Origin: an uncultured Candidatus Saccharibacteria bacterium
Lineage (GTDB): Bacteria; Patescibacteriota; Minisyncoccia; UBA6257; 2-01-FULL-56-20
Length of the DNA stretch: 64,000 nucleotides
NCBI GenBank assembly: GCA_964387675.1
Contig: CAYLWL010000002.1
Span: forward strand, 22,514-86,513
Reading direction: 5' to 3'
Shown here: positions 1 through 64,000 of the stretch, one piece after another
Layout of the letters: each line of letters starts with the position of its first letter
Numbering within the stretch: position 1 is the first letter of the stretch
Position numbers and translations under genes: made by a program
The notes under the pieces: model-generated
What the model saw: the letters and a program-made list of their open reading frames with translations, nothing else
The model's database searches: none
What the model was told of the DNA's origin: nothing

Positions 1-377
1 AGCATGCCCAAACGTTTCATTTCCGCTTGGCCGAATTCACGGTCTTCTTCCAGGCGGTCGGTGTATGAGCTTCCGCCCACGACGGCCTTCCCGGCTTTTC
101 TCAATCTGTCGGCTTCGGCTCCGAAGCCGACATCGTCGAACACGATCACATCCGCCCAGTCGATATGGGATTTCCAGTCGGGTACTTTTTCAAGAACTCC
201 GTCATAGACATCGGCGTCGGCTGTCTCCTTGATGTAGGCCCTTACCTCGTGTCCTTCTTTTTTTATCTGCCACGCCAAGTCGCCGCTCAAACTTTCCCAA
301 CTGACGAATAAAAATTTATAAATTTTCTTCTGAACTCCGTTTCCGTTTTTCCCTTTTTCATTCGGCTGCAGCGCCAT
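1..377 (-). CDS. ATP-grasp-family enzyme, N-terminal portion (PurD-like pre-ATP-grasp region); CDS continues past window start
   Basis: Hand translation of the minus strand from ATG at 377 reads MALQPNEKGK...KFLFVSWESLSGDLAWQIKKEGHEV...VVGGSSYTDRLEEDREFGQAEMKRLGM with no stops to position 1. The GSS...LEEDR.FGK..MK..G stretch resembles the N-domain/ATP-grasp junction of PurD-type ligases. Confidence 0.4.
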   Translation of the reverse strand, partial: MALQPNEKGKNGNGVQKKIYKFLFVSWESLSGDLAWQIKKEGHEVRAYIKETADADVYDGVLEKVPDWKSHIDWADVIVFDDVGFGAEADRLRKAGKAVVGGSSYTDRLEEDREFGQAEMKRLGM

Positions 378-562
378 GCTTTGTATTATGCACCCAACAC
401 AGATGGAATAGCAACCCTTTTTTCTTTTACAACCCCGTAATCTCTCTCATTCGGGCAAGCATGAGGCAAAGAAGGTTTTATCAAAAGAAAACTTTTCCCG
501 CCAAACATCTTCTGCCTCCGCAAACAAACAGTCCAATATTTTAACGGGCTCGGTAAAATCAC

Positions 563-817
563 TTACGGACTCTTCGCAGAATGCTTTTCCACCATCAGCG
601 GCTTTCCGAATATATCCTCCAATGGGACGAACTCCCTTATTTGCCTCAACGCTAAAAGCGCCTCGTATTCTTTGCGGGGCATAACAACGAGATTATCTCT
701 TTTAGCTAGGTTTTTGGGGATGGTTATCGTATTCATCGTATTTTGACGATAGCATGCAAGCTGGCACATCGCAAATTTAAAAACTCTCCGGTCTGTCTCG
801 ACGATAAGAGAATCCAA
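563..817 (-). CDS. small hypothetical protein, possibly a SpoVT/AbrB-like antitoxin-type DNA-binding protein
   Basis: 84-aa ORF; inner segment NTITIPKNLAKRDNLVVMPRKEYEALLALRQIREF resembles the swapped-hairpin (vvIPkeiR) motif of AbrB/MazE. No partner toxin seen nearby. Confidence 0.3.
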   Translation of the reverse strand: MDSLIVETDRRVFKFAMCQLACYRQNTMNTITIPKNLAKRDNLVVMPRKEYEALLALRQIREFVPLEDIFGKPLMVEKHSAKSP

Positions 818-843
818 CTCGCCGCGGTTCGAAGATTCTTTAA

Positions 844-917
844 TGGCTCGGGGACAGGGAATCGAACCCCAGTTTCCACGTTCAGAGCGTGGCGTCCTAC
901 CGCTAGACGATCCCCGA
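844..917 (-). tRNA. tRNA-Gln (anticodon CTG), CCA encoded
   Basis: Reverse complement TCGGGGATCGTCTAGCGGTAGGACGCCACGCTCTGAACGTGGAAACTGGGGTTCGATTCCCTGTCCCCGAGCCA folds as a cloverleaf: 7-bp acceptor, 3-bp D stem, anticodon loop CTCTGAA, T loop TTCGATT. Confidence 0.85.
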
Positions 918-965
918 ATAAAGTAGAGAAGCTTTATGCTTCAGGATATATGATATAATGACTTT

Positions 966-2210
966 ATGCGCGATATCAAATCTCTCAAGTCCCTTATGGA
1001 AAATCAGCTCGGACAGCCGTTCGAGAAGATTTCCGTGATCAATCTGGTGGATTTGCTTGTGGAGTACGCCTACAGCACGAAGGCCTCGGATATCCATATT
1101 CCACCCACGAGGGCTGGCTCGAGAATTCGCTTTCGCATCGACGGCCTGCTTCAGGATATTTTCGACAAGTCCAAAATTTCCAACGATCTGCATCAAGAAA
1201 TCATCGCGAGGATCAAAGTGCTGTCCGGTTTGAGGACGGACGAGCACTTTTTGCCGCAGGACGGAAGATTCAGGGTCAAAATCGAAGAGTTCGGCGATGT
1301 GGACATAAGAGTTTCCATCATGCCGACGTACTACGGCGAGAACGTGATCATGAGGGTCTTGGCGGAGAGCCAGAATTTCAAATTGGAGGACATGGGTTTT
1401 TCCCCAAACGACATTAAAAAAGTGGAAAGCGCGATCAGCAAATCCTTCGGGATGATTCTCGCGAACGGCCCCACGGGTTCGGGAAAAACCACCACGCTCT
1501 ACACGATTTTGCGGCGGCTCAACAGCCCGGAGGTCTCCATCATCACCATCGAGGACCCGATAGAGTATTCTCTTGACGGCACCACGCAGATTCAAATCAA
1601 CGAGCAGGTGGGGCTCACCTTCGCGAACGGTCTGCGATCCATTTTGCGCCAGGACCCGAACATCATCATGGTCGGCGAAATCCGCGACGAAGACACCGCG
1701 GCCATCGCCGTGAACGCTGCCCTTACGGGGCACTTGGTGCTCTCCACGCTCCACACGAACGACGCCGCCACCACATTCCCGCGGCTCCTTGATATGGGCG
1801 TGCCGCCGTTCCTCGTTGCTTCCACCGTGAACATCGCGACCGGCCAGCGGCTCGTGAGAACATTGTGCCAGGACTGCAAAACGAAGAGGGCATTGAAAGA
1901 CGAAGAAGTCAAAAGCTTATCGGAGCTTTTGCCGGAAATAGCGAAGATGGGCGAGAAAAACTTTTTCGCTCCGAATCCGAAAGGGTGCGACGCGTGCGGC
2001 CAGAGCGGATATCGGGGAAGGATCGGCATCCGTGAAGTGATCGAGGTGAACGAAGAAATCAGGCAGCTTGTGATGAATCGCGCCAACGCGACTCAGATCA
2101 AAGAAGCGGCGATTCGGAACGGGATGACGACGATGATAGAAGATGGTTTGCAAAAGGCGGCCAAAGGGCTGACTTCGATCGAAGAGATCATACGGATTAT
2201 ACATGAATAA
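966..2210 (+). CDS. pilB: type IV pilus assembly / type II secretion ATPase, PilB/GspE family (short form)
   Basis: Walker A GPTGSGKTTT, Asp box IIMVGEIRDEDTA, His box LVLSTLHTNDA, C-terminal Cys pairs CQDCK...CDACG. Overlaps pilC start by 8 nt. Confidence 0.85.
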   Translation: MRDIKSLKSLMENQLGQPFEKISVINLVDLLVEYAYSTKASDIHIPPTRAGSRIRFRIDGLLQDIFDKSKISNDLHQEIIARIKVLSGLRTDEHFLPQDGRFRVKIEEFGDVDIRVSIMPTYYGENVIMRVLAESQNFKLEDMGFSPNDIKKVESAISKSFGMILANGPTGSGKTTTLYTILRRLNSPEVSIITIEDPIEYSLDGTTQIQINEQVGLTFANGLRSILRQDPNIIMVGEIRDEDTAAIAVNAALTGHLVLSTLHTNDAATTFPRLLDMGVPPFLVASTVNIATGQRLVRTLCQDCKTKRALKDEEVKSLSELLPEIAKMGEKNFFAPNPKGCDACGQSGYRGRIGIREVIEVNEEIRQLVMNRANATQIKEAAIRNGMTTMIEDGLQKAAKGLTSIEEIIRIIHE

Positions 2211-3285
2211 GCTCAAGCGCTTTCTCATCAGCACGTTCGGGATCGGAGGAGTGCCGATCCAGGAAAAAATCAATTTTGCCCGCCACCTCTCGATCGTCAT
2301 CAAGGCCGGGCTTCCCATCCTCGAGGGCCTGCGTCTCATCAAACGACAGACCGCTTCGCGCGCCGTGGTTTCCGTTATTGATCAGGTGATTGTGGATGTG
2401 GGCAACGGGCAATTCTTGGCAACCAGCTTGTCGAGGTATCCCCATATTTTCGACGACTTTTTCATCAGCATCGTCCGGGTGGGCGAGACGAGCGGAACGC
2501 TGGCGCAGAATTTGGTGTATCTTGCCGATGAACTCAAAAAATCTCATGACTTAAGGAACAAGGTGCGCTCGGCGATGATTTACCCCGTTATCATTATGAT
2601 CGTCACGTCCGGCCTCGTTTCTTTTTTGGTGTTTTTCGCCTTTCCGAAAATTCTGCCCCTGTTCGCGAGTTTGCGGGTTGAATTGCCTGTCACGACCCGC
2701 GTCCTGATCGCTACTACGGCATTTTTCCTCGCGCACGGCGTCTCTGTCGTTGCGGGACTGGTCGCTTTCTTTGTGGCCCTTAGAATTCTACTGATACTTC
2801 GTCCCACGAAAATGATTTCCGACCGCCTACTCATCGCCACGCCCATCTTTTCCAAGATCATCATTGACGTGAACATGGCAAATTTCACGAGGGTGCTTTC
2901 GGTTCTACTGAAGGGCGGGATCAAGATCGTGGAAGCGGTGACCATCACCTCGCAAACGTTCAATAATCTTGTGTATCGCAGGGAGCTTGCCCGGGCCGCG
3001 GAAGGCATTCAAAAAGGGGATCAGTTGGCGAAGTATCTTGCCCATGATAAAAACATTTTCCCGATGTTGCTTTCGGGTCTCATCGAGATCGGAGAAAATA
3101 CGGGGAACTTGGAGGACAACCTGACATATTTGTCCGATTACTATCGCGAAGAGGCGGAACAGAGCATCAATACTTTAACCGCGCTTATCGAGCCCCTGCT
3201 TTTGCTCCTTATGGGAATGGTGGTGGGATTCGTCGCCATTTCAATCATTTCTCCCATCTATCAGATTACCCAAGGAGTGAGATGA
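2203..3285 (+). CDS. pilC: type IV pilus platform protein PilC/GspF family
   Basis: 360-aa polytopic membrane protein with two GspF-like halves (GLPILEGLRLI..., GGIKIVEAVTI...). Directly follows pilB. Confidence 0.8.
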   Translation: MNKLKRFLISTFGIGGVPIQEKINFARHLSIVIKAGLPILEGLRLIKRQTASRAVVSVIDQVIVDVGNGQFLATSLSRYPHIFDDFFISIVRVGETSGTLAQNLVYLADELKKSHDLRNKVRSAMIYPVIIMIVTSGLVSFLVFFAFPKILPLFASLRVELPVTTRVLIATTAFFLAHGVSVVAGLVAFFVALRILLILRPTKMISDRLLIATPIFSKIIIDVNMANFTRVLSVLLKGGIKIVEAVTITSQTFNNLVYRRELARAAEGIQKGDQLAKYLAHDKNIFPMLLSGLIEIGENTGNLEDNLTYLSDYYREEAEQSINTLTALIEPLLLLLMGMVVGFVAISIISPIYQITQGVR

Positions 3286-3743
3286 CGTTCGCTCGAAATA
3301 TCGAAATTTCGAAATATCGAGATGGTTTCACTTTGACGGAGGTTTTGATCGTTGTCGGGATCCTCGCGGTTGTTTTTGCCTTTGCGATCGGCGTCGGCAT
3401 CAATTTCTACGGCGGCCAAGCCGTTGTTTCGGAACGCGACACGCTCGTGAACGTGCTCCGGGCCGCGCGCGGCCGCGCCTTGAACAATTTCGACGAATCG
3501 AGCCACGGCGTTTTTATTGCCGCCGCGCAATACGTCCTTTTCGAGGGCAATTCGTACGCCAGCCGCAACCAGGATTTCGACTCCGTATTTCCGAGAGGGA
3601 AGGGGCTCACGATGAGCGGATTGTCGGAAGTCGTTTTCAACGCGCCGCAAGGCGACGCGAACGCTTCCGGCACCATAACCCTGTCGAACGACCTTGGCAA
3701 TGCTAAAATTAATATCAACAATGAAGGAAGAATTGATTGGTAA
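3282..3743 (+). CDS. prepilin-type N-terminal cleavage/methylation domain protein (pilin/pseudopilin)
   Basis: N-terminus MTFARNIEISKYRDG|FTLTEVLIVVGILAVVFAFAIG is a class III signal with G|FTLxE and a hydrophobic helix. Overlaps pilC stop by 4 nt. Confidence 0.8.
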   Translation: MTFARNIEISKYRDGFTLTEVLIVVGILAVVFAFAIGVGINFYGGQAVVSERDTLVNVLRAARGRALNNFDESSHGVFIAAAQYVLFEGNSYASRNQDFDSVFPRGKGLTMSGLSEVVFNAPQGDANASGTITLSNDLGNAKININNEGRIDW

Positions 3744-3744
3744 A

Positions 3745-3783
3745 TTATTAGAATCTAGAATCTAGAAAATAGAAAGTAGAATT
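3745..3783. repeat. TAGAA-family hairpin arm (left arm flanking four-helix-bundle gene copy 1)
   Basis: ttattagaatctagaatctagaaaatagaaagtagaatt. The inverted partner is at 4147-4188. Confidence 0.7.
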
Positions 3784-4128
3784 ATGAGTAATACAAAATC
3801 TTTTAAAGATTTAATTGTATGGCAGAAAGCGCGGAGTTTGGCGGTTGCGGTATATAAACTTTCTGAACAATTTCCTAACGTAGAGCTATATGGCCTAACA
3901 AGTCAAATGCGTCGCGCGGCCATTTCCATTTCTTCCAACATCGCCGAAAGTTACCACCGTTTTCATAGAAAAGAAAAACAGCAGTTTCTTTCTATCGCTT
4001 TTGGCTCCGGCTCGGAACTAGAAAGCCAAATAGAAATCGCCAAAGTTTTATTTCCAAAGCTGGATTATCGAGAAAGTGAAGAATTATTGTTGGAGGTTAT
4101 GAAAATACTAAATAATTTTCTACAATGA
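3784..4128 (+). CDS. four-helix-bundle protein (23S rRNA intervening-sequence protein / DGR Avd-like family), copy 1
   Basis: 114 aa. WQKARSLAVAVYKLSEQFPNVELYGLTSQMRRAAISISSNIAESYHRF matches the S23-ribosomal/IVS four-helix-bundle family. Flanked by inverted TAGAA repeats. Confidence 0.8.
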   Translation: MSNTKSFKDLIVWQKARSLAVAVYKLSEQFPNVELYGLTSQMRRAAISISSNIAESYHRFHRKEKQQFLSIAFGSGSELESQIEIAKVLFPKLDYRESEELLLEVMKILNNFLQ

Positions 4129-5558
4129 TCAAAATCGAAAAATTAAAAATAGTTCTTCTACTTTCTATTTTCTATTTTCTACCTTCTCGTAAGCGGGGGC
4201 AGTCCACGATTGAGATTTTGATCGCGGTGACGATTCTGACCGCGGTTTTGACGAGCGCCGCCGCGCTCATTTTCGGCAGCCAATCGCTCTCGGTTGATTC
4301 CGCGGAAAGTAATCAGGCATTGCGTCTCGCCGAACAGGGCTTGGAGGGCGTCAAAAATCAGGCCAGATACGACTTCCTCAACATCGTTTCGAGCACCGTG
4401 ACGCAGGGTGAGTTCACGAAAAACATCATTGTCTCGAATGTAGGCGCGAACACGAAGCAAGTGGTAAGCCGCGTTACGTGGAGCACCGATCCGCAGAGAA
4501 CCCAGCAAGTCGAACTCGTGACGCTTGTGACGGATTGGCGCGGCGTGCAGGACACCGGCGGAGACACGGGGAGCGGCGGCGGTGGCGGCGGCGCTTCTGG
4601 CGACTGGTGCAATCCCGCAACCCTCGGCACGATCGATTTGGGATCGGGTGAGTCGGCGACGGGCATCGATGTGATCGCAACAACGACCTATATGACGGCA
4701 GTCGCTTCCTCCCCGAGCAAGAAGGACTTTTTCATCGTTGATGTTTCCAATTCCAGCACTCCTTCCATTATCGGGTCCATAGACACCGGGCCGGGACTCA
4801 ATGCTCTGGACGTGACGGCAAACTACGCTTATGTCGCGAGCGACGACAGCTCCAAGCAATTCCAAGCCATCGACGTCAGCAACAAGACCAGCCCGGTTCT
4901 CGTTGCATCCACCACTCTTACGAGCAATTCCGCCGTTGGACGGAGTATTTTTTACCATAATCAAAAAGTATATATCGGCACGGACGACAATAGTGGAAAC
5001 GAATTCCAGATTATCGACGTGGCCACTCCCGCAACCCCCGTGATTTTGGGAAGAGCTTCTTTGGATGAAGATGTGAATTCCATTTACGTGAGCGGGAACA
5101 AGGCATATCTTGCAACATCCGATACGTCGAAAGACGTGCAGATTTTCGATGTGTCGACTTCATCCGCGCCCGCGCTTCTTGGCACGTATGACATTTCGGG
5201 TGCCGGAGAAACGAAATGGCTGTATGTGGTTGGCACGAAAATGTATGTGGGCAGAGAAACCGGAGGAGATGAACTTTATGTATTGGATATTACGAATGCC
5301 ACTTCGGTGTCGGTGTTGGGCCATAAGGCGATCGGCAAAACGGTGAACGCGATTACAGTGCGCGGCAATTACGCGTTCCTTGCCACCTCCGACCCGAACA
5401 ACGAGCTCAAGATATTCGACGTTTCCAATCTTTCAAATATCACTTCCTGCAGTAACTTCAACTTTCCCAACATCGCGACCGCCGTCGATTTCGACGCCAA
5501 TCTGGTGTACACCGCCGTGCGATCGAACGACGGCCTGCGCATCGTGACATCGCAATAA
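4125..5558 (+). CDS. prepilin-like N-terminus fused to an LVIVD-repeat beta-propeller domain protein
   Basis: N-terminal KRGQSTIEILIAVTILTAVLTSAAALIFG is a pilin-type G/x-T-x-E plus TM. A Gly-rich linker (GGDTGSGGGGGGASGD) is followed by at least six repeats of the pattern xxIxDVSNxSxPxxxG (FIVDVSNSSTPSIIGS, QAIDVSNKTSPVLVAS, QIIDVATPATPVILGR, QIFDVSTSSAPALLGT, YVLDITNATSVSVLGH, KIFDVSNLSNITSCS). These are typical of LVIVD repeats. True start codon uncertain. Confidence 0.65.
   Translation: MIKIEKLKIVLLLSIFYFLPSRKRGQSTIEILIAVTILTAVLTSAAALIFGSQSLSVDSAESNQALRLAEQGLEGVKNQARYDFLNIVSSTVTQGEFTKNIIVSNVGANTKQVVSRVTWSTDPQRTQQVELVTLVTDWRGVQDTGGDTGSGGGGGGASGDWCNPATLGTIDLGSGESATGIDVIATTTYMTAVASSPSKKDFFIVDVSNSSTPSIIGSIDTGPGLNALDVTANYAYVASDDSSKQFQAIDVSNKTSPVLVASTTLTSNSAVGRSIFYHNQKVYIGTDDNSGNEFQIIDVATPATPVILGRASLDEDVNSIYVSGNKAYLATSDTSKDVQIFDVSTSSAPALLGTYDISGAGETKWLYVVGTKMYVGRETGGDELYVLDITNATSVSVLGHKAIGKTVNAITVRGNYAFLATSDPNNELKIFDVSNLSNITSCSNFNFPNIATAVDFDANLVYTAVRSNDGLRIVTSQ
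4147..4188. repeat. TAGAA-family hairpin arm (right arm); also encodes N-terminus of the following pilin-like ORF
   Basis: tagttcttctactttctattttctattttctaccttctcg is the reverse-complement partner of 3745-3783. It translates in frame as VLLLSIFYFLPSR preceding KRG|QSTIE. Confidence 0.7.
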
Positions 5559-5560
5559 AA

Positions 5561-5600
5561 TTAGAATTTAGTAGCTAGTATCTAGAAACTAGAATGCGAG
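5561..5600. repeat. TAGAA-family hairpin arm
   Basis: ttagaatttagtagctagtatctagaaactagaatgcgag. Partner at 5635-5668. Confidence 0.65.
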
Positions 5601-5624
5601 AAATAACCAACGCAAACGCAATTT

Positions 5625-6155
5625 ATGAATAAAATACTAGATTCTAGATTCCAGATTCTAGATTCTCGCAGAGGGTTTACCTTGATGGAGACCTTGATTT
5701 ACATCGCTCTTTTTTCCGTCATTACGAGCTATGTCCTTGGCGTGTTCTATCAACTCCTCGGCAGCCGCAACCAAAATCGCGACAGGACGGAAGTTGACGC
5801 GGAAGCGAACTTTCTCATGCAGAAACTGCGGTGGGCAATGAGCGGCGTCCAAACCGTCAACCAGCCGGCGACAGGCGCCACTTCGACGACGCTATCGGTC
5901 ACAAAGTACAATTTCGCGCAGAACCCGATCGTATTCGACCTTGATTCCAGTACCCTCCGAATGGCAAAGGGTGGGGGAGCGGCGGTAATTTTAAACAATA
6001 GCCGCGTGGGAGTGGGCCAGCTGACATTCGAGCGCCTGGCTCCGGTGAGTAACGCTCCGGAAGGAGTTACCATAACATTGTCGGTATCGTCCCTTGATGT
6101 TGAGCGGCCGGTCGTCGCTTCCACCACTATCGTGGACACCATTTATTTAAGGTAA
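5625..6155 (+). CDS. prepilin-type N-terminal cleavage/methylation domain protein (pseudopilin)
   Basis: MNKILDSRFQILDSRRG|FTLMETLIYIALFSVITSYVLG is a canonical class III signal peptide. Confidence 0.8.
   Translation: MNKILDSRFQILDSRRGFTLMETLIYIALFSVITSYVLGVFYQLLGSRNQNRDRTEVDAEANFLMQKLRWAMSGVQTVNQPATGATSTTLSVTKYNFAQNPIVFDLDSSTLRMAKGGGAAVILNNSRVGVGQLTFERLAPVSNAPEGVTITLSVSSLDVERPVVASTTIVDTIYLR
5635..5668. repeat. TAGAA-family hairpin arm that encodes the pilin leader peptide
   Basis: tactagattctagattccagattctagattctcg translates as ILDSRFQILDSR immediately before RG|FTLMETLI. Confidence 0.65.
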
Positions 6156-6207
6156 TAAGCTAGCTTTTAGGTGTTAGCTGTTAGGTTTTAGAAAACAAAT
6201 AAATAAA

Positions 6208-6648
6208 ATGAGAGAAAAGTTCTATCATATCGGCAACCTACTAAAAGCTATAAGCTATAAGCTAAAAGCCCGGGTTGGCTACATCGGCATCGTGTCGGCG
6301 CTTATCATATCGGCCGTTGTGGTTCTGATTATGGTCGCGGTGGGGCAGATTTCGTTCTTGAACCGCATCAACATTTCCGACACCCACTTAAAAAAGAAAA
6401 GCCGGGCGCTCGCGGAGGGGTGCGTCGACACAGCGCTCTTGAAGCTCGCGTCGAACGCTTCCTACGCCGGCAACGAAACCATCACTGTTGCGAGCGATAC
6501 ATGCAAAATCGTTTCCGTGGTTTCGTCGAGTACGGGAAAGATCATTTCTGCCCAGGGCAAGTTCCTCGGCGCGGTGACGGATGTCAAGGCGACCGTTGAC
6601 ACCAACACCTTCTCGATCGTGGGCTGGGAAGAGGTGAGGAGTTTTTGA
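6208..6648 (+). CDS. hypothetical membrane protein in pilus operon (possible minor pilin/PilX-like)
   Basis: 146 aa with one N-terminal TM helix (IGIVSALIISAVVVLIMVAVG). No recognisable motif. Confidence 0.4.
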   Translation: MREKFYHIGNLLKAISYKLKARVGYIGIVSALIISAVVVLIMVAVGQISFLNRINISDTHLKKKSRALAEGCVDTALLKLASNASYAGNETITVASDTCKIVSVVSSSTGKIISAQGKFLGAVTDVKATVDTNTFSIVGWEEVRSF

Positions 6649-6691
6649 TTAGAAAGTAGAATTTAGAAAATAGAAAGTAGAATCTGGAAAA
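6649..6691. repeat. TAGAA-family hairpin arm
   Basis: ttagaaagtagaatttagaaaatagaaagtagaatctggaaaa. Partner at 6710-6747. Confidence 0.65.
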
Positions 6692-6693
6692 CT

Positions 6694-7191
6694 ATGAAAA
6701 ATTTAAAAACAACTTCTATTTTCTATTTTCTAGATTCTAGATTCTCGAATAAGGGTTTCACTTTGATAGAGGTCGTCATATCGGTGGCAATCATTACGCT
6801 CCTTACGGTTGCTGCCATTGTTATTCTCGATCCCGCTCGGCAGTTTGCCAAATCGAGAAACACACAGCGCTGGTCGGATGTGAATGTGATTTTGAATGCG
6901 GTTGGGCAAAACACCGTTGACAACCGCGGAACTTTTTCGTGCAGTTCCGGCGGGATTCCCACGACTACGACGAGGATGGCGTCCAGCAGTCCGAACTACA
7001 ATATCGCGCCGTGCCTTGTAGCGACCTATTTAAGCGCCTTGCCGTTCGATCCGGCAACGAGCGGCGCGAAGTGGACGAGCGTAACCGATTACGACACCGC
7101 TTATAACATCCTGCGAAACGCCACAACCGGCCGCGTGACGATTTCCGCTCCGGCGGCCGAACTTGGGGAGAGCGTTACGGTCACGAGGTAG
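6694..7191 (+). CDS. prepilin-type N-terminal cleavage/methylation domain protein (pilin)
   Basis: MKNLKTTSIFYFLDSRFSNKG|FTLIEVVISVAIITLLTVAAIVIL. Confidence 0.8.
   Translation: MKNLKTTSIFYFLDSRFSNKGFTLIEVVISVAIITLLTVAAIVILDPARQFAKSRNTQRWSDVNVILNAVGQNTVDNRGTFSCSSGGIPTTTTRMASSSPNYNIAPCLVATYLSALPFDPATSGAKWTSVTDYDTAYNILRNATTGRVTISAPAAELGESVTVTR
6710..6747. repeat. TAGAA-family hairpin arm encoding pilin leader
   Basis: aacttctattttctattttctagattctagattctcg translates as TSIFYFLDSRFS before NKG|FTLIEV. Confidence 0.65.
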
Positions 7192-7195
7192 GGTC

Positions 7196-7356
7196 GGTGC
7201 GCTCCGCGCCGTCCTTTCGGAAACAGCATAATTTTCTTCCAGCGAGAAAATTTGCTTCGCTCTTGGTCCGCCAGGTCCGATTGTCCGATTACAATCGGAC
7301 CACCAAGCTGGCGGACCTCCGAGATGTTCCTCAAGAACGGCGCGGAGCGCACCATG
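7196..7356. repeat. nested inverted-repeat structured element between convergent genes (likely bidirectional terminator or structured RNA)
   Basis: Outer pair ggtgcgctccgcgccg (7196-7211) / cggcgcggagcgcacc (7341-7356). Inner pairs ggtccgccag/ctggcggacc and gtccgattgt..acaatcggac. Confidence 0.6.
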
Positions 7357-7411
7357 CCTATCGCTTACATGTGGATTGATTATTGAGGTCTAACAAAAAA
7401 TGAAATGTTTC

Positions 7412-9328
7412 TTAGACCGAGGCGTATTTGTCGCTCGGTGAGACCTCTATCGCGTCCCACTTATCTTTGAGCGCTGCCACCTTGCCGGGGTTTGCCAAAG
7501 TCACCGAGAGAAGGATTTTCGTAAGGTTGCTGTCTGTTCGCGTAAACTTTGAACTAAAATCATTTATTTCCTCGCTCAGGAGATGAGCAAGTTCGTGGAG
7601 ATAGGTTTTCGCTGCTTCTAAAAACGGCCCGGCAAGCAAACTTTGATTGATGAAAATATCGCTTCCGCCGATCGCCGTAAATCCGTGGAGTCCTATTTCT
7701 CCTTCTAGGCCCTTCAGTTTCAGAACTTTTCTGGCGGATACTTTCGGGGCGACTTCCTGAAGGCGGAGGATAAACTCCTCGGCTTCAAATACGCCCATGG
7801 CCTGTTCTAAAAGTTTTGGATCGATCGTTCGGCCGTCGAGGAGATGCCATATTTCTTCGAGCACTTTTATCCGCTCTTGTTCCGGAGCGTTTAATTCCAC
7901 GTTTTCTGCCGTATCGACAAGCCCCACTATTTTTTCCCGCGCGAGCGGCATACCAAGCTGGTTCAGTTCCGGTATACATATGGTAAACCCCGCACTCTTC
8001 AGAACCTCTTCATAGCCATTCAAGCGGCTCGAGTAAGCACCTGCCGCATCACGAGCAACGCACATTCCCCAGAATTTTTCAGGAATCCTTGGGGACGAGG
8101 AAGTTGCTCGCATTCCAAATAACAGCTTCTTTACGATTTTTTTGACGAGCAGTAAGGCCGGTTTTTTCGCTTCCTCATAAGGCACATCTTCCCAGTAATC
8201 TTTGAGTTTTTCTAATACATTCCTGGCTTGTTCGTCGGTCATTTCTTTAACAAGCGGCGCCAGCACGTTTTCATCAAATTCCCCGGCTTCGCAGTAACTT
8301 CGATCCCTTCGCTTTTGCAAGGCCTTTCTGTTTGTCCAGATAGTCATTCCTTCAACTTGGTGCGACCAGCCATCGTGCTTTCCGTATTCATATCTTTGTC
8401 CCGAGATATAAAGATTGCCCTTTCCTCCTTTCGGCAAAAGCTCAAATCCGCCGAAGTCAGATTCAAACGTGGGGTTTTGGAAATCTTCGTTCGTGGAGCT
8501 GTAAAAGAAATCTTTCATTAAAGAGAAGTCCTCATCAAGTTTCAAAATTTCCAACGCTTCATCCGGGAGATCATCTTCATACCAATGCCAAAAGGAAGAC
8601 GGAATCGCGAATTTTAAGTAGTTGCCGGGGAATGGTTCTCGCGTAAATTTCGCGCGGACGTGAAGTCCCTGAACTTTATCTGGATAATCTTCTTCTGGCA
8701 GAGAATCCAGATAATAAATCATTTTCCAGTGGCCTGAGCCGAGCTCCACGTTATCGGTTAACCTGTTTTGCAAAAGCAGGAAGGCGGCTATTTTTACCCC
8801 CTCGCCGAATTCACCGGCGGCTTCGGGGTCATCAAACTTTGTTGTTCCTCCATGATGGATCAAATAGCGGTGATCGTATTCTGCCGGAGAGGTGATTACA
8901 AACTCGCGATACTCCCTGCCGTCAATTTGCGCGGTTCTTTCTTCGGACTTAACACCGTCGAGTGTCGGTCTCCCGGCATAAGCCGCCATGCCGTCATAAA
9001 AGTTTTGAAAAATATCCCGGAGCAGTTTTGTGTTTGACCACCCGATCATCTGGGTCTCAAGAGGACCGATGTATCTGCCACCCTCCAGTGCCTTGAGAAG
9101 TGCCGCGATAACTTCGGGATTGGATTTTTTCCGGGTTACAATTCCATACTCTTTTGCCAGTTGGTATGCGGCGTCTATGTCTTCTTTGGAGTAATTGCTC
9201 GGCCACTTCGGGTCGTCCAAAAACTTTCTTACCCGCTCAATTTCTTCGAGCGCCTCGCTTTCGGTTAATGGCTCCTGGTATGGCCCCTCGTCAGGTATGG
9301 TGAAAGATTCTTTCCGTGGTTTAGGCAT
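7412..9328 (-). CDS. large hypothetical protein (638 aa) with C-terminal HExxH zinc-peptidase-like motif
   Basis: No Walker or other family motifs recognised. C-terminal TYLHELAHLLSEE is an HExxH motif as in SprT/ImmA-IrrE-type metallopeptidases. Acidic, Trp-rich central region. Confidence 0.6.
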   Translation of the reverse strand: MPKPRKESFTIPDEGPYQEPLTESEALEEIERVRKFLDDPKWPSNYSKEDIDAAYQLAKEYGIVTRKKSNPEVIAALLKALEGGRYIGPLETQMIGWSNTKLLRDIFQNFYDGMAAYAGRPTLDGVKSEERTAQIDGREYREFVITSPAEYDHRYLIHHGGTTKFDDPEAAGEFGEGVKIAAFLLLQNRLTDNVELGSGHWKMIYYLDSLPEEDYPDKVQGLHVRAKFTREPFPGNYLKFAIPSSFWHWYEDDLPDEALEILKLDEDFSLMKDFFYSSTNEDFQNPTFESDFGGFELLPKGGKGNLYISGQRYEYGKHDGWSHQVEGMTIWTNRKALQKRRDRSYCEAGEFDENVLAPLVKEMTDEQARNVLEKLKDYWEDVPYEEAKKPALLLVKKIVKKLLFGMRATSSSPRIPEKFWGMCVARDAAGAYSSRLNGYEEVLKSAGFTICIPELNQLGMPLAREKIVGLVDTAENVELNAPEQERIKVLEEIWHLLDGRTIDPKLLEQAMGVFEAEEFILRLQEVAPKVSARKVLKLKGLEGEIGLHGFTAIGGSDIFINQSLLAGPFLEAAKTYLHELAHLLSEEINDFSSKFTRTDSNLTKILLSVTLANPGKVAALKDKWDAIEVSPSDKYASV

Positions 9329-9398
9329 GGTATTGAAATTATTTTATCTCTAATTCTTCCACTAAGGCAACTTCTGATGGAACTGCCCTTCGACGGGC

Positions 9399-10502
9399 TT
9401 AGGACAAGTGTTCTATTATTGCTATTTCCAGAGGTACGCTTGCGAACGGCGAGTAGCGCATTTCCGAATATGCGCGGATGAGGGATTTTATCAGGCGAAT
9501 TGCCGATTCGGTTTCGAGCGAGGCGGACAGTTTTTTTATCTTTTCGATTTCGTCCGAAGTCATTTCGCCGCCGAACGATTTTTCGAGGGCGGGGTTCAAC
9601 TTAAGCGTAAGCACCTTTCTTAGATAGTGGATCAGGTCTTTGGTGAGTTGCACTACATTGTGTCCCTCTTCGTTTAGTTCTTCGAGAAAGCCCAAGGCGC
9701 CTTGCAAATCTTTTTTCACGATGAATTCCGAAAGTCCGTGCACTTTTTTGAGGCCCACCCGGCCGGTTGTCCGCTCGACGGTTTTGAGGTCGATCGTTCC
9801 GCCCAAAGATCGCATTTGATCGAGCAGGGACTCGGCGTCGCGTAAGCTTCCTTCTCCAGCCGCCGCGATGAGTTCCAGGGCCGCCGCATCGACATCGATC
9901 TTTTCCGCCTGCGCGATCATGGCAAGTTTCTCGATGATTTTGACCTTCGGGAGTTTCTTGAAAACGAATCGTTGCGTTCGGGACGTGATCGTGGGAGGCA
10001 ACTTTTCGTATTCGGTGGTGGCAAGCACGAGAACCGCGTGCGACGGCGGTTCTTCGAGCGTTTTGAGAAGCGCGTTGAAAGCCGGGCCGGTCAACATATG
10101 CGCCTCGTCGATGATGTAGACCTTGTAGTCGGCCGACGAAGGAGACGTTTTGATGCTGTCTTTGAGGTCGCGGATTTCGTCGATGCCGCGGTTCGAGGCG
10201 GCGTCTATCTCGATCACGTCGAAAGAGTTTTGGTTGTCGATCTCGGTGCAGTGCCGGCAGGCGTTGCAGGGTTCGCCTTGGGCTCTGAACTTTTCATCGT
10301 CGCGGCGTTTTTCGCAGTTTAAGAGTTTAGCAATCAGCCGCGCGGTGGTGGTTTTTCCGGTTCCGCGAGGACCATAAAACAAATAAGCATGGCCAATGCG
10401 GTTGTTCTTGGCCGCGTTCTTCAAAATCAGCGCGTTCGTTTCTTGTCCCAAAAGCTCGTCAAGTTTTTTGGGACGGTATTTGCGGTAAAGTGCGAGGGCC
10501 AT
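9399..10502 (-). CDS. dnaX: DNA polymerase III subunit gamma/tau (short form)
   Basis: YLFYGPRGTGKTTTARLIAKLLNC Walker A, zinc module CEKRRDDEKFRAQGEPCNACRHC, DEAH-like IIDEAHML, SRT sensor TSRTQRF. Confidence 0.9.
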   Translation of the reverse strand: MALALYRKYRPKKLDELLGQETNALILKNAAKNNRIGHAYLFYGPRGTGKTTTARLIAKLLNCEKRRDDEKFRAQGEPCNACRHCTEIDNQNSFDVIEIDAASNRGIDEIRDLKDSIKTSPSSADYKVYIIDEAHMLTGPAFNALLKTLEEPPSHAVLVLATTEYEKLPPTITSRTQRFVFKKLPKVKIIEKLAMIAQAEKIDVDAAALELIAAAGEGSLRDAESLLDQMRSLGGTIDLKTVERTTGRVGLKKVHGLSEFIVKKDLQGALGFLEELNEEGHNVVQLTKDLIHYLRKVLTLKLNPALEKSFGGEMTSDEIEKIKKLSASLETESAIRLIKSLIRAYSEMRYSPFASVPLEIAIIEHLS

Positions 10503-10560
10503 ATGTCTGAATTATAGGAAAAATTCTTGATATCTGCAAAATATCCGATATAATACTGAG

Positions 10561-11871
10561 ATGAGGTTGCGGGTTATTTTGGGAATAGTTGCTCTCGGCG
10601 CCATATTTTTTTTGGTTTTTGTGCCGCGCGTGGTTATTATCGCGCCCGTTGAACTTGCGAAAGTCGCCGTGAAATCGGCCGCTTCCGTTCTCCCCGGCAT
10701 TCCGGAAGCGATCGTTCCAGAGTCGAAACAAGGCCAGTCGAAAATATCGGGAACATCGGATTTGCCCAATCAGCCGCCGCTCGCAAACCCGCCGGATGTC
10801 GCAAAGGGGATCTATGTGACCGGTTGGTCGGCGGGTTCGCAGTCGAGAATAAGCTCGCTCATCGCGCTTGTGAAGCGCACGGAAGTAAACGCGATGGTGG
10901 TGGATATCAAGGATTATTCGGGCAATGTTTCGTACAGAACGGGGCTTCCGGAAGTTGTCGCGGCGGGCGCGGAAGGAGAAATCCGCGTCGCTCAGCCGAA
11001 TGCCCTCATCAAACGGCTTCACGACGAGCATATCTACATCATCGGGCGCATCACCGTGTTCCAGGATCCCATTTTGGCGAAGGCGCATCCCGAGTGGGCG
11101 CTTCAAAACAAAGTGACCGGCAAAACATGGACAGATAGCAAAAAACTTTCCTGGATGGATGCGGCCGCCAAGCCCGTTTGGGATTATACTATTGCTATCG
11201 CCAAGGATGCTTTCGCGCGCGGCTTCGACGAAATTCAATTCGATTATGTGCGGTTCGCCTCCGACGGCGCGCTCGGAGAGATCGATTATCCGTTTTGGGA
11301 CGCGAAAACGCCGCGGCACAAAGTCATCGCCGAGTTTTTCAAGTATCTGCGGGACAGCTTGCCGGGCAAGAAGATTTCCGCCGATCTTTTCGGTCTTGCG
11401 GCAGTTGATACCTGGGATGACCTGGGAATAGGCCAGGTTATTGAAGACGCCTACAAAAACTTCGATTACGTTTCGCCGATGGTGTATCCTTCGCACTTCG
11501 CCGCGGGAACGCTTGGCTATAAAAGCCCCGCCCAGCATCCGTACGAAATCGTAAAGTATTCGATGGAGCAGGCGCTCGCGAGGTTAGCAAAGAGCAAAGA
11601 GCAAAGAGCAAATAGTTCTTCTACTATTATTATCACAACATCATCCGATCAATTCGCTATCGGCCCTTTGCCCTTCGCTGCGAAGTTACGCCCGTGGCTT
11701 CAGGACTTCAATCTCGGAGCAACCTATAACGCGGAGATGGTGCGCAAGCAGATCCAGGCGACCTATGACGTTTTCCTGAACGGCACTTCGAGCGATCCTT
11801 CCAGATTCGGCGGCTGGATACTCTGGGATCCCGCGAATACGTACACGGAAGGAGCGTTGGAGCGAGGATGA
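10561..11871 (+). CDS. secreted/membrane-anchored hypothetical protein, possibly GH-like TIM-barrel (DUF4015/GHL10-type) family
   Basis: N-terminal TM/signal (ILGIVALGAIFFLVF). Motif block GIYVTGWSAGS...VNAMVVDIKDYSGNVSY recalls the COG1306 putative glycoside hydrolase family. Contains the in-frame repeat insertion LAKSKEQRANSSSTIIITTSS (11581-11640). Confidence 0.4.
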   Translation: MRLRVILGIVALGAIFFLVFVPRVVIIAPVELAKVAVKSAASVLPGIPEAIVPESKQGQSKISGTSDLPNQPPLANPPDVAKGIYVTGWSAGSQSRISSLIALVKRTEVNAMVVDIKDYSGNVSYRTGLPEVVAAGAEGEIRVAQPNALIKRLHDEHIYIIGRITVFQDPILAKAHPEWALQNKVTGKTWTDSKKLSWMDAAAKPVWDYTIAIAKDAFARGFDEIQFDYVRFASDGALGEIDYPFWDAKTPRHKVIAEFFKYLRDSLPGKKISADLFGLAAVDTWDDLGIGQVIEDAYKNFDYVSPMVYPSHFAAGTLGYKSPAQHPYEIVKYSMEQALARLAKSKEQRANSSSTIIITTSSDQFAIGPLPFAAKLRPWLQDFNLGATYNAEMVRKQIQATYDVFLNGTSSDPSRFGGWILWDPANTYTEGALERG

Positions 11872-11875
11872 TACT

Positions 11876-12619
11876 TTGAAACACATGACACAAACATACG
11901 AACTAAAGCTCGAAAAATTCAGCGGACCGCTTGAAAAACTCCTCGAATTGATCGAAGAGAAAAAGCTTCAGATTGCCGAAATCAGCTTGGCTCAAGTTAC
12001 GGATGATTTTTTGAAGTATTTTAAGGCGCTTACCGATCTCGAGCGGGATTTGCATCTTGTGGCGGATTTTATTTCTATCGCAAGCAAGCTGATCCTTATA
12101 AAGTCAAAGTTCTTACTGCCGGATTTGACGCTTACGCCGGATGAAGAGCAGGGCATCAAAGACCTTGAGAAGCGCCTCAAAATGTATCAAGAACTCAAGC
12201 CGGTGTTGAAGATTCTCGAGAAGCTTTGGCAGGGAGCGGAACGGGAATTCGGCCGGGAATACTTTTTGAGCAAGGGCTACGTATCGGGCGGAGATGCCCA
12301 TTTTGTTTTTTACCCGGGCAAGGGGCTGTATACGCAAGCTCTCTTCGAAGCGGCAAAAAAGCTTTTCGACGCGCTCCGCGTGGAGGAGCTCGAAACGAAA
12401 ACAATCAAAGAAAAGATCATCAGTATTGAAGAAAAGATTGGGGAGGTGATCAAAAGGATTGAGAACGAATTAGAGATGAACTTTTCCAATCTGTCGAGCA
12501 AAAAATCCCGATCGGAAATCGTAGTCATCTTCCTCGCTATTTTGCACCTGGCTCGCGAGCAGCTCATATATCTTGAGCAATCGGAGCATTTCTCTGATAT
12601 AATCGTTAGAAAGAAATGA
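11876..12619 (+). CDS. scpA: segregation and condensation protein A
   Basis: LEKFSGPLEKLLELIEEKKLQIAEISLAQVTDDFLKYF matches the ScpA N-terminal signature. Followed by scpB. Confidence 0.8.
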   Translation: MKHMTQTYELKLEKFSGPLEKLLELIEEKKLQIAEISLAQVTDDFLKYFKALTDLERDLHLVADFISIASKLILIKSKFLLPDLTLTPDEEQGIKDLEKRLKMYQELKPVLKILEKLWQGAEREFGREYFLSKGYVSGGDAHFVFYPGKGLYTQALFEAAKKLFDALRVEELETKTIKEKIISIEEKIGEVIKRIENELEMNFSNLSSKKSRSEIVVIFLAILHLAREQLIYLEQSEHFSDIIVRKK

Positions 12620-12650
12620 GATATGAGATATGAGAGATGAGGTCATAAAC
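12606..12650. repeat. ATGAGA-family hairpin arm (left arm flanking four-helix-bundle gene copy 2)
   Basis: agaaagaaatgagatatgagatatgagagatgaggtc. Provides the ATG of the 4HB ORF. Confidence 0.7.
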
Positions 12651-13004
12651 GAAGAAAAGTTTATTTTCGAGGATTTAAGGGTGTATCATAGAGCGTTGCA
12701 GCTTGCCGTTGAGCTTACTAAAATTGCAACAAAACTCCCCCACAGTTACTCGAGGATACGAGACCAGTTAATCGGGGCAGTTATTTCTATCCCATTAAAT
12801 CTTGCCGAAGGATCAGGTAGGTTGGGTGAAAAGGATAAAAAGAACTTCTATAAATTTAGTCGCTCTTCGGCATTTGAACTGATTCCAATTATTGATATAA
12901 TTTACCAATTAGAGCTTATCAACAAAGAGAAAAGAAATAATATTCGCCGCGAAGTTGTAGAACTTTCGCGTATCATTTCTGCTTTAATAAAAAAATCGTC
13001 CTAA
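12630..13004 (+). CDS. four-helix-bundle protein (23S rRNA IVS protein / Avd-like), copy 2
   Basis: KFIFEDLRVYHRALQLAVELTKIATKLPHSYSRIRDQLIGAVISIPLNLAEGSGR. Paralog of the 28266-28637 copy (about 60-65% identity by eye). Confidence 0.8.
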   Translation: MRDEVINEEKFIFEDLRVYHRALQLAVELTKIATKLPHSYSRIRDQLIGAVISIPLNLAEGSGRLGEKDKKNFYKFSRSSAFELIPIIDIIYQLELINKEKRNNIRREVVELSRIISALIKKSS

Positions 13005-13040
13005 TTTCTCATTTCTCATGTCTAATTTCTCAATAGAAAA
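13000..13040. repeat. ATGAGA-family hairpin arm (right arm); overlaps scpB start
   Basis: cctaatttctcatttctcatgtctaatttctcaatag. ATG TCT AAT TTC TCA = MSNFS of ScpB. Confidence 0.7.
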
Positions 13041-13623
13041 ACTTGCGGAACTCGAAGCCCTCTTATTTATCCACGGTGAGCCGTTGGCTTTGAAGAAAAT
13101 CAGGTCTCTTTTGGATGTCAAACCCGAGGAATTGGATTCGCTCATCGCCGAATTGAAAAAGTGCCTCGAAACCGAGAATAGGGGACTCGCGCTCGTCGAG
13201 GATGGCGAGAAAATACAGCTGGTAACCAAGCCGAAGTTCGGCAAAATCCTCGAGAGTTTTATAAAAGAGGAATTATCGGAAGACCTGACGCCGGCGAGTT
13301 TGGAGGCCATGGCGCTCATCACGTATTTCGGGCCTATTTCAAGAAGCCGGCTTGATTACCTTCGCGGCGTCAACTCCACGTTTATTTTAAGAAGTTTGCT
13401 TCTGCGGGGGCTCGTGGAGCGTTTTCCCGACCCCGAGCGGCAAAACGCTTTTTTGTATCGCCCAACTTTTGATTTGTTGAGGCACTTGGGGCTTGAAAAA
13501 AAAGAGGATCTGCCGGACTTCGAAAAGTTCCAGTCGCTCATCAAGGCATTTGAGGCCCAGCAGGAGGCGCCGCCCGCAGCAGATTCTGCCATCGGCATAG
13601 TTTCCGACGAACAGAACAAATGA
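13018..13623 (+). CDS. scpB: segregation and condensation protein B
   Basis: ELEALLFIHGEPLALKKIRSLL and the tandem winged-helix pattern of ScpB. Confidence 0.8.
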   Translation: MSNFSIEKLAELEALLFIHGEPLALKKIRSLLDVKPEELDSLIAELKKCLETENRGLALVEDGEKIQLVTKPKFGKILESFIKEELSEDLTPASLEAMALITYFGPISRSRLDYLRGVNSTFILRSLLLRGLVERFPDPERQNAFLYRPTFDLLRHLGLEKKEDLPDFEKFQSLIKAFEAQQEAPPAADSAIGIVSDEQNK

Positions 13624-14144
13624 CCTTAAAATCTTATATCTCTCCCGGGGTGAAAATAAAGAGAAGCAAAATTCAAGGCCTTGGGTTGGCCGCTGTAAAA
13701 AGTTTTAGAAAAGGAGACATCGTTGGCATAAAGAATGGCCATATTTTCGACAAGAAACAGTTTAAAAAACTCGGTGGATTTCAGAGTGATCTTGGCCGCG
13801 CGTTTTTACAAATAGCCGACAACTTTTTTATTGGACCCTCGCAACCTAAAGAATTGAAAAGAAGTAATATGTTTGTAAATCATTCTTGTGATCCCAACAT
13901 TGGGTTTCTGGGAAATATTGTTTCGGTTGCTATGCGTGACATAAGAACGGGGGAAGAACTAACCAACGATTACGCTACTTGGGTGAACTATCCATCTTAC
14001 GAATTAAGATGTAATTGTGGGAGTGGGACTTGTCGCAAAGTTATTACAGGTAGAGATTGGCGTCAGCCAAAACTTCAGAAAAAATACAAAGGATTTTTTT
14101 CGGCTTATATCCAAAAAAAGATTCACACGACACATGACACTTGA
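13620..14144 (+). CDS. SET-domain protein-lysine methyltransferase
   Basis: SET signature NHSCDPN and ELTNDY, plus Cys-rich post-SET CNCGSGTCRK. The 4-nt overlap with the scpB stop suggests translational coupling. Confidence 0.8.
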   Translation: MTLKSYISPGVKIKRSKIQGLGLAAVKSFRKGDIVGIKNGHIFDKKQFKKLGGFQSDLGRAFLQIADNFFIGPSQPKELKRSNMFVNHSCDPNIGFLGNIVSVAMRDIRTGEELTNDYATWVNYPSYELRCNCGSGTCRKVITGRDWRQPKLQKKYKGFFSAYIQKKIHTTHDT

Positions 14145-14158
14145 TACTTGATACGAAC
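14125..14158. repeat. GTGTCA/TGACAC-family tandem repeat at SET gene 3' end
   Basis: cacgacacatgacacttgatacttgatacg. Encodes the C-terminal HTTHDT* of the SET protein. Confidence 0.55.
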
Positions 14159-15227
14159 CATGACCGACGACTTTCATAAATTCATTTTTCTGGGCGCGAT
14201 GATCGTTCTCGCCGTTTTCTCGAACCGCGATTCATTGTATCGGCAGAAAGCGGTGGTGGCCGACGCGAAGCAGTTTGCCCAAAATCAAACATCCCCGCTT
14301 GCGGTGAGCCGAGTCGAACCGCCCATGTTCGTTTTGAATCCTCCGAAAAAACAAGCGACCGCTCCCGCGTACCTCGGCGAACCGCGCGCGGCTGTTTCGG
14401 AAGATGCGTTTCCGCCTCTTGCGGAGGAAAAGAAATCAAGCTCCGTTCTTCAATCGTCTCCGGACGCGCCCGTCACGAGTTTCAAAAAAGTCGGGAATGA
14501 GGATCCGTCGAACGTGGGAGCCAACGTGGTTTTGGTTGCCGATCTCGCGAGCGGCGACGAATTCTTTTCGAAGGGTCCCGAAAAACGGTGGCCCATTGCC
14601 TCTATTACGAAGTTGATGTCCGCCGCAGTTGTTTCGAAAGAATTGGCTTTTCATCAATCGACGACGTTGCTGGAGGCCGATTTTCCTCTTGAGAGTCCCG
14701 GAAAAAACCTGAAAATCGAAGACAGGTATTCTGTCGCGGATTTGATGCTCGCGATGCTTCTCGAATCAAGCAACGAATCGGCGGAAGCGTTGGCCCGTAT
14801 GTATGGTCGTGAAAACTTTCTATCGGCGATGAATCAAACGGCGGCGCTCTGGGGCATTCCGGGCACGCACTTCAGCGATCCGACGGGGTTGTCTCCTTCG
14901 AATCAATCCACGAGCGCCGATTTGCGGAAGCTCGCCTTGACGATATACGGGGAATACCCGGAGATTTTCAAAATAACGAAAAAAGCATCTGCCAGAATCA
15001 CCGAACTCAATTTCGGCAAAAGGCTGTCGCTCACGAACATCAATCTTCTCGCGTCCCGCGCGGACTTTTTAGGCGGCAAAACCGGCTACATCGACGAGGC
15101 GGGGGGCAACCTGCTTTCGATCTTCTCTTATGCCCGCCGACCGATTATCATTATCGTACTGGGAAGCGACGATCGCTTCGGCGAAACGGAAAAGCTTCTC
15201 ACTTGGTTCGAGAAAAACTATCGTTAA
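14148..15227 (+). CDS. dacA: D-alanyl-D-alanine carboxypeptidase (peptidase S11, PBP5/6-like)
   Basis: N-terminal TM. SxxK (ASITKLM), SxN (LLESSNESAEALA), KTG (GGKTGYIDEAG). Confidence 0.75.
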   Translation: MIRTMTDDFHKFIFLGAMIVLAVFSNRDSLYRQKAVVADAKQFAQNQTSPLAVSRVEPPMFVLNPPKKQATAPAYLGEPRAAVSEDAFPPLAEEKKSSSVLQSSPDAPVTSFKKVGNEDPSNVGANVVLVADLASGDEFFSKGPEKRWPIASITKLMSAAVVSKELAFHQSTTLLEADFPLESPGKNLKIEDRYSVADLMLAMLLESSNESAEALARMYGRENFLSAMNQTAALWGIPGTHFSDPTGLSPSNQSTSADLRKLALTIYGEYPEIFKITKKASARITELNFGKRLSLTNINLLASRADFLGGKTGYIDEAGGNLLSIFSYARRPIIIIVLGSDDRFGETEKLLTWFEKNYR

Positions 15228-15235
15228 AGAAAAAA

Positions 15236-15332
15236 GAAATGAGATATGAGAAACGAGGAACGAAAAGGAGTTCCCGATTGCACGAAACGTTCGTAGTTCC
15301 CAATCTCTCATTTCTAATTTCTCATCTCTAGA
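15236..15332. repeat. ATGAGA-family ORF-less hairpin element
   Basis: gaaatgagatatgagaaacgaggaacg ... caatctctcatttctaatttctcatctctag inverted arms around a 38-nt loop. Confidence 0.75.
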
Positions 15333-15335
15333 CAC

Positions 15336-16382
15336 ATGCTCATCTTCCAAACTATCCGCGTGATGATTCTTACGGCCATTGCGTTCCTCGTGGCGCTCGC
15401 CGTGACGCCGCTGTGGTTCGGTTTTTTGAAGAAGCATCAGGTATCGAAGCAGATTAGAGATGGCGCTCAAGCACCCGTGTTCCACAAGTTTCACGAGAAA
15501 AAGGCGGGCACGCCCACGGCGGGAGGAGTGATTATTTGGGCAACCGTTCTCGGCCTCGCTCTTTTATTTTTCGCGGTGTCGAGGATGTCTGACGGCGTGT
15601 GGACATACCTGAACTTCGTGAACCGGGCCGAAACCTACCTGCCGCTCGCGGCGCTCGCCCTCGCGGCGCTTTTCGGGCTTCTCGACGATTGGTTTGGAAT
15701 GCGCAAAATTGGAGGCGCTCCCGGCGGCGGCCTCAAAATTCGCCACAAGTTGATTCTCTACGCCGTTCTTGCCGGAATCGGGGCGTGGTGGTTTTACTTC
15801 CGCTTGGGTTGGGACGTGTTGTACATCCCCTTTTTTGGAAACCTCGTGATCGGAGCGTGGTATATCCCGCTTTTTATTTTTATCATCGTCGCGAGCGCCT
15901 TCTCCGCGAACGAAACCGACGGTCTCGACGGGCTTTTGGGGGGAGTTTCCCTGTTCGCTTTCTTGGCCCTCACCACAGTCGCGTTCTTTTTGCATCGGTA
16001 CGATCTCGCGGCGTTCGGCGGAATGATGGTGGGGGCGCTCCTCGCGTTTTTATGGTTCAACATTTATCCGGCGAAGTTTTTTATGGGAGATACCGGTTCA
16101 ATGTCTTTGGGAATCACGATAGGCGTTATTTCGATGCTCACGAATACCACGCTTCTCCTCCCGTTCTTCGCGATTATCCTTGTTATCGAATCCCTCTCGG
16201 TGATTATTCAGCTCGCGGCAAAGAGAGTCCTGCATAAAAAGATTTTTCTTTCCACCCCCATCCACCACCACTTCGAGGCGCTTGGTTGGCCGGAATCGCA
16301 AGTGACCATGCGTTTTTGGATCATCTCGGCTGTTTTTTGCGGACTGGGACTCGTGCTCTTCTTCGCGTCGAGGTTTTTGTAA
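15336..16382 (+). CDS. mraY: phospho-N-acetylmuramoyl-pentapeptide transferase
   Basis: KAGTPTAGGVIIW (the MraY motif KxGTPTMGG), NETDGLDGL, PIHHHFEALGW. 348 aa polytopic protein. Confidence 0.8.
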   Translation: MLIFQTIRVMILTAIAFLVALAVTPLWFGFLKKHQVSKQIRDGAQAPVFHKFHEKKAGTPTAGGVIIWATVLGLALLFFAVSRMSDGVWTYLNFVNRAETYLPLAALALAALFGLLDDWFGMRKIGGAPGGGLKIRHKLILYAVLAGIGAWWFYFRLGWDVLYIPFFGNLVIGAWYIPLFIFIIVASAFSANETDGLDGLLGGVSLFAFLALTTVAFFLHRYDLAAFGGMMVGALLAFLWFNIYPAKFFMGDTGSMSLGITIGVISMLTNTTLLLPFFAIILVIESLSVIIQLAAKRVLHKKIFLSTPIHHHFEALGWPESQVTMRFWIISAVFCGLGLVLFFASRFL

Positions 16383-16402
16383 TACAGATCACCGTCCCAT
16401 AG

Positions 16403-16467
16403 GAATCATTAAATTAAAATCATTTCCGTTATAACATAATATTATGTTATAACGGAAATGATTTTGT
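16403..16467. terminator. perfect long palindrome after mraY (putative terminator/regulatory hairpin)
   Basis: aatcatttccgttataacataat|attatgttataacggaaatgatt followed by ttgtgg. Confidence 0.55.
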
Positions 16468-16565
16468 GGCCTGTTGGACGAGTACATTTGTTGTTGTTGT
16501 TTGACAGTAGATAAAGATTGCGCTACCCTGCCTATTAGTAACCTTGACGTTTTTGGAGGTGCGTA

Positions 16566-17810
16566 GTGACGCATTTGAAATGGGAACAGGAATTAGCAGA
16601 GCTTCTGAAGGATCCGGACATGTTGTTGCGGTTGGCGAAGGATGTGTCGATAACGACAACCCAGGACTTCCGTTTCGTTTCGATGAGCGGCAACGGGCCG
16701 TTCATTTGGGATGCCAACGGAAAGCGATACTTCGATTTCCACTCCGCGGTGGGGTCTATGAATTTGGGCCACGCCGTACACAAAGTGGAAGAGGCCATTT
16801 TTAGGCAGGGATTTCTGCTCGACCAGTTTTCCGATCAGGACGTCCCGAACGCGGTGAGCACGCTCCTCAAACTGCGGCTGACGCAGATCACGCCGGGGCG
16901 GTTTCCCAAGAAGGTTTTCTTGTGCAACTCCGGAACGGAAGCGATCGAAGGAGCCATCAAGATGCTTTTGGCCGCGAGGCCCGAGCGCAGGTATTTCATT
17001 TCCTTTGTCGGGGCTTTTCACGGCAGAACGTTGGGATCTTTGGCGCTTCATGGATCAAAAGACATCAACCGCGAGCGCTTCCCGCAGAGCTTGGAGGTTA
17101 TTCGCTTGCCATTCCCCGAAGTCGGTAAATACGCTGACGAGAATGACTGGTGGCGAAAGTTCTTTATCTCCATGGGGGCCGGAAACATTCTTCGTCCCTG
17201 GGTCAACGGCGTTTTCATCGAGCTTGTTCAAGGCGAGGGTGGCATCAACGTTGCAGACCCGCGCATCGTGCAGTCGTTGTGCAGGTTTTTGAAAGGGCAC
17301 GGAATCAAACTGGTCGTTGATGAGATACAGACGGGATTCTACCGGACCGGAAAGCTTTTTGCGTGCGAGCACTACGGCATCGAGCCGGACATTATCTGTT
17401 TCGGCAAGGCCGCCGGAGGCAGTTTGCCTTTCGGAGCCGTTGTGGCGAATGCCGACCTCGATTTCGACAAGCCCGGCCGTTTGTCGAACACGTTCGGCGG
17501 CAGTCAGAAGGTCGCGGCCGCCGCGCTTACGGTGATTGAACTCATGCAGTCGTTGGACATGGACTTGCTCAAGAGAAACATAGAAATTCTCACCGACTTT
17601 GCGCCGGAGGGCCTCGGTCTTATGCGGCGGTGGAGGTTCGAATCGAAAGAACTGCGCGACGCGTTCGTCATGGAAGCCGAAAACAGAGGAGTGCATCTCT
17701 TGGGCGCCGGCAGGGCGAACGTGCGGTTCATGCCGCAGGTGAATATACCAACCGAGCTCTTGGAAGAAGCGCTCGCGATTCTCCGCTCGATAGATATCCC
17801 GCATCTCTAG
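16566..17810 (+). CDS. class III pyridoxal-phosphate-dependent aminotransferase (acetylornithine/GABA aminotransferase family)
   Basis: GTG start. LVVDEIQTGFYRTGKLFACEHYGIEPDIICFGKAAGG (PLP-lysine region) and N-terminal GSMNLGH. Confidence 0.8.
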   Translation: MTHLKWEQELAELLKDPDMLLRLAKDVSITTTQDFRFVSMSGNGPFIWDANGKRYFDFHSAVGSMNLGHAVHKVEEAIFRQGFLLDQFSDQDVPNAVSTLLKLRLTQITPGRFPKKVFLCNSGTEAIEGAIKMLLAARPERRYFISFVGAFHGRTLGSLALHGSKDINRERFPQSLEVIRLPFPEVGKYADENDWWRKFFISMGAGNILRPWVNGVFIELVQGEGGINVADPRIVQSLCRFLKGHGIKLVVDEIQTGFYRTGKLFACEHYGIEPDIICFGKAAGGSLPFGAVVANADLDFDKPGRLSNTFGGSQKVAAAALTVIELMQSLDMDLLKRNIEILTDFAPEGLGLMRRWRFESKELRDAFVMEAENRGVHLLGAGRANVRFMPQVNIPTELLEEALAILRSIDIPHL

Positions 17811-17861
17811 CATCTACGAAAAAAGATTTCCCCCGACCATGTGGTCGGGGGATCATTATTT

Positions 17862-18512
17862 TCACCACCTGAGCAAATCCATCCGGACAAGGGCTTTGTA
17901 GGCGCAAGCGACAGCGCTTTCTTCCACGAAAAGCCCGGAGTCCAGGACCTCTTTCCACTCGACAAGCGGAACCTTCAGGGTTCTCATAATCTTATTGGGC
18001 CTAGATTGTTTTCCTTCTTGCACTTCTTCGAGTCCCGAGGCAAGGAAGAGATGGGCTTTGAAACCATGATCGTCCGGACTCGCGCCACGATATTTGCCGG
18101 TTTCGATCAGTATGTGACCGAGGTACACCCAAATGCCGTGTCCGTAGCCGGTTTCGGCAAGATAGACCCTTCGGGTTTGCTCGGCGATCGCTCCGATTGT
18201 CGCATCGGGCGCGATCTTGCCGACGTCACCCGGAGGAAGCTCCCAGCTTGCTTGATTTACGCCGGGTTTCCACTGGCAAAGCGTCACGACGTCCATATCG
18301 ACCGTCAGTCCAAAGCACACCGCCCGCCCCGAGTTTCTCAAAATGGCCGTGTACGGTTCGACTCCGCCGTCGGTTTCGAGATGGTAGTCGAGCGTCCTGC
18401 CGAAGGAGGGGATTTCTGCCCCGATCTGCGGCTCGCCGACCACGGGCCATCCTCTGAAACAATCCTGGGAAGCCAACGCCTTGAATGCATCCACCGCCTT
18501 CATTTTTTCCAC
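17862..18512 (-). CDS. NUDIX-like hydrolase (low confidence)
   Basis: WELPPGDVGKIAPDATIGAIAEQTRRVYLAETGY approximates the Nudix box Gx5Ex7REVxEExG. Confidence 0.4.
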   Translation of the reverse strand: MEKMKAVDAFKALASQDCFRGWPVVGEPQIGAEIPSFGRTLDYHLETDGGVEPYTAILRNSGRAVCFGLTVDMDVVTLCQWKPGVNQASWELPPGDVGKIAPDATIGAIAEQTRRVYLAETGYGHGIWVYLGHILIETGKYRGASPDDHGFKAHLFLASGLEEVQEGKQSRPNKIMRTLKVPLVEWKEVLDSGLFVEESAVACAYKALVRMDLLRW

Positions 18513-18621
18513 TTTACACCCCTCTATATTACTTTTTGCGCTGCGTGTATTCTATGTGTTTGAAAATAATTTGTCAAACGTCGCGCGGAGATGGTATTAT
18601 GTTTGAGAAAATGCCCGGGAG

Positions 18622-18685
18622 TCCTGCCTGCCGGCAGGCAAGGCCTGTCTGCCGGCAGGCAGGCCTGCCTACCGGCAGACAGGGA
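18622..18685. repeat. GC-rich palindromic repeat (GCCTGCCGGCAGGCAGG units)
   Basis: cctgcctgccggcaggcaaggcctgtctgccggcaggcaggcctgcctaccggcagacaggg. Same family at 54726-54768. Confidence 0.75.
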
Positions 18686-18811
18686 AAACTCGATTTCGCT
18701 AGGGGCATTTCAATTAAAATTTCACCATTAGGTTGTTGCTTAAAAAGCAACAAAGTCAGTAAATCAAAATTATCATCGAGTCTCTACTACTTTCTATTAC
18801 CTATTACCGGG

Positions 18812-20038
18812 ATGCTCCAGTCCAAACTTTTCACCAAAGTACAGCGCACTCCGCCCAAAGACGAAGTGGCCTTGAACGCCCAACTTCTCGAGCGGGCCGG
18901 TTTCGTTTTTAAGAATTCCGCGGGAATTTATTCGTATCTGCCGCTCGGCTGGCGGGTTCTGCGGAAGATCGTCTCTATCATCAGGGAAGAGATGGATGTC
19001 ATCGGCGGGCAGGAACTTTTGATGCCGGCTTTGGTCGAGAAGAAGTATTGGGATGCCACGGGCCGTTGGGATGTAGAAGTGGGCTTCGAAGTGCGCGGTA
19101 AAAAAGAAGAAAAAGCCAATTTTGTGCTCGGATGGTCGCACGAAGACCTCTTGACCGCGATCATCGCCCGATACGTGAGTTCTTATAAAGACCTGCCATT
19201 CGCGGCATATCAGATACAAACAAAGTTCAGAAACGAACCGCGCGCGAAATCTGGCCTTCTCCGCGGCCGGGAATTTATGATGAAGGACTTATACAGCTTC
19301 CACACCTCCGAGGAGGACTTAATGGATTACTACAAAACGGTTGCCGAGGCGTATCACAGGATTTTCCGGAAATGCGGCTTGAAAGCGATTTACACGCTTG
19401 CGGCCGGCGGGGATTTTACAATCAGCAACACGCACGAATTCCAGGTTGTGGCCGATGTGGGCGAAGATACGATTTTTGTTTGTGAGAAATGCGAGTACGC
19501 CGAAAACAACGAAATATCAAAACTAAAAAATGTCAATACATGCCCTCAATGTGGCGGTGAAGTGAAAGAAGAAAAATCCATAGAAATCGGAAACATTTTT
19601 CCCTTGGGCACAAAGTATTCCAACGCGCTCAAGCTCCAATTTACGAACGAAGACGGCGCGAAAAAGCCGGTGGTGATGGGTTCATACGGCATAGGTCTTG
19701 ACCGCTTAATGGCCACCGTCGTCGAGATTCATCATGACAAAGACGGCATTGTCTGGCCGGAATCGGTTGCGCCGTTTCGGGTGCATTTGGTGGCCTTGAA
19801 CGGAGCCGATGGCCGCGACGTTTACGAGTCATTGCAAAAAGCATCGGTCGAAGTTCTGTACGACGACAGGGATATGTCTGCCGGAGAAAAATTCGCCGAG
19901 GCGGATCTTTTGGGAATCCCGTGGCGGGTGATAGTGAGTCCCAAACTCGGCGATAAGGTGGAGGTCAAGAGAAGAGACGAAAAAGAAGCCAAGATTATGA
20001 GCAAGGACGAATTGCTTAAAATCTTAAATGGAAGATAA
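18812..20038 (+). CDS. proS: proline--tRNA ligase (short form)
   Basis: LLERAGFVFKNSAGIYSYLPLGWRVLRKIVSIIREEMDVIGGQELLMPAL (class II motif region), FRNEPRAKSGLLRGREFMMKDLYSF (motif 2), C-terminal zinc CEKCEY...CPQCGG. Start at ATG 18812 chosen over the tracked 18485 start, which reads through the GC repeat. Confidence 0.75.
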   Translation: MLQSKLFTKVQRTPPKDEVALNAQLLERAGFVFKNSAGIYSYLPLGWRVLRKIVSIIREEMDVIGGQELLMPALVEKKYWDATGRWDVEVGFEVRGKKEEKANFVLGWSHEDLLTAIIARYVSSYKDLPFAAYQIQTKFRNEPRAKSGLLRGREFMMKDLYSFHTSEEDLMDYYKTVAEAYHRIFRKCGLKAIYTLAAGGDFTISNTHEFQVVADVGEDTIFVCEKCEYAENNEISKLKNVNTCPQCGGEVKEEKSIEIGNIFPLGTKYSNALKLQFTNEDGAKKPVVMGSYGIGLDRLMATVVEIHHDKDGIVWPESVAPFRVHLVALNGADGRDVYESLQKASVEVLYDDRDMSAGEKFAEADLLGIPWRVIVSPKLGDKVEVKRRDEKEAKIMSKDELLKILNGR

Positions 20039-20471
20039 TACCAAAACCAAAACCGGGAAGATAAAGGCGCTGATAGATCAGAACAATCTGGCCGTGTTGT
20101 CCACCGTAACTTCAGAAAACACATCAGAATCAGCCGTGGTGGAGATTTCAGCACGTGAGAATCTCGAACTGATATTCGACACACTGCCGACCTTCCGGAA
20201 GTATAATAACCTCAAGAGTAACCAGAATGTCTCGGTGGTGATCGGATGGGAACCCGCAACGATACAATACGAAGGAGTTGCGATGGAATTAGGCGGCAAG
20301 GAGCTTGAGGAATATAAGCAAGTACACTTCGCGAAGTTTCCCGAGGCGGTGAAATTTGAGAAACTGGGGATTAAATTTTTCAAAATAATCCCAAAGTGGA
20401 TACGTTACACAGATGTTTTTCGGCAGCCATGGGAAGTTTTTGAAATAAGCACCCCGCAACTTAACGAATAA
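20028..20471 (+). CDS. pyridoxamine 5'-phosphate oxidase-like FMN-binding split-barrel protein
   Basis: 147 aa; LIDQNNLAVLSTV...ELIFDT...VSVVIGWEP pattern typical of the PNPOx-like family. Confidence 0.55.
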   Translation: MEDNTKTKTGKIKALIDQNNLAVLSTVTSENTSESAVVEISARENLELIFDTLPTFRKYNNLKSNQNVSVVIGWEPATIQYEGVAMELGGKELEEYKQVHFAKFPEAVKFEKLGIKFFKIIPKWIRYTDVFRQPWEVFEISTPQLNE

Positions 20472-20492
20472 GTAGCATAAGTTTTTTTGTTA

Positions 20493-20528
20493 CCACATTC
20501 TCACATCCTTAAGAATGTGAGAATGTGG
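20493..20528. terminator. hairpin after PNPOx-like gene
   Basis: ccacattctcacat ccttaaga atgtgagaatgtgg (14-bp perfect stem). Confidence 0.5.
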
Positions 20529-20620
20529 TGCGTGCAAAAAGGGTTGGGTTGGGGCCGATGACCTTGTTCGGCCCCCTTGCCCAAAACCTCCTTATCTGGT
20601 AAGGTATTGGCATCAATCCT

Positions 20621-21664
20621 ATGCGTTTTTTAGCATCTATTTTTAAAGACATCGCCGTCGATCTTGGGACGGCGAACTCTCTTGTGTACCTGAAGGGCCG
20701 CGGGCTTGTGGTGAACGAGCCGACGGTTGCGGCGGTGAACAGCAAGACCAACAAAATTCTGGCGGTGGGAGAAGAAGCCAAGAAGATGCTCGGGCGAACC
20801 CCCGCGCACATCAATGTTATCCGTCCGCTCGTGAACGGCGTGATTTCCGATTTCGAAATGACGAGGGAATTCTTGCGCGAGCTTCTCGGCCGTTTGAGAA
20901 CGAATCCAGTCGTGAGTTACAAGAAAGCGATCCTTGCCATCCCGAGTAATTTGACGGAAGTCGAGAGAAAATCCGTGGAAGACGCCGCGCTTTCGGCGGG
21001 ATGTTCTCGGGTATATCTTGCGGAATCCATTATTGCCGCCGCCCTGGGGGCGGATCTTCCCATTACGGCGCCCGTTGGGAGCTTAATCGTCGATATCGGC
21101 GGCGGAACGACGGATATCGCCGTCATATCTCTCGGCGGCACGGTTGTTTCGAAAACGCTGAAGATCGCCGGAGACAGGTTTAACGAAGATATCATAAGAT
21201 TCGTGCGGGATGAATTCCGCCTGGCAATCGGAGAACCGACAGCGGAGTACGCGAAAATCGCCGTTGGTTCCGCCGTGCCGATCGACGAGAGGATGGAGGT
21301 TTCGATACGGGGAAGGGACTTTGCAACGGGTCTTCCCCGGGAAGTAACGATCAAAAGCAATCAGGTGCGGACCGCTCTCGGCAAATCTTTGCATTCAATC
21401 ACCGAATCATTGCGGGAAGCGATCGAAGAAACGCCGGCTGAACTGGTGGGTGATATGCTGAACGAAGGGATTTACGTGTGCGGCGGCGGCGCCCTTTTGC
21501 GAGGGCTTGATCAGATGATCAGCAAGGAGGTCGGCGTTTCGGTGAAAATCGTGGATGACCCTTTGACCTGCGCCGCGAGGGGTTTGGGCCGGATGATTGA
21601 CGGTTTTGAGTCCCAGAGGCATTTTCTCGATAATCCCCCGAAGCCCTTTTCGATCAATCTCTAA
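20621..21664 (+). CDS. mreB: rod shape-determining protein MreB
   Basis: DIAVDLGTANSLVY, actin-fold phosphate motifs (DIGGGTTDIAVIS, GIYVCGGGALLRGL). Confidence 0.9.
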   Translation: MRFLASIFKDIAVDLGTANSLVYLKGRGLVVNEPTVAAVNSKTNKILAVGEEAKKMLGRTPAHINVIRPLVNGVISDFEMTREFLRELLGRLRTNPVVSYKKAILAIPSNLTEVERKSVEDAALSAGCSRVYLAESIIAAALGADLPITAPVGSLIVDIGGGTTDIAVISLGGTVVSKTLKIAGDRFNEDIIRFVRDEFRLAIGEPTAEYAKIAVGSAVPIDERMEVSIRGRDFATGLPREVTIKSNQVRTALGKSLHSITESLREAIEETPAELVGDMLNEGIYVCGGGALLRGLDQMISKEVGVSVKIVDDPLTCAARGLGRMIDGFESQRHFLDNPPKPFSINL

Positions 21665-21672
21665 ACGCGGAT

Positions 21673-22332
21673 ATGAGAAAAGATGCCGCAGTTCCGGTCG
21701 TACTCATCGCCTTTTTATTATTTCTTATTCTTTTCAAACCGTTTTACGGCTGGTGGTTGAGGAATTTTTTCGCGCCGAACCCGGGAGAGGGGGTCAATCT
21801 CGACGCGCGTTTGGAGAACGAAGCATTGAAAGCGGAAATTGCGAAGCTTAATGTGCTCTCTCAAAATCCAACAAGGCGCCCAGGGTATGTATCGGCGATC
21901 GTTTACTCGCGCTATCCCTTTAATTTTAAAAACGAAATTCTGATCAACAAAGGAAAGAACGACGGCGTTCTCGTGGGTAGCCCCGTTTTCTTTGGCGCCG
22001 TTTTACTCGGCCGAATCGAAAAAGTGTTCAATGACGACGCGTTGGTCCAAACCGTTTTCGACGACAGGTTCCAGCTTTCGGCGGGAATCGGAAATTCGGG
22101 AGTGAAGGCGCTTTTCAAAGGGGGCTCCTTGCCAAAATTATCTTTGATTCCTCTTGCTCCGCCGATTGCGGAAGGAGACATCGTGTATTCTGTTTCGCCG
22201 GATTTTCCGTATGGCGCGCCGATTGGCGAGGTGCGTAACCCCGCGTTTTCATCGGATCGCCTTTTTCGAGAGGCCTCTCTGCGTTTTTCTTATGACCTCG
22301 GCGAAGTAAAAACTGTTTTGGTGAAAAAATGA
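21673..22332 (+). CDS. mreC: rod shape-determining protein MreC
   Basis: N-terminal TM, coiled-coil (LENEALKAEIAKLNVL), then a beta-rich domain. Follows mreB. Confidence 0.7.
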   Translation: MRKDAAVPVVLIAFLLFLILFKPFYGWWLRNFFAPNPGEGVNLDARLENEALKAEIAKLNVLSQNPTRRPGYVSAIVYSRYPFNFKNEILINKGKNDGVLVGSPVFFGAVLLGRIEKVFNDDALVQTVFDDRFQLSAGIGNSGVKALFKGGSLPKLSLIPLAPPIAEGDIVYSVSPDFPYGAPIGEVRNPAFSSDRLFREASLRFSYDLGEVKTVLVKK

Positions 22333-22766
22333 TGACCTCCAGATTGTTGATTGCCATTGCTATTTTGCTCACCGCGTTGTTTTTGCAGATTGCTTTCGGG
22401 GACGTCTTGAATATATGGACTGGTCTTGTTTTGGCCGCGTTGATCGCGGGAGTATTCTTTTTGAGTATTCCCGAACTCATATGCGTCATCTTGGCGGCCG
22501 TTTTGATTTTGAACTGGCAGCCGGCATGGAGTTCGGAGATTTTTGTTTTTTCCGTTATTCCGATAACGGCATATTTCGTAAAAACCATTATCCCTTTTCA
22601 GCCGTTCTTGAGCAATCTCTTATTGATTGGTGCCGCCGTCGTATTCTTCTACGCGCTCTTTGATCCCGGCGTGATTTTGCACCGGTTTGGTTTGTTGGCG
22701 TTAGATGCCGGGGCAAGCATGATATACGGCGGAGCGGCATTCTGGATCCTAAAAATGCAAAGTTGA
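22329..22766 (+). CDS. mreD: rod shape-determining protein MreD-like membrane protein
   Basis: 145-aa polytopic membrane protein. 4-nt overlap with mreC and sits before mrdA. Confidence 0.5.
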   Translation: MMTSRLLIAIAILLTALFLQIAFGDVLNIWTGLVLAALIAGVFFLSIPELICVILAAVLILNWQPAWSSEIFVFSVIPITAYFVKTIIPFQPFLSNLLLIGAAVVFFYALFDPGVILHRFGLLALDAGASMIYGGAAFWILKMQS

Positions 22767-22862
22767 AATATCAAAATAGGAAATGACAATGTAAAATGTT
22801 CCAATTGACCTTTTTAACCCGTTCATTTTTTAACTTTGCGCTGTCATTTTGAACTTTGATTT

Positions 22863-24773
22863 TTGCATTTTGAACTTTTGATTATGTTTTCCAAAAAAGG
22901 AGAAAAAGATGTCGCTTTTGAGGACTCTTTGGGCGATGATTGGTCGAGCGACCTCGACGTGGTGGAGGTGCCGATTGATAACCGTTCGCTGTGGTATCTC
23001 GGGATCGTTCTTTTTTCGGTGGGAGCGGTGTTTCTTGGGAGGGTGTTCTATCTCAACTTTCTCCTTAGCGATGCGTATCGGACGAGGTCTGAATTCAACG
23101 CTCACGCGTATGAATTGACGGTGGCGCCGCGAGGCCTGATTTCGGACAGGAGCGGCAGAACGCTGGCCGATAACGTCGGAAGCTTCTCCTTGTTTTTGAA
23201 TGCCAAGGAATTCTTGAAGGGCGGTGCATTGCAAGAGAAAACGCTCCAGGCGCTTGAGAATGTGCTGTATCTTCCGAGAAGCGAGGTTTTGGGTTTGATA
23301 CAGGCCGCGAGTGACGAAGATTTCGTGAGGCCGGTGGTGCTCTCCGAAGACTTGACCCAAGACCAGCTTGTCGGGCTTGAAGGATTGAATCTGGCATCTC
23401 TTGCCATCGAGAGTTCCTTTAAGAGGCGATACGCGAGCGGCCCCGTTTTCGCGCCGATTCTCGGGTACGTGGGAAGAACCAACTCGAAAGATTTGAAGAG
23501 CGCCGCCAATCTGAGTAGCCGTGACGTTGTCGGCCGTTCGGGAATCGAGGAGTTTTACGACAAGGAACTGCGAGGGGAATCCGGCACGATCGTCAAGCTG
23601 AAAAATGCCAAGGGCTCGACCCTGCTCCAAAGCAAGATGAACGAGCCGCGTATCGGAAAATCTTTGCGCCTCACGATAGACGGAGAGTTCCAGGAATATT
23701 TCTATGCGCGATTGAGGGACGCTTTGCGGTCTTTGGGAAGAAACGTCGGCGTGGGTATGGCTATGAATCCGCAAAACGGAGAAATTCTCGCCATGGTCAG
23801 CTTGCCGAGTTTTGATAACAACGTTTTAAGCGTTGCCGGCCACCGGAGCGAGAAAGAGCAGGTTCTGAATTCGGAGCACAAGCCGCTCTTTAACCGGTTC
23901 GTGAGCGGCCTGTATACCCCGGGTTCGACGATAAAACCGCTCGTGGGGGTCGCGGCCCTCCATGAAAAAGTAATAGACCCGAAGAAAGAAATCTTTTCTC
24001 CCGGATACCTTGACGTGCCGAATCCGTACGACCCGGAACATCCGACGCGCTTCCTCGACTGGCGTTACCAGGGGAATGTCGATATGTCTTCCGCGATCGC
24101 GCAGTCATCGAACGTTTACTTTTACACGGTCGGCGGCGGCGCCCTCGACGTGAAGGGCTTGGGAATTTCGAAGCTCGAAGAATGGTGGCAAAGATTCGGT
24201 TTGGGCAAGATCACGGGGATCGACTTGCCAAGGGAAGAAAGCGGGTTTCTGCCCTCTCCGGACTGGAAGGAGCGGAGAACAAAAAAACCGTGGCTTTTGG
24301 GCGATACCTATAACGTTTCCATCGGACAAGGCGATCTTTTATTGACCCCTATCCAGCTTTTGAACTATATAACTGCCTTCGCGAATGGCGGGAAAATGTA
24401 TCAGCCGGTTGTCAATCTCGACGCGGCGCATCCGAACGTACTCGCGGATTTGTCCTCGCTCAAGAAAGAAATCGACGAAGTGAGGAAGGGAATGCGGGAA
24501 GCGGTCACCTCCCCTATGGGTACGGCTTACAAACTGAACGACCTCGGTTTTACGATCGGAGCAAAGACAGGAAGCGCCCAGGTGAAAAACAACGCGCAAG
24601 AGAACGCTCTCTTTGTCGGTTTCGCGCCGTTCGATCCGTCGCCTCACGGGCGGCAGATAGCGATTCTGGTTCTCATCGAAAACTCTCTGGAGGGCAGTTT
24701 GAATGCCGTTCCGGTGGCGAAAGATGTTTTAAATTGGTATTATTGGAACAGGATAAGTAGTAATCGCGAATAA
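22863..24773 (+). CDS. mrdA: penicillin-binding protein 2 (peptidoglycan D,D-transpeptidase)
   Basis: N-terminal TM. STIKPLVGVAAL (SxxK), SSN (AQSSNVYF), KTGSAQV (KTG). Confidence 0.85.
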   Translation: MHFELLIMFSKKGEKDVAFEDSLGDDWSSDLDVVEVPIDNRSLWYLGIVLFSVGAVFLGRVFYLNFLLSDAYRTRSEFNAHAYELTVAPRGLISDRSGRTLADNVGSFSLFLNAKEFLKGGALQEKTLQALENVLYLPRSEVLGLIQAASDEDFVRPVVLSEDLTQDQLVGLEGLNLASLAIESSFKRRYASGPVFAPILGYVGRTNSKDLKSAANLSSRDVVGRSGIEEFYDKELRGESGTIVKLKNAKGSTLLQSKMNEPRIGKSLRLTIDGEFQEYFYARLRDALRSLGRNVGVGMAMNPQNGEILAMVSLPSFDNNVLSVAGHRSEKEQVLNSEHKPLFNRFVSGLYTPGSTIKPLVGVAALHEKVIDPKKEIFSPGYLDVPNPYDPEHPTRFLDWRYQGNVDMSSAIAQSSNVYFYTVGGGALDVKGLGISKLEEWWQRFGLGKITGIDLPREESGFLPSPDWKERRTKKPWLLGDTYNVSIGQGDLLLTPIQLLNYITAFANGGKMYQPVVNLDAAHPNVLADLSSLKKEIDEVRKGMREAVTSPMGTAYKLNDLGFTIGAKTGSAQVKNNAQENALFVGFAPFDPSPHGRQIAILVLIENSLEGSLNAVPVAKDVLNWYYWNRISSNRE

Positions 24774-24775
24774 CG

Positions 24776-24862
24776 CGAATGAACTAACCGCTAATAACGC
24801 GAATATACAAAATTTAAATAACGCCAATCATTCGCGTTATTAATTTAAAGATTCGAGTTATT
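24776..24862. terminator. AT-rich inverted-repeat hairpin after mrdA
   Basis: taacgcgaatga...ataacgcgaatat...attcgcgttattaat...gttattcgcgaa (complementary arms). Confidence 0.5.
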
Positions 24863-24875
24863 CGCGAACACTCCC

Positions 24876-25862
24876 ATGTCTGAACTTCGTCAAGACCCGG
24901 TTTCCGGCGATTGGATTATCGTCGCGCCGGATAGAATAAAAAGGCCGCATGAACTTTTTAAGAAGAGGACTCCGCGTCGGCCGTCGTCGATACGAACGTG
25001 CCCTTTTGAAGACGCGCGCATCAGGAAGTCGAGCCAGTGGCCGCCGATGGTAAGCTCTCCGAGCGAGGAAAACTGGCGTGTTATCATTACGCAGAATAAA
25101 TATCCGGCGCTCACTCATATCGCGGGTTGCGCGTCTCTCGGAAGACTTGGCCCCCACAACTCGATGACCGGCACGGGAGAGCATGACTTGGTGATCACTC
25201 GTGATCATAAGAAAAATTTTGCCGATTTGTCTCCGGCCGGAGCGCTCGAGGTTCTTAAAATCATTCAAGAACGGTACAAAATGTTGGCGCGCGACAGGTG
25301 CAACCTCTATGCCTCGACTTTTTTCAACTGGGGAGTTGCGGCGGGGGCATCGGTGTATCATCCTCATTATCAGATTCTGACATTGCCGATCGTGCCGCCC
25401 GACGTTTCACACTCTTTGAATGGTTCAAGGCGTTATTTCCAAAAACACAAGAGATGCGTCCATTGCGTTCTGCTCGCGTTCGACCTCAAAGAGAAAAAGA
25501 GAATTGTCGATGAGGACGCATTGGCTGTTTCCGTTGCGCCTCGTGTTTCGAGAGTACCGTTCGAGATGAGGGTTTTTCCGAAAAAGCATTTGCCCTATTT
25601 CGAGCGGACGTCCGATCGCGATTTGAAAGACGTGGCCGCGGTTTTGCAAAAAACGTTGCGGCGCATCAAGAGGTACCTCAAAGACCCCGATTTGAACTTT
25701 TTCATCCACACCGCCCCCTTCGAAAGCCGCTATGATTATTATCATTGGCACATAGAGATTACTCCCAAGATTTCCATTTGGGGCGGATTTGAGCTCGGTA
25801 CGGGTATCGATATCAACGTAGTGGATCCCGCGACGGCCGCCGCGATGCTCAAAGGAAAGTAA
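24876..25862 (+). CDS. galT: galactose-1-phosphate uridylyltransferase-like (HIT superfamily, GalT family)
   Basis: CPFEDARI (zinc Cys), QNKYPAL, HPHYQI (active-site His-Pro-His), second half-barrel FPKKHLPYFE. Confidence 0.65.
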   Translation: MSELRQDPVSGDWIIVAPDRIKRPHELFKKRTPRRPSSIRTCPFEDARIRKSSQWPPMVSSPSEENWRVIITQNKYPALTHIAGCASLGRLGPHNSMTGTGEHDLVITRDHKKNFADLSPAGALEVLKIIQERYKMLARDRCNLYASTFFNWGVAAGASVYHPHYQILTLPIVPPDVSHSLNGSRRYFQKHKRCVHCVLLAFDLKEKKRIVDEDALAVSVAPRVSRVPFEMRVFPKKHLPYFERTSDRDLKDVAAVLQKTLRRIKRYLKDPDLNFFIHTAPFESRYDYYHWHIEITPKISIWGGFELGTGIDINVVDPATAAAMLKGK

Positions 25863-25874
25863 TCATCAAGAAGT

Positions 25875-26228
25875 ATGAACATGTTGAGCAAGGACGGCAT
25901 TTTGAAATTCAGGATCGTTTACTCAATGTTTCTTTTTGATTTCGCTTTGGTTCTCGGCGGTGTGCTGTGGGCTTATTTCTCTCTACGAAACGCGAGCGGG
26001 CCGGTGGTCATCCACTTTAACGACATTGCCGGCATCAACCGTATCGGAAGTTTCTGGGACGTGGTTGGAATCGGCGTAACGGGCCTTGCCATAGTCGTTC
26101 TTAACTTATTTATAGCTCTCGAGTTCGAAAAAAGAGACCGATTTTGGGGGAAGCTGGCGGCCGCTTTCACGGTCGTTGTGAGCATCTTGATTTTTATAGC
26201 GTTAGCGGCTATCATATCTGTAAACTAA
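25875..26228 (+). CDS. hypothetical small membrane protein
   Basis: 117 aa with 3 predicted TM helices. Confidence 0.4.
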   Translation: MNMLSKDGILKFRIVYSMFLFDFALVLGGVLWAYFSLRNASGPVVIHFNDIAGINRIGSFWDVVGIGVTGLAIVVLNLFIALEFEKRDRFWGKLAAAFTVVVSILIFIALAAIISVN

Positions 26229-26309
26229 GAAAGTAGAAATGAGATATGAGAAATGAGGAACGCGTGCCCCTAGCCCCTAATCTCTCATTTCTAATTTCTC
26301 GTCTCTAAA
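26226..26309. repeat. ATGAGA-family ORF-less hairpin element
   Basis: aagaaagtagaaatgagatatgagaaatgaggaacg cgtgcccctagcccc taatctctcatttctaatttctcgtctctaaac. Confidence 0.75.
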
Positions 26310-26312
26310 CCA

Positions 26313-26618
26313 ATGTTTGCCATCATCGAGACCGGAGGGAAACAATATAAAGTTTCTCCCGGCAGTAAAATTAAGGTTGAGAAATTAGCGGCCGACGCGG
26401 GTGCGAGTTTTTCGTTCGACAAGGTGCTTTTGGTGGCTGATGGGGATGCCGTGAAAATCGGCGCGCCGTACGTGAGCGGCGCGAAAGTAGAAGCCAAAGT
26501 TTTGCGCCAGGCCCGCGACAGAAAAAAAATCGTTTTCAAGTATCATTCCAAAACCCGTTATCGCAAGATGAAGGGGCATCGGCAGCCGTTCACGGAACTC
26601 GAGGTGCTTCGGTTTTAA
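26313..26618 (+). CDS. rplU: 50S ribosomal protein L21
   Basis: MFAIIETGGKQYKVSPGSKIKVEKL...RKMKGHRQPFTELEV. Start codon lies 4 nt after the hairpin. Confidence 0.9.
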   Translation: MFAIIETGGKQYKVSPGSKIKVEKLAADAGASFSFDKVLLVADGDAVKIGAPYVSGAKVEAKVLRQARDRKKIVFKYHSKTRYRKMKGHRQPFTELEVLRF

Positions 26619-26636
26619 CTAATGGAAACAATAAGA

Positions 26637-26665
26637 GGGCGCCACGGTGGCGCCCCATTTTTATT
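26637..26665 (+). terminator. rho-independent terminator after rplU
   Basis: gggcgccacggtggcgcccc followed by atttttatt. Confidence 0.75.
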
Positions 26666-27023
26666 CTCCTCGTGCCGGTTTATCGGATGTTGTTCGGCAC
26701 CTTAACGCTGAATTGATTAAGGAAACCGTAAGTCAACGTTGTGCCCCGGATCTTTGCAACGAATTTTCCTCTAGCCTCTTTGCGGGTTTTCCCGGCAGAC
26801 GAAAGCAATGTGCCGCCAACAGAGTTGTCTATCCCCGATAGTGCCCTACCACGCTTGTAAGAAATAGAGCCTTCAAAGAACGGAGAAAGTAAATCGCAAG
26901 CCCATTCCTGTTCTCTTGTGCGGTTTCTACCACGCCGCGAAATAATGCATTTCTCCCTAATCGTCTGTGTAAACACGAGGCGAAATCCATTTCTCCTGGC
27001 GAACGTCTCCAATTTTTGCGCCA

Positions 27024-27635
27024 TCATCGTCCTCCGTGCTCGTGGCGGTGGCTGAAAACGACATAGACCCTGAATGCGTTTTGTTCGGAGCGCCTGAACT
27101 GGTACGCCGCCGCGGTTGCCACCTTGAATTTCCCCAAGATTCCGAGTGGCAAACTTACGCGCGGTCCGGCGCCGAGAGAATCCAAGCCCCCTTTGTGCAC
27201 GTTTTCGGTTTCGGCACCGATATTGACCTTGCGCCAAACTCCCTCTTCGACGATGACCATATCGTACATGGCCCTTCTGTCAAGGAACGGAGCGGCCTCG
27301 ACATACAAAGACGTTCTCCCGGACTGATACTGGAAACGGTTATCGAGCAGGATCTTTTCGCCTTTGGCGCTCCATTGCCGTTGCACCATTGATTCCAGCC
27401 ACCATTTTTTGTTGTCGCTTCTGTAGCCAATTCCTCCAAAGAGGTTGATATTGTCGGTTCCGTATACTTGGGCGTTGCCAATAACCCATCCCGCGAGAAA
27501 CCAGTTTTGAGCGACATCCGCTTGTTCGTGGAGAATCGTTCGGTTTTGCCAATCCGTAATCTCTTGGGCCTCCAAGCGCGAAGTTGAAAATACAAGCACA
27601 ACTGCGAAAGGCAGTAACCGGAGAAACGATTTCAT
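27024..27635 (-). CDS. hypothetical secreted beta-rich protein with signal peptide
   Basis: MKSFLRLLPFAVVLVFSTSRLEAQE signal peptide. Alternating aromatic/polar pattern. No family motif recognised. Confidence 0.45.
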   Translation of the reverse strand: MKSFLRLLPFAVVLVFSTSRLEAQEITDWQNRTILHEQADVAQNWFLAGWVIGNAQVYGTDNINLFGGIGYRSDNKKWWLESMVQRQWSAKGEKILLDNRFQYQSGRTSLYVEAAPFLDRRAMYDMVIVEEGVWRKVNIGAETENVHKGGLDSLGAGPRVSLPLGILGKFKVATAAAYQFRRSEQNAFRVYVVFSHRHEHGGR

Positions 27636-27817
27636 GAATCACCTCTTGGTTATCAAGCGAAGCTGGGTGGATTATAGACGGTCTCAATGATTTTGTCAAC
27701 GACCAAATGAGTTGTTCTGTTTCAATTCGAGGGAATTGGTATAATAAACTAGCAAAGTGCTAAGAGCTAATAGCTGGGGGTTTATCGTCAGCGTTAAAAC
27801 GATTTGCCCTTTGCTCT

Positions 27818-28234
27818 TTGCCATTAGCCGCAACTATGGACCAACCCTCTCAATCATTTGAACATGAAGCCCTCGAGGCCGATATTAAAGCCCTTGCGCA
27901 GGAAGTCGAGAAACATCGCGAACTTCCGGAGAATAAAGGCGTGAGCGGGCAGGAGTTGTTAAAGAAAGCAATCCGTGCCTTGCCGCCGGTTTCAACCGCG
28001 ACAGAGCCCGTCTCAAAACCCTCACGGCCGAGTCCGCTCCCGCAGTACGCGCAAAGCGCCTCGCCGGAAGTCCGTCTTGAAATCGAGTACTTGATTGACT
28101 TGGCTTTCCACGCCGGTATCGGTAAGGCCTCGGCGGAAGCGAAGAAATCCCCCGATTTCGTGCAAGACGCTTTTCATGACGCCTTGGCCGGAAAACTGTA
28201 CCCGATGTTTCAGGAGAGGGGAATACTTAAATAG
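27818..28234 (+). CDS. hypothetical protein
   Basis: 138-aa ORF, acidic helical. Preceded by a ctttgctctttgcc repeat. Confidence 0.35.
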   Translation: MPLAATMDQPSQSFEHEALEADIKALAQEVEKHRELPENKGVSGQELLKKAIRALPPVSTATEPVSKPSRPSPLPQYAQSASPEVRLEIEYLIDLAFHAGIGKASAEAKKSPDFVQDAFHDALAGKLYPMFQERGILK

Positions 28235-28265
28235 AGATTAGAGATGAGAAATGAGATATTAGGAT
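28222..28265. repeat. ATGAGA-family hairpin arm (left arm flanking four-helix-bundle copy 3)
   Basis: tagagattagagatgagaaatgagatattaggatatgagc. Confidence 0.7.
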
Positions 28266-28637
28266 ATGAGCAATGAAAAATTTATTTTTGAAGATTTAAG
28301 GGTTTATCACGGGGCATTAAAACTTTCAGTGGAGCTTACTAAGCTGGCTACGAAATTTCCACACGACTATTCGAGAATACAAAATCAATTAATTGGAGCA
28401 GCTATTTCTGTTCCCTTGAATCTCGCCGAGGGTTCTGGAAGGGAAAGCGATAAGGATAAAAAGAATTTTTATAGAATTAGTAGATCATCTATTTTTGAAC
28501 TCGTGCCTCTTATTGATATAATTTACGAACTAGGACTCATAGGAAGCGACAAGCGAGATGAAATTCGTCACGAAGTTGCGGAACTTTCGCGAATTGTTTC
28601 CACCTTAATGAAAAACAAAGTTTCTCAAAAGTCCTAA
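28266..28637 (+). CDS. four-helix-bundle protein (23S rRNA IVS protein / Avd-like), copy 3
   Basis: MSNEKFIFEDLRVYHGALKLSVELTKLATKFPHDYSRIQNQLIGAAISVPLNLAEGSGR. Confidence 0.8.
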   Translation: MSNEKFIFEDLRVYHGALKLSVELTKLATKFPHDYSRIQNQLIGAAISVPLNLAEGSGRESDKDKKNFYRISRSSIFELVPLIDIIYELGLIGSDKRDEIRHEVAELSRIVSTLMKNKVSQKS

Positions 28638-28662
28638 TTTCTCATTTCTAATATCTCATCTC
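28625..28662. repeat. ATGAGA-family hairpin arm (right arm)
   Basis: cctaatttctcatttctaatatctcatctctaaat. The same right arm recurs at 59630-59665 and 36765-36780. Confidence 0.7.
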
Positions 28663-28667
28663 TAAAT

Positions 28668-31040
28668 ATGTTTATTTACTTCCTTATGGGTTTTATCGTA
28701 AGCGCCGTTTTGGGCGTGAGTATTTATTTTTTGGCACGGCACATCGTTCGAGGCAAGCTTTTCGCGTCTTTGGGAATGACGCTCTTGCTCATCAAGATTC
28801 CCCGCGAAACCTCCGCCCAAAACGCGCCGGAAAAAGATTTCAAAACGGAGATTAATCGATTCGAGCAGCTTTTGGGCGGGCTCGCTTCTTTGAAGAAGCC
28901 GGTTGTGTTTGAGGCGGCGGTGCCCCACGTCGGCGAGGAAATCCATTTTTATCTCGCGGTGCCCAAAAAAATGATGGAGGTAGCCATAAAACAAGTCCAG
29001 GGTTTGTGGAACGGAGCGAGCGTCGACATCGCCCCTGATGACTTCAATATCTTTAACGCCAATGGCGCGACCTCGGCCGCCTATATTATGCAGAAAGAAA
29101 ACTATGCCTTGCCGATTCGGAGTTACTTGGAACTTGGGCTCGATTCGTTCGCGTCCGTTATCGGCGGCTTTTCGAAGGTTGCCGAAATTGGCGAAGGCGC
29201 GGCGCTGCAAATTGTTCTGCGGCCCGGCCCGAAAGACGCCAAGAAAAAAATCCACGGTTTCATCCAATCCCTCAAAAAGGGCGAGCCGCTCAAAAAAGTG
29301 TTCGGCCACGAATTTCCGGTGAGTTTCTCGGAGATCGGCCAGGCCCTGAATCCCAAGAAAGAGGAAGAGAAGAAAGAGAAGATCGTCGACGAAGAGGCGG
29401 TGAAGGCGCTCGAAATGAAAATAACAAAGCCCTTATTTGAGGTGAACGTGAGGGTGGTATGCTCGGCGGGTTCCAAATTCCAGTCGGATGATATTTTGGA
29501 CGGTATCACCGCGGGTTTCAATCAATTCGGCAGTCCGAGGAGGAATGAGTTCAGGGTGGTAAAACCGAGAAACCCAAACACGGTGGCTCGCCAGTTCATA
29601 TTCCGGAATTTTGAGTCCTCGCAAAGAATGCTACTCTCTGCCGAGGAAATCGCGAGCTTCTATCATTTTCCGACGGCGCTCACCGAAACGCCTCGAATCA
29701 AATGGCTCAAGTCCAAAGAAGCCCCGCCGCCCGCAAACTTGCCCGCGAGCGGCATCCAGATAGGAGAGAGTTTATTCCGCGGCCAGACGAAGCCCGTATA
29801 TATAACACACGAGGATAGGCGGCGGCATGTGTATACCATCGGTCAGACGGGTACGGGAAAATCCACGCTTTTGGGCAATATGATTATCGAAGACATCAAG
29901 CAGGGGAGGGGCGTGGCAATCATCGATCCTCACGGCGATCTGGTGGGCAACGCCTTGGGTTTTATTCCGAAAGACCGGATTGACGACTTGATTTATTTCG
30001 ACCCCGCGGATCTTGAAAGGCCGCTTGGACTCAACATGCTGGATTATAATTTTGATCGTCCCGAAGAGAAGACATTCATCGTGAACGAGATGCAGAGTAT
30101 CTTTAACAAACTGTTCCCACCGGAGACGATGGGCCCGATGTTCGAGCAGTATATGAGGAACGCGCTTTTGCTTTTAATGGAAGACATGCCCAACGAACCG
30201 GCGACGCTCATTGAGGTCCCCAGGGTTTTTACGGACGCAGAGTACCGCGCGCGCAAACTCGAGCGGATTCAGAATCCCGTGGTCATCGATTTTTGGGAAA
30301 AAGAAGCGGTGAAGGCGGGAGGCGAAGCGTCTCTTGCCAATATGACGCCGTATATCACCTCTAAATTCAACAACTTCATTTCGAACGACTATATGCGGCC
30401 GATTATCGGCCAGGCGAAGTCGGCGTTCAATTTCAGAAAGGTGATGGATGAAGGAAAGATTTTACTCATCAATCTTTCCAAGGGAAGGATTGGAGACATC
30501 AACGCCGGACTTCTCGGCATGGTGTTCACCGGAAAGATTTTGATGGCCGCTTTGTCGAGAGTGGACATAGCCGAGGTTGAGAGGCGGCGTGACTTTAATC
30601 TCTACATAGACGAATTCCAAAACTTCACGACGGATTCCATCGCCACGATTCTCTCTGAGGCAAGAAAATACAAATTGAATCTGACGATGGCGCACCAGTT
30701 CATTGCCCAGCTCACGGAAAAAATCCGCGACGCGGTTTTCGGCAACGTCGGTTCGCAGATTGTGTTTCGCGTCGGCGTGCAGGATGCGGAGTTTTTGGTG
30801 AAGCAGTTCGAGCCGGTGTTTAGTCAGAACGATTTATTGAATATCGACAACTTGAACGCCTACGCGAAGATTTTAATCAACGGCGAAACGTCAAAACCCT
30901 TTAACATTAAAATTCTTACCACTTCCTGGGGAGCGGGCGACAAAGACATGGCCCAAAAGCTAAGGGAATACTCAAGGATGAAATACGGCATGGATCGGCA
31001 GGGGATCGAGGCGGAGATTTATAGGAGGTTGCGAGAGTAA
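28668..31040 (+). CDS. membrane-anchored P-loop ATPase of the VirD4/TraD/TraG type IV coupling-protein-like family
   Basis: N-terminal TM (FIYFLMGFIVSAVLGVSIYFL). HVYTIGQTGTGKSTLLGNMI (Walker A), then AIIDPHGDLVGNALGFIPKDRIDDLIYFDPAD, which parallels the TrwB/VirD4 block (vIvDPnGD...ilnP.d), and LYIDEFQNF (Walker B). Confidence 0.55.
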   Translation: MFIYFLMGFIVSAVLGVSIYFLARHIVRGKLFASLGMTLLLIKIPRETSAQNAPEKDFKTEINRFEQLLGGLASLKKPVVFEAAVPHVGEEIHFYLAVPKKMMEVAIKQVQGLWNGASVDIAPDDFNIFNANGATSAAYIMQKENYALPIRSYLELGLDSFASVIGGFSKVAEIGEGAALQIVLRPGPKDAKKKIHGFIQSLKKGEPLKKVFGHEFPVSFSEIGQALNPKKEEEKKEKIVDEEAVKALEMKITKPLFEVNVRVVCSAGSKFQSDDILDGITAGFNQFGSPRRNEFRVVKPRNPNTVARQFIFRNFESSQRMLLSAEEIASFYHFPTALTETPRIKWLKSKEAPPPANLPASGIQIGESLFRGQTKPVYITHEDRRRHVYTIGQTGTGKSTLLGNMIIEDIKQGRGVAIIDPHGDLVGNALGFIPKDRIDDLIYFDPADLERPLGLNMLDYNFDRPEEKTFIVNEMQSIFNKLFPPETMGPMFEQYMRNALLLLMEDMPNEPATLIEVPRVFTDAEYRARKLERIQNPVVIDFWEKEAVKAGGEASLANMTPYITSKFNNFISNDYMRPIIGQAKSAFNFRKVMDEGKILLINLSKGRIGDINAGLLGMVFTGKILMAALSRVDIAEVERRRDFNLYIDEFQNFTTDSIATILSEARKYKLNLTMAHQFIAQLTEKIRDAVFGNVGSQIVFRVGVQDAEFLVKQFEPVFSQNDLLNIDNLNAYAKILINGETSKPFNIKILTTSWGAGDKDMAQKLREYSRMKYGMDRQGIEAEIYRRLRE

Positions 31041-31077
31041 AATGGATAAGGGACGCTTGAGTGAGCGTCCCTTGTTG

Positions 31078-32013
31078 TTATCTGATGAGAGCAAGTAGCC
31101 GGTTTTTGGTAGCTTCCACTGCTTCCATATCTTCCTTGTGGTGGTAGAAATAGGGGAGGAGTTTCGCGGCAAAGAGCGCATGGAGCGCTTTTTCGATTTC
31201 GTCTGTTTCCGCGAGCGTGAAGTTTCCAAGACCGTGGGTTTCGAGAAACGGAGTTCGCACTTTTTCTCGGCCGCCTTTTTTCCAATACGTGAGGACGGCG
31301 TAGTCCTGAATCCAGATATGCGATTGCGCGTTGTCCCAATCCACGAGCACCAATTCGCCGTCCGGCCTCAAGACGCAATTTTCCGGCCCGGCGTCCCAAT
31401 GCACAAGCACCGGCTCGAACTTCTGAACATGCGGTTGGAGCGTGCCTTGGACGAGCTCATAAACGCTCATCCGCGCGCCGGAATCCAACAGTTTCAATTG
31501 CTCCATTGCATCAAGACAGTTTTCTATGTCTCGTAGCATATACGTTACGAAATCGGAGGAAACTTTTTTGTGTTCGCCCATGTCTCCGTATACGGGGAAC
31601 TTGATCCGGTGAACTTTCTTAAGCAGTCTTCCTAACCTCCCATAAAATTCAGCGGAGCTGATTTTTGTTCCGATGGCCTCGGAGCATGTCGTGCCCTCGA
31701 CGAATTCCGTAATCATAAAGCCGTACGGAAAATGCCGGTTGTCTCTCGTGTGGTGGAGAATTCGTGCATGGGCTATTTCGTGCTCATCAAGCATCCTCTC
31801 GACCAACGCCAGTTTTCCGTTCGGCGGCCAAAACTCTTCTCCGAAGACCCGCACCGCAACTACGGAGCCATCTTGAAGGCAAACTCGGTAAACGTGATTT
31901 ACGGAGCCGTTCATGATTTTTGCGGCATTCAAAACCGATATTTTCAGCGCTTCTTCCGCGGCTTGAATGACGGCGCCGTCGAGCTGTTTTGAGTACTTAA
32001 GCGGTTTTGACAC
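31078..32013 (-). CDS. phosphotransferase-family kinase (APH/choline-kinase-like fold)
   Basis: LVHWDAGPENCVLRPDGELVLVDWDNA is the HxDxxxxN...D catalytic/Mg motif pair of the APH family. Confidence 0.65.
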   Translation of the reverse strand: MSKPLKYSKQLDGAVIQAAEEALKISVLNAAKIMNGSVNHVYRVCLQDGSVVAVRVFGEEFWPPNGKLALVERMLDEHEIAHARILHHTRDNRHFPYGFMITEFVEGTTCSEAIGTKISSAEFYGRLGRLLKKVHRIKFPVYGDMGEHKKVSSDFVTYMLRDIENCLDAMEQLKLLDSGARMSVYELVQGTLQPHVQKFEPVLVHWDAGPENCVLRPDGELVLVDWDNAQSHIWIQDYAVLTYWKKGGREKVRTPFLETHGLGNFTLAETDEIEKALHALFAAKLLPYFYHHKEDMEAVEATKNRLLALIR

Positions 32014-32218
32014 GCTACCTCCTCTGTCTGTTGTCTGTGATTCTTCAATGCACTAAGGGATATTTTGCAATAGAGCTAACTATCTGTCAAGTTTTCCCCA
32101 ACCGGTCGTTCTGCGCAAAAATCCAGAGCTCTAACCCAAGAATGTTGACATCATAAATGACTATTCACTTATAGTGTCAACATTTGCTTTTGGGTGAAGA
32201 TCTAAAAACCCGAGGAAG

Positions 32219-33508
32219 CTAGCCCAATCTATCGTTTTGAATAAATATCCATAATCCTCGGAGCCAAATTCTTATGGCCCTCCAAAACGGCATAATCGAA
32301 AGGAGATAATTTAATTCAACAAGTCCCTTGATGACCCAGCCGTCGAAGCCGGGGATGATCCACGACCCGATTTTCGCGATCGCGTATTTTCCGCCGACTG
32401 GCACAATGTAGGGATATTCGCGCGGCGCGTAGTTCGTGATTCTTGCTTCATACTTCCTGCTTCCTGCTTCTTGTTTCTTAATCTCCTCGATTACATTGTG
32501 TGCCACCACGTCTGCCTGCACAATCGCGGCTCGGGCAACTGCTGGAGTTGGCTTGCCAGTCGCGGAATCGTAAAAGCAGACACCGTCTCCCAATCCGTAA
32601 ACCATCGAGCGCAATTTAAGATCCGGCGTTTGCGGGAGGCATTCCATTCCTCCGCCAACGACCGGTTTGCCGTGCGCTTCGGTGTGCAGGGGCAGTTTCG
32701 TAAGTACCCGAGGCGATTGTATGCCTCCTGCCCAGACAAGCACGTCAAAAGCGATTTTCTTGCCGCTTTCTAATGCCACTTCGTTTTTGCCTGCCGATAC
32801 GATCTTTTCACCGGGCATAATTTCCACACCGAGCTTCCGTAATCTTTTTTCCGCGAGTGAAATTACTTTGGGGTGCAATCCTCCGAGAATCGAGGGTTGG
32901 GCCTCTACAATTAAAATATTAAGTTGGCATTCGGTTTTGAGCTGACCCTCTAATTCTCTGCGCCAGGATTTTAACTCGCCGGCCAGCTCCACACCAGTCG
33001 GGCCGCCGCCGCCAATCACAATTTTTACCGGCCCCCCTTTGCTTTCCGCCAGATTGCGGATGGCGTCTCTCATCATGATCGCATCCCGAAATGTTTTGAG
33101 CGGCAAAGAATTCTCTTCAAGTCCCGGTATGCCGAAATAATTGGTTTCCGAGCCAAGCGCTATCACGAGAAAGTCGGCGCATAACTCCTGACCATTATTC
33201 AGGTGGATGTCTCCCTCAAGCGGATCCATCGAAAGAACTTCGGCTTGGACAAAACGAACCCCTGTATTTTTTATGAGAGATTCGATGCGGTATGTCGCAA
33301 CTTCGTGGAGGCGGCACAAATTGGCCGTTTCCTGGGACGTGGTCGCGACTTCGTAGAGGAGGGGGGTGTAGGTTTGGTGCTCATTTTTATCCACCAAGAT
33401 CACCTCGTACTTGTTGAGGAGTTTCAGGGATTTCAACTTTTTCGATATCAGAGACGCCGCTCTTAATCCGCCAAAGCCGGCGCCCAAGACGACAACTTTT
33501 TTTGTCAT
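32219..33508 (-). CDS. ndh: type II NADH dehydrogenase (NDH-2) / pyridine nucleotide-disulfide oxidoreductase
   Basis: KKVVVLGAGFGGLRAA (FAD Rossmann), a second Rossmann KIVIGGGGPTGVELAGEL, C-terminal membrane-anchor-like tail. Confidence 0.75.
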   Translation of the reverse strand: MTKKVVVLGAGFGGLRAASLISKKLKSLKLLNKYEVILVDKNEHQTYTPLLYEVATTSQETANLCRLHEVATYRIESLIKNTGVRFVQAEVLSMDPLEGDIHLNNGQELCADFLVIALGSETNYFGIPGLEENSLPLKTFRDAIMMRDAIRNLAESKGGPVKIVIGGGGPTGVELAGELKSWRRELEGQLKTECQLNILIVEAQPSILGGLHPKVISLAEKRLRKLGVEIMPGEKIVSAGKNEVALESGKKIAFDVLVWAGGIQSPRVLTKLPLHTEAHGKPVVGGGMECLPQTPDLKLRSMVYGLGDGVCFYDSATGKPTPAVARAAIVQADVVAHNVIEEIKKQEAGSRKYEARITNYAPREYPYIVPVGGKYAIAKIGSWIIPGFDGWVIKGLVELNYLLSIMPFWRAIRIWLRGLWIFIQNDRLG

Positions 33509-33552
33509 ATTTCTTCATTATACAGGAGTATTCGGTTATAATTAAAACTGCT

Positions 33553-34689
33553 ATGATCCGCTATTTGAGCAAAACCAGCCCGAGGGCGCTCAAGGGGGTT
33601 GCCCTTCTGCGCCTTGATTTCAACACCGAAGACAATTGGCGGATGAGGGCGGCAACGCCGACGATAAAGTTTCTGCTTCGTTACGCCTCAAAAATTCTCA
33701 TTGTAAGCCACAAAGGCCGCCCGCTTCACACCCTAATTCGCGCGAATGGTAGAATAGTTGGCGCAGAGAAAAAGCTTGGTTTGTTAGAAGATGCGAAAAC
33801 GCTTGAGCGGCTGCTGCGCAAGAAAGTCAATTTTATTCCGCGTTTTAATTTCAAGAGAATTGACGACGTTATTTCTCGGGCCAGAGAGAAATCTATTTTT
33901 GTTTTGGAAAATATCAGATTTTTGAAAAGTGAGTCCACGAAGAAACCGGAGCTTGCAAAACAACTCGCCCAACTTGTCGACTATTACGTGAACGACGCCT
34001 TCGCCGTATCTCACAGAAGCAGCGATTCCGTAGCCAAAATAGAAAAGTTTTTGCCAAGCTATGCTGGATTGGAACTGGAGGCAGAGCTGAAGTCCCTGAC
34101 GCATATTCTCGCAAAACCAAAACAGCCGCTGGTCTTGATTCTTGGGGGAAGCAAGGCGTCGGACAAGCTCGGCATCATTAAAAATCTGAAGGGAAAAGTT
34201 GATTTGTTCATTTTGGGGGGAGCGCCGGCAAACACCATTTTTTTTCTGAAAGGTATGGATGTGAAAAAATCGCTGAGAGACAGGGATAGAAAAGACCTGA
34301 AAAACTTGAAGGCAATTTTGAATTACCCCAATCTGTGCCTGCCCGCGGATTTTAAGTGGAAAGACGGCGCGATTCTCGACATAGGCGAAAAGACCATCAA
34401 GGTTTTTGAGGAAAAAATAAAAAATGCGAGAACCATATTTTGGAACGGGCCGATGGGCCTTATGGAAAAAAAGCCATATGACAAAGGGACGCTGGCGTTG
34501 GCACGGGCGATCGTAAAAAATCGCAAAGCATTTACCATTGCGGGCGGAGGCGAAACCGTAATGTTCCTCAAAAAACACAAACTTGATACAAAGTTCAGCT
34601 TCATTTCAACCGGCGGCGGAGCGATGCTCGATTTTCTCGCCGGAAAAAAATTGCCCGGGATCGAAGCTCTTAAATATGGCAAAAGATAA
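33553..34689 (+). CDS. pgk: phosphoglycerate kinase
   Basis: LLRLDFNTEDNWRMRAATPTIKFLL, ILGGSKASDKLGII, AGGGETV, ISTGGGAMLDFLAGKKLPGIEAL. Start moved to ATG 33553. Confidence 0.8.
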   Translation: MIRYLSKTSPRALKGVALLRLDFNTEDNWRMRAATPTIKFLLRYASKILIVSHKGRPLHTLIRANGRIVGAEKKLGLLEDAKTLERLLRKKVNFIPRFNFKRIDDVISRAREKSIFVLENIRFLKSESTKKPELAKQLAQLVDYYVNDAFAVSHRSSDSVAKIEKFLPSYAGLELEAELKSLTHILAKPKQPLVLILGGSKASDKLGIIKNLKGKVDLFILGGAPANTIFFLKGMDVKKSLRDRDRKDLKNLKAILNYPNLCLPADFKWKDGAILDIGEKTIKVFEEKIKNARTIFWNGPMGLMEKKPYDKGTLALARAIVKNRKAFTIAGGGETVMFLKKHKLDTKFSFISTGGGAMLDFLAGKKLPGIEALKYGKR

Positions 34690-35527
34690 GAAGATCGTCA
34701 TTATCTATCACGGGGGCTGTAGAGATGGATTTGGTGGCGCTTGGGCTGCATGGAAAAAGTTTGGAAATAAAGCGGTGTATCTTCCCGCGCACGATCGATT
34801 TGTGTTGCCCCGAGAGATCAAGAATAAAGAGGTCTATCTCATTGATTACACCTACGAGCCGGATTTGGTGAAAAAGTTGTTACGGGATAATAAGCGTGTT
34901 ACGGCTATAGATCATCACATTACGGCGCAAAAGGCGGCGAGGTTAACGAAAGAGTATTCTTTCTCTTTGCGCAATTCTGGCGCCGTGCTTGCGTGGAATT
35001 ATTTCCATCCTGGCAGAAAAACCCCGATGCTTTTACGATATATCGAAGACGGGGATTTGTGGAAGTGGAAAATCCCACGCTCAAGAGAGATTTTAACTTC
35101 CACCATTGACTTAACCGACTTCGATTTTATGGAGTGGAGTCGTCTTGCGAGAGAATTGGAAACACCCGCGAAAAGTAAAAAATACGCCGAATATGGAAAG
35201 TTGATTTTGAGATACGAACGCTCGATTATCGAAGAGTTGCTACCGGGCGCCGAACTTGTGAAATTTGCGAATCACAAGGTGTTCGCGGTGAATGCTCCTC
35301 ATCGGTTTGCTTCTGATCTGGGACATATTCTAGCCAGAAAATCACACTCGTTGGCGATCGTTTGGAGAAAAGAAAGCGGAAAAATCAAAGTATCTTTGCG
35401 TTCGAATGGCAGTATTAATGTCGGCGCTATTGCCAAAAAATATGGCGGAGGCGGCGGACATAAGGCCGCGGCGGGGTTCGAGTGGTCATCAAACGTTTCG
35501 CTTCCTTGGAAGCCGATAAAAAAATGA
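34676..35527 (+). CDS. nrnA: DHH-family phosphoesterase (NrnA-like oligoribonuclease/pAp phosphatase)
   Basis: VTAIDHHITAQ (DHH motif), GGGGHKAAAGF (DHHA1 GGGH). Start at ATG 34676 (MAKDKKIVIIYHGGCRDGFGGAW). Confidence 0.7.
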   Translation: MAKDKKIVIIYHGGCRDGFGGAWAAWKKFGNKAVYLPAHDRFVLPREIKNKEVYLIDYTYEPDLVKKLLRDNKRVTAIDHHITAQKAARLTKEYSFSLRNSGAVLAWNYFHPGRKTPMLLRYIEDGDLWKWKIPRSREILTSTIDLTDFDFMEWSRLARELETPAKSKKYAEYGKLILRYERSIIEELLPGAELVKFANHKVFAVNAPHRFASDLGHILARKSHSLAIVWRKESGKIKVSLRSNGSINVGAIAKKYGGGGGHKAAAGFEWSSNVSLPWKPIKK

Positions 35528-35952
35528 CAAAGAAAAACTTGTTTGCGGCCGGGAAAGTAGTCGTTTATACCGACGGCGGCGCAAGGGGAAACCCCGGGCC
35601 GGCGGCGATCGGCGTGGTGATAAATGGACGCGAGTATGGTGAGTATCTTGGAGAGCGCACCAACAATCAGGCGGAGTACGAGGCGCTGATTTTCGCGTTG
35701 AAAAAAGTAAAACAGCTTGTCGGAAAAGCGAAATCAAAGGAAGCGGAGATAGAGGCGCGGATGGACTCCGAACTCGTGGCGAAACAGCTCAACGGGAAAT
35801 ATAAAATTCTGGAGCCGGAACTTCAGCCGCTTTTCGTAAAAGTTTGGAATCTAAAACTCGATTTCAAGAAAGTTTCGTTTGTTCACGTGCCGCGCGAAGA
35901 AAACAAGAAAGCGGACAGGATGGTGAATAAGGTTTTGGACGAGCACGCTTGA
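35524..35952 (+). CDS. rnhA: ribonuclease HI
   Basis: VYTDGGARGNPGPAAIG, NNQAEYEALI, C-terminal VPREENKKAD. Confidence 0.85.
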   Translation: MTKKNLFAAGKVVVYTDGGARGNPGPAAIGVVINGREYGEYLGERTNNQAEYEALIFALKKVKQLVGKAKSKEAEIEARMDSELVAKQLNGKYKILEPELQPLFVKVWNLKLDFKKVSFVHVPREENKKADRMVNKVLDEHA

Positions 35953-35999
35953 AAATTAAGCCGCCACGTTATGAGACGTGGCGGGCGACGTGGCCGACT

Positions 36000-36602
36000 C
36001 TACGCGGCTTGGCGGAACCGCGCTTTCCTCGATTGTGTCGAGAGGACTGCGATACTGCCGTGCGCGATGATGAGCACGATGGGTGTGACGAGCGCGATGA
36101 GCTTGTCGTCTCGCAGAACGACGTTCGTCGTCGTAACGAGGAGTGCTAGTGTCCAGAGCGCCCACGACCGAGGCGTCTCCTTGAATGGGTCTCGCCATAC
36201 TCCCTCGAAAGTTGGAATGAACGAGATGAGAAAGGCGACGAGAACGATCATGTTGGCTCCGGTTGCGCTCCGGAATTTCCACCACACCAGCGTTGCGAGT
36301 AGGCCAAGGGCGAACAGTCCCCACTCCTTCGGCTTCAACTTCGAGAACTTCCCGATGGTGAGCACGTAGAGGAATGTGAGAATGCACGCAACCGAGCCGG
36401 TGAAGAACTGGAGCGCCACCACCATGTCGCCGCTCATCTCACGATATGAGAGAGCATTGAGAGTGGCGAGAAACGCCCAGACACTCCAACTCGCAGCGTT
36501 GGGGCTGGATTTCCCCATTTTGGTCTGCACGTTGTACAGAACGTAAGCGACGCCGTGCAAGAGCGCCGCCGTTAGACCGAGAGCAATGGTTAGCTCTTGC
36601 AT
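36000..36602 (-). CDS. hypothetical polytopic membrane protein
   Basis: About 200 aa, 6 predicted TM helices. GGAGG RBS 7 nt before ATG 36602. Confidence 0.45.
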   Translation of the reverse strand: MQELTIALGLTAALLHGVAYVLYNVQTKMGKSSPNAASWSVWAFLATLNALSYREMSGDMVVALQFFTGSVACILTFLYVLTIGKFSKLKPKEWGLFALGLLATLVWWKFRSATGANMIVLVAFLISFIPTFEGVWRDPFKETPRSWALWTLALLVTTTNVVLRDDKLIALVTPIVLIIAHGSIAVLSTQSRKARFRQAA

Positions 36603-36680
36603 GACGCACCTCCGTATTGTTGATACTATTGAAAGTATAACAAAATTCCAAACACTTGTCAAGCTCAAAACAATAGTTTA

Positions 36681-37305
36681 TAATACAAACAGTTGGTAAT
36701 TCAGGCGATCGCTCTTGCGTGCGTAGCACGCAGAAAATGAGGTATGAGATATGAGAAATTAGGAACGACCTAATATCTCAAGGGAGAAGCCCGTTCTCAT
36801 TTCTTGTTTCTTGCGCGCTGCGCGCGCAGGGGAGGAAAGTCCGGACACCGGCGTGCGTGGCACGCAGCACGGGGCAAAGGGCAAATCGCAAAGGGCAGTC
36901 GGTTTAACCGAACTCTTTGCTCTTGGCTCTAAGCTATTTGCTGCGCGCTGCGCGCGCAAGCGTAGCGGCTAACAGCCGTCGTCCGCAAGGATAGAGGTGC
37001 GAGCAGAGACGCCGCGTGGCGAAAGCTTTACGCGGGGACCCAATCCTAAGCTCGTTGGTCTAGTCCTGCCATAGGGATAAAAAAGCAGGAGTGAAACGGC
37101 TAAATCCTTACAGGGTGTAAGGCCGTACTCCGATGTTACGCATCGGTTTGTGCCGCATTGAGCCAAAGAGTAATCGATGGCCCAGATAAATGATCGTCAG
37201 AGTGTTCCCGAATCCCGAATTACTTACGAATATACGAATTCGTATATTCGTGTAGATTCGTAATTAGCGAATACTCCACAGAATCCGGCTTACGAATTGC
37301 CAACG
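36681..37305 (+). ncRNA. rnpB: RNase P RNA (bacterial type), unusually long because of inserted repeat hairpins
   Basis: P4 5' strand GGAGGAAAGTCCGGAC at 36831-36846. P4 3' strand ACAGAATCCGGCTTA at 37278-37292. P1 pairing gttggtaattc (36681-36691) with gaattgccaac (37295-37305). Terminator immediately 3'. Confidence 0.75.
36733..36811. repeat. ATGAGA-family hairpin located inside rnpB at the P3 position
   Basis: gaaaatgaggtatgagatatgagaaattaggaacgacctaat...gttctcatttcttgtttc lies between the P1/P2 5' strands and the P4 5' strand. Confidence 0.65.
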
Positions 37306-37308
37306 AAT

Positions 37309-37345
37309 GAAAAATCCCTCCGACTGCGGTCGGAGGGATTTTCTT
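37309..37345. terminator. bidirectional rho-independent terminator (rnpB on +, mgtC on -)
   Basis: aaaaatccctccgac tgcg gtcggagggattttctt, with T/A runs on both sides. Confidence 0.75.
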
Positions 37346-37826
37346 AGTCAACATGATTGTCATCTCCAGATTCCACTTTCTTGCCGGGCCGGATTATTTC
37401 ATATAACCCGACTTTCCTTAAGAAATAGAGCAATCCTGTTATGATTAACGCCGTAGTGAAGGCAAATTTGATAAGACCAAGACCAACGAGCGTACCTATG
37501 GCCGCTGTGGCCCACACAACCGCAGCCGTTGTAAGGCCGCGTACGTGTTCGCCGGACTTAAGGATAATGCCGCCGCCGAGAAATCCAACACCGACCACGA
37601 TGTTGGAAACAACCCTGTCCGAGATAGTATTCAGGTTTTCGGGGTCTAAATTGAACACCTCCGGCATAACCAGAGAGATCATTGCGAACAAGCCGGCGCC
37701 GCCGGAAACAAGCATGGACGTTCTTATGCCGGCATCTTTGCCCAAAAGCTCTCTTTCAAGGCCTATTAACGCGCCCAAAGCAAGAGAGACCACCAGCCGC
37801 AAAACCATTTGTTCGAATGAAAGCAT
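37344..37826 (-). CDS. mgtC: MgtC/SapB family membrane protein
   Basis: LVVSLALGALIGLERELLGKDAGIRTSMLVSGGAGLFAMIS matches the MgtC signature. Confidence 0.75.
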   Translation of the reverse strand: MLSFEQMVLRLVVSLALGALIGLERELLGKDAGIRTSMLVSGGAGLFAMISLVMPEVFNLDPENLNTISDRVVSNIVVGVGFLGGGIILKSGEHVRGLTTAAVVWATAAIGTLVGLGLIKFAFTTALIITGLLYFLRKVGLYEIIRPGKKVESGDDNHVD

Positions 37827-37915
37827 TGGTTTATAATGTTGATTATAGCATAATCAACAATTTCCAATTTTACAACTCGAAATTTTCAATGATTTATTGA
37901 GAGTTTCAACAAAAT

Positions 37916-39229
37916 ATGGACAGAACTTATATCGGCAAAATCAAAGAAAAAATTGGAGAGAAAATAACGATCGAGGGTTTTGTGCAGACCGTCCGTGACC
38001 AGGGGAGTATTAAGTTTTTCATCGTGCGCGACGTGTCCGGCACCGTTCAGGTGGTGATCACGAAAAACAGCGCGGAGGCAATGAATGTCGCGAAGTTCGT
38101 AAGTTTGGAATCTGTTGTCAAAATTGAGGGGTTAGCTAAAGAAGAGGCTCAAGCTCCAGGCGGGTTCGAAGTTGCTGCAGAAAGCGTAGAAATTTTATCT
38201 CGCGCGAACCCCGAATTGCCGATCCCTGTTGTCGAAAAAGGAGCCGAAGAAACCGATCAACAGATCCGTTTGGATTGGAGGTGGATTGATTTGCGAAAAC
38301 CGGAGAAAGCCTTGATTTTCAAAGTGTGGACGACAATGGAGCAGGCGTTTAGAAACTTTTTTATTGAAAACGGATTTATCGAAATTCATTCGCCAAAATT
38401 GACGGCAACCGCCACGGAGTCCGGTGCTGAATTATTCGAGGTTAAATATTTTGATCGCAAGGCGCATCTTGCCCAATCGCCGCAGTTATACAAGCAAATG
38501 GCCATGGCGGCGGGGTTCGAAAAAGTTTTCGAGGTTGGGCCGGTTTTCCGGGCGAATCCTTCATTTACATCCCGGCATGATACGGAGTTCACTATGTACG
38601 ATATCGAAATGTCTTTTGTTTCTTCGCATCATGACCTGATGGACGTTGAAGAAAAAATGGTTGTCGCGATGCTTGCGGCGGTAAAAGAAAAGTACGGCGA
38701 CGAAATACAAAAAGCATATAACCGCGAAGTTATCGTGCCCAAAACCCCATTCCCTCGATTAACCATAAAAGAGGCAAAAGAAATTCTAGGGCGTTTGGGC
38801 ACTCCGAGCGAGCGTGGCGGCGACATGAGCCCGGAAGAAGAACGAGCTATCTCGGAACATGTGCGAAAAGAAACCGGAAACGAGTTTTTATTCCTTCACG
38901 AATTTCCGACTAAGGTCCGCGCCTTTTACAGTATGAGAAAAGATGATGACCCGACCGTAACCAAGAGTTTTGACCTGCTCTGGAACGGCATGGAAATTAC
39001 GAGTGGCGCCCAGAGAGAGCACAGGGTTGAACAATTGGAGAAGCAAATTAAGGAGCAGGGACTCAATCCGGCATCGTTCGAAACATATCTTAACTTTTTC
39101 CGATACGGGTGTCCTCCTCACGGCGGTTTTGCGCCCGGCCCTACGCGGATGCTGATGAAACTCTTTGATATAGCAAATGTCCGCGAGGTCACGTATCTCT
39201 ATCGTGGAGTAAAGAGATTAGAGCCATAA
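37916..39229 (+). CDS. aspS: aspartate--tRNA ligase, class IIb archaeal/eukaryotic-type (AspRS/AsnRS family)
   Basis: N-terminal OB fold, QSPQLYKQMAMAAGFEKVFEVGPVFRANPSFTSRHDTEFTMYD (motif 2), C-terminal GGFAPGPTRMLM (motif 3). Asp versus Asn specificity not resolvable by eye. Confidence 0.65.
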   Translation: MDRTYIGKIKEKIGEKITIEGFVQTVRDQGSIKFFIVRDVSGTVQVVITKNSAEAMNVAKFVSLESVVKIEGLAKEEAQAPGGFEVAAESVEILSRANPELPIPVVEKGAEETDQQIRLDWRWIDLRKPEKALIFKVWTTMEQAFRNFFIENGFIEIHSPKLTATATESGAELFEVKYFDRKAHLAQSPQLYKQMAMAAGFEKVFEVGPVFRANPSFTSRHDTEFTMYDIEMSFVSSHHDLMDVEEKMVVAMLAAVKEKYGDEIQKAYNREVIVPKTPFPRLTIKEAKEILGRLGTPSERGGDMSPEEERAISEHVRKETGNEFLFLHEFPTKVRAFYSMRKDDDPTVTKSFDLLWNGMEITSGAQREHRVEQLEKQIKEQGLNPASFETYLNFFRYGCPPHGGFAPGPTRMLMKLFDIANVREVTYLYRGVKRLEP

Positions 39230-39233
39230 TACC

Positions 39234-40307
39234 ATGCAAGGAATTGATTTCCCTCTGTCAAAAACTAAACAAGAATCAGGCCGCAAGTTCAACTTAAACG
39301 ATCCTCGCGATCGGCAGAGGTATTTTTCGTCGAAAGTTGGAGCGGAGATCGAAAAGCTCAAAAAGTATCTTGCGAGCGGAAAAACGTTTGTCGGCTATCT
39401 TTTGGGTAAAAAGAATTCGGGGAAAGGGACGTATTCGAAACTTTTTATGGAAGCGTTAGGAACGGATCGCGTGGGCCACGTCGCGGTGGGGGATATTGTG
39501 CGCGACGTGCACTCCGGCCTTGCCGACCCCGCGACGAAAAAAGAACTCTCTGATTTTTTGAGCAAGAACTATCGGGGGTTCCACAGTTTGGAAGAAATTG
39601 AGCAGGTTATCGAAGGGCGGAGCCAGTCGACCCTAGTCCCCACGGAGCTTATCCTTGCTCTCTTAAAGTTTGAAATCAGCAAACGCCCCCGACAAGCGCT
39701 TTTTATCGACGGCTTTCCTCGCGGCCTCGATCAGATCGGTTATTCGCTCTATTTGAAAGAGCTTTTGGGATACCGCGATGACCCGGACTTTTTCGTTTTT
39801 ATCAGTTTGCCGAATACCGTCCTCGACGAGAGGATCAAGTACCGCGTGATCTGCCCGATCTGCAAAACTCCGAGGAGCACCAAGCTGTTGGCGACGAGCG
39901 GAGCCGGCTACGACGAGGCGGCAAGAAAGTTCTATCTGATATGCGATAATCCGCCCTGCAACAAAGCGCGTATGGTTCCCAAAGAAGGAGACGAGCTGGG
40001 GATCGAGCCCATCCGCGCCCGGCTTGAAACCGACGACCAGATTTTCCGAAAGTTGCTCGAGCTCCAAGGCGTGCCGAAGGTGTATCTCCGCAACGCGGTG
40101 CCCTCCGCCGAAGCAAAAGAATACGTGGATGATTACGAACTTACTCCGGCGTACGGCTACGAGCTTGACCAAGCAACGAAGAACGTAAAGATTCTCGAGT
40201 CCCCGTGGGTCGTTGAGGATGACGACGGCATCCCGTCATACAGTTTATTACCGCCGGCGGTTGTGGTGTCGTTAATCCGGCAAGTAGTCCACGTGCTCAA
40301 ACTTTAG
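39234..40307 (+). CDS. divergent adenylate-kinase-family protein with N- and C-terminal extensions
   Basis: GYLLGKKNSGKGTYSKLF (P-loop like Adk GxPGxGKGT), FIDGFPRGLDQ (Adk NMP-binding motif), zinc LID ICPICKT...CDNPPC. 357 aa versus about 215 for canonical Adk. Confidence 0.55.
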   Translation: MQGIDFPLSKTKQESGRKFNLNDPRDRQRYFSSKVGAEIEKLKKYLASGKTFVGYLLGKKNSGKGTYSKLFMEALGTDRVGHVAVGDIVRDVHSGLADPATKKELSDFLSKNYRGFHSLEEIEQVIEGRSQSTLVPTELILALLKFEISKRPRQALFIDGFPRGLDQIGYSLYLKELLGYRDDPDFFVFISLPNTVLDERIKYRVICPICKTPRSTKLLATSGAGYDEAARKFYLICDNPPCNKARMVPKEGDELGIEPIRARLETDDQIFRKLLELQGVPKVYLRNAVPSAEAKEYVDDYELTPAYGYELDQATKNVKILESPWVVEDDDGIPSYSLLPPAVVVSLIRQVVHVLKL

Positions 40308-40315
40308 TTTTTATT

Positions 40316-40897
40316 ATGGCCGATCTTGACCCGCGTTTACATTTCGTAGTGCCGACCGCGATCGTCGTGAAAAACGGGAAATTTTTGATCGCCAAACGTG
40401 CCGCCCACGAAAAGGCGTTTCCGGATAAATGGACGGTGCCCGGAGGCAAGCTGGTGCTCCATGAATATGAGCACCTGCCACGGGGTTTTCGTGGTCGTCA
40501 TGATGACGACCACGGCGAAGGAGGGGTCGGGAGGAAAGTACAAGGTTCCTCCCGTGTAGGAGATTATTCAGAACTGAGGGTTCTGAAGGAGGAGCGAAGC
40601 GACGACCCGCAATGGTACAACGTCGTGGAGTGGGTGCTTCGAAAAGAAGTTCGCGAAGAAGTCGATTTGGAGATCGAGAAGCCGCGGTATCTTTGCGATC
40701 TGGTTTTCGTGCGGCCGGACGGCTATCCGGTGGTAACACTCTCGTACTGGGCTTTCTACAAAAGCGGAGAAGTGAAACTTTGCAAGGACTTGACCGATTA
40801 CGCCTGGGTGACGGTTGAAGAGGCGAAGCAATACGATCTCATCGACGGCATCTGGGACGAAATCAAAGAAGTGGCAGATATCGTAAAAAAAGTATAA
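40316..40897 (+). CDS. NUDIX hydrolase with about 50-aa insertion inside the Nudix box
   Basis: WTVPGGKLV...[insert]...LRKEVREEVDL. The Nudix box GGx5E...REVxEE is split by a palindrome-rich insert at 40470-40625. Confidence 0.65.
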   Translation: MADLDPRLHFVVPTAIVVKNGKFLIAKRAAHEKAFPDKWTVPGGKLVLHEYEHLPRGFRGRHDDDHGEGGVGRKVQGSSRVGDYSELRVLKEERSDDPQWYNVVEWVLRKEVREEVDLEIEKPRYLCDLVFVRPDGYPVVTLSYWAFYKSGEVKLCKDLTDYAWVTVEEAKQYDLIDGIWDEIKEVADIVKKV

Positions 40898-40911
40898 GGA
40901 ACAGCTAAGAG

Positions 40912-41628
40912 TTATTCTTTGAATGCTTTGATTATCGGATCGAGGTCGCCATCCAAGATTCGTACTATATTATGAAACTTTTTCCCAAGGCGGTGATCGG
41001 TGATCCGGTCGTCGGGGAAGTTGTAGGTTCTGATTTTTTCCGAGCGGTCGCCGGTGCCCACCTGTTCCCTGCGCGTTGCGCCGAGTTTTCGAGCATCCGT
41101 TTCTTTTTGGAGGTCGTAGAGTTTCGCTCGTAACACCGCCATCGCCCGCTCGCGGTTCGCGTGCTGGGCTCGTTCCACGCGCGAGGAAACGACGATGCCG
41201 GTCGGTTTGTGGAGAATTCGCACCGCGCTCTCTATCTTGTTGACGTTTTGCCCGCCGGGGCCTCCGGCGCGCGAAAAAGTTACCTCAAGGTCATTCGGGT
41301 TTATAGTTACTTCTTTCGGTTCGACTTCCGGGATAATGGCAACGGTTGCGGTTGAGGTGTGAACCCGGCCGGACTTCTCGGTGTCCGGTATCCTCTGGAT
41401 TCGGTGAACGCCGGACTCATGCCGAAGCGCCTCCAATATTCCGGCGCCGCCAACCTCGGCCACAAAAGTTTTGTACCCGTTGAGCGACGTTTGATTCGAG
41501 TCGAGAACCGCGAACGACCAGCCCCGCTTCGCGGCGTAGCGCTGGTACATTCTCGCGAGATCGCCGGCGAAGATCGCGGCTTCATCGCCGCCGACCCCTG
41601 CTCTAATTTCTAAGATAATTTTTTCCAT
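40912..41628 (-). CDS. prfA: class I peptide chain release factor, RF1-like (PDT motif), lacking N-terminal domain 1
   Basis: [26 protein letters not shown] (PxT codon-recognition motif), [22 protein letters not shown] (GGQ). Only 239 aa from MEKIIL. The 250 nt upstream is non-coding. Confidence 0.7.
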
Positions 41629-41924
41629 AATGTAGAGTATGTACGGAAATTCGCTGTTTGTCCAAATGAATAACCGCACCGCAGAGCGGTGCGGTGTCAC
41701 CGCTTAAGGATTGCGGTTATTCACCCATCCCCATTTGCTGTAAAATCTATGCATATGTACTATTTGAAGACGAAGTCGCCTTGCGGCTCTGATTGTGTAA
41801 TAGCTCAATCTCTGCCACAAATGGGGAGGGGTTTATTATTCACGCGTCGCAATTCATCCCGCCCGGGCTTCGACTGAACTCAGCCGAATGTCCAAGCGGG
41901 CGGGTATTCTTGCGAGTGAATAAT

Positions 41925-41958
41925 AAAAAATCCCCGTTTCCGGGCGGAAAGGGGGATT
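41925..41958 (-). terminator. rho-independent terminator for the membrane-protein gene at 41957-42469
   Basis: Minus strand reads aatcccccttt ccgcccgg aaacggggatttttt. Confidence 0.65.
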
Positions 41959-42469
41959 ACTTTGCGAGTTGAATCAGCTCCTGGAGTCCCAGTGCGACCA
42001 GGTACATCTTGAGGGCGCTGCCGGCGACCATCAGCACGATACACAAAATTCTATTGAGTTTGAGCGCCTTGCTTGATGCCGGTCCGAGCCACAGGAGATA
42101 CGGCACAAATCCGAAGAGCGGCATGGCGTAGTAGGGGATTTTCTTGATATAAGGGAAGTACCACTTTTCTTCCAGTTCCGATACTTCTTCTTCGTCGCGT
42201 TTTGAGGGCCAAAATCGCGTGAGGACGGGGAGGGATTTATCGGTAATCCAAAACCATAAGTAGATGTGCATGCAGTCGCAAGCGATCGCTATGCAGATCG
42301 CGGTGAACACGGGAACTTCAAGAATCAGCCACAATCCTATGCCGGTTTCTCCCTGAATCATGGTCCACACGAGCGCGCCGGCATATGCCTTGTTAAAGTA
42401 TCCGACTGCGAGCGGAAGAAGAAGCAAGAACGAAAAAAAGGCGACCCAAGCCCTTAGTTGTTTTAACAA
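41957..42469 (-). CDS. hypothetical membrane protein
   Basis: 170 aa, 4-5 TM helices. Confidence 0.4.
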   Translation of the reverse strand: MLKQLRAWVAFFSFLLLLPLAVGYFNKAYAGALVWTMIQGETGIGLWLILEVPVFTAICIAIACDCMHIYLWFWITDKSLPVLTRFWPSKRDEEEVSELEEKWYFPYIKKIPYYAMPLFGFVPYLLWLGPASSKALKLNRILCIVLMVAGSALKMYLVALGLQELIQLAK

Positions 42470-42528
42470 GCACTCCTCCTATTCGGACACGGAGAACTCC
42501 CTCTAGTATGCCTCAAGTACCGCAAAAA

Positions 42529-43101
42529 TCAAGCGTGTTTATCGATTCTTTCAACATAATCCCCGGTTTCGGTGTTGATTCGTATGACATCCCCTTGATT
42601 TATGAAAAGGGGAGCCGAGACCTTCGCGCCGCCCTCGAGCGTAACCACTTTCGTTCCGCCCTGGGCGGTGTTGCCGCGTATCGCCGGCGGCGCTTCGGCA
42701 ACTTCAAAATCCATTTTGATCGGAAGTTTGACGTTGATTATTTTTTCACCGAACATCAGCAACTCCACTTTTGTGTTCGGTTTCAGAAATTGTCTCGGTT
42801 CGCCCAATGTCTCTGCGGGTATGGAAAATCTGTTTTTGGGATTATGTTCTTCGGTAAACCAATATTGGTCGCGATGGGCGTAGATGAATATGGCCGGCTT
42901 TTTTTCTGTCTCCGTTTCTTCAAAATAATCGCTCTGCTGGAAGTTGCGGTCCAACACTTTTCCGGTGACGAGATTTCGGATCTTCGTTTGCACCACCGCT
43001 TTGCGCTGTTGCATCCGCAAAAAATGGGACTCCAAGACCTCGTACGGGTCGCCGTCCATGACGAACATTATTCCTTTGGTGAGGTCGGTGTAGGAAAGCA
43101 T
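42529..43101 (-). CDS. efp: elongation factor P
   Basis: MLSYTDLTKGIMFVMDGDPYEVLESHFLRMQQRKAVVQTKIRNLVTGKV... matches EF-P domain I-III architecture. Confidence 0.85.
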   Translation of the reverse strand: MLSYTDLTKGIMFVMDGDPYEVLESHFLRMQQRKAVVQTKIRNLVTGKVLDRNFQQSDYFEETETEKKPAIFIYAHRDQYWFTEEHNPKNRFSIPAETLGEPRQFLKPNTKVELLMFGEKIINVKLPIKMDFEVAEAPPAIRGNTAQGGTKVVTLEGGAKVSAPLFINQGDVIRINTETGDYVERIDKHA

Positions 43102-43110
43102 TGTTTAATA

Positions 43111-43140
43111 AGTGTCAGGTGTCAGGTGTCAGGTGTCAAG
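43111..43140. repeat. GTGTCAG tandem heptamer repeat
   Basis: gtgtcaggtgtcaggtgtcaggtgtcaag directly upstream of the efp start. Confidence 0.8.
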
Positions 43141-43252
43141 CACGACCCCTCCCAAAAAGCTGTTGCAATCAAAAACCGCGCCGATTTCTCGGAGCGGTTT
43201 TTGCGGCGAATGTCGGCTGCTAAAAGCTAATAGCTAAAACCTATCACCTCGT

Positions 43253-43555
43253 TTAGTACTCTTCCCTGCGGGGCGGTCGTTCGCCTCGGGTGCTTCCTTC
43301 CGGCTCTTCAATCTTGAGATTGACGCGGGCATTGTTCTTAATGCCTACGATCCTCAAAAGAGAACGGATGGACTTGGCGGTGGCTCCTTGTCTTCCGACA
43401 ACTTGCCCCATATCCATCGGATGTACTTTTAAGGAAAGCAGCACTCCCATCTCATCGACTTTCCGGTCGACTTTCACGTCATCCGGATGATCAACGAGGG
43501 ATTTAATCAGGTATTCAAGAAATTCCTGATCCGTCGCTGTTGCTTTGCTGGACAT
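43253..43555 (-). CDS. KH-domain RNA-binding protein (YlqC/UPF0109-like)
   Basis: GVLLSLKVHPMDMGQVVGRQGATAKSIRSLLRIVG matches the KH GxxG loop. Gene order rpsP-KH is conserved. Confidence 0.65.
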   Translation of the reverse strand: MSSKATATDQEFLEYLIKSLVDHPDDVKVDRKVDEMGVLLSLKVHPMDMGQVVGRQGATAKSIRSLLRIVGIKNNARVNLKIEEPEGSTRGERPPRREEY

Positions 43556-43572
43556 AATCTTTTTCTGATTCA

Positions 43573-43934
43573 GACCCCATCTCAAAAATAATCATCATAG
43601 TGCTTCAAGTGCTTATTTTTGAGATAGGGTCTCCCTTCGACCTTTCTTTTCTTTCGGTCCATTGACTTCGTTGAGGAGGCGATGCCGAGAATGAATCTAG
43701 GCATCGCCTGAAGTGAGTGGGGGATGGGAGGACTAACCTCCATTGCCGGGTGTTGCCGATCGAAGTTCTGCCAGAGTTTCCGGATTAAGAGTCCGGGCTT
43801 GTGACAGCACCGCCGTTCACCCAAGCACCGCAACCGTGGCCTTTGGTCACGGGGGACGCGCGATTTTTATCAAGGACAGCGCTTATTGTCCCTCACACCC
43901 CACACATTATGAGGATTTCTCCTCAACGAAGTCA
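43573..43934. other. non-coding structured element between rpsP and KH gene: local hairpin plus a 273-bp unit bounded by 17-bp inverted repeats
   Basis: Hairpin accccatctcaaaaata...tatttttgagatagggt (43573-43632). Terminal inverted repeat ttgacttcgttgaggag (43662-43678) / ctcctcaacgaagtcaa (43918-43934). Several internal hairpins. Confidence 0.5.
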
Positions 43935-43997
43935 ACGAGCTTCCTTCTGGATTATTACCGAGTAATTATAATCCCATTTCAAAACCTTGTCAAGCGA

Positions 43998-44387
43998 TTA
44001 CTCGGTTGCTGGTTTTTCGGTTGGCGCGGCTGTTTCCGTGGTCGGGGTCCCCGAAACTTCGGCTGTCGGAGCAACCGTTTCGGGAGTCGCTGCGGTTGCG
44101 GCAGGCGCTTCAACCTTTTCCGGTTTATTTATTTTGATCGCGATTTTCGGGCCGCTCACGGCGCCCGCTTTTACCAAGAGATTCCACACCGTTGGCGTGG
44201 GCTTGGCTCCCGATTTTATCCAGTACGCGACTCTCTCTTTCTCCGCGCTCACGGCTTTCGTGAAGGGGTTGTAGGAGCCCACGTCCTCAACCGGCGGCGC
44301 GATAAGCCGGGACCGTTTTTCGGCCACCACGATTCGGAAATGCGGCTGGTGTTTTTTGCCTATCCTTTGCAGTTTGATAGCAAGCAT
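43998..44387 (-). CDS. rpsP: 30S ribosomal protein S16 with Pro/Ala/Thr-rich C-terminal extension
   Basis: MLAIKLQRIGKKHQPHFRIVVAEKRSRLIAPPVEDVGSYNP. Confidence 0.85.
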   Translation of the reverse strand: MLAIKLQRIGKKHQPHFRIVVAEKRSRLIAPPVEDVGSYNPFTKAVSAEKERVAYWIKSGAKPTPTVWNLLVKAGAVSGPKIAIKINKPEKVEAPAATAATPETVAPTAEVSGTPTTETAAPTEKPATE

Positions 44388-44434
44388 TTTTGTAATAGTT
44401 TAGGGGATAAGGGGCTTTTCGTCAAATGGGGATT

Positions 44435-44980
44435 TTAGAACGAAACGAAAGCGAAAAAGACGAGCGCGAATATCACCATAAACATCTCCGCGTAAGACGT
44501 CTTGGTTTTCGCGTACGCCTTTGTCATATTCCAATAGAACCCGACAAGCGACCCGTCTTGGGGAAAGTCCAACACCAGCCCCGGTTCGAGCGCGTAGAGT
44601 TTTTTGCCGAAGGGCCAGCGCCACATGATTCCGTACTCGATGGAATCCAATAGCATATGGCTCATCGAACCAAGAAGCATAACAAACGTGAAGGTGTGGC
44701 CGTATGGTGAGTTCGCGAAAAGATACGCGATGCCGCAGAGCGCAAGCCACACGAGCGGCGCGTGAGACGGGCTCCGGCGATGGTTGAATTTGTTCACGCG
44801 GAGCCGGAGCGATTTGCCCACAACGAGTGTGATGACCTGATCCCAATCTACGATGACGGCCCAAAATATTCCCCAAAAAATCAGCGAGGTAATCTGCTGA
44901 TCCGGAAGCGGCTTGTTTGCGATTTCGAGCGCGGCATAGGTTACTGCGTATCCTGCCGCGGCATGTCCGATGGGGGTCAT
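44435..44980 (-). CDS. membrane-bound metal-dependent hydrolase-like protein (YdjM/DUF457-type)
   Basis: MTPIGHAAAGYAV N-terminus, His-rich polytopic membrane protein. Confidence 0.4.
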   Translation of the reverse strand: MTPIGHAAAGYAVTYAALEIANKPLPDQQITSLIFWGIFWAVIVDWDQVITLVVGKSLRLRVNKFNHRRSPSHAPLVWLALCGIAYLFANSPYGHTFTFVMLLGSMSHMLLDSIEYGIMWRWPFGKKLYALEPGLVLDFPQDGSLVGFYWNMTKAYAKTKTSYAEMFMVIFALVFFAFVSF

Positions 44981-44983
44981 ACA

Positions 44984-45022
44984 TTAGAATCCAGAATCTA
45001 GTGGCTAGAATCTAGAATTTTA
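44984..45022. repeat. TAGAA-family repeat
   Basis: cattagaatccagaatctagtggctagaatctagaattt. Confidence 0.65.
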
Positions 45023-45147
45023 GTGTAAAGAATATGGGGCGCCTTTGTGGGATTTTAGTGAACTTCGGGTCCTACGGCAAATTCCTTTTCACCGCGCCAC
45101 AAGCCATTTAGGCCCGCTTCGCCGGAGCTTCAGCGAGGCGAATGTTT

Positions 45148-45459
45148 TTATCTTCGCTTTTCGAGAAGCAAAACTCTCCGTTCCAAAGCCGCGAACTCAT
45201 CCACGTCAACTTTTCTCTTGAAACCGGCTTTGATAAATTCAATATCCTCTTTGACTATTTCCACGTCAATGGTCAACTTGCCCATCATTTCAGTATGAGT
45301 GTTCAAGGTTTCAGTATGGGCGCTCAAAGTCTTTTTTATGTCGCCGTACTGCTCGGCGACTAAGGAAACTTTATCGTCGACGTGTTCAATCATCACGCCG
45401 AGGTGGCGTAATTCCTGATGCAAGTTGGGCTGCCTTTTCGATTTTTTATGTTTAGCCAT
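45148..45459 (-). CDS. hypothetical coiled-coil protein
   Basis: 103 aa, heptad-like repeats (LNTHTEMMGKLTIDVEIVKEDIEFIK). Confidence 0.35.
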   Translation of the reverse strand: MAKHKKSKRQPNLHQELRHLGVMIEHVDDKVSLVAEQYGDIKKTLSAHTETLNTHTEMMGKLTIDVEIVKEDIEFIKAGFKRKVDVDEFAALERRVLLLEKRR

Positions 45460-45504
45460 TTATATGTTTATATGTAGGATATCTTTTCACGTAGAAACGT
45501 CAAG

Positions 45505-45585
45505 TGCCCGGGGAGAGAGTCGAACTCTCATGAGTTTCCTCACACGATTTTGAGTCGTGCGCGTCTGCCATTCCGCCACCCGGGC
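45505..45585 (-). tRNA. tRNA-Leu (anticodon CAA), no encoded CCA
   Basis: Reverse complement GCCCGGGTGGCGGAATGGCAGACGCGCACGACTCAAAATCGTGTGAGGAAACTCATGAGAGTTCGACTCTCTCCCCGGGCA. Long variable arm, T loop TTCGACT. Confidence 0.85.
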
Positions 45586-45637
45586 CATCTTTCTTATATT
45601 GGTTGATTATATATGGGTTTTTGCTAAAATCAATTCG

Positions 45638-46465
45638 ATGGCAAGAGTAATCGCAATTTGTAATGCCAAAGGCGGAGTCGGGAAAACCACGACCGCAGTG
45701 AACCTCGGCGCTTATCTCGCCTATATGGGCAGGCGCGCGCTGCTTTTGGATTTCGATCCGCAGGCGAACGCGAGTTCCGCTTTGGGCCACGATCATAAGG
45801 CCGGGCACCCGACGGTTTACCACGGAATTATGGGCCAGGTCGATCCGGAGCACGCAGTGCGGCCCACCGCGATTTATAACTTCAGTTACGTTCCGGCGGC
45901 GCCGCATTTGGCCGGGGCCCTCATCGAACTCGTGAACGTCATCGGCCGGGAATATTTCCTCCGCAAGTTTTTGAACAACATCCGCCACACGTACGATTAT
46001 ATTCTCATCGACTTGCCGCCGAGTTTGAGCTTGCTCACGGTGAATGGTCTTATCGCGAGCGACGAAGTGCTGATTCCGGTGCAGGCGGAATATTACAGCT
46101 TAGAGGGCCTGGGGCAGCTGCTCGAGACCATCAATCTTGTGAGGAATAACCTGAAGCATCCGCTCAAGGTTGCAGGCGCGGTGGTCACCATGCACGATAA
46201 GAGAGAGCACTTGAGCCGGGAAATCGCTAAAAACGTACGCAGGCATTTCCCTTATCATGTTTTTGAAACGGAAATTCCCAGAAGTATCGCGTTGGCCGAG
46301 GCGCCCAGTTTTTCCAAACCCGTCATACTTTACCGGCCGGATTCTCCGGGAGCGCTCGCGTATCAGCGTCTTGCGGACGAAGTTATCAGACAAGAAAAAG
46401 AACCGCAGACGCCGCAGGCGACAGTTGCGAGCGCCGACTTCGGGGATTTTAATATAAACCTTTAG
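45638..46465 (+). CDS. parA: chromosome partitioning ATPase ParA/Soj
   Basis: MARVIAICNAKGGVGKTTTAVNLGAYLA deviant Walker A. Confidence 0.9.
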   Translation: MARVIAICNAKGGVGKTTTAVNLGAYLAYMGRRALLLDFDPQANASSALGHDHKAGHPTVYHGIMGQVDPEHAVRPTAIYNFSYVPAAPHLAGALIELVNVIGREYFLRKFLNNIRHTYDYILIDLPPSLSLLTVNGLIASDEVLIPVQAEYYSLEGLGQLLETINLVRNNLKHPLKVAGAVVTMHDKREHLSREIAKNVRRHFPYHVFETEIPRSIALAEAPSFSKPVILYRPDSPGALAYQRLADEVIRQEKEPQTPQATVASADFGDFNINL

Positions 46466-46572
46466 TAAGCGAAATACTAATATACTAATTCGTGCGAATG
46501 ATACTAATGGATACTAATTCGTATTATTTGTATCATTAGCATGCATTCGTATATTGGTATCACACTTTATTC

Positions 46573-47577
46573 ATGTTAGGCAAAGGCCTCGAGTCATTAA
46601 TACCTCCGTCGCAAGGAGATGACGGCGTCGGGCAACCCGCGGCGCCAAGGACAATACCGGAGGACGCTGTAAAAAGTAATGCGGATGATCTCAAACCGCA
46701 CGATTTTGTTTTTCATATCGAGGTCGCTAAAATTTCACCGAATCCGAATCAGCCTCGCCGAAACTTCGATGAAGCCGGAATACGGGAACTCGCGAATTCT
46801 ATCCGCGAATTCGGCTTTTTACAGCCGCTTGTGATTACGCGCCGCGAAAAAGAGACGCCGAACGGCGTTGAGGTGAGCTACGAACTGATTGCCGGAGAGC
46901 GCCGGCTGATGGCCGCGAAGATGCTGGGACTCGAAGTGGTGCCGGCGATCATCAAGGGAGTCGATCGGGAGCGCGAAAAACTCGAACTCGCGATCGTAGA
47001 AAACATCCAGCGCGAGAACTTGAATCCGATCGAATCAGCCCGCGCCTTCCAGCAACTCCAAGAAGAATTCAGGTTAACGCAAAGAGAAATCGCCTCAAAG
47101 CTTGGGAAAAGCAGAGAATCGGTGGCGAATACGATGCGACTTCTCGATCTCCCGCCTTACGTTCAAGAAGCGCTTGAGAAAGGATACATTACGGAAAGCC
47201 ATGGCAGGTTTTTGCTGTCGGTTGCGAACCCCGGGAATCAGAGAAGGTTGTTCGATGAAATTATGATGAAGGGGCTGACCACGAGAGAGGTGAAAGAGAG
47301 AATACGCAGCGAAAACGCCGCCTCCGGGACGCCGGCCGCGGCCGAGTCGCCCAAAGAGACACATATTGGTTCGGCGCCGCTCACCACAAGAGAACTTCCT
47401 CCCGAGTTCAAAATGGCGGAAGAAAAATTGAGTTCCGAACTCGGCACGCCGGTGAAAATCGAGAAAAAAGGAGATCCGCCGGCTGGCGGAGGAAAGATTA
47501 CCATTACGTTCTACTCGGAAGAAGAACTGGAGAGTATTTTACGCAAAATCGGCGGCGGCGATCAAACAAGCTTATAG
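46573..47577 (+). CDS. parB: chromosome partitioning protein ParB/Spo0J
   Basis: GFLQPLVITRRE...YELIAGERRLMAAKMLGL, HTH block, C-terminal dimerisation region. Confidence 0.85.
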   Translation: MLGKGLESLIPPSQGDDGVGQPAAPRTIPEDAVKSNADDLKPHDFVFHIEVAKISPNPNQPRRNFDEAGIRELANSIREFGFLQPLVITRREKETPNGVEVSYELIAGERRLMAAKMLGLEVVPAIIKGVDREREKLELAIVENIQRENLNPIESARAFQQLQEEFRLTQREIASKLGKSRESVANTMRLLDLPPYVQEALEKGYITESHGRFLLSVANPGNQRRLFDEIMMKGLTTREVKERIRSENAASGTPAAAESPKETHIGSAPLTTRELPPEFKMAEEKLSSELGTPVKIEKKGDPPAGGGKITITFYSEEELESILRKIGGGDQTSL

Positions 47578-49262
47578 CTCACCTCCCGCACGCCTTTTAC
47601 TTTTTTTAGTTTGACAATGAGTTTTTGCAGGGTCTTCTTATCGGTAGTATCAACCTCCACTTTGTTTATCAAAAATTTCCCGGGCTGATGGGGGGCATGG
47701 AAGCTTAGAATTTTTATGTGCGATTGGGCAATAGCGGCTGATATGTCTTTGATCAAACCGACGCGGTCCTCGACGGTGATCTTCAGTTCGGTTTTGGTTG
47801 GCAGGTTGGCGCGCCTCGCGAAATCTCCCCGATTGCGCAACGCGTTTTTGATGTGATCCCGCGCGAGCGCGGTTTTCACGAATTTCAGCCAGTCCTCGGC
47901 CGGCTTTTTATTTTTTTGCGTGATGATTTCGACGAGTTCGCCGGAATGAAGCTCGTGATCCAGGGGGACGAGGGTGTTGTTCACTTTGGCGCCGACACAC
48001 GAGTCGCCGACTTCGCTGTGGATTTGGTACGCAAAATCGACCGGCGTCGATCCGACCGGCAAGTCAATGACGTCTCCCTTCGGGGTGATCGCGAAAATCC
48101 TGTCCTTGAAAAAATCAATTTTCATCGCTTGCATGAATTCATCGGGTTCGTAATCCTTGCTCCGGAACTTTTCCTGCCAGTTTTTGAGCTGTTGCACCCA
48201 GCGCAGTTCTTCGGCCATCTTTTTTGCCGCGCCGCCGGCCGCGACGCCCTTTTTCGATTGTTCATATATCCAATGAGCCGCGACGCCATGCTCGTTTTCC
48301 TCGTGCATCGATTTGGTCCGTATCTGGAACTCGACCATCTTGCCTTCGGGGCCGATGACCGTGGTGTGCAAACTTCGGTAATTATTCGGCTTGGGCATGG
48401 CAATGTAGTCCTTGATGCGTCCCGGGAGCGGCGGCCACTTTTCGTGAATGATGCCGAGCACGGCGTAGCACTCGGGAATCGTTTCCACAATAATCCTCAT
48501 GGCCACGATGTCGTATATCTTTTCCATATCCATATTGTGCCGCAGAAGTTTGTGGTATAAGCTCGACCGGCGTTTGGCCCGGAAGTCTATCTGAATCGGT
48601 TTCAATTTGTGCTGATGCAGGGTTTCTTCGAGCGCGGGTTTTATGTGCTCCAGATATCGGTACCTGTTTTCGTAGAGTTCCACGGCGATTTTTTCGAGCC
48701 ATTTGTCTTCTTTGTGATAGAGATAAGGGAAGGCGAGGTCGTGCAGTTCTCCGCTCAAATTTTGCATACCCAGGCGATAGGCGAGCGGGGCGTAAATTTC
48801 GTCGGTTTCGAGCGCGATCCTTTTCTGCTTGACGGGCGGGAGCGCCGCGAGCGTTTTCATGTTATGGAGCCGGTCGGCGAGTTTGATGAAAACCACCCGC
48901 AGATCGTGGCTTAGGGCGAGTATCATTTTTCTCATGTTCTCGACTTTGCTTTCCACGCCGCGATATTTTATCCTGCCGAGCTTGGTGACCCCATCCACCA
49001 AAAACGCCACTTCCTCGCCGAATTGTTCTTTAATCTGCGCGATCGGCACGCCCGTATCCTCCACGATGTCGTGGAGCAGGCCGGCCGCGATAGTATCTTC
49101 ATCCAGGTGCCACTCATTCAAAATTTCCGCGGTGGCGAGGACATGCTTGAAGTACGGCTCGCCGTTTTCTCTCTTCTGGCCGGCGTGCGCTTTCTCCGCG
49201 AAAGCGAATGCTCTTCCGGTGACGCTATTCGGTTTTATTTTGACGAATTCCGCTATGGTCAT
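47562..49262 (-). CDS. rsh: bifunctional (p)ppGpp synthetase/hydrolase RelA/SpoT homolog (short)
   Basis: HD domain (HLDEDTIAAGLLHDIVEDT), synthetase (RSLHTTVIGPEGKMVEFQIRT), TGS and ACT-like C-terminus. Confidence 0.85.
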   Translation of the reverse strand: MTIAEFVKIKPNSVTGRAFAFAEKAHAGQKRENGEPYFKHVLATAEILNEWHLDEDTIAAGLLHDIVEDTGVPIAQIKEQFGEEVAFLVDGVTKLGRIKYRGVESKVENMRKMILALSHDLRVVFIKLADRLHNMKTLAALPPVKQKRIALETDEIYAPLAYRLGMQNLSGELHDLAFPYLYHKEDKWLEKIAVELYENRYRYLEHIKPALEETLHQHKLKPIQIDFRAKRRSSLYHKLLRHNMDMEKIYDIVAMRIIVETIPECYAVLGIIHEKWPPLPGRIKDYIAMPKPNNYRSLHTTVIGPEGKMVEFQIRTKSMHEENEHGVAAHWIYEQSKKGVAAGGAAKKMAEELRWVQQLKNWQEKFRSKDYEPDEFMQAMKIDFFKDRIFAITPKGDVIDLPVGSTPVDFAYQIHSEVGDSCVGAKVNNTLVPLDHELHSGELVEIITQKNKKPAEDWLKFVKTALARDHIKNALRNRGDFARRANLPTKTELKITVEDRVGLIKDISAAIAQSHIKILSFHAPHQPGKFLINKVEVDTTDKKTLQKLIVKLKKVKGVREVSYKLV

Positions 49263-49269
49263 CCATTTA

Positions 49270-49299
49270 AGTGTCAGGTGTCAAGTGTCAGGTGTCAAG
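49270..49299. repeat. GTGTCAG tandem heptamer repeat
   Basis: gtgtcaggtgtcaagtgtcaggtgtcaag directly upstream of the rsh start. Confidence 0.8.
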
Positions 49300-49420
49300 A
49301 AAAACGAAGAGAAAACGAAATAACCGTCCGGAAAACCCGAATGGCTATCATCGCTAAATCTCCCGCTTCGCCAACGAAGCGAGGCGAGTCGGCGAAGCGA
49401 GTGATAATTTAAAGTTTTTC

Positions 49421-50002
49421 TTAACTTTTTCTTGCAACGACAACGGCAACCATAGTAAGGATGCTGACGAAAAGAGGAAACCAAACTTGTGAAAACCATG
49501 GAACCGGAATCAAGAAAAGGACGTCGGGGGTAAGGAGCGATGAAGGCCAACGAACCGTTGCCCACAAGCCGACGTAGTAAAAAATGTCCCACGCGGCGAA
49601 CGTCCAGAGAAATATCGCCCACCGCTCCCGTAAAGACGCAGTCGCGAGAAGAGCAACGACAAGTAGCATAATCATCGTGGCGGCTTCCCGAAAGAATTCC
49701 AGCACCAGCAAGCTCCTGGGCAGTTCGCCGAGAATTTGGGATTGCTGGTAGATGCCGGCAGAAAGCCGGGCCACATCGGAAAGCGTGCCGCCGTATCCGG
49801 GAAGGAGTCCTACCGCCGCGCGGAGATATACCACAACCGATGCTTCCACGAATCCGAAAGCGATTCCGAACAAACCGGCAAAGGTGAGCGTCCATATTGA
49901 TATGCCGAGTCCTTCCTTTCGCCATAAAGCGTACGCGACAAAGGGAACGGCAAAAAGGAGATTTACCCACCACGGTTTGGCGAAAAGTACGAGTTCGTTC
50001 AT
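49421..50002 (-). CDS. hypothetical polytopic membrane protein
   Basis: About 190 aa from MNELVLF, 6 TM helices. Abuts the topA stop. Confidence 0.4.
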   Translation of the reverse strand: MNELVLFAKPWWVNLLFAVPFVAYALWRKEGLGISIWTLTFAGLFGIAFGFVEASVVVYLRAAVGLLPGYGGTLSDVARLSAGIYQQSQILGELPRSLLVLEFFREAATMIMLLVVALLATASLRERWAIFLWTFAAWDIFYYVGLWATVRWPSSLLTPDVLFLIPVPWFSQVWFPLFVSILTMVAVVVARKS

Positions 50003-52383
50003 CTTTTTGGTTTCGGGGGATTCTCCCCGGCACCAGAAGACTTTTTGTCTTCGGTGCGGCCCGCTTCGCTGGAGCTTAAGCGAGGCGAGGGCTTCGCTCT
50101 CCATTCTTTATATGCGGCGTTGAGTTCATCCTCATTCTCGGGCCGCTTGTTCATCACGAAGGCGCAGTCCGGGAATCTGGTGCAGGCCCAGAACGGCTTG
50201 CCCCGCCCGCGGGATTTTTTCTCGACGATGTCGCCGATTAACTGCTTATCGCTTATCGCTAACTGCTTATCGTCTTTTGCATCGGGCTCTTTGCTCTTTG
50301 CTCTTTGCTCTTTGCAGTTAGGACACTTGAAGCCGGTTTTGTTCCAGATTCTCGAAACGCCTTTGCATTTCGGGTAATCGCTGCATCCCAAAAAGAATCC
50401 AAATCGTCCTCGTTTCACATCCATCGGTTTTCCACACAGCGGGCATCGTTCATCTTTTGTTTTTTCCTGAAGTTCTTTGATTTTTGCCGCTTCTTCGGGC
50501 ATCGGCAGTGTTACTTTGCTTTCGGGATCGGGACAGACCAAAAACTTCCCCATCCGGCCAAACTTCATGATCATCGGCTTGCCGCAATGGGGGCAGGGAG
50601 TGTCGGAAACTTCAGTGTGTTTCAACACACTTTCTTCTTTTTCGGCAAGATGTTTTTTGAACGGAGTGTAAAATTCGCGCATCACCTCCGTCCACTTTAT
50701 TTTTCCTTCGGCTATCGAATCGAACTCTTCTTCGACGTGAGAAGTGAACTTGATGTCCACGATTTCGGGGAAGTGCTCTACCAGGAGATCGTTTACCACC
50801 ATGCCGATTTCTGTGGGGTGATACTTTTTTTCAATCTTCTCAACGTATTCCCGCGCTTGGATAGTGGAGAGTGTCGGGGCATAGGTCGAAGGGCGGCCGA
50901 TGCCTTCCGCCTCGAGTACTTTAATGAGCGTCGCGTCCGTGTATCTCGGCAGGGGCTCCGTGAAGTGTCGGAGAGGATCGATTTTTTTTATCGTGAGCGC
51001 GTCTCCCTCGGCAAGCTTAGGGAGAGATGCTTGGTAGTCCTCGTCGGCTCCGCCAGCCGGCTGATCGTCGCGGCCTTCGGTGTACACTCTTATAAAGCCA
51101 TCGAAGACAACTCTTTGGCCGTTCGCCCGAAACGTTCCGCTCTTGTCGTCGGCGATGACGTCGACCGCCGTCTGTTCCATCTCCGCGGATCGCATCTGCG
51201 AGGCGAGCGTCCGTTTCCAGATGAGGCCATAAAGTCGATTTTGTCCACGGTCTTGAAAAAGGTCACCGCGGCGCGAAAGGTCCGTCGGTCGGATGGCTTC
51301 GTGCGCTTCCTGCGCGCCTTTGGATTTGGCGGTATAGACGCGAGGAACGTCGAGCGCGTATTGCGCGCCGAATTCGTCCGCGATGACGCTTTTTGCTTGG
51401 GCGAGCGCGGACGAGGCGAGGGAAACGCTGTCTGTTCTCATATACGTTATGTGGCCGTTTTCATAAAGTTGTTGCGCGATCACCATGGTCTGCTTCGCCG
51501 AGAATCCTAATTTTCTCGCCGCTTCCTGCTGGAGAGTAGAGGTGGTGAACGGCGGCGCCGGGTTGCGAAGTACGTCTTTGACAGTGACCGATTGGACGGC
51601 ATATTTTTTGTTTTTGAGACGGGATACGATCTTGTCGGCCGAGTCGCCGTCTTTGATATCCATTTTGCCGAGAGATTTTCCGTCGAGCGCCACGAGCCGC
51701 GTCCGGAACGGATTACCTTTCACTCCTTTCGCAAAGTCCGCTTCGACGGACCAATATTCTTCACTCTTGAACTTTTGGATTTCCCGCTCGCGTTCTACGA
51801 TGAGCCGCACGGCAACGGACTGAACGCGGCCGGCAGATAATCCATAGCGAATTTTTCTCCACAAGAAAGGAGAGAGCTCGTAACCCACCATTCTGTCGAG
51901 CACTCTTCGCGCTTGTTGGGCATCAACAAGGTTCATGTCGATCTCCCGCGGGTTTTTAAGGGCCTCCTCGATAGCGGGTTTTGTGATTTCATGGAAGGCG
52001 ATGCGCTCAATCGGCAAAGGGCCGATAGCCGATGGCAAAGGGGCGGACCTTTTGCTCTTTGCTCTTTGCTCTTTGCCGTTCAAGCCAAGGGCTTGAACAA
52101 GGTGCCAGGCGATTGCTTCTCCTTCCCGGTCCTCATCGGTTGCGAGGATAACCCCCTCGGCCTTCTCCATTCTGTTTTGCAAGTTCTTGATGACGTCCTT
52201 CGCCTTCACGGGAATCGTATACGTCGGCGCAAAATCGTGTTCGACATCTATGCCGAACTTGCTTTTTGGCAGGTCGCGAACGTGGCCGTAAGACGATTCG
52301 ACTTCAAAGTTTTTTCCAAGGAACTTGCCGATTGTCTTGGCCTTGGTGGGGGATTCTACGATTACTAATTTCATTTCTTTGCT
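49999..52383 (-). CDS. topA: DNA topoisomerase I with C-terminal zinc ribbons and in-frame repeat-derived insertions
   Basis: MKLVIVESPTKAKTIGKFLG (TOPRIM), YMRTDS active-site Tyr, Cys4 ribbons (CPHCGK...CPLCGK...CPNCKE). Inserts KEQRAKSKRSAP (52048-52075) and KEQRAKSKEPDAKDDKQLAISDKQL (50236-50315). Confidence 0.85.
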   Translation of the reverse strand, partial: SKEMKLVIVESPTKAKTIGKFLGKNFEVESSYGHVRDLPKSKFGIDVEHDFAPTYTIPVKAKDVIKNLQNRMEKAEGVILATDEDREGEAIAWHLVQALGLNGKEQRAKSKRSAPLPSAIGPLPIERIAFHEITKPAIEEALKNPREIDMNLVDAQQARRVLDRMVGYELSPFLWRKIRYGLSAGRVQSVAVRLIVEREREIQKFKSEEYWSVEADFAKGVKGNPFRTRLVALDGKSLGKMDIKDGDSADKIVSRLKNKKYAVQSVTVKDVLRNPAPPFTTSTLQQEAARKLGFSAKQTMVIAQQLYENGHITYMRTDSVSLASSALAQAKSVIADEFGAQYALDVPRVYTAKSKGAQEAHEAIRPTDLSRRGDLFQDRGQNRLYGLIWKRTLASQMRSAEMEQTAVDVIADDKSGTFRANGQRVVFDGFIRVYTEGRDDQPAGGADEDYQASLPKLAEGDALTIKKIDPLRHFTEPLPRYTDATLIKVLEAEGIGRPSTYAPTLSTIQAREYVEKIEKKYHPTEIGMVVNDLLVEHFPEIVDIKFTSHVEEEFDSIAEGKIKWTEVMREFYTPFKKHLAEKEESVLKHTEVSDTPCPHCGKPMIMKFGRMGKFLVCPDPESKVTLPMPEEAAKIKELQEKTKDERCPLCGKPMDVKRGRFGFFLGCSDYPKCKGVSRIWNKTGFKCPNCKEQRAKSKEPDAKDDKQLAISDKQLIGDIVEKKSRGRGKPFWACTRFPDCAFVMNKRPENEDELNAAYKEWRAKPSPRLSSSEAGRTEDKKSSGAGENPPKPKR

Positions 52384-52814
52384 ATTTTTAAGTATTTTTG
52401 GACCCCTTCGAGCCAACCGCCCGAAAAGTACTTTTCCGGTTTGAAGTTTTTCACGGAAATCCACAAATACCGAGAGTGTCTTTTGGAAAGCCGGATAGTG
52501 CCGCCAATATATTTTGCCCGATAGCCGACGGCAAAAATTCTCGCCTTTTTGCGTCCGCCTGGCATTCTTTCCTTTCTTTCGTGCCTCATAAAAACCACGG
52601 GTTTTCCAAGGTCGTATTTAATACGAGAACCGAGTTCCTCCTTTACTTTTCTTTGCAAGATTTTCTCTAATGGAGTATTAAATTCGTTGGGTAAGATTCT
52701 CCCGCCCGGTATGTCCCAATGTTTAAAACTATCTTCAAAAATAAAGAGTTTGCCCCCTTTTCTTAAGAAAACTTTGACCGCGACATAATAAACATCTTTC
52801 GCGTTATTTTTCAT
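52371..52814 (-). CDS. NUDIX hydrolase
   Basis: WDIPGGRILPNEFNTPLEKILQRKVKEELG is a canonical Nudix box. Confidence 0.75.
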   Translation of the reverse strand: MKNNAKDVYYVAVKVFLRKGGKLFIFEDSFKHWDIPGGRILPNEFNTPLEKILQRKVKEELGSRIKYDLGKPVVFMRHERKERMPGGRKKARIFAVGYRAKYIGGTIRLSKRHSRYLWISVKNFKPEKYFSGGWLEGVQKYLKIAKK

Positions 52815-53887
52815 ACTGATTGCGCATTGGTTGCGTAGCCCTGGGCCGTTTCTCTCACGACATCTTTCATTATAAGGAATGTGAGGGCCTTGTTTATGTC
52901 CGAAGTATTGAGATTAGTCAATTCCGTGAGTTTGTCAACATCGGCCGGCGCGCCGATCTTCGCGAGCGCCGCAAAAACCCGCTTTTCTTCTTCGGTTTCG
53001 AGGTGCGCCAAACTGCCTTTCGTCGAAGCGGTTTCGATGCCGAATGCCTGCAGGATTTCTTCTGATTTGGTGACAAGCTCGGCGCCGGCGCGGATAAGCT
53101 GGTTCGAGCCGTAGAAATTCGGATGGTTGACCGGCCCGGGGACGACGAACACTTCCCGATTTTGTTCCAGCGCCAGACGGGCGGTGACGAGCGATCCGGA
53201 ATGTTTAGGCGCTTCAATGACGAGCGTGCCGCGCGAGAGGCCGCTCACAATTCTGTTGCGTTCCAGGAATCGATATTGGAATACTTCCGAGCCGAGCGGA
53301 TATTCAGAAATCACCGCGCCGCCCGACTCGATGATTTTTTTAGCCAATCGCTCATTTGTTCTGGGGCAAATTTGGTCGAGTCCGTTTGCGAGAACGGCGA
53401 CCGCTTTTCCTCCACCATTGAGGCATCCTTCGTGCGCCGCGGCATCAAGGCCCAAAGCCAAACCGCTTACGATCGCAAAACCGTTTCTTGCGAGTTCCGA
53501 GGCGAACTGTTTTGCCAGGGCCTTGCCGTCATACGTCGCTTTTCTCGTGCCGACGATCGCTACCGGCGGCAAGGAATCATCCGGTATGGTTCCGAGGACA
53601 TATATTCCGAACGGTGATTGAGGTATTTCTCGAAGCAGTTTTGGATACGCCGCATCTTCTTGGATCAGTAATCGTACTCCTCCTTTTTCGAGTTTTTTCC
53701 ATTCCCGCTCAACTTCAATGCCCGTGCCGCCACCGAGGGCGTTCCATGCTTTTTCCCAATCCCCGAACCGATCTTTGATTTTCGCGTTTTTTCGGTAATC
53801 TCCCTGATTGAGCAGGTTGATGGCGTTGTAAAATACTACTCCAGGATTCATTTTGTAAGAATAGCCCATACCGGGATTATGATACAA
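52811..53887 (-). CDS. dprA: DNA processing protein DprA (Smf)
   Basis: VAIVGTRKATYDGKALAKQFASELARNGFAIVSGLALGLDAAAHEGCL, C-terminal winged helix. Confidence 0.8.
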   Translation of the reverse strand: MYHNPGMGYSYKMNPGVVFYNAINLLNQGDYRKNAKIKDRFGDWEKAWNALGGGTGIEVEREWKKLEKGGVRLLIQEDAAYPKLLREIPQSPFGIYVLGTIPDDSLPPVAIVGTRKATYDGKALAKQFASELARNGFAIVSGLALGLDAAAHEGCLNGGGKAVAVLANGLDQICPRTNERLAKKIIESGGAVISEYPLGSEVFQYRFLERNRIVSGLSRGTLVIEAPKHSGSLVTARLALEQNREVFVVPGPVNHPNFYGSNQLIRAGAELVTKSEEILQAFGIETASTKGSLAHLETEEEKRVFAALAKIGAPADVDKLTELTNLNTSDINKALTFLIMKDVVRETAQGYATNAQSV

Positions 53888-53891
53888 ATGG

Positions 53892-54449
53892 GTGTTATTT
53901 GCTACAATAGTAAAGATGGGACCAGATTATTTTAGGCGAGAACTGACCGTCAATTTTTCGATTATCATCGGGAGCATGGTTGTGTTCGCGGGGATATTGT
54001 ATTTCTTTTCACAGGAGCTGTCTTCCGAAGCGGAAAAAATCGTTGCTCGTCGGCTGCTGATCAACCAGCGCGTCAGCGCCATCGGGACGCTCGCCGCGTT
54101 GAAAAAAGACGCGCCGCAAGCTGATGCGTATCTCCATGCGATGAATTGGCTTCTTGTTGCTCAAGATCAGCTCCTCGAGTTCCCGCGCTGGCTTGACGGG
54201 CTTGCGCGAGTAAGACAAACAGGGATCAAGTTTTCTTTTCACGGCAACCAGGTTGCTCCGCGGGAAAATTCGCCGGGATATATTCCATTCTCGCTTGATC
54301 TGCAAGGGGGGTTGCAAAACCTCACGGATTTTTTGAAAGATGTGGAGTTTCAGTCGCCGCGATTTCTCGCGGAGATAGATAATTTCGATATTACGAAGAA
54401 CGAGTCCGGATACCGGCTTTCGGCAAACGGCAGAGTATTCTTCCAATAA
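53892..54449 (+). CDS. hypothetical single-pass membrane protein (PilO/PilN-like topology)
   Basis: 185 aa, N-terminal TM then coiled coil. No diagnostic motif. Confidence 0.3.
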   Translation: MLFATIVKMGPDYFRRELTVNFSIIIGSMVVFAGILYFFSQELSSEAEKIVARRLLINQRVSAIGTLAALKKDAPQADAYLHAMNWLLVAQDQLLEFPRWLDGLARVRQTGIKFSFHGNQVAPRENSPGYIPFSLDLQGGLQNLTDFLKDVEFQSPRFLAEIDNFDITKNESGYRLSANGRVFFQ

Positions 54450-54452
54450 AAA

Positions 54453-54668
54453 ATGAAAGACCTTTTTAAAAAACGCCCCGAATTTGTTTTTGCCGGCATT
54501 ACGATCTTGTTTCTGACAATCTTGATCGGGTATTTCGCGTGGGGGATGCGAATGATTATGACAAATCTCGGTACCGCGATCGGATCCGGGACCAGAAATG
54601 GCCAAGCAGGCGCGGGATTTGATTTGGAAGGAGCGAAGAGGTTAGACTTGAAAGGATTGATTCAATAG
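54453..54668 (+). CDS. hypothetical small membrane protein
   Basis: 71 aa, one TM (FVFAGITILFLTILIGYFAWG). Confidence 0.3.
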   Translation: MKDLFKKRPEFVFAGITILFLTILIGYFAWGMRMIMTNLGTAIGSGTRNGQAGAGFDLEGAKRLDLKGLIQ

Positions 54669-54703
54669 GTTCGCAACCGATAATGCTTTATCTGCCGGGG
54701 GAA

Positions 54704-54725
54704 GTGAGTGAATGCGCGATTAGCT
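54704..54725 (+). pseudogene. tRNA 5'-half-like fragment (acceptor plus D arm)
   Basis: GCGCGATTAGCTCAGTGGCAGA, immediately followed by a GC palindromic repeat. Matching 3' half at 54961-54985. Confidence 0.4.
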
Positions 54726-54768
54726 CAGTGGCAGACCTGCCTGCCGGCAGGCAGGTCTGCCTGCCGGC
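54726..54768. repeat. GC-rich palindromic repeat (same family as 18622-18685)
   Basis: cctgcctgccggcaggcaggtctgcctgccggcaggcagggcg. Confidence 0.75.
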
Positions 54769-54828
54769 AGGCAGGGCGCTTGTTGACCCCGCACCTTCGG
54801 AGGCGTATTATTTTAGGAATCGATGCAA

Positions 54829-54901
54829 GCGCGTGTAGCTCAGTGGTTAGAGCGCGTCGTTGACATCGACGAGGCCCGTGGTCCGATTCCACGCACGCGC
54901 A
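54829..54901 (+). tRNA. tRNA-Val (anticodon GAC)
   Basis: GCGCGTG TA GCTC AGTGGTTA GAGC G CGTCG TTGACAT CGACG AGGCC CGTGG TCCGATT CCACG CACGCGC A. All stems Watson-Crick. Confidence 0.85.
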
Positions 54902-54960
54902 CGGTTTTTAATTGGAACATACACGCCTCCAAAGTTGACGGGGCAAGCACGCAAGAGGCC

Positions 54961-54985
54961 GCAGGTCCGATCCCTGCATCGCGCA
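54961..54985 (+). pseudogene. tRNA 3'-half-like fragment (T arm plus acceptor 3' strand)
   Basis: GCAGG TCCGATC CCTGC ATCGCGC A. The acceptor strand is complementary to GCGCGAT at 54704-54710. Confidence 0.4.
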
Positions 54986-55106
54986 CAAAACTTATGAGGA
55001 GAGAATTGATAAATTAGGGAGTTGCTTTTTCTCGGTTTTTTGGTATTATCTTTTTAGCCAAAGACGCCTTGCAAGCGCGCTTTTTTCTCAACAAAAGAGG
55101 TGGCGA

Positions 55107-55751
55107 ATGATCCAGGGTCTTCCTGCGCCACGGGTGATTATCTGCGATATGGGGAATGTTCTCGTGAACGTAACTCCTCCGGATCAAACCGCTTTTTTTG
55201 CCAAGTGCGCCGTTTCGGCCGAAGAGATCAAAAGGTTTTTTACCGCCGATGAAGAGTTTTTCGAGTACGAGCGAGGGCATACTCCAAGGGAGAGATTTTT
55301 CGAGATCGTTCAAGAGAAACTCGGATACCGCGGGGATTTTCGGCAATGGGTCGATGATTTCTGCGACATCTTCAGCTTGAACCGAGAAGTGTACGACTTG
55401 CTTTTGGGAGACGTGAAAATCAATAACCAAGTGGAGATTTGGCTATTGTCGAACCTGAACGAGCTTCACTACGAGTTCCTGTTAAAGCGCTGGCCAGGAG
55501 TTTTCTCGAGTTGTCGAAGGGTTTTTCTTTCTTTCGAGCTTGGGATGAGAAAGCCGGAACCGGCGATTTGGGAATTGATTTTGCGAACCGAGGGCGCCAA
55601 GAGAGAGCGGTGTCTGCTGATAGATGACCTGGAAGCGAACTGCCGCGGCGCGTTCGATGCCGGCATGTCAAGCGTCATGTTCCTCGGCATCCTCAAATTG
55701 CGCGAACAGCTTGAGAAATTCGGACTCAATCTTGAAAACCGCGAGGAATAG
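55107..55751 (+). CDS. HAD-superfamily hydrolase-like protein (variant motif I)
   Basis: VIICDMGNVLV (DxG variant of DxD motif I), LIDDLEANCRGAFDAGMSSVMF (motifs III/IV). Confidence 0.5.
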   Translation: MIQGLPAPRVIICDMGNVLVNVTPPDQTAFFAKCAVSAEEIKRFFTADEEFFEYERGHTPRERFFEIVQEKLGYRGDFRQWVDDFCDIFSLNREVYDLLLGDVKINNQVEIWLLSNLNELHYEFLLKRWPGVFSSCRRVFLSFELGMRKPEPAIWELILRTEGAKRERCLLIDDLEANCRGAFDAGMSSVMFLGILKLREQLEKFGLNLENREE

Positions 55752-55765
55752 AAAGGGCAACTGCT

Positions 55766-55797
55766 CCGGGCTTTCGACCCGGAGCTTTCTTTTTTCA
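55766..55797 (+). terminator. rho-independent terminator after HAD-like gene
   Basis: ccgggctttcgacccgg followed by agctttcttttttc. Confidence 0.65.
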
Positions 55798-55806
55798 ATC
55801 AATTTA

Positions 55807-56082
55807 TTCTAGAACCCATCTCAAAATACCGCGAGCCGCGATAGAGGCCAATGTCCGCGAGGCCGCGGAGCGAGGACGAAGGTGTACCTTGTGGTACTCC
55901 GAGTCCGAAGCGACAATGGCCTAGTGGAAATTGGTCCTATCCCGAAGGGTTTTCGCTATTTTCTCCGCCCGCTGCGTTACGGCTCGGTCGCGGTGCATAA
56001 AGCACGGCTCTCTCGCCAAGCCTTGCGGATCGGAGAAAATAGCTGAAAACGCGACTTCGTGGTATTTTGAGATGGGTTCTAG
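55807..56082. mobile_element. 276-bp non-coding MITE-like element with 22-bp perfect terminal inverted repeats, next to tRNA-Ile
   Basis: tctagaacccatctcaaaatacc (55808-55830) / ggtattttgagatgggttctag (56061-56082). Nested IR cgctattttctcc/ggagaaaatagc inside. No ORF. Confidence 0.55.
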
Positions 56083-56105
56083 TAAGGAACGGAAGCAAAG
56101 TTTTT

Positions 56106-56177
56106 GGGTGTGTAGTTCAGTGGTAGAACGCTGTCCTGATAAGACAGAGGTCGATGGTTCGATTCCATCCACACCCA
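56106..56177 (+). tRNA. tRNA-Ile (anticodon GAT)
   Basis: GGGTGTG TA GTTC AGTGGTA GAAC G CTGTC CTGATAA GACAG AGGTC GATGG TTCGATT CCATC CACACCC A. Confidence 0.85.
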
Positions 56178-56224
56178 CAAAATCAAACCCAAATTTTACT
56201 GCGGGGCGCAATAATAACGAGGAG

Positions 56225-56698
56225 ATGAAAAAATACATAAATTGGTTTTGGAGATGGTACGAAGGCAACTTGCGTCTCAATATCGGGATTGCCGCCGGTA
56301 TTTTTGTGTGGCAGTTGATACATTTGTTCTGGCTCACTCTCGACGTCGTCACCGCGCGATTATTTTCAGTCGCGCTTTTCCACATAACGGGAGTATTGCA
56401 ATACGCGATTATTGCCGTTGATTATGCGGAGATGCCGGCAATCATTACCGTGTCGCTGGTGTATATAAACGAACTGCGGAAAGGTAAAGACGTAAAAAGA
56501 AATATATTATTTCTCGTTCTTCTCAATTCCCAGTGGCTTCACTTGTTTTGGATAACAGACGAGTTTGTGCTGGAGATTTTGAGGGGCGGCGGAGCTGTTT
56601 TGCCGTTGTGGCTGGCGTGGATCGCGATACTGATAGATTACCTTGAACTGCCGGTGATTTACGACACGATAAGGAAGCTTCTTAAGTCCCGCGGTTAA
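56225..56698 (+). CDS. hypothetical polytopic membrane protein
   Basis: 157 aa from MKKYINWFWRWY, Trp-rich, 4 TM helices. The upstream part of the tracked ORF overlaps tRNA-Ile and is rejected. Confidence 0.4.
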   Translation: MKKYINWFWRWYEGNLRLNIGIAAGIFVWQLIHLFWLTLDVVTARLFSVALFHITGVLQYAIIAVDYAEMPAIITVSLVYINELRKGKDVKRNILFLVLLNSQWLHLFWITDEFVLEILRGGGAVLPLWLAWIAILIDYLELPVIYDTIRKLLKSRG

Positions 56699-56772
56699 GT
56701 TTTACGTTTGCGTAATTTGAGAGAGGGTTTATACTATAAAGTAGCTATCTTAAGTATTCAACGGGGGGTTGT

Positions 56773-57732
56773 ATGAGGGGATTGATCCTGCTTGTCGCCT
56801 TGTTTCTATCCGCGTTCTTTCCAGGCCCGATCCTGGCGCAGCAGCCCTTCAAATCTAGTGTCGATTTGGTGGTTTTAAACGTAACCGTGATAGACGGCAG
56901 CGCGAGAGGAGACAAGCCGCGTTTTGTGCGGGGACTCGCCGAGAAAGATTTTGTTGTCTACGAAAACGGCATCGGACAAGACATTGCGTTTTTCACGCAA
57001 AGCGACGTGCCGATCGAAATCGCGCTTATCATAGATACGAGCGCGAGCATGACAGATAAAATGCAGATGGCGAAAGAGGCCGCCATCGGCTTCATTCGCA
57101 ATTTACGACCGCAGGACTCCGCCGAAATTTTGGGATGTGACGCGAGAATCAGAATATTCCAAACATTTACGAACGACAAAGACAAACTCGAAAAGTCCAT
57201 CGAGCTGATTTCTGCCGGAGGATCGACTTCTTTATATAACGCCATCTACGTCGCGGTGAATGAGTTCAAGAAAAATCGGGGGTCTTCGAACGATATTCGC
57301 CGCCAGGCCATTGTTGTTTTGTCCGACGGAGAAGACACCTCGAGTCTCATTACGTTTGATGAGTCCCTCCAAACGGCGCAAAAAGCGAATATCGCGATAT
57401 ACGCGATTTCGTTGAAATCTGGGCCCATTACTACCACCAGCCGCCGTTATTTCAATCAATCGGATTTTGTGATGACCCGATTCGCGAGCGAAACCGGCGG
57501 ACGCTCGATTTCCGCGATCCGCCCGGAAGACCTGCGTGATATTTACAGCAACATCCTCGACGAGATCATGAGCCAGTACACGATCGGTTACGAATCCAGC
57601 AACAAAATTGCCGACGGTAAATGGCGCGCGGTCATTGTCCAGGCCCTGAAGCCGAACGTAACCGTTCGCACGAGAAAAGGGTACGAAGGGCCGACACCGT
57701 CCGGTGTTCGCGACAAAGAGAAAAGTAAATAA
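56773..57732 (+). CDS. secreted von Willebrand factor type A domain protein (VWFA-related, TIGR03436-like N-terminus)
   Basis: Signal peptide. VDLVVLNVTVIDGSARGDKPRFVRGLAEKDFVVYENGIGQDIAFF. MIDAS DTSASM...S...T, VVLSDGEDTSS. Confidence 0.7.
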   Translation: MRGLILLVALFLSAFFPGPILAQQPFKSSVDLVVLNVTVIDGSARGDKPRFVRGLAEKDFVVYENGIGQDIAFFTQSDVPIEIALIIDTSASMTDKMQMAKEAAIGFIRNLRPQDSAEILGCDARIRIFQTFTNDKDKLEKSIELISAGGSTSLYNAIYVAVNEFKKNRGSSNDIRRQAIVVLSDGEDTSSLITFDESLQTAQKANIAIYAISLKSGPITTTSRRYFNQSDFVMTRFASETGGRSISAIRPEDLRDIYSNILDEIMSQYTIGYESSNKIADGKWRAVIVQALKPNVTVRTRKGYEGPTPSGVRDKEKSK

Positions 57733-58158
57733 CAATTGGGCAGAGTATAGCGCCTCTATACACCGCCCAGTTTTTTTGAGCCAATTTAATAACCGAATAA
57801 CCGACACGCAACACGTGAACAACCTGTGCATATCTCGCAGGCCTTTTTTATTTTTATGCTGAAAAATCAATGCTTTCCGGGCCGCAAAAAGCCAAAACTC
57901 CGGCTTTTTGACGGCATAATGCGGTGGTGTAGTATTAAATGTAAGTGGTGGGTTGTGGATAACTATGGGGATAAACCACTGTTTCTGGGGATAACTCGCT
58001 CGCACCTTTACTTTTAGGAACCGGCGTCCAATTTGCTCCAGCGGCAAATTGTCGCCTGCATCTCGCTCTTGCGGCTCCGACCGCGGTCGGAGACCAAGCC
58101 CGCAAGAGCTCCGATAGCTTCCTAAAAGCAAAGCTGCTCGCTTTAGAGAAAACAAACA

Positions 58159-58590
58159 ATGCTATTGGGCGAATATCAACACAATTTAGACAACAAAGGT
58201 CGAGTGGCGATCCCGGCGAAGTTCAAAGATCGGCTCGCACCGGGGGCTATTATCACGCGCGGTTTAGACAACTGCCTTTTCGTTTTTGCGAGCAAGGAGT
58301 GGGAGGCGTTGGCCCAAAAATTGGTGGCATTGCCCCTCGCTCAGGCCAATTCGCGCGCCTTCGTGCGTTTGATGCTTGCCGGAGCGTGCGACGTCAATCT
58401 CGACAATCAATCGAGGATTCTGATTCCCGATTATTTGAGACAATACGCCGGACTCGAGAAGTCGCTCACCATCGCCGGCTTGTATAATCGGGTGGAAATT
58501 TGGGATTCGTTCCGCTGGGCCGAGTACAAGAAAAAAACGGAAGGAGCATCGGAGGAAATAGCGGAGAAGCTCGGCGAACTCGGAATTTAG
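58159..58590 (+). CDS. mraZ: transcriptional regulator MraZ
   Basis: MLLGEYQHNLDNKGRVAIPAKFKDRL; duplicated DXXXR MraZ halves. Confidence 0.85.
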   Translation: MLLGEYQHNLDNKGRVAIPAKFKDRLAPGAIITRGLDNCLFVFASKEWEALAQKLVALPLAQANSRAFVRLMLAGACDVNLDNQSRILIPDYLRQYAGLEKSLTIAGLYNRVEIWDSFRWAEYKKKTEGASEEIAEKLGELGI

Positions 58591-58668
58591 TATCAAGTGT
58601 CAAGTATCACGTATCAAGCGGTAAAAAATCTTGACACATGACACCTGATACATGACACATCAACCCGT
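58591..58668. repeat. GTGTCA/TGACAC-family inverted-repeat hairpin between mraZ and rsmH
   Basis: tatcaagtgtcaagtatcacgtatcaag...cttgacacatgacacctgatacatgacacatca. The right arm encodes MTHQ of RsmH. Confidence 0.7.
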
Positions 58669-59566
58669 TCTCTTAAAAGAAGTCATAGAAGTTTTACATC
58701 CTCGTCCGGGTTCGTTTGTGATCGATGGCACGATAGACGGCGGAGGGCACGCGGCCGCAATCCTTGAAAGAATTGTGCCGGGCGGCAGATTCTTGGGAGT
58801 AGATTGGGATGGTGAAGCCGTGAAAGAAACCAAAAGAAGAATTGCGGCAATTCCTAATCACCAATTTCTAATTTCTAAACCTCTTTTGGTTCATGGAAAT
58901 TACGCCGACCTCCCCGCGATTTTGAAAAAGAAGGGGATGGGAAAGGCCGACGGTTTGCTTCTTGATCTCGGTTTCTCTTCGGAACAGCTGGAGTCCGCCG
59001 GTGGCCGGATGGGGAAGGGATTCAGCTTCGCGAAAAAAGACGAGCCGTTGCTCATGACATACGACGCGGAACGCAAGCCGGTGAAAAAGCTCCTTCGGGA
59101 ACTGAGCGTTCGGGAGCTCGCGCGCATCATTCACGACTTGAGCGGAGAAAGATTTGCCATGCGCGTTGCCGAAGCGATCAAGGAGAAGATGAAGGCAAAA
59201 CCGATCGAAACCACCCGAGATCTCCGAGACATCGTGCACGCCGCTGTTCCAAGAAATTACGAGCACGGACGAATCGACCCGGCCACCCGTACGTTCCAGG
59301 CCTTGAGAATCTACGCGAACGATGAGCTTGGAAATCTCAGAAAACTTATTGACCGTCTTCCCGAGATACTGAAGCCCGGCGGACGCGCGGCAATCATAAG
59401 TTTCCACTCTCTGGAAGATAAGATCGTGAAGGACTTATTTCGGGATTTTGCCAAGAGGGGAATCGTGGAGATTTTGACCAAAAAGCCAATCGTCCCGTCG
59501 CGAGAAGAGATTTACTCCAATCGCCGGAGCCGGTCGGCCAAATTGAGAGCGGCGCAGTTAGTTTAG
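58652..59566 (+). CDS. rsmH: 16S rRNA (cytosine1402-N4)-methyltransferase
   Basis: HQPVLLKEVIEVL, VIDGTIDGGGHAAAIL, SAM-MTase motifs. Confidence 0.85.
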   Translation: MTHQPVLLKEVIEVLHPRPGSFVIDGTIDGGGHAAAILERIVPGGRFLGVDWDGEAVKETKRRIAAIPNHQFLISKPLLVHGNYADLPAILKKKGMGKADGLLLDLGFSSEQLESAGGRMGKGFSFAKKDEPLLMTYDAERKPVKKLLRELSVRELARIIHDLSGERFAMRVAEAIKEKMKAKPIETTRDLRDIVHAAVPRNYEHGRIDPATRTFQALRIYANDELGNLRKLIDRLPEILKPGGRAAIISFHSLEDKIVKDLFRDFAKRGIVEILTKKPIVPSREEIYSNRRSRSAKLRAAQLV

Positions 59567-59665
59567 TTAGAAATGAGAAATGAGACATGAGACATGAGGA
59601 GCAAGAAACGAGACGTTGGCGATGCTGAACGACCTAATTTCTCATTTCTAATATCTCATCTCTAT
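59567..59665. repeat. ATGAGA-family ORF-less hairpin element between rsmH and ftsL
   Basis: ttagaaatgagaaatgagacatgagacatgagg...gaacgacctaatttctcatttctaatatctcatctcta. Confidence 0.75.
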
Positions 59666-59670
59666 TTATT

Positions 59671-59982
59671 ATGACTTTTATCCAACCCAACAAAAATAGC
59701 AATATCATCAATATCACGGTCTTGTTTTTTCTTTCGGCATTGCTCATTGCGGGCGCCATTCTTTTGGTTATTCTTTATAATAGATTCGTGAATTTCGAAC
59801 ACGGAGTTTCAGGCATCAAACTTCAACTGAAAGAAATTCAAGCTCAAAATGTGGAAATTGAAGATAAGATTTTCACGCTGATTGACTCGTCGAAATCGGA
59901 AAGTGTGTCGCTCGGAAAACTGATCCCCGATAAAAACCCTAAATACTTCGAAGCAAAATGGTCATACGCCTCTCAATACTGA
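59671..59982 (+). CDS. ftsL: cell division protein FtsL-like
   Basis: 103 aa, single TM (ITVLFFLSALLIAGAILLVIL) then coiled coil. Sits between rsmH and ftsI. Confidence 0.5.
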   Translation: MTFIQPNKNSNIINITVLFFLSALLIAGAILLVILYNRFVNFEHGVSGIKLQLKEIQAQNVEIEDKIFTLIDSSKSESVSLGKLIPDKNPKYFEAKWSYASQY

Positions 59983-61607
59983 CGATTTGTCTCGCGCTGG
60001 CATATTCGTTTTTGCTTTTTCATTTATACGATCTGCAAATCGTAAAAGGCGGTTACTATTTGGCTCGATCCGGCGCGGAATACCTTGCCCAGGAGTATCT
60101 CGACGCGAACCGCGGAGCGATATATTTTACCGGCAGGAACGGAAGTTTTTTGCCCGCCGTTTTGAACAAGGACTTCCCGATCGTCTACGCCGTTCCGAAA
60201 GAGATCGAGGATGTTTCGGAGGCGGCTCACGCGCTTGCTCCCATTCTTGAAAGGCCCGCGGAGGAATTAAAAACCCTTTTTTCGAAAAAGAACGATCTGT
60301 ACGAAATGCTGGTGAAAAAAGCCGACCCGGCTCTTGCGAGCCAAATTGCCGACTTAAAAATAAAAGGCATCTCCGTTGACAAGCAAGCAGGCCGTTTTTA
60401 TCCGCTTGGCTCCTTGGCCTCCCATGCTCTCGGTTTTGTCGGACCCACGGCTCAAAGCGCGGCAGATGCCGGGCACTATGGACTCGAGGAGTTTTATAAT
60501 AAAGACCTGAGTGGCGAAAGAGGCTCGGTGTCGGGATCGAAAATCAAGAAAACTGTTCCGGGAAAAGACGTGGTGACCACGCTCGATCCCAATATTCAAA
60601 TCGAGGCAGAGAGGATTTTGGAAAATCTTGTAAAAACCTATAAGGCGCGGGGCGGGAGCGTGATCGTGGAAGATCCGCGCACGGGAAGAATTTTGGCGAT
60701 GGGGTCATATCCCGATTTCGATCCGAATCAGTACGGCGAGTTCCCGATTGCTTCTTTTTTAAACCCGAACGTCCAGCAAGTCTACGAACCCGGTTCCGTT
60801 TTTAAGGCGATCACCATGGCCACGGGCATCGATTCGGGAAAGATCACGCCCGACACCACGTATTACGATACGGGCACGCTCACCATAAACGGCCGAACGA
60901 TTTCGAACTACGATCTCAAAAAACACGGACCCTACGGAAAGGCGACGATGACCAACGTGATTGAGCATTCGATCAACACCGGCGCCGTTTTTGCCGAGCG
61001 GCAAATCGGCAGAGAAATTTTCACCGCGTACCTCAAGGATTTCGGATTTTCGGAAAAAACGGGGATTGATTTGCCCGGCGAACTCAAAGGAGACCTGCGG
61101 CGGCTGAATCCCAAAGAACGGGACGTGGCTTTTGCTACGGCTTCGTATGGGCAGGGAGTTGCCGTTACCCCCATAGAGCTCATCACCGCCATGGCGGCGC
61201 TTGCGAATGGCGGGAACTTGATGAGGCCGTATCTTAACGCCGAGCTTGAGCCGCGGATTATACGGAGGGTGGTGAGCGAAGAAACGGCGAGGCAAGTGAC
61301 CAATATGATGATTTCAGCGGTGGATAACGCGGAAATAGCGAAGATCAACGGCTTCACGATCGCCGGCAAAACCGGCACTGCCTATGTTCCGGATTTCAAA
61401 AAAGGAGGGTACACTGATAACGTGATCAATACCTACGTCGGTTTCGGCCCCGCGAGCGACCCGAAGTTTATTGCTTTGATCAAACTGAATGAGCCGCAAG
61501 GAGCCCCCGTCGCGGGACTTTCCGTCGTGCCCGCCTTCCGCGACCTCGCTCAATTTATTTTGAATTATTACCGTGTATCACCCGACAGATTGGAAACTAG
61601 AAACTAA
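59958..61607 (+). CDS. ftsI: peptidoglycan D,D-transpeptidase FtsI (PBP3-like)
   Basis: SVFKAITMATGI (SxxK), HSINTGAVF (SxN), GKTGTAYV (KTG). Confidence 0.8.
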   Translation: MVIRLSILTICLALAYSFLLFHLYDLQIVKGGYYLARSGAEYLAQEYLDANRGAIYFTGRNGSFLPAVLNKDFPIVYAVPKEIEDVSEAAHALAPILERPAEELKTLFSKKNDLYEMLVKKADPALASQIADLKIKGISVDKQAGRFYPLGSLASHALGFVGPTAQSAADAGHYGLEEFYNKDLSGERGSVSGSKIKKTVPGKDVVTTLDPNIQIEAERILENLVKTYKARGGSVIVEDPRTGRILAMGSYPDFDPNQYGEFPIASFLNPNVQQVYEPGSVFKAITMATGIDSGKITPDTTYYDTGTLTINGRTISNYDLKKHGPYGKATMTNVIEHSINTGAVFAERQIGREIFTAYLKDFGFSEKTGIDLPGELKGDLRRLNPKERDVAFATASYGQGVAVTPIELITAMAALANGGNLMRPYLNAELEPRIIRRVVSEETARQVTNMMISAVDNAEIAKINGFTIAGKTGTAYVPDFKKGGYTDNVINTYVGFGPASDPKFIALIKLNEPQGAPVAGLSVVPAFRDLAQFILNYYRVSPDRLETRN

Positions 61608-61609
61608 GG

Positions 61610-61646
61610 ATCAGTAATCAGTCATTAGTCATCAGTAATCAGTATA
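61610..61646. repeat. CAGTAATCAGT-type tandem repeat
   Basis: tcagtaatcagtcattagtcatcagtaatcagtat, immediately upstream of murF. Confidence 0.6.
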
Positions 61647-62945
61647 ATGAACTTTTTTACAAAAACTTTGCGGTGGATGGTCAAGCGCTTGGCCCAGCTT
61701 GCGGTCTGGCGCTATCGGCCGGGAATCATCGGCATCACCGGAAGCGTGGGGAAGACCTCCACAAAGCTCGCCGTGCAGGCGGTGCTCGGCGGAGAGCGGA
61801 GAGTCAGGGCTTCGGCCGGGAACCTGAACAGCGACCTGGGCCTCCCGCTCACTATTTTGGGTGACTGGAGCGAAAAAGAGCTTGCGCTCGTGAGTCGCGA
61901 TCAACCGCCGCACACGGCGAGGATCAGGAAGCTGTTCTTTTGGGCAAAAGTGATACTCTCTTCTTTCTGGAGAGTTCTCTTTGCCGCGAGATCGAGCTAC
62001 CCTGATATTCTGGTGTTGGAATACGGCGCGGATAGACCGGGGGATTTGAAGTACTTGCTCGGCATCGCGCGGCCCAATATAAGCGTCATTACCGCGATAG
62101 GCGACATACCGGTTCATGTGGAGTTTTTCGCCGGACCGGACGACGTGGCTCGCGAGAAGGCGCGACTTATCGAATATCTGCCGTCGGCGGGCTTCGCGGT
62201 CTTAAACCGCGACGATGATTCGGTGATGAACCTGAAAGACAGGACGCGGGCGCACGTGATCACGTTCGGTTTCGCCTCCGATGCCGACGTGCGCATTTCA
62301 CGGTTTGAGAATCGCACAGAAGGAGACGTGCCGGCGGGAATTTCTTTTAAGCTGGAATACGGAGGGAGTTTGGTGCCGGTGCGGCTTGACGGTGTCTTCG
62401 GCAAGGCCCAAAGTTACGCGTCCGCCGCGGCCGCGGCGATCGGTTTGGTGTTTGGGTTAAATCTGGTGAAAATTTCGGAGGCATTGAAGAAATACGTGCC
62501 GGCGGATTCGAGAATGAAACTTGTGCCCGGCATCAAGCACACCCATCTCATTGATGATTCGTACAACGCGAGCCCCTTATCGATGCACGCGGCGCTCGAT
62601 ACGCTCAAAAGTTTGCCTGCCAAGCGCAAAATGGCCGTGTTGGGAGATATGCTTGAGATAGGAAAGTACGCGATTGAAGCCCATGAACGCGCGGGCCGCC
62701 TGGCCGGAAAATTCTTGGATGTTCTGATTACGGTCGGGCCCCGGGCGAAGTTTATCGCGGAGGAAGCGCGCAAATCCGGCATGAGGAGAAACAAAATCTA
62801 TTCGTTCGACACCGCGGATGCCGCCAAACGAGAAGTGCAAAACTTGATGAAAAAAGGCGATCTTGTTTTAATCAAGGGGTCGCACGCGATGGAACTCAAT
62901 AAGGTGGTGGAGGAAGTAAAACAGTATCTAGTATCTAGTATCTAG
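61647..62945 (+). CDS. murF: UDP-N-acetylmuramoyl-tripeptide--D-alanyl-D-alanine ligase
   Basis: IIGITGSVGKTSTK, NLNSDLGLPLTIL (MurF signature). murE is not present between ftsI and murF. Confidence 0.8.
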   Translation: MNFFTKTLRWMVKRLAQLAVWRYRPGIIGITGSVGKTSTKLAVQAVLGGERRVRASAGNLNSDLGLPLTILGDWSEKELALVSRDQPPHTARIRKLFFWAKVILSSFWRVLFAARSSYPDILVLEYGADRPGDLKYLLGIARPNISVITAIGDIPVHVEFFAGPDDVAREKARLIEYLPSAGFAVLNRDDDSVMNLKDRTRAHVITFGFASDADVRISRFENRTEGDVPAGISFKLEYGGSLVPVRLDGVFGKAQSYASAAAAAIGLVFGLNLVKISEALKKYVPADSRMKLVPGIKHTHLIDDSYNASPLSMHAALDTLKSLPAKRKMAVLGDMLEIGKYAIEAHERAGRLAGKFLDVLITVGPRAKFIAEEARKSGMRRNKIYSFDTADAAKREVQNLMKKGDLVLIKGSHAMELNKVVEEVKQYLVSSI

Positions 62946-63003
62946 TATCTAGAAACTAGAATCTAGAATTTCGGTCATTTTAACTACTAAATTCTAGATT
63001 CTG
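62924..63003. repeat. TAGAA/CTAGTAT-family repeat cluster; first units encode MurF C-terminus
   Basis: cagtatctagtatctagtatctagtatctagaaactagaatctagaatttcgg...aaattctagattctg. Translates to ...KQYLVSSI*. Confidence 0.7.
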
Positions 63004-63044
63004 CGATGATGGCCTATCGTTCCCGATTTATACAAAAATTTGTT

Positions 63045-63122
63045 GCCCCTATCGTCTAGCCTGGTCTAGGACACATGGTTCTCAGCCATGGAACTGGGGT
63101 TCGAATCCCCATGGGGGCACCA
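63045..63122 (+). tRNA. tRNA-Glu (anticodon CTC), CCA encoded
   Basis: GCCCCTATCGTCTAGCCTGGTCTAGGACACATGGTTCTCAGCCATGGAACTGGGGTTCGAATCCCCATGGGGGCACCA. Confidence 0.8.
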
Positions 63123-63182
63123 AATTTTTGTAAATAAATCGAGGATCCTCGATTTTGTACAGTGTTTCACGCTAACAAAATC

Positions 63183-63236
63183 GGGAGACGTATGGTTCTT
63201 ATCCATGTAACTCGGGTTCAAATCCCAACGAGAGCA
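63183..63236 (+). pseudogene. degenerate partial copy of the 3' two-thirds of tRNA-Glu (tRNA pseudogene fragment)
   Basis: GGGAGACGTATGGTTCTTATCCATGTAACTCGGGTTCAAATCCCAACGAGAGCA aligns to the tRNA-Glu anticodon and T arms. No complementary 5' acceptor strand. Confidence 0.45.
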
Positions 63237-63324
63237 ACAATTTTTATACGGGGTCAACGCCGGAACAGGGATTCTCGACAAATCAACTTTAAAAGTCGAT
63301 AACTATGATACAATAAAGAATACA

Positions 63325-63555
63325 ATGCACGAGAATTTGAGGAAATACGAACACGGGCAGGTTTCGTTTTTGCCGGAAGATGAAAAAAGGGTTCGCGACA
63401 AGGCCCTTGCGGAGGGCAAAAATCCCGATGAAGCGGTAAAGGTGGAAAGAGAGAAAATGGCTCGCGCCACCGAGCGAATTCAAGAAGCCCACAAAGAGGC
63501 CCAGCCGCGAAAGGCGAGAGTTTTACTGGGGAATTTCGAGCAGAAAGAGAAATAA
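63325..63555 (+). CDS. hypothetical small charged protein
   Basis: 76-aa Lys/Glu-rich ORF. Confidence 0.3.
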   Translation: MHENLRKYEHGQVSFLPEDEKRVRDKALAEGKNPDEAVKVEREKMARATERIQEAHKEAQPRKARVLLGNFEQKEK

Positions 63556-63765
63556 GGGGAAGCCACGGGTGTGCATAACCTCGACGCCCCGGAGTATTCT
63601 CCGCGATACCATGCCTCGTTGGCGGTGTTTTTTGTCAATGAAATCATTGTTTCACGGCTGGAATCGGATTCGTCGAAGGACAATCAGGACGCGTAGTTGA
63701 CGGCTAATCCTCGAGTTTTATCATTAAGAGTAGACACGTTTTTACATACGAATAAGGAGATGCAA

Positions 63766-64000
63766 TGAAAGCGAAAGCGAAGAAGAGTATGCTTCTTGCC
63801 CTTGTTGCTTTGTTCGCGCTCAGCACCCCTGTTTTTGCCCAGCCCGTAAAAGAATTGCCGTGGTACTTCCCGCACGGGATTACTCCCCAGCCGGGAGACC
63901 CGTTCCAGATGAAGAATTACCTGAGGTATCTTGCCTCGGAGTGGAACTGTTTCCAGGGCAATGCGCATGGATTAACTTGGTTGATTCCGGGGAACGACAG
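63766..64000 (+). CDS. hypothetical secreted protein (partial; continues past window end)
   Basis: AAGGAG RBS at 63753-63758. MKAKAKKSMLLALVALFALSTPVFAQP signal peptide. Confidence 0.5.

What the first reader, a model, noticed from the sequence alone, without database searches (positions are those of the whole stretch)
40470..40625. Palindrome-rich in-frame insertion splitting the Nudix box of a NUDIX hydrolase
The Nudix motif is interrupted between PGGKLV and LRKEVREEVDL by about 150 nt. This insert contains a perfect palindrome (tcgtggtcgtcatgatgacgaccacg) and hairpins (gggaggaaagtacaaggttcctccc; cagaactgagggttctg). It translates in frame to a charged His/Asp/Gly-rich loop (HEYEHLPRGFRGRHDDDHGEGGVGRKVQ...). 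The catalytic motif has therefore tolerated invasion by a repeat element like those seen in topA and rnpB.
Basis: seen in the sequence. Interest (0 to 1): 0.6.

Follow-up and report, generated by a model that had tools for sequence, protein, structure and literature searches.

The report
Structured mobile element translated inside NUDIX
A small enzyme gene of an uncultured groundwater bacterium carries, in frame and inside its catalytic motif, a copy of a folded DNA/RNA element; other copies of that element sit in non-coding DNA next to tRNA genes, and in the gene it is the element's nucleotide sequence, not its peptide, that is conserved.

Summary
The NUDIX ORF (40316-40897, +) holds a perfect 12+1+12 palindrome and two further hairpins, all in frame.

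About 16 of the roughly 52 extra residues in the Nudix box are shared by the whole protein family. The clade-specific insert is 36 residues net (40484-40606).

That insert is a copy of a structured element of about 110-170 nt that matches no Rfam family. I found 23 further distinct copies, all in Candidate Phyla Radiation (CPR) bacteria and all non-coding. Most lie directly 3' of tRNA or tmRNA genes, with a duplicated copy of the gene's 3' end.

All four NUDIX orthologues that carry the insert keep it stop-free. The UAA in its most conserved loop has become CAA or GAA. None of the 23 non-coding copies is stop-free in that frame.

Third codon positions are 94% identical in the element core but 43% in the NUDIX flanks. 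Hairpins covary. The middle segment of each NUDIX copy is closest to a non-NUDIX copy.

AlphaFold models a confident Nudix fold with the insert disordered.

The link to topA and rnpB, and the metal-binding loop, are not supported. How the element moves and what it does remain unknown.

The parts
40316..40897 (+). NUDIX hydrolase ORF (193 aa), the host gene
   Evidence: ORF list. Pfam NUDIX 31.6 bits against a cutoff of 21.1. 100% identical to a Candidatus Liptonbacteria MAG protein, with 1,425 homologues. AlphaFold mean pLDDT 83.8. Foldseek best hits are NudI 6dt3 and other Nudix structures.
40466..40642 (+). Expanded segment of the Nudix box, between E50 (of GX5E) and K110-E111 (the equivalent of 'RE'). 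It is 59 residues here, 23 in typical family members and 7 in the canonical motif.
   Evidence: Alignments A1 and A3. Alignment to NudI shows the family-wide insertion.
40484..40606 (+). Clade-specific insert, G57-D97 (41 residues in place of 5; net +108 nt)
   Evidence: Codon-level comparison with insert-free orthologue L034 and with L001, L002, L004 and L032. Residues 61-91 have pLDDT below 50.
40494..40620 (+). Stretch homologous to the CPR element family, and its only copy in the window
   Evidence: nhmmer with the profile of 23 copies gives E = 1.9e-28. No other window hit falls below E = 0.8.
40490..40514 (+). Hairpin 1: the host codons R59-G60-R61-H62 (CGTGGTCGTCAT) followed by their reverse complement. 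It sits where the free copies carry their 5' arm.
   Evidence: All four orthologues have different but complementary arms of 10-12 bp. In free copies the 5' arm is an exact reverse complement of upstream host sequence.
40515..40527 (+). Conserved junction GCGAAGGAGGGGT, Shine-Dalgarno-like (AAGGAGG)
   Evidence: Invariant or nearly invariant columns in A2.
40528..40554 (+). Hairpin 2: invariant 9-bp arms CGGGAGGAA/TTCCTCCCG around the loop AGTACAAGG. C40541 replaces the T that makes a TAA stop in 22 of the 23 non-coding copies.
   Evidence: (23 of 23 aligned sequences identical at all 9 pairs).
40567..40587 (+). Hairpin 3: covarying stem with the conserved loop CYGAGGG
   Evidence: RNAalifold finds 5 pairs with changes on both sides across 23 copies.
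40588..40608 (+). 3' tail GGAGGAGCGAAGCGACGACCC. CGACCC (40603-40608) pairs with GGGTCG (40524-40529) to close a three-way junction.
   Evidence: MFE and centroid structures. Third-position identity in the tail is 0.80.

Best explanation
The insert is a translated, in-frame copy of a low-copy structured nucleic-acid element of CPR bacteria that spreads horizontally.

**The element.** It has a closing stem, an invariant hairpin, one or two variable hairpins and a covarying hairpin, joined by conserved purine-rich junctions. Its other copies are non-coding. They sit at the 3' ends of tRNA, tmRNA and a few protein genes. Each is flanked by a duplicated copy of the gene's 3' end and starts with an inverted copy of upstream host sequence.

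**The insertion.** In one small clade related to Candidatus Liptonbacteria the element entered a surface loop that already splits the Nudix box in this protein family. The insertion was survivable for three reasons. The loop is permissive, the catalytic residues (E50, K110-E111, E114-E115) are untouched, and the element's one stop codon in this frame was mutated (TAA to CAA or GAA).

**The peptide and the sequence.** The peptide is a disordered passenger. The nucleotide sequence and the helices are what is kept. This would follow from selection on recognition of the nucleic acid, from gene conversion with free copies, or from both.

**Shown:** homology to the element family; open frame; nucleotide-level conservation; covariation; tRNA/tmRNA context; predicted disorder.

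**Inferred:** that the element is mobile or integrative; that the peptide has no function; that conversion occurs.
For: 1. **Homology.** The core GGTCGGGAGGAAAGTA[T/C/G]AAGGTTCCTCCCGTGT occurs in 11 genome loci and 16 metagenome loci. Every locus that carries an organism title is CPR. nhmmer E-values run from 1e-20 to 1e-38.
2. **Not a known RNA family.** Rfam gathering and E-value scans of the window and of free copies find nothing. No paper in the library contains the core sequence.
3. **Structure.**
   - Hairpin 3 has 5 covarying pairs.
   - The variable hairpin has nine or more unrelated sequences at one position, and the closing stem and hairpin 4 are built from unrelated sequences.
   - Fold z-scores are -4.4 and -5.9.
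4. **Context.** Copies lie directly 3' of tRNA-Gln, Arg, Tyr, Leu, Ala and Glu genes and of tmRNA genes on the same strand. The gene's 3' end is repeated after the element, and L018 has two tandem 151-nt units. The 5' arm is an exact 8-17-nt reverse complement of upstream host sequence, against a random mean of 5.1 nt.
5. **Translated.** 4 of 4 NUDIX copies are stop-free despite lengths of 41-63 codons, against 0 of 23 other copies (Fisher p = 5.7e-5). The NUDIX flanks evolve like a working gene: 78% amino-acid identity with 43% third-position identity.
6. **Nucleotide-level constraint.** Third-position identity is 0.94 in the core and 0.80 in the tail, against 0.43 in the flanks. The identical-codon fraction is 0.94 against 0.43.
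7. **Exchange with free copies.** The middle segment of the window copy is 97% identical to L018. L002 is closest to L031 (85%) and L001 to L026 (80%). None is closest to another NUDIX copy.
8. **Tolerance.** Confident Nudix fold; insert residues 61-91 have pLDDT below 50.
9. **A permissive loop.** A different 22-nt inverted repeat sits at the same site in P0042, and a short insert that includes an inverted copy of adjacent codons sits there in P0006. Neither is homologous to the element.
Against: - No recombinase, transposase or reverse transcriptase is consistently nearby. There is only one large serine recombinase, 2 kb away in L012, and DGR cassettes in L008 and L026.
- No empty tRNA site or excised form was seen, so mobility is inferred.
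- Copy number is 1-2 per genome, unlike classical MITEs.
- No 3' target duplication is evident at the NUDIX site.
- Translation is inferred from the sequence alone. No proteomic or RNA data were available.
- Only four distinct NUDIX orthologues carry the insert, so the covariation in hairpin 1 rests on few sequences.
- Strong nucleotide conservation could also mean that the RNA has a function for the host (rival 1).
Confidence: 0.6

Rival explanations
1. The element is kept in the NUDIX mRNA because its RNA fold works for the host in cis. For example, it could pause or gate translation, or set mRNA processing or stability. It has three Shine-Dalgarno-like GGAGG tracts, one of them sequestered by a CCUCC strand. 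Alternatively it could be released as a small RNA, making this a dual-function gene.
For: - Nucleotide-level conservation inside a coding region.
- Conserved helices and junctions.
- The sense strand folds better in 22 of 25 copies, with more G-U pairs (101 against 36).
- All tRNA-linked copies are on the same strand as the tRNA.
Against: - Insert-free orthologues are the great majority, so the host gene does not need the element.
- Free copies have no consistent downstream gene.
- The G-U bias is confounded by the G-rich strand. Within hairpin 3, G-U and A-C mispairs are equal.
- Hairpin 2 shows no covariation at all. That fits sequence-specific recognition as well as it fits RNA structure.
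Confidence: 0.2
2. The insert is an adaptive protein loop, for example a His/Asp/Gly-rich site for binding metal or substrate at the Nudix active site, and the palindromes are incidental.
For: - It lies inside the Nudix box near the metal-binding glutamates.
- An H-x-D-like pattern recurs (RHDDDH, RHHDDY, SHHNDYY, RHSHSDY).
- The frame is maintained.
Against: - The His/Asp part is the least conserved at protein level (59%) and shows ordinary third-position divergence (0.46).
- The best conserved part is conserved at the nucleotide level, synonymous sites included (0.94).
- The same sequence is non-coding and stop-containing in 23 other copies.
- pLDDT is below 50 for residues 61-91.
- No related peptide exists in any other protein among 1.84 billion representatives.
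Confidence: 0.07
3. The insert is an intervening sequence that never reaches the mature protein, such as a small self-splicing or self-cleaving RNA, a translational bypass, or an intein-like segment.
For: - It is a compact multi-helix RNA-like fold with conserved junctions.
- CPR bacteria are rich in group I introns (PMC13011429).
- Its first helix pairs the upstream 'exon' with the start of the element, which loosely recalls an internal guide sequence.
Against: - No match to any Rfam intron or ribozyme model, even at E = 10.
- At 108-170 nt it is far below the size of group I or II introns, and 36-58 aa is far below intein size.
- Removal of the stop codon and preservation of the frame in 4 of 4 copies of different length would be unnecessary if it were excised.
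- There is no take-off/landing codon pair with an adjacent stop, as translational bypass requires.
Confidence: 0.05
4. The palindromes are chance features or an assembly artefact in one MAG.
For: The window comes from a metagenome-assembled genome.
Against: - The same insert occurs at the same codon in five contigs from four independent sources: two NCBI MAGs, two Logan runs and one ENA assembly.
- Shuffles never reproduce the palindromes.
Confidence: 0.01

Closest known systems
Rickettsia palindromic elements (RPEs), and intragenic MITEs generally (ERIC, BOX, Correia)
   Same: - A palindromic element of about 100-150 bp inserted in frame in a housekeeping gene.
- It is translated as an extra peptide at a site compatible with the protein fold (PMC10969869).
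   Different: - RPEs are multi-copy: 44 insertions in R. conorii, nearly half of them in many unrelated ORFs. Here there are 1-2 copies per genome and a single protein host.
- This element has no conserved terminal inverted repeats and no short target duplications; its arms are copied from the host.
- It has a multi-helix junction architecture with covariation.
- It has a marked preference for the 3' ends of tRNA and tmRNA genes.
Integrative elements that target the 3' ends of tRNA or tmRNA genes (phage and island att sites in the T-loop region; established knowledge, recalled and not read here)
   Same: - Sits immediately 3' of an intact tRNA or tmRNA gene.
- A displaced, diverged copy of the gene's 3' end (from the T-loop to the acceptor) follows the element.
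- Tandem units each regenerate the target.
   Different: - It is only about 150-220 bp and has no integrase.
- It carries an inverted copy of the target as well as the direct one.
- It also occurs at the 3' ends of protein genes and once inside a coding region.
REP/REPIN and other short palindromic repeats
   Same: Hairpin-forming, with host-dependent spread. The same genomes also carry a REP-like palindrome, CCTGCCTGCCGGCAGGCAGG, which has even been inserted into one element copy.
   Different: The element is a complex fold of four or five helices with a 33-nt invariant core. It is not a single hairpin, and no RAYT-type transposase association was seen.
Orphan structured non-coding RNA classes found by comparative genomics
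   Same: Conserved junction nucleotides, helices that vary in sequence but hold their position, an optional peripheral hairpin, and a closing stem.
   Different: - Not in Rfam 15.
- It shows duplication signatures of a mobile element.
- One lineage is embedded in, and translated with, a protein gene.

Membership tests
NUDIX hydrolase superfamily (host protein) | Nudix alpha/beta/alpha fold | tested here: met
   AlphaFold mean pLDDT 83.8, with 124 residues at 90 or above. Foldseek against the PDB gives 469 matches at E <= 0.001, best NudI 6dt3 (E = 3e-10, target TM 0.74). Pfam PF00293 scores 31.6 bits against a cutoff of 21.1.
NUDIX hydrolase superfamily (host protein) | Nudix box GX5EX7REUXEEXGU with canonical spacing | tested here: not met
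   - G44-X5-E50 and K110-E111-V-R-E114-E115-V-D117-L118 are present.
- E50 and K110 are 59 residues apart instead of 7; the family norm is 23.
- R is replaced by K, and G by D in the window protein.
- The catalytic glutamates are conserved, so the protein still belongs to the superfamily by fold.
RPE-like or MITE in-frame insertion | Palindromic element of about 100-150 bp read in frame within a functional gene | tested here: met
RPE-like or MITE in-frame insertion | Many copies per genome, inserted in several unrelated genes | tested here: not met
   One copy in the 64-kb window. At most two contigs per genome in the species collection. Six-frame peptide searches find no other protein host.
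RPE-like or MITE in-frame insertion | Conserved terminal inverted repeats and short target-site duplications | tested here: not met
   The arms differ between copies and match the local host sequence. The duplications are 15-70+ nt of the host gene's 3' end.
Integrative element that targets tRNA or tmRNA genes | Located at the 3' end of a tRNA or tmRNA gene, with a direct repeat of that 3' end on the far side | tested here: met
   At least 13 of 23 non-NUDIX copies are directly 3' of an ARAGORN-called tRNA or tmRNA. Repeats are listed. This feature is not met for the NUDIX copy itself.
Integrative element that targets tRNA or tmRNA genes | Encodes, or is adjacent to, its integrase | tested here: not met
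   The unit is about 150-220 bp with no ORF. Neighbouring ORFs are unrelated housekeeping genes. The exceptions are one serine recombinase 2 kb away (L012) and DGR cassettes (L008, L026).
Known RNA families, including group I/II introns and small ribozymes (Rfam 15) | Match to a covariance model | tested here: not met
   No hit at gathering score. The best sub-threshold hits are chance-level small-RNA models, E = 0.1-6.
Site-specific recombinase core site (dif, lox or att type) | Two invariant inverted binding arms around a short asymmetric AT-rich spacer that is cut by a recombinase | not testable with these tools
   Hairpin 2 has this shape: 9-bp invariant arms, the spacer AGTATAAGG, and no covariation in 27 copies. 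That is a resemblance only; no recombinase partner or crossover point is known.

The most novel reading that the evidence does not exclude
The element is a previously undescribed kind of miniature integrative element, or structured RNA, of CPR bacteria.
- It homes to the 3' ends of tRNA, tmRNA and other genes.
- It rebuilds the target's 3' end.
- It carries a host-templated inverted arm.
- It is recognised through an invariant 25-nt hairpin.

The NUDIX copy would be a still-exchanging member that has been captured as coding sequence. One stretch of nucleic acid would then be under selection both as a folded element and as part of an enzyme's catalytic-motif loop.
Probability: 0.35. Interest if true: 0.8.

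Novelty: new variant of a known kind. Interest (0 to 1): 0.66.

Why it matters
- **How enzymes gain loops.** It gives a clean natural example outside Rickettsia of a selfish or structured nucleic-acid element becoming part of an enzyme. The insertion lies inside the signature catalytic motif, and the nucleic-acid layer, not the peptide, is what is conserved.
- **A new sequence family.** It also uncovers an unannotated, highly conserved structured element in CPR bacteria. That element is linked to the 3' ends of tRNA and tmRNA genes and has unusual host-templated arms.
- **Why the element is worth pursuing.** Its mobility mechanism or RNA function is unknown, and CPR genomes have very little spare DNA.
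- **Practical consequence.** Annotators should expect in-frame, hairpin-rich inserts in CPR genes, and should not read them as functional protein loops or as frameshift errors.

Tried and rejected
- **Same repeat in topA or rnpB.** BLASTN and TBLASTN of the insert against the window, and nhmmer with the family profile, find no second copy. rnpB and the topA region carry other hairpins.
- **Known RNA family.** Six Rfam scans found none.
- **Phage origin.** No hits in the viral contig collection.
- **Other proteins that carry the translated element.**
  - A concatenated six-frame peptide query returned only the NUDIX protein and two spurious short ORFs lying over non-coding copies.
  - A second word-index search with the 45-aa insert peptide returned no candidates, which wasted that search.
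  - The exhaustive HMMER scan of 1.84 billion representatives gave one unrelated repetitive protein.
- **tmRNA, permuted tRNA or split tRNA for the tRNA-like arms.** ARAGORN calls none over the element. The 5' arm is a true reverse complement of the tRNA's 3' strand, not the tRNA's own 5' half.
- **Retroviral-type primer-binding site.** The arm covers the T-loop to mid-acceptor, not the 3' terminus.
- **Association with diversity-generating retroelements (DGRs).** Seen in only 2 loci and in opposite orientations, so I treated it as neighbourhood coincidence.
- **Strand assignment from G-U pairs.** Suggestive of the + strand but confounded by base composition, and not supported within hairpin 3.
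- **Literature.** No paper contains the core sequence. [quoted passage not shown]

Full report
**1. The observation**

The ORF 40316-40897 (+, 193 aa) is a NUDIX protein. Pfam PF00293 scores 31.6 bits against a cutoff of 21.1. It is 100% identical to a hypothetical protein of a Candidatus Liptonbacteria MAG, a member of the Candidate Phyla Radiation (CPR).

- 40490-40514: 12-nt arms around one central base, 100% complementary.
- 40528-40554: 9-bp stem with a 9-nt loop.
- 40567-40587: 8-bp stem with a 5-nt loop.

Neither palindrome pattern occurs in 100 shuffles of the window. Region 40484-40612 folds far better than shuffles, with z = -4.4 on the + strand and -5.9 on the - strand.

**2. How much of the interruption is an insert**

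An alignment of 22 homologues, and later one of 77, shows that the whole family carries an expansion inside the Nudix box. The consensus is GGKLVLHEYxHLPKTSPTHPQWYNVVDWVLRKEVREEVGL.
- That puts 23 residues between the Glu of GX5E and the 'RE' position, where the canonical motif has 7.
- A sequence alignment to NudI (6dt3) confirms the gap.
- The window protein has 59 residues there.

The extra 36 residues (41 in place of TSPTH; G57-D97; 40484-40606) are shared only with its three closest relatives:
- P0003, from a second Liptonbacteria MAG.
- P0002, from two Logan runs.
- P0004, from an ENA assembly.

These come from independent assemblies, so the insert is not an artefact.

AlphaFold with the 77-sequence alignment gives a confident Nudix fold (mean pLDDT 83.8). 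Residues 61-91 are below 50. Foldseek finds NudI, NudC, RppH and MutT structures. The conserved E50, K110-E111 and E114-E115 are intact.

**3. The insert is conserved as nucleic acid**

I compared the four orthologues codon by codon.

| Region | Amino-acid identity | Third-position identity | Identical-codon fraction (where the amino acid is the same) |
|---|---|---|---|
| NUDIX flanks | 78% | 43% | 0.43 |
| Hairpin 1 region (residues 57-65) | 59% | 46% | not computed |
| Core (residues 66-82) | 92% | 94% | 0.94 |
| 3' tail (residues 88-97) | 85% | 80% | 0.80 |

Hairpin 1 differs in all four orthologues yet stays complementary:
- CGTGGTCGTCAT / ATGACGACCACG
- CGTAATCGTC / GACGATTACG
- CGTAGTAGTCAT / ATGACTACTACG
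- CCGCCATAGTCA / TGACTATGGCGG

**4. It is one member of an element family**

- An exact-pattern scan for the core found 11 loci in the species-genome collection. All are CPR: Saccharibacteria, Colwellbacteria, Liptonbacteria and Patescibacteria.
- A looser pattern that left the stem of hairpin 2 free found 16 metagenome loci.
- The viral collection gave none.

After removing duplicates there are 27 distinct copies, four of them in NUDIX.

The shared architecture is:
- a closing stem, P1;
- the junction CGAAGGAGGGGUC;
- GUGUAGGA;
- an optional hairpin with at least nine unrelated sequences;
- hairpin 3, with the loop CCGAGGG and five pairs showing changes on both sides;
- GGAGCGA;
- an optional hairpin 4 that also covaries (GCGAGUUGC/GCGACUCGC, AAUGAUUUGC/GCGAAUCAUU, GCAAUCUGC/GCGGGUUGC);
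- GCGACG and the 3' strand of P1.

No Rfam 15 family matches, at gathering score or at E <= 10, either in the window or in free copies. The core sequence is in no paper of the library.

**5. Context of the free copies**

At least 13 of the 23 non-NUDIX copies lie directly 3' of an intact tRNA gene (Gln, Arg, Tyr, Leu, Ala, Glu) or a tmRNA gene, on the same strand. Three more follow tRNA-3'-like fragments. Others sit at the 3' end of a GAPDH-like ORF (L021), at the 3' end of a membrane-protein ORF (L005), or between two copies of a host repeat that are about 75% alike (L024).

Two regularities stand out:
- **A diverged direct copy of the upstream gene's 3' end follows the element.** For tRNAs this runs from the T-loop into the acceptor strand. 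In L018 two tandem units of 151 nt each regenerate the 3' end of tRNA-Gln.
- **The 5' arm is an exact reverse complement of upstream host sequence.** Matches are 8-17 nt against a random mean of 5.1 nt and a random maximum of 9 nt. The arm tracks T-loop variants: TTCAATT, TTTAAAT and TTCGAGT.

In the NUDIX copies, hairpin 1 is this same feature with a loop of 1-5 nt. The host codons for R-G-R-H are followed by their reverse complement.

This pattern resembles integration into the 3' ends of tRNA and tmRNA genes with restoration of the gene. That comparison rests on established knowledge of att sites in tRNA genes, recalled and not read here. However, the unit is only about 150-220 bp and has no integrase. 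Neighbouring genes are unrelated. The exceptions are a large serine recombinase 2 kb away in L012 and DGR cassettes (bAvd, reverse transcriptase, a pilin-like FGE-domain target) beside the element in L008 and L026. Mobility is therefore inferred, not shown.

**6. The NUDIX copies are read through**

- In the NUDIX frame the consensus loop of hairpin 2 contains TAA.
- All four NUDIX copies have CAA or GAA there and are stop-free over 41-63 codons.
- All 23 other copies have at least one stop (Fisher p = 5.7e-5).
- One non-coding copy (L031) also has CAA, so the change is not unique to NUDIX.

Searches with all six reading frames of the element, and an exhaustive HMMER scan of 1.84 billion representative proteins with the insert peptide, found no other genuine protein host.

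**7. Single insertion with later exchange**

The NUDIX copies share derived junctions at both ends:
- GGCGAAGG at the 5' junction instead of ACCGAAGG.
- AGGAGGAGCGAAGCGACGACCC at the 3' end.
- The loop change.

These argue for one ancestral insertion.

Their middle segments, however, belong to three different subtypes. Each is closest to a non-NUDIX copy from another organism: window to L018 at 97%, L002 to L031 at 85% (and equal to L021 over the part available), and L001 to L026 at 80%. Gene conversion from free copies, or replacement by re-insertion, is the simplest reading. Together with the third-position conservation, this says the copy is not an inert relic.

**8. The loop is a hot spot**

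- P0042 carries a different in-frame insert at the same place, with a 22-nt inverted repeat (91% complementary, 22-nt spacer).
- P0006 has a short extra DTTGD whose codons are largely an inverted copy of the adjacent QWYN codons.
- The insert-free orthologue L034 has no inverted repeat.
- Neither the P0042 nor the P0006 insert is homologous to the element.

**9.

The idea that a repeat-type element invaded and was tolerated is supported.

The comparison with topA and rnpB is not. The element profile finds one copy in the window. rnpB (36872-37308) gives a weak RNase P class A hit of 34 bits, below the gathering score. It and the topA region hold unrelated hairpins.

The His/Asp richness comes from reading a palindrome in this frame. 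That part is the least conserved at protein level.

**10. Mechanism and open points**

I commit to the following.
- The insert is a tolerated, translated copy of a structured and probably integrative element.
- The peptide is a disordered passenger.
- The nucleotide sequence is held by recognition of the folded nucleic acid, by conversion with free copies, or by both.

Whether the active form is RNA or single-stranded or duplex DNA is unresolved.
- The sense strand folds better in 22 of 25 copies and has more G-U pairs.
- That strand is G-rich, however, and hairpin 2 shows no covariation.
- Hairpin 2 has the shape of a recombinase core site. This is a resemblance only.

The perfect host-derived inverted arm could arise at insertion. 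It could also be kept perfect by quasi-palindrome template switching. Neither could be tested here.

Noticed in passing
window 18623-18663 and 54730-54775; also L005 7341-7360, L016 7578-7597, L030 5028-5047: A second palindromic repeat, CCTGCCTGCCGGCAGGCAGG, recurs in the window. One site lies in the doubtful N-terminal extension of a class II aminoacyl-tRNA synthetase ORF. The other lies just upstream of the tRNA at 54829. It also occurs in distant CPR loci, and in L016 it forms the optional hairpin inside a copy of the element, a palindrome nested in the element.
   Followed up: partly
window 36872-37308 (+): The RNase P RNA (class A) scores only 34 bits, below the gathering score of 100. 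It carries a perfect 26-nt palindrome, ACGAATATACGAATTCGTATATTCGT, at 37226-37251 and a terminator-like hairpin at 37311-37342. It is not related to the NUDIX element.
   Followed up: partly
window 16416-16465: A perfect 50-nt palindrome, AAAATCATTTCCGTTATAACATAATATTATGTTATAACGGAAATGATTTT, is the longest in the window.
   Followed up: no
L033 393-458 (P0042) and L032 350-387 (P0006): Other NUDIX orthologues carry different inserts at exactly the same loop. P0042 has a 22-nt inverted repeat with a 22-nt spacer. P0006 has a 5-residue insert that includes an inverted copy of the adjacent QWYN codons. Neither is homologous to the element.
   Followed up: yes
L018 (reverse strand), two units about 151 nt apart, next to tRNA-Gln 352-423: Two tandem copies of the element, each ending in a regenerated copy of the tRNA-Gln 3' end.
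   Followed up: partly
L023 537-855 and L027 1382-1730: Two copies of the element lie immediately 3' of a tmRNA gene (tag peptide ANSNRVTAPAFAYA), not of a tRNA.
   Followed up: partly
L008 about 3955-6815 and L026 about 4117-8234 (coordinates with the element on the + strand): Diversity-generating retroelement cassettes lie beside the element, in opposite orientations in the two loci. They comprise bAvd, a reverse transcriptase, and a pilin-like target with an FGE-sulfatase domain that ends in VGFRCAR.
   Followed up: partly
L012 1-857 (- strand): A large serine recombinase (Resolvase plus Recombinase domains) lies 2 kb upstream of the element copy in a Liptonbacteria MAG. It is the only recombinase seen near any copy.
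   Followed up: no
window 39234-40307 (+); L001 2401-2997; L034 913-1497: The gene upstream of NUDIX is a 357-aa adenylate-kinase-like protein in the window. In two orthologous loci it is a nucleoside diphosphate kinase. A peptide-chain release factor gene lies downstream, converging on NUDIX, in the window, L001, L002 and L032.
   Followed up: no
P0005 (336 aa) and P0010 (309 aa): Two homologues are fusions of two NUDIX domains. The C-terminal domain of P0005 has its own version of the family-type expanded Nudix box, GGKISTDDYTNLPKDTPDYWYNVLERTLKREVEQEAG.
   Followed up: no
element copies generally, e.g. window 40594-40600, L018 spacer, L013 and L026: The heptamer GCGAAGC recurs in the tails, spacers and optional hairpins of the element. 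From my own recollection, d(GCGAAGC) is known as an unusually stable DNA mini-hairpin. If so, it would hint at a single-stranded DNA stage.
   Followed up: no

Follow-up and report, generated by a model that had tools for sequence, protein, structure and literature searches.

A release factor 1 gene lacking domain 1 and its conservation across a large clade of Parcubacteria

The window, by which we mean the whole 64,000-nucleotide stretch of metagenome-derived DNA that was analysed, carries on its minus strand a prfA-type gene whose product, a release factor 1 (RF1) of 238 amino acids, has no domain 1 (Table 1). The maximal open reading frame (40912..41700, minus strand) opens with a GTG and would encode 262 amino acids. 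The additional 24 codons show no conservation among homologues, and we place the true start at the ATG at 41628, the aligned position at which the homologues in 47 genomes also begin and on which public gene calls agree. The protein is 100% identical to a public entry, P0001, titled 'PCRF domain-containing protein [Candidatus Liptonbacteria bacterium]', and public databases label the short RF1 only in this manner ('PCRF domain-containing protein') or as 'peptide chain release factor 1'. On the far side of a non-coding interval lies a gene for a hydrophobic-looking protein; no homologue of it adjoins RF1 in any of the related loci compared.

Three other genes in the window were noted in passing. 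An adenylate-kinase-like gene at 39234-40307 (plus strand) encodes 357 amino acids, far longer than is typical, with only a weak partial ADK match at profile positions 50-136; similar genes, at 58-68% identity, are found near RF1 in several Liptonbacteria loci. The NUDIX gene at 40316-40897 differs from its orthologues in two related loci (L004 and L007, 57-58% identical with one 39-residue gap) by an in-frame insert of about 39 codons (about 40484-40600, plus strand), which separates PGGK from REVxEE within the Nudix box and includes, at the DNA level, two perfect palindromes, CGTGGTCGTCAT/ATGACGACCACG and GGGAGGAA..TTCCTCCC. Further away, 28668-31040 (plus strand) encodes a 790-amino-acid protein with weak matches to HerA/DUF87, to T4SS-DNA_transf (a type IV secretion coupling-protein family) and to TraG-D_C.

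Table 1. Features of the RF1 gene, its upstream DNA and copies of the upstream element in other loci. Positions refer to the window unless a locus handle is given; aa, residues of the 238-amino-acid protein.
Feature	Position	Strand	Basis or remark
Upstream gene, hydrophobic-looking protein	41957..42469	(-)	no Pfam match; not domain 1
Intrinsic-terminator-like hairpin and T-run ending the upstream gene	41931..41950	(-)	
Conserved structured/palindromic intergenic element	41665..41920	(-)	core hairpin 41719-41836
Strong hairpin, 3' part of the intergenic element	41673-41695	(-)	
Sigma-70-like promoter, TGGACA-17-CATACT	41636..41664	(-)	consensus scan; ends 7 nt before the ATG
prfA-type gene, 238-aa RF1 without domain 1	40912..41628	(-)	ATG 41626-41628, TAA 40912-40914
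PCRF C-terminal half, aa 3-96 (RF1 domain 2, decoding)	41341..41622	(-)	Pfam PF03462 positions 101-194/194, E = 2.3e-40
Helix alpha5 tip GVGGDEA, aa 11-17	41578..41598	(-)	gapless alignment to 4v4r/4v63 RF1, offset +103
PxT 'anticodon' tripeptide (PDT), aa 81-83	41380..41388	(-)	read from sequence
RF-1 domain, aa 106-213 (domain 3 with GGQ loop and start of domain 4)	40990..41313	(-)	Pfam PF00472 positions 4-116/116, E = 4.6e-39
GGQ catalytic motif, aa 125-127	41248..41256	(-)	read from sequence
Element core copies	L010:2252-2369, L010:1016-1157, L090:5493-5612, L189:3837-3956		

The part of RF1 that is present in the protein can be delimited with some precision. Its sequence aligns without gaps to residues 86-319 of Thermotoga maritima RF1 and to residues 107-340 of Thermus thermophilus RF1, and its similarity to solved RF1 structures (E = 2e-82) is far past chance. 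An AlphaFold (AF2) model, mean pLDDT 81.5, can be superposed on RF1 as bound to the ribosome with a TM score of 0.88-0.90 (236 columns). Taken together with the Pfam matches listed in Table 1, these alignments identify the protein as domains 2, 3 and 4 of RF1, with an N-terminus only two to five residues ahead of the first strand of domain 2. What is missing is domain 1, the N-terminal three-helix bundle that contacts the L11 stalk and is needed for recycling by RF3. Positions 1-100 of the Pfam PCRF family and positions 1-112 of NCBIfam prfA are unmatched, the NCBIfam prfA models aligning only from position 105 or 113 on (113-346 of 361), so that the usual four-domain architecture is not present.

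By contrast with this N-terminal loss, the residues that read the stop codon and catalyse release are those of an ordinary RF1. In T. thermophilus numbering (residue number of the window protein + 103), the protein keeps Gly116, Glu119, Gln181, Pro184-x-Thr186, Glu187, His193 and Thr194, with Gly13 and Glu16 of the window protein corresponding to Gly116 and Glu119 in the gapless alignment; Ile192 is replaced by Val. The switch-loop segment is likewise retained. The GGQ motif does not vary across a 58-sequence alignment. The PxT motif is kept in 49/49 short-form sequences with a middle residue that is mostly K, A or T, and the GxGG[DE]EA motif at the alpha5 tip is retained among the short forms. 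Since 8 of 24 full-length sequences in the comparison have PDT as well, we regard it as an ordinary variant of the tripeptide. The original prediction for this stretch, which described an RF1 homologue with PDT and GGQ intact, devoid of domain 1 and starting at the domain 2 boundary with about 239 amino acids, was therefore close to the mark: the prfA match, the gapless alignment to domains 2-4 and the length of 238 amino acids all agree with it.

The same prediction went on to suggest a rescue factor resembling RF-H or ArfB, and here we come to a different view. Profile searches score the protein at 348-363 bits for prfA, 227 for prfB, 77 for prfH and 49 for ArfB. Note that the prfA scores do not reach the equivalog cut-offs (363.4 vs 400 for NF001859; 348.3 vs 423.25 for TIGR00019) because about 110 N-terminal residues are absent. 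The match to prfH (TIGR03072) amounts to 77.2 bits against a cut-off of 166.65 and the recognition residues are of RF1 type, which speaks against RF-H. For RF2 (prfB, TIGR00020) the 227 bits compare with a cut-off of 370, and the tripeptide is PDT, not SPF. The ArfB profile covers only aa 105-139, 35 residues around the GGQ (49.3 bits against a cut-off of 100), in a protein that does have a decoding domain. A neighbour-joining tree groups the window sequence with RF1, apart from the RF2 outgroup. Judged by its sequence, the gene is of RF1 type and is neither RF-H, ArfB nor RF2.

Gene order points in the same direction. In more than 40 loci, encompassing short, intermediate and full-length outgroup forms of RF1, the gene directly upstream on the same strand is rpmE, which encodes ribosomal protein L31; in one short subgroup trpS (tryptophanyl-tRNA synthetase) overlaps the 3' end of RF1. 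rpmE is absent from the window, where the rpmE-prfA arrangement of the relatives has been lost. This synteny among relatives supports orthology with the housekeeping prfA.

Could the short gene nevertheless be an accessory paralogue, RF-H-like or of rescue type, that works beside a full-length RF1 whose gene lies at another place in the genome? Domain 1 is missing from RF-H as well (PMC1586002), the prfA score lies under the equivalog cut-off, and the DNA sampled here represents only about 2% of each genome, so that a second prfA may lie outside it. Several observations argue against this scenario. The prfH score is less than half its cut-off and far below that for prfA, and the RF1 decoding residues are all canonical where those of RF-H are altered. 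There is no RtcB-like partner gene upstream: in the window the neighbour is the hydrophobic-looking protein, with 328 nt and a terminator in between, and in the relatives it is rpmE. Importantly, the rpmE-prfA position of the relatives' short genes is the one that full-length RF1 genes occupy in outgroups, and among 80 loci a scan, albeit one of low recall, turned up no second RF1-like locus in any assembly. We therefore consider a paralogue improbable, and the short gene is presumably the sole RF1 in its genome.

A second scenario is that domain 1 persists as a separate polypeptide that joins the short protein in trans. There is nothing direct to recommend such a split gene, although such an arrangement was at one time suggested for the gene that precedes prfH (PMC1586002). 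We compared E. coli RF1, together with N-terminal regions of at least 50 residues taken from full-length and intermediate aligned release factor sequences, by tblastn with the 1 kb upstream of the gene and with the whole window, and obtained noise only (all matches at E > 0.1 in the 1-kb target); the core of the E. coli query aligned at 46% identity, as expected. No domain-1 similarity was thus found anywhere in the window. Searching with a profile built on the reduced domain 1 of CPR bacteria gave 13 matches, and the 7 that were inspected are fragments of intermediate-length RF1, 5 of them extending into domain 2, so that no stand-alone domain-1 protein was evident among the inspected matches. 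Moreover, most relatives leave no space for an adjacent domain-1 reading frame, because their rpmE ends 8-170 nt before the RF1 ATG. A partner in trans is, in our estimation, very unlikely. The tblastn search also bears on the frameshifted domain-1 remnant that the original prediction had proposed to look for upstream; none was found, and the upstream DNA has stops in all three frames.

Equally hard to sustain is the view that the short RF1 has broadened its specificity so that it also reads UGA and replaces RF2. According to crude open reading frame calls, genes in the window end with TAA (33), TGA (19) and TAG (13). With all three codons in use as stops, the genetic code is the standard one and RF1 activity is needed. 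TGA is evidently a frequent stop, and neither RF2 nor any second release factor was found in the window or in the 202 fetched loci (related sequence amounting to 1.1 Mb, about 2% of each genome), as would be the case if RF2 had been replaced. However, failure to encounter RF2 is expected by chance precisely because so small a part of each genome was sampled, and the residues that reject G at codon position 2 (the Thr of PxT and the Gly/Glu of alpha5) are unchanged. A search for L11 by tblastn gave as its sole match an unrelated metagenome locus.

The 328 nt between the RF1 gene and its upstream neighbour (41629-41956) are non-coding, and the terminator and the hairpin that had been predicted there are both located (Table 1). 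No Shine-Dalgarno sequence precedes the RF1 ATG. Together with the spacing between the putative promoter and the start codon, this is suggestive of a prfA mRNA with little or no leader. Boxes resembling a -10 element are also seen in several relatives of the short form, 5-9 nt ahead of the ATG.

The greater part of the interval is taken up by a structured element. Compared with shuffled controls, the region 41600-41960 has a much stronger fold (z = -8.8), and 256 nt of it, 41665-41920, are 75% identical over 264 positions to L010:2202-2433, a segment of another Parcubacteria genome that adjoins rpmE at a distance of about 7.6 kb from that genome's RF1. The core of the element forms a hairpin of about 110 nt, closed by a 16-bp stem, ACCCCNCCCCATTTG...CAAATGGGGNGGGGT. 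It is also found, with a few compensatory base changes, in two metagenome contigs (L090 and L189), in one between greA and lysS and in the other next to fusA, so that its neighbours are translation genes that differ from genome to genome. A metagenome pattern scan for the stem, itself too unspecific, gave only two clear homologues among the matches listed. A covariance model detected a second copy in L010, within 1.3 kb of the first, although scores of this model on the element loci are biased by how the loci were selected. In Rfam, nothing matched the element at gathering score, and matches at a relaxed threshold were far below it. The element could be a REP/MITE-like repeat, that is, small, mobile and palindromic, or else a small RNA gene. 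It is neither part of the RF1 gene nor a relic of domain 1, and it is not specific to RF1. As a side observation, L010:1640-1738 is a partial duplicate of the N-terminus of rpmE (L31), just upstream of the intact rpmE at 1790-2041. The two copies of the element lie on either side of the gene and its partial duplicate, which suggests a local rearrangement linked to the element.

How widespread is the short form? The best 120 database relatives of the window protein (which itself is recovered at 100%) are all 238-276 amino acids long and 68-87% identical to it, and come from Liptonbacteria, Wolfebacteria and other Parcubacteria. We also scanned species-representative genomes for RF1, which yielded 80 loci. 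About 47 CPR species genomes, labelled Liptonbacteria, Wolfebacteria, Harrisonbacteria or Colwellbacteria or given generic names, have an in-frame stop 0-38 codons 5' of the start of homology and an open reading frame of 238-281 amino acids, and the N-termini of these short forms align at M-x-K-I-I-L-E. Loci from Bacteroidia, Elusimicrobia and Omnitrophota in the same scan encode the usual RF1 of 352-367 amino acids. Among closer orthologues, with proteins 66-77% identical, pN is 0.14-0.23 vs a pS of 0.68-0.84; synonymous change saturated and non-synonymous change low indicate strong purifying selection on the short RF1. Across the genomes compared, a large Parcubacteria clade has to all appearances fixed the absence of domain 1.

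Not every unusual match in these searches survived inspection. Two of the top 'representative' matches, of 477 and 481 amino acids (P0121 and P0122), are RF1 sequences with internal duplications and hence assembly artefacts. Candidates for a permuted or C-terminally extended factor (327-422 amino acids, with the core starting at residue 1-15) fared no better, as the 8 inspected are 5'-truncated fragments with aberrant C-terminal tails. With regard to taxonomy, many records titled 'uncultured Candidatus Saccharibacteria bacterium' (L001, L007, L010, L013 and others) contain an RF1 that clusters tightly with those of Liptonbacteria and Harrisonbacteria, and this title seems to serve as a general name for CPR rather than to place the organisms in Saccharibacteria proper.

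The pattern of conservation allows us to address a further reading, according to which the gene is decaying, as the original prediction had considered, or has recently been truncated by a deletion or a frameshift. A missing domain and a stretch of 328 non-coding nucleotides in the place where it should be encoded are indeed what such a history might leave behind. If that were so, however, we would not expect about 47 species to keep the short form while synonymous sites are saturated and non-synonymous change stays low, nor would we expect the catalytic and decoding motifs all to be intact. The DNA upstream, for its part, shows no detectable similarity to domain 1 and consists of a separate conserved element, copies of which occur at sites away from RF1. 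Decay is effectively refuted. There remains an assembly error, which had likewise been raised, or faulty gene calling by which the 5' part of a longer, full-length gene would have been missed. The window does come from a metagenome-assembled genome, and some database relatives, P0121 and P0122 with their internal duplications among them, are plainly artefacts. But the gene and the 332 nt upstream are identical in two independently assembled Logan contigs from different sequencing runs (SRR12113422 and SRR12113428), and the same short architecture recurs in dozens of assemblies that are unrelated, among them an 808-kb chromosome (OZ246418.1) and an 840-kb contig (JAHFLL010000001.1); the short gene is also carried by JACPTS010000001.1 (608 kb) and JACOWZ010000003.1 (645 kb). 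This leaves artefact the least credible explanation of all.

How, then, might domain 1 have been lost? An alignment of N-termini reveals forms of intermediate length. Upstream of the shared core, non-CPR bacteria have about 102-116 residues. Kaiserbacteria, Minisyncoccia and other Parcubacteria (L044, L050, L055 and L071) have about 75, helix 1 being gone, and the L064 lineage has about 55, so that these five loci together span about 55-85 residues. In Staskawiczbacteria (L036 and L078) there is an acidic N-terminal tail of about 31 residues, and two groups of short forms have no domain-1 residues at all. The presence of intermediate forms in other CPR lineages argues for stepwise erosion, in which domain 1 would have shrunk from about 107 residues to about 75, then to about 31 and finally to 0. 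In a neighbour-joining tree of the shared core, which comes with no support values, all CPR sequences form one clade, and the two groups without any domain 1 do not pair as sisters, a hint that complete loss may have occurred more than once.

Considering these results together, we think it likely that the gene encodes an ordinary class-I RF1, naturally minimised, which lost domain 1 by stepwise erosion, became fixed in this form throughout the clade and carries out release at UAA and UAG without RF3. Its specificity for these two codons is what the retained residues most likely confer. The factor would bind the A site at UAA and UAG, its domains 2 and 4 reading the stop codon by means of PxT, the alpha5 tip and the Gln, His and Thr residues. 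It would then open, so that the GGQ of domain 3 reaches the peptidyl-transferase centre, where peptidyl-tRNA would be hydrolysed and the peptide released, and would finally depart from the ribosome without RF3. We infer independence from RF3 because domain 1, through which RF3 and the L11 stalk are contacted, is absent. That such a protein can function is suggested by experiment: Mora et al. 2003, as summarised in PMC1586002, found E. coli RF1 minus domain 1 to be active in peptide release in vitro and functional in vivo, but unable to engage RF3.

It is tempting to attribute the loss of domain 1 simply to a loss of RF3, but this alone does not explain it, since the RF1 of Bacillus, Mycobacterium and Mycoplasma, all of which are without RF3, retains domain 1. 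In one survey, RF3 was absent from 72 of 191 genomes, including those of the three genera just mentioned (PMC1780047). Some factor specific to the clade has therefore probably relaxed the constraint on domain 1, perhaps the reduced ribosomes of these bacteria (PMC9297842) or slow growth. One can go a step further and imagine that termination in the whole clade does without the axis of domain 1, L11 stalk and RF3, with RF1, and possibly RF2, being minimal two-module factors that bind and leave a reduced CPR ribosome unaided. We put this forward tentatively and regard it as possible rather than probable. If it were true, the graded series of about 107, 75, 31 and then 0 residues would record how a near-universal domain became dispensable.

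In the full-text literature searched (subscription journals were not covered) we found no description of an RF1 without domain 1 in CPR bacteria. To our knowledge, essentially every bacterial RF1 and RF2 characterised so far has domain 1, also in the many bacteria that lack RF3. Loss of the domain from a housekeeping RF1 across a clade, along with intermediates in sister lineages, amounts to a natural deletion series. It shows domain 1 to be, by all indications, dispensable in nature, in line with the laboratory result. Natural short RF1s also provide a handle on how the loss of domain 1 might be compensated, be it through changes in the ribosome stalk, weaker binding of the factor or slow growth. 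Known reductions of the CPR ribosome comprise loss of L30, L9 and L1 and trimming of rRNA, and the short RF1 adds a translation factor to this list, making it relevant to research on both translation termination and genome reduction. On a practical note, short RF1s fall under the prfA equivalog cut-offs, and annotation pipelines may consequently give them generic names or miss prfA altogether.

It is instructive to set the window protein beside the systems it most resembles. Canonical RF1 (PrfA; TIGR00019 / PRK00591; structures 1RQ0 and 4V63) has domains 2, 3 and 4 that are collinear with the window protein without gaps, at an identity over the aligned region of 46% for E. coli and 49-51% for T. 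thermophilus and T. maritima. The two have in common PxT, GGQ, the alpha5 tip, the switch-loop segment and the residues that read the stop codon, as well as, in the relatives of the window gene, the rpmE-prfA order. They differ in that canonical RF1 has a domain 1 of about 105 residues, a three-helix bundle that makes the L11-stalk/RF3 contact, all of which is gone from the window protein. RF-H (PrfH; TIGR03072) resembles the window protein in having lost domain 1 while keeping a decoding-type domain and GGQ, but has altered recognition residues of its own and in every case comes with a translationally coupled RtcB-like gene upstream (PMC1586002). With ArfB / ICT1 the window protein shares the GGQ domain; ArfB / ICT1, however, has no codon-recognition domain and instead relies on its basic C-terminal tail, which enters the mRNA channel when this is empty, whereas the window protein has its decoding domain. 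The intermediate CPR forms belong to the same CPR clade, have the same core and mostly have rpmE upstream. They keep a reduced domain 1 (about 75 residues, helix 1 lost) or an acidic tail of about 31 residues, whereas the window RF1 keeps none. The engineered E. coli RF1 without domain 1 (Mora et al. 2003, cited in PMC1586002) is cut at about the same place (residue 110), keeps the same domains and is reported to retain codon specificity, release activity and function in vivo. That protein, however, is a laboratory construct in a host that possesses RF3, whereas the form found in the window appears to have been fixed naturally across a large clade.

What the first reader, a model, noticed from the sequence alone, without database searches (positions are those of the whole stretch)
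43573..43990. About 400-nt non-coding gap between rpsP and its KH partner holding a 273-bp IR-bounded structured element
rpsP and the KH-protein gene are normally adjacent. Here they are separated by a hairpin (accccatctcaaaaata/tatttttgagatagggt) and a unit bounded by 17-bp inverted repeats (ttgacttcgttgaggag ... ctcctcaacgaagtcaa) with several internal stem-loops. No ORF, no tRNA/tmRNA/SRP signature was recognised. Its size (273 bp) matches the MITE-like element at 55807-56082 (276 bp), and the hairpin shares the CCCATCTCAAAA(A)TA motif with that element's termini.
Basis: seen in the sequence. Interest (0 to 1): 0.5.

Follow-up and report, generated by a model that had tools for sequence, protein, structure and literature searches.

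The report
Inflated, folded leader of khpA
The 442-base spacer between the S16 and KH-protein genes of this uncultured Liptonbacteria (CPR) genome is the KH gene's own promoter plus a long folded leader, enlarged by a clade-specific three-armed RNA fold with one fast-changing arm and by a shrunken copy of a small palindromic mobile element; it is unusual but built from known kinds of parts.

Summary
The gap spans 43556-43997. It holds a 23-nt-arm hairpin (43572-43632) and a perfect 17-bp inverted repeat that bounds a 274-nt unit (43662-43935). Rfam and ARAGORN find nothing there.

Both genes lie on the minus strand. A 12/12 consensus sigma-70 promoter (43993-43965), conserved in relatives, sits just after the rpsP stop codon. 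The gap is therefore the khpA promoter plus a roughly 400-nt 5' UTR.

Three relatives carry the same closing helix P1, joining strands and hairpin P3, at 94-100% identity. khpA four-fold sites in these genomes are only 55-60% identical. Between the conserved parts lies a domain (P2) of 0, 128, 194 or 277 nt with no detectable similarity among genomes.

The 274-nt unit has no similarity to the element at 55809-56082, and the size match is coincidence. The 61-nt hairpin does belong to that element's family. A relative (L053) has a 165-nt version at the same site, and two relatives have the site empty. The family is widespread in metagenomes, usually flanked by TA, and occurs in many gene contexts.

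My reading is a conserved cis-acting leader fold with a tolerated expansion arm, plus a decayed MITE-like insert. How it functions is inferred, not shown.

The parts
43998..44387 (-). rpsP (ribosomal protein S16), the upstream gene
   Evidence: PF00886, E 2.6e-17. The identical protein is named 30S S16 of Candidatus Liptonbacteria.
43965..43993 (-). Consensus sigma-70 promoter: TTGACA, 17-nt spacer, TATAAT. The -35 box is 43993-43988 and the -10 box is 43970-43965. The inferred transcription start is near 43958.
   Evidence: 12 of 12 matches. TTGACA plus a -10 box at the same place in L014, L015, L016, L021, L051 and L052.
43936..43958 (-). Conserved 5' leader segment (GGTAATAATCCAGAAGGAAGCTCG)
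   Evidence: Alignable in L014, L015, L016 and L052.
43919..43935 (-). P1 5' strand (UUGACUUCGUUGAGGAG)
   Evidence: Perfect 17-bp inverted repeat. 16-17 of 17 identical in L014, L015 and L052.
43907..43918 (-). Joining strand J1/2 (AAAUCCUCAUAA). It can alternatively pair with the GAGGA at the top of P1.
   Evidence: AAATCCTC is invariant in all four genomes.
43713..43906 (-). P2, the variable expansion domain (194 nt, 58% GC)
   Evidence: Absent in L015, 128 nt in L052 and 277 nt in L014. No pairwise similarity (z < 2). Structure z is only -2.1 here, but -3.9 and -5.9 on the sense strand in L052 and L014.
43678..43712 (-). J2/3 (UUCA) plus hairpin P3 (GGCGAUGCC / GGCAUCGCC)
   Evidence: Inverted repeat I3. 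The stem is kept through compensatory changes (AUGC to AACG) in L052 and L015.
43662..43678 (-). P1 3' strand (CUCCUCAACGAAGUCAA)
   Evidence: The one-sided changes in relatives give three G.U pairs on the sense strand and one A.C.
43637..43660 (-). Small hairpin GGACC-(GAAAGAAAAGAAA)-GGUC containing the invariant box AAAGGTCGA
   Evidence: The box lies upstream of khpA in the window and in every one of the 9 distinct relative sequences that hold the leader (L020 and L017 duplicate two of them). About 4.6 chance matches are expected in all 601 kb held.
43572..43632 (.). 61-nt arms-only hairpin: a shrunken member of the AGAACCCATCTCAAAATACC-arm palindromic element family
   Evidence: L053 has a 165-nt version at the same site, and L015 and L051 have the site empty.
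43253..43555 (-). khpA (KH-domain RNA-binding protein), the gene served by the promoter and leader
   Evidence: PF13083, E 5e-20.
55809..56082 (+). Full-length member of the family to which the 61-nt hairpin belongs. It is not related to the 274-nt unit.
   Evidence: More than 13 homologues at 72-88% identity. Consensus Y-shaped fold with 33 of 92 pairs showing compensatory changes.

Best explanation
The rpsP-khpA spacer is not a free-standing element. It is the khpA promoter plus a roughly 400-nt 5' untranslated leader.

**Layout, 5' to 3' on the minus strand**
1. A consensus sigma-70 promoter.
2. A conserved 23-nt leader start.
3. A three-way-junction RNA domain (43662-43935).
4. A small purine-loop hairpin carrying an invariant AAAGGUCGA box.
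5. A 61-nt hairpin.
6. The khpA start codon.

**The three-way junction**
- It consists of a 17-bp closing helix P1, two short joining strands and a hairpin P3. These parts are held almost unchanged in the nearest relatives, so they are under purifying selection.
- It also has an arm, P2, which is a dispensable expansion segment free to change in length and sequence.
- Because P1 closes the whole domain, the insert folds on itself in the transcript. That leaves the flanking conserved leader parts next to each other, which is why so large an insert is tolerated.

**The 61-nt hairpin** is a separate event. It is the decayed, arms-only remnant of a MITE-like palindromic element that landed between the AAAGGUCGA box and the start codon.

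**Inferred, not shown**
- The conserved P1/P3 scaffold acts in cis on the khpA mRNA. It could be a double-stranded processing site (RNase III type) or a stability site. It could also be a binding platform for an RNA-binding protein, possibly KhpA itself.
- P2 and the hairpin are passengers.
For: **Promoter**
- 12/12 match on the minus strand just after the rpsP stop.
- It is kept at the same place in six relatives, including those without the fold.

**Transcription reads into khpA**
- No terminator-like site lies on the minus strand between the promoter and khpA.

**Conserved scaffold**
- The same P1, J1/2 and P3 occur at the same locus in L014, L015 and L052. The units are 362, 70 and 206 nt.
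- P1 is 16-17/17 identical. Four-fold-degenerate sites of the adjacent khpA are only 24/43 to 27/46 identical.
- P3 keeps pairing through two-sided changes.

**RNA-level, sense-strand signal**
- The one-sided changes in P1 give three G.U pairs and one A.C on the sense strand.
- Whole-unit and P2 folds are more stable on the sense strand in L014, L052 and L015. P2 of L014 is -143.6 against -118.9 kcal/mol, with 13 against 4 G.U pairs.

**P2 is dispensable and variable**
- It is absent in L015 and unrelated in sequence in the other three.

**The hairpin is an insertion**
- L015 and L051 lack it, and L053 has a 165-nt version with the same arms at the same spot.
- Its family occurs in many unrelated intergenic contexts, with TA outside 24 of 33 distinct arms.
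Against: - No expression data exist. The promoter, the transcription start and read-through are sequence inference only.
- P1 shows no two-sided compensatory change. Its pairing is therefore supported only by perfect complementarity and G.U substitutions in four genomes.
- The window's own copy shows no strand preference (-121.6 against -123.8 kcal/mol). Its P2 is barely more structured than shuffles.
- The scaffold is confined to four genomes. Other close relatives (L051, L016, L019, L021) do without it, so it cannot be essential for khpA expression.
- Neutral sites are already 40-45% diverged. The dissimilarity of P2 therefore cannot distinguish drift with indels from outright replacement.
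- The proposed roles (RNase III site, KhpA binding) are untested.
Confidence: 0.6

Rival explanations
1. The P2 arms are independently acquired mobile structured cargos that land in the loop of a conserved hairpin. They would behave like rRNA intervening sequences placed in an mRNA leader, cut out by RNase III at P1. On this view the window, L014 and L052 carry three different insertions at one hot spot, not one diverged segment.
For: - Three unrelated interiors and one empty state occur at exactly the same junction.
- The same 'constant arms, variable cargo' pattern is seen for the AGAACCCATCTCAAAATACC arms.
- Two 23S_rRNA_IVP genes sit inside AT-rich hairpins at 3745-4192 and 28238-28665.
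- A 20-nt GC palindrome is found inserted inside element-2 copies in L022 and L042, compared with L044.
- CPR rRNA genes are known to carry ORF-less inserts at stem-loop tips (PMC11270868).
Against: - No second copy of any P2 sequence was found anywhere.
- No boundary repeats were found.
- Four-fold sites are only 55-60% identical between these genomes. Drift plus indels could therefore erase similarity without any replacement.
- RNase III cleavage is untested.
Confidence: 0.2
2. The 274-nt unit is a MITE: a non-autonomous DNA transposon with 17-bp terminal inverted repeats, of the same kind as, or related to, the element at 55809-56082.
For: - It has perfect 17-bp terminal inverted repeats, is non-coding and is 274 nt long.
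- A real MITE-like family exists in the same genome.
Against: - No similarity to the 55.8-kb element.
- No target-site duplication. The flanks are ...GCTCG and TGGAC....
- No other copy in the 64-kb window at up to 3 mismatches, apart from one single-arm, chance-like hit.
- None in JGI metagenomes.
- Only single-arm, chance-level hits in IMG/VR.
- In all four genomes it sits at the same orthologous position. Its arms are conserved far above neutral sites, which an immobile MITE would not show.
Confidence: 0.07
3. The promoter drives a stand-alone or 5'-UTR-derived small RNA of about 300 nt. Its conserved terminal stem is the functional handle and P2 is a variable module, as in Y-RNA-like RNAs. 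khpA is only read through.
For: - A strong promoter lies 23 nt upstream of a long closing helix.
- The stem and P3 are conserved while the module varies.
Against: - The same promoter serves khpA in relatives that lack the fold (L051, L016, L021).
- There is no terminator after the fold.
- There is no other promoter for khpA.
- There is no Rfam match.
Confidence: 0.1
4. The fold is a riboswitch-type sensor that controls khpA.
For: It is a structured 5' UTR with possible alternative pairings: GAGGA of P1 against UCCUC of J1/2.
Against: - The bulk of the fold (P2) is not conserved even among the closest relatives, and is absent in L015.
- There is no terminator or start-codon-sequestering helix.
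- There is no Rfam hit.
Confidence: 0.03

Closest known systems
Intervening sequences (IVS) of bacterial 23S/16S rRNA genes, including the ORF-less inserts at stem-loop tips in CPR rRNA genes (PMC11270868; PMC4990558)
   Same: - An insert sits inside a conserved helix and is closed by its own long stem.
- It is sporadic and very variable between close relatives.
- It is tolerated because it folds away from the host RNA.
- The same genome carries 23S_rRNA_IVP genes inside hairpins.
   Different: - The host RNA here is an mRNA leader, not rRNA.
- Excision by RNase III is not shown.
- The conserved part (P1/P3) is clade-specific and not part of a universal RNA.
Bacterial MITE-like palindromic elements that are co-transcribed with genes, such as Correia elements of Neisseria, ERIC/IRU and RUP (comparison from general knowledge)
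   Same: This comparison applies to the 61-nt hairpin and the 55.8-kb element.
- Terminal inverted repeats and no coding capacity.
- Intergenic position inside transcription units.
- Size variants produced by internal deletion or insertion.
- TA next to most ends.
   Different: - No transposase partner has been identified.
- Copies differ by 12-28% between genomes, not the near-identity of recently active elements.
- The 274-nt unit itself fails the copy-number and target-duplication tests.
Structured autoregulatory leaders of ribosomal-protein and RNA-binding-protein genes, such as the L19 (rplS) leader of the same operon family in Firmicutes (from general knowledge)
   Same: - A conserved fold in the 5' UTR of a gene for an RNA-binding protein, behind its own promoter.
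- Conservation above the neutral level.
   Different: - No homology to any Rfam leader.
- Very narrow distribution (four genomes).
- No binding or regulation data.
Expansion segments or variable arms of conserved structured RNAs (from general knowledge)
   Same: A fixed junction with one arm that varies from 0 to 277 nt without disturbing the rest.
   Different: Such segments are described for rRNA, RNase P and tmRNA, not for a short mRNA leader hairpin.

Membership tests
MITE (tested for the 274-nt unit) | Terminal inverted repeats | tested here: met
   17-bp perfect inverted repeat. At most 11 bp in 200 shuffles.
MITE (tested for the 274-nt unit) | Target-site duplication flanking the repeats | tested here: not met
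   The flanks read ...AGCTCG | unit | TGGACC..., with no direct repeat.
MITE (tested for the 274-nt unit) | Several dispersed copies in different contexts | tested here: not met
   Only this locus in the window. No hits in JGI metagenomes. Only chance-level single arms in IMG/VR. All four carriers have it at the orthologous site. The rest of the genome could not be searched.
MITE (tested for the 274-nt unit) | Homology to the element at 55809-56082 | tested here: not met
   Local alignment z 1.0 and -0.4 against shuffles.
AGAACCCATCTCAAAATACC-arm palindromic element family (tested for the 61-nt hairpin) | Arms matching the family arm | tested here: met
   3 and 4 mismatches of 18. The motif is enriched, 7 matches against 1.5 expected.
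AGAACCCATCTCAAAATACC-arm palindromic element family (tested for the 61-nt hairpin) | Insertion polymorphism, with a larger homologous copy at the same site | tested here: met
   L053 has a 165-nt copy with the same arms, and L015 and L051 are empty. The L053 copy matches the family HMM weakly (E 0.02).
AGAACCCATCTCAAAATACC-arm palindromic element family (tested for the 61-nt hairpin) | Family interior (Y-shaped fold) | tested here: not met
   The hairpin keeps only the arms and a 15-nt loop. nhmmer reports no hit there.
AGAACCCATCTCAAAATACC-arm palindromic element family (tested for the 61-nt hairpin) | TA immediately outside the arms | tested here: not met
   24 of 33 distinct arms in the family have TA outside. 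This copy is flanked by GGG and GAA.
rRNA intervening sequence (IVS) | Located in a helix of 16S or 23S rRNA | tested here: not met
   It lies between rpsP and khpA, and there is no rRNA in the window.
rRNA intervening sequence (IVS) | Closed by a long stem, and sporadic or variable among close relatives | tested here: met
rRNA intervening sequence (IVS) | Excised by RNase III without re-ligation | not testable with these tools
   Needs RNA 5'/3'-end mapping or an in-vitro cleavage assay.
Any Rfam 15 family (SRP, 6S, RNase P, tmRNA, riboswitches, leaders, ribozymes) | Score at or above the gathering threshold | tested here: not met
   Nothing in the gap at gathering thresholds. At E up to 10 there are only chance-level miRNA or snoRNA models at a fraction of their thresholds. 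The same holds for the L014 homologue.
tRNA / tmRNA | ARAGORN detection | tested here: not met
   Five tRNAs in the window, none in the gap.
Cis-regulatory leader RNA | Position in a 5' UTR behind a promoter, with conservation above the neutral rate | tested here: met
   Promoter 12/12 and conserved. P1/P3/J are 94-100% identical against 55-60% at four-fold sites.
Cis-regulatory leader RNA | Demonstrated effect on expression or a bound effector | not testable with these tools
   Needs reporter or binding experiments.

The most novel reading that the evidence does not exclude
In these CPR genomes, hairpin loops may act as landing pads for unrelated cargos. On this reading the khpA leader hairpin, the AGAACCCATCTCAAAATACC hairpins and the AT-rich hairpins that enclose 23S_rRNA_IVP genes are all examples of one insertion mechanism. 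That mechanism would place structured RNA, or small genes, inside pre-existing stems. The stem then insulates the insert, or allows it to be excised. It would be an IVS-like mobile-element biology operating outside rRNA.
Probability: 0.2. Interest if true: 0.65.

Novelty: new variant of a known kind. Interest (0 to 1): 0.4.

Why it matters
- **Annotation.** An 'empty' 442-nt spacer and a 53-aa ORF called on public contigs resolve into a promoter plus a leader, and khpA gets its own transcription unit.
- **A candidate cis-acting RNA.** The analysis gives a concrete, testable leader element for a conserved RNA-binding protein gene in an uncultured CPR lineage. That element is the P1/P3 junction together with the invariant AAAGGUCGA box.
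- **Non-coding DNA in reduced genomes.** Even very small genomes tolerate large self-folding inserts inside transcribed leaders.
- **A dispersed family.** The work documents a widespread palindromic element family in Paceibacteria-type metagenomes. It has no match in Rfam 15, and two full-text literature searches found no description of such elements in CPR bacteria.
- **If the landing-pad reading holds.** It would link rRNA intervening sequences, 23S_rRNA_IVP genes and MITE-like elements in one mechanism.

Tried and rejected
**Known RNA families**
- Rfam at gathering and at permissive thresholds on the gap, on the L014 homologue and on the 55.8-kb element: nothing.
- ARAGORN: nothing in the gap.

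**Similarity of the 274-nt unit to other sequences**
- Against the 55.8-kb element and between the P2 arms of different genomes: none.
- P2 as a decayed 23S_rRNA_IVP gene: tblastn found nothing.
- P2 or the leader ORF as a real protein: its only database match is itself.

**Collection scans**
- Phage and plasmid collections by blastn: no match.
- JGI metagenomes for the P1 5' strand plus J1/2: none.
- IMG/VR for the P1 arm: 36 single-arm hits, which is about the chance number, and none with both arms.
- IMG/VR for a P2 hairpin: none.
- Genome collection scan with S16: only 42-53% identical relatives, which were uninformative.

**Small features checked and dropped**
- A second promoter-like site inside the unit (TTGACT, 18 nt, CATAAT; 43935-43906) is not conserved in relatives and was dropped.
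- A predicted pairing between the leader start and the start-codon region is specific to the window and was dropped.
- The simple scan finds no terminator after khpA. By eye, an imperfect hairpin followed by TTTTT lies at about 43169-43201. I do not rely on it.

**Literature**
- Searches for MITEs or palindromic repeats in CPR bacteria found nothing specific.

Full report
**1. What is there**

The window comes from a Candidatus Liptonbacteria (CPR/Patescibacteria) genome. The S16 protein is identical to one so named in NCBI.

Both flanking genes lie on the minus strand:
- rpsP, 43998-44387 (PF00886).
- A KhpA/B-type KH gene, 43253-43555 (PF13083).
- efp follows at 42529-43101.

The gap is 43556-43997, 442 nt. 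It contains three inverted repeats:
- A hairpin with 23-nt arms (43572-43594 / 43610-43632, 91% complementary).
- A perfect 17-bp inverted repeat (43662-43678 / 43919-43935) bounding a 274-nt unit.
- Inside that unit, a 14-nt-arm hairpin (43677-43709).

The longest perfect inverted repeat in 200 dinucleotide shuffles of the gap was 11 nt. The 274-nt unit folds with z = -7.6 on the minus strand and -6.8 on the plus strand. Rfam 15 and ARAGORN find nothing in the gap. Seven public contigs from related samples carry the gap with 100% identity, so there is no population variation to use.

**2. The gap is a promoter plus a leader**

Immediately after the rpsP stop codon, on the minus strand, lies TTGACA, 17 nt, TATAAT (43993-43965), a 12/12 match. 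TTGACA and a -10 box occur at the same place in relatives L014, L015, L016, L021, L051 and L052, whatever follows them. No terminator-like site separates the promoter from khpA on that strand.

In relative L019 the two genes are only 65 nt apart with no such promoter. In this clade, however, khpA has acquired its own promoter and leader.

**3. Anatomy of the 274-nt unit from comparison**

Three relatives carry the same closing helix at the same position: L014 (362-nt unit), L052 (206 nt) and L015 (70 nt). All four genomes share these parts:
- P1: 17 bp, 16-17/17 identical.
- The joining strand AAAUCCUC(G/A)NA(A)G.
- A 3' joining strand (UUCAA)UUCA.
- Hairpin P3.

P3 keeps its pairing through two-sided changes: GGCGAUGC/GCAUCGCC against GGCGAACG/CGUUCGCC.

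Between J1/2 and J2/3 lies a domain P2 of 194 nt (window), 277 nt (L014), 128 nt (L052) or 0 nt (L015). There is no detectable pairwise similarity in either orientation (z between -1.1 and 1.9).

Four-fold-degenerate sites of the adjacent khpA are only 55-60% identical between these genomes. Two conclusions follow:
- The near-invariance of P1, P3 and the joining strands implies purifying selection.
- The dissimilarity of P2 is compatible with either drift plus indels or replacement.

**4. RNA or DNA, and which strand**

In P1 the changes seen in relatives are three G.U pairs and one A.C on the khpA-sense strand. No two-sided change occurs.

Sense-strand folds are more stable than antisense folds in three of the four genomes:

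| Genome | Sense (kcal/mol) | Antisense (kcal/mol) |
|---|---|---|
| L014 | -187.7 | -170.0 |
| L052 | -91.2 | -84.5 |
| L015 | -38.1 | -31.1 |
| window | -121.6 | -123.8 |

P2 alone gives the following:

| Genome | z, sense | z, antisense |
|---|---|---|
| L014 | -5.9 | -2.95 |
| L052 | -3.9 | -2.75 |
| window | -2.1 | -2.3 |

The family as a whole therefore looks like a sense-strand RNA structure. The window's own P2 is its least convincing member.

**5. The 61-nt hairpin**

Its arms (AGACCCCATCTCAAAAATAA) resemble the arms of the element at 55809-56082 (AGAACCCATCTCAAAATACC), with 3-4 mismatches of 18.

Alignment of the leader's 3' part gives these results:
- L015 and L051 lack the hairpin.
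- L053 has, at the same spot, a 165-nt version with nearly identical arms.
- The window hairpin equals that copy minus about 105 internal nt.

L053 also carries a 274-nt copy, 88% identical to 55809-56082, placed 7 nt upstream of the efp start and flanked by TA...TA. The window has no insert at that site.

A scan of JGI/ENA metagenome contigs for the 20-nt arm returned 27 loci:
- About a dozen hold full-length homologues at 71-79% identity (72-88% when L014 and L053 are counted).
- Others have the same arms around unrelated interiors.
- The flanking genes differ widely: ftsW, ydjM, L25, comEC, era, pgm and a glycosyltransferase.
- TA lies outside 24 of 33 distinct arms.

The consensus fold is Y-shaped, with 33 of 92 pairs showing two-sided changes. 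Strand preference is not clear: G.U 39 against A.C 29. This behaves like a MITE- or REP-like dispersed palindromic element.

**6. How it most likely works**

Shown by the analysis:
- The position behind a conserved promoter.
- A conserved P1/P3/J scaffold.
- A dispensable variable arm.
- Insertion polymorphism of the hairpin.

Inferred:
- Transcription starts near 43958 and runs into khpA.
- P1 closes the 274-nt domain, so the flanking conserved leader parts stay adjacent. These include the purine-loop hairpin with the AAAGGUCGA box, which is found in every relative's leader.
- The scaffold acts in cis, as a double-stranded processing or stability site or as a protein platform. KhpA itself is an obvious candidate.
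- P2 and the 61-nt hairpin are passengers.

The scaffold is absent from other close relatives (L051, L016, L019, L021). It is therefore a clade-specific add-on and not an essential part of khpA control.

**7. Comparison with known systems**

The nearest analogues are listed here.
- **rRNA intervening sequences.** These include ORF-less inserts at stem-loop tips of CPR rRNA genes (PMC11270868). They share the stem-closed, sporadic and variable character, but the host RNA differs and excision is untested.
- **Co-transcribed MITE-like palindromes.** This comparison fits the hairpin family.
- **Autoregulatory leaders of RNA-binding-protein genes.** These share the position and the conservation, but there is no homology and there are no functional data.

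No defining test places the 274-nt unit in any named family.

**8. Verdict**

The feature is a new variant of known kinds. It is of moderate interest, mainly as a testable leader element and as one case of a wider 'cargo inside hairpins' pattern in this genome.

Noticed in passing
window 55809-56082; also L014 1464-1792, L053 633-905, L022, L025, L028-L030, L032, L036, L040, L043, L044, L047: The '276-bp MITE-like element' belongs to a widespread family with no Rfam match. There are at least 13 full-length homologues at 72-88% identity. The 20-nt arms are invariant, the consensus fold is Y-shaped with 33 of 92 pairs covarying, most ends are flanked by TA, and the gene contexts are varied. The same arms also enclose unrelated interiors (L023/L039/L048, L024, L026, L031, L033/L037).
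   Followed up: partly
window 3745-4192 and 28238-28665; arms-only hairpins at 6651-6745, 26228-26299 and 59567-59651: Two 23S_rRNA_IVP (PF05635) genes (3784-4128 and 28266-28637; E 1e-32 and 1e-22) each sit inside a 25-37-nt AT-rich inverted repeat. Similar arms occur elsewhere as plain hairpins. These look like IVS-type cassettes outside rRNA.
   Followed up: partly
window 18617-18683 and 54730-54775; L022 about 1100-1125, L042 about 2425-2445, L033: A 20-nt GC palindrome (CCTGCCTGCCGGCAGGCAGG) recurs in the window. In L022 and L042 it is inserted inside copies of the 55.8-kb-type element, while L044 lacks it. Palindromes are therefore nested in palindromes.
   Followed up: no
window 43637-43645 (minus strand); L014 3849, L015 1919, L016 2379, L019 2437, L021 3670, L051 833, L052 547, L053 4: An invariant box AAAGGTCGA lies in a small purine-loop hairpin upstream of khpA in every relative examined, including those with otherwise unalignable leaders. 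It may be the real conserved control element of khpA.
   Followed up: partly
L014 3858-3900, L016 2388-2430, L052 556-600: A third shared leader insert (CTTCGACAAGCTCAG...) follows the AAAGGTCGA box in three relatives but not in the window.
   Followed up: no
window 43957-43966 / 43997-44006: A 10-bp perfect inverted repeat (ACCGAGTAAT/ATTACTCGGT) brackets the khpA promoter and overlaps the rpsP stop codon. It is only partly conserved in L015.
   Followed up: no
window 43105-43140 (minus strand, upstream of efp): Three tandem CCTGACA repeats lie directly upstream of the efp start. In L053 a 274-nt element-2 copy is inserted at the corresponding place. efp appears to have its own very short leader.
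   Followed up: no
L014 1175-1372: A 65-aa HTH_23/HTH_28 protein, of the type found at transposase N-termini, lies next to the L014 copy of the 55.8-kb-type element. It may be a remnant of the mobilising transposase.
   Followed up: no
L036 7738-7934: A partial copy of the 55.8-kb-type element lies between tRNA-Cys and tRNA-Leu. In the window the full copy ends 24 nt before tRNA-Ile (56106). These elements often sit inside tRNA or operon transcription units.
   Followed up: no
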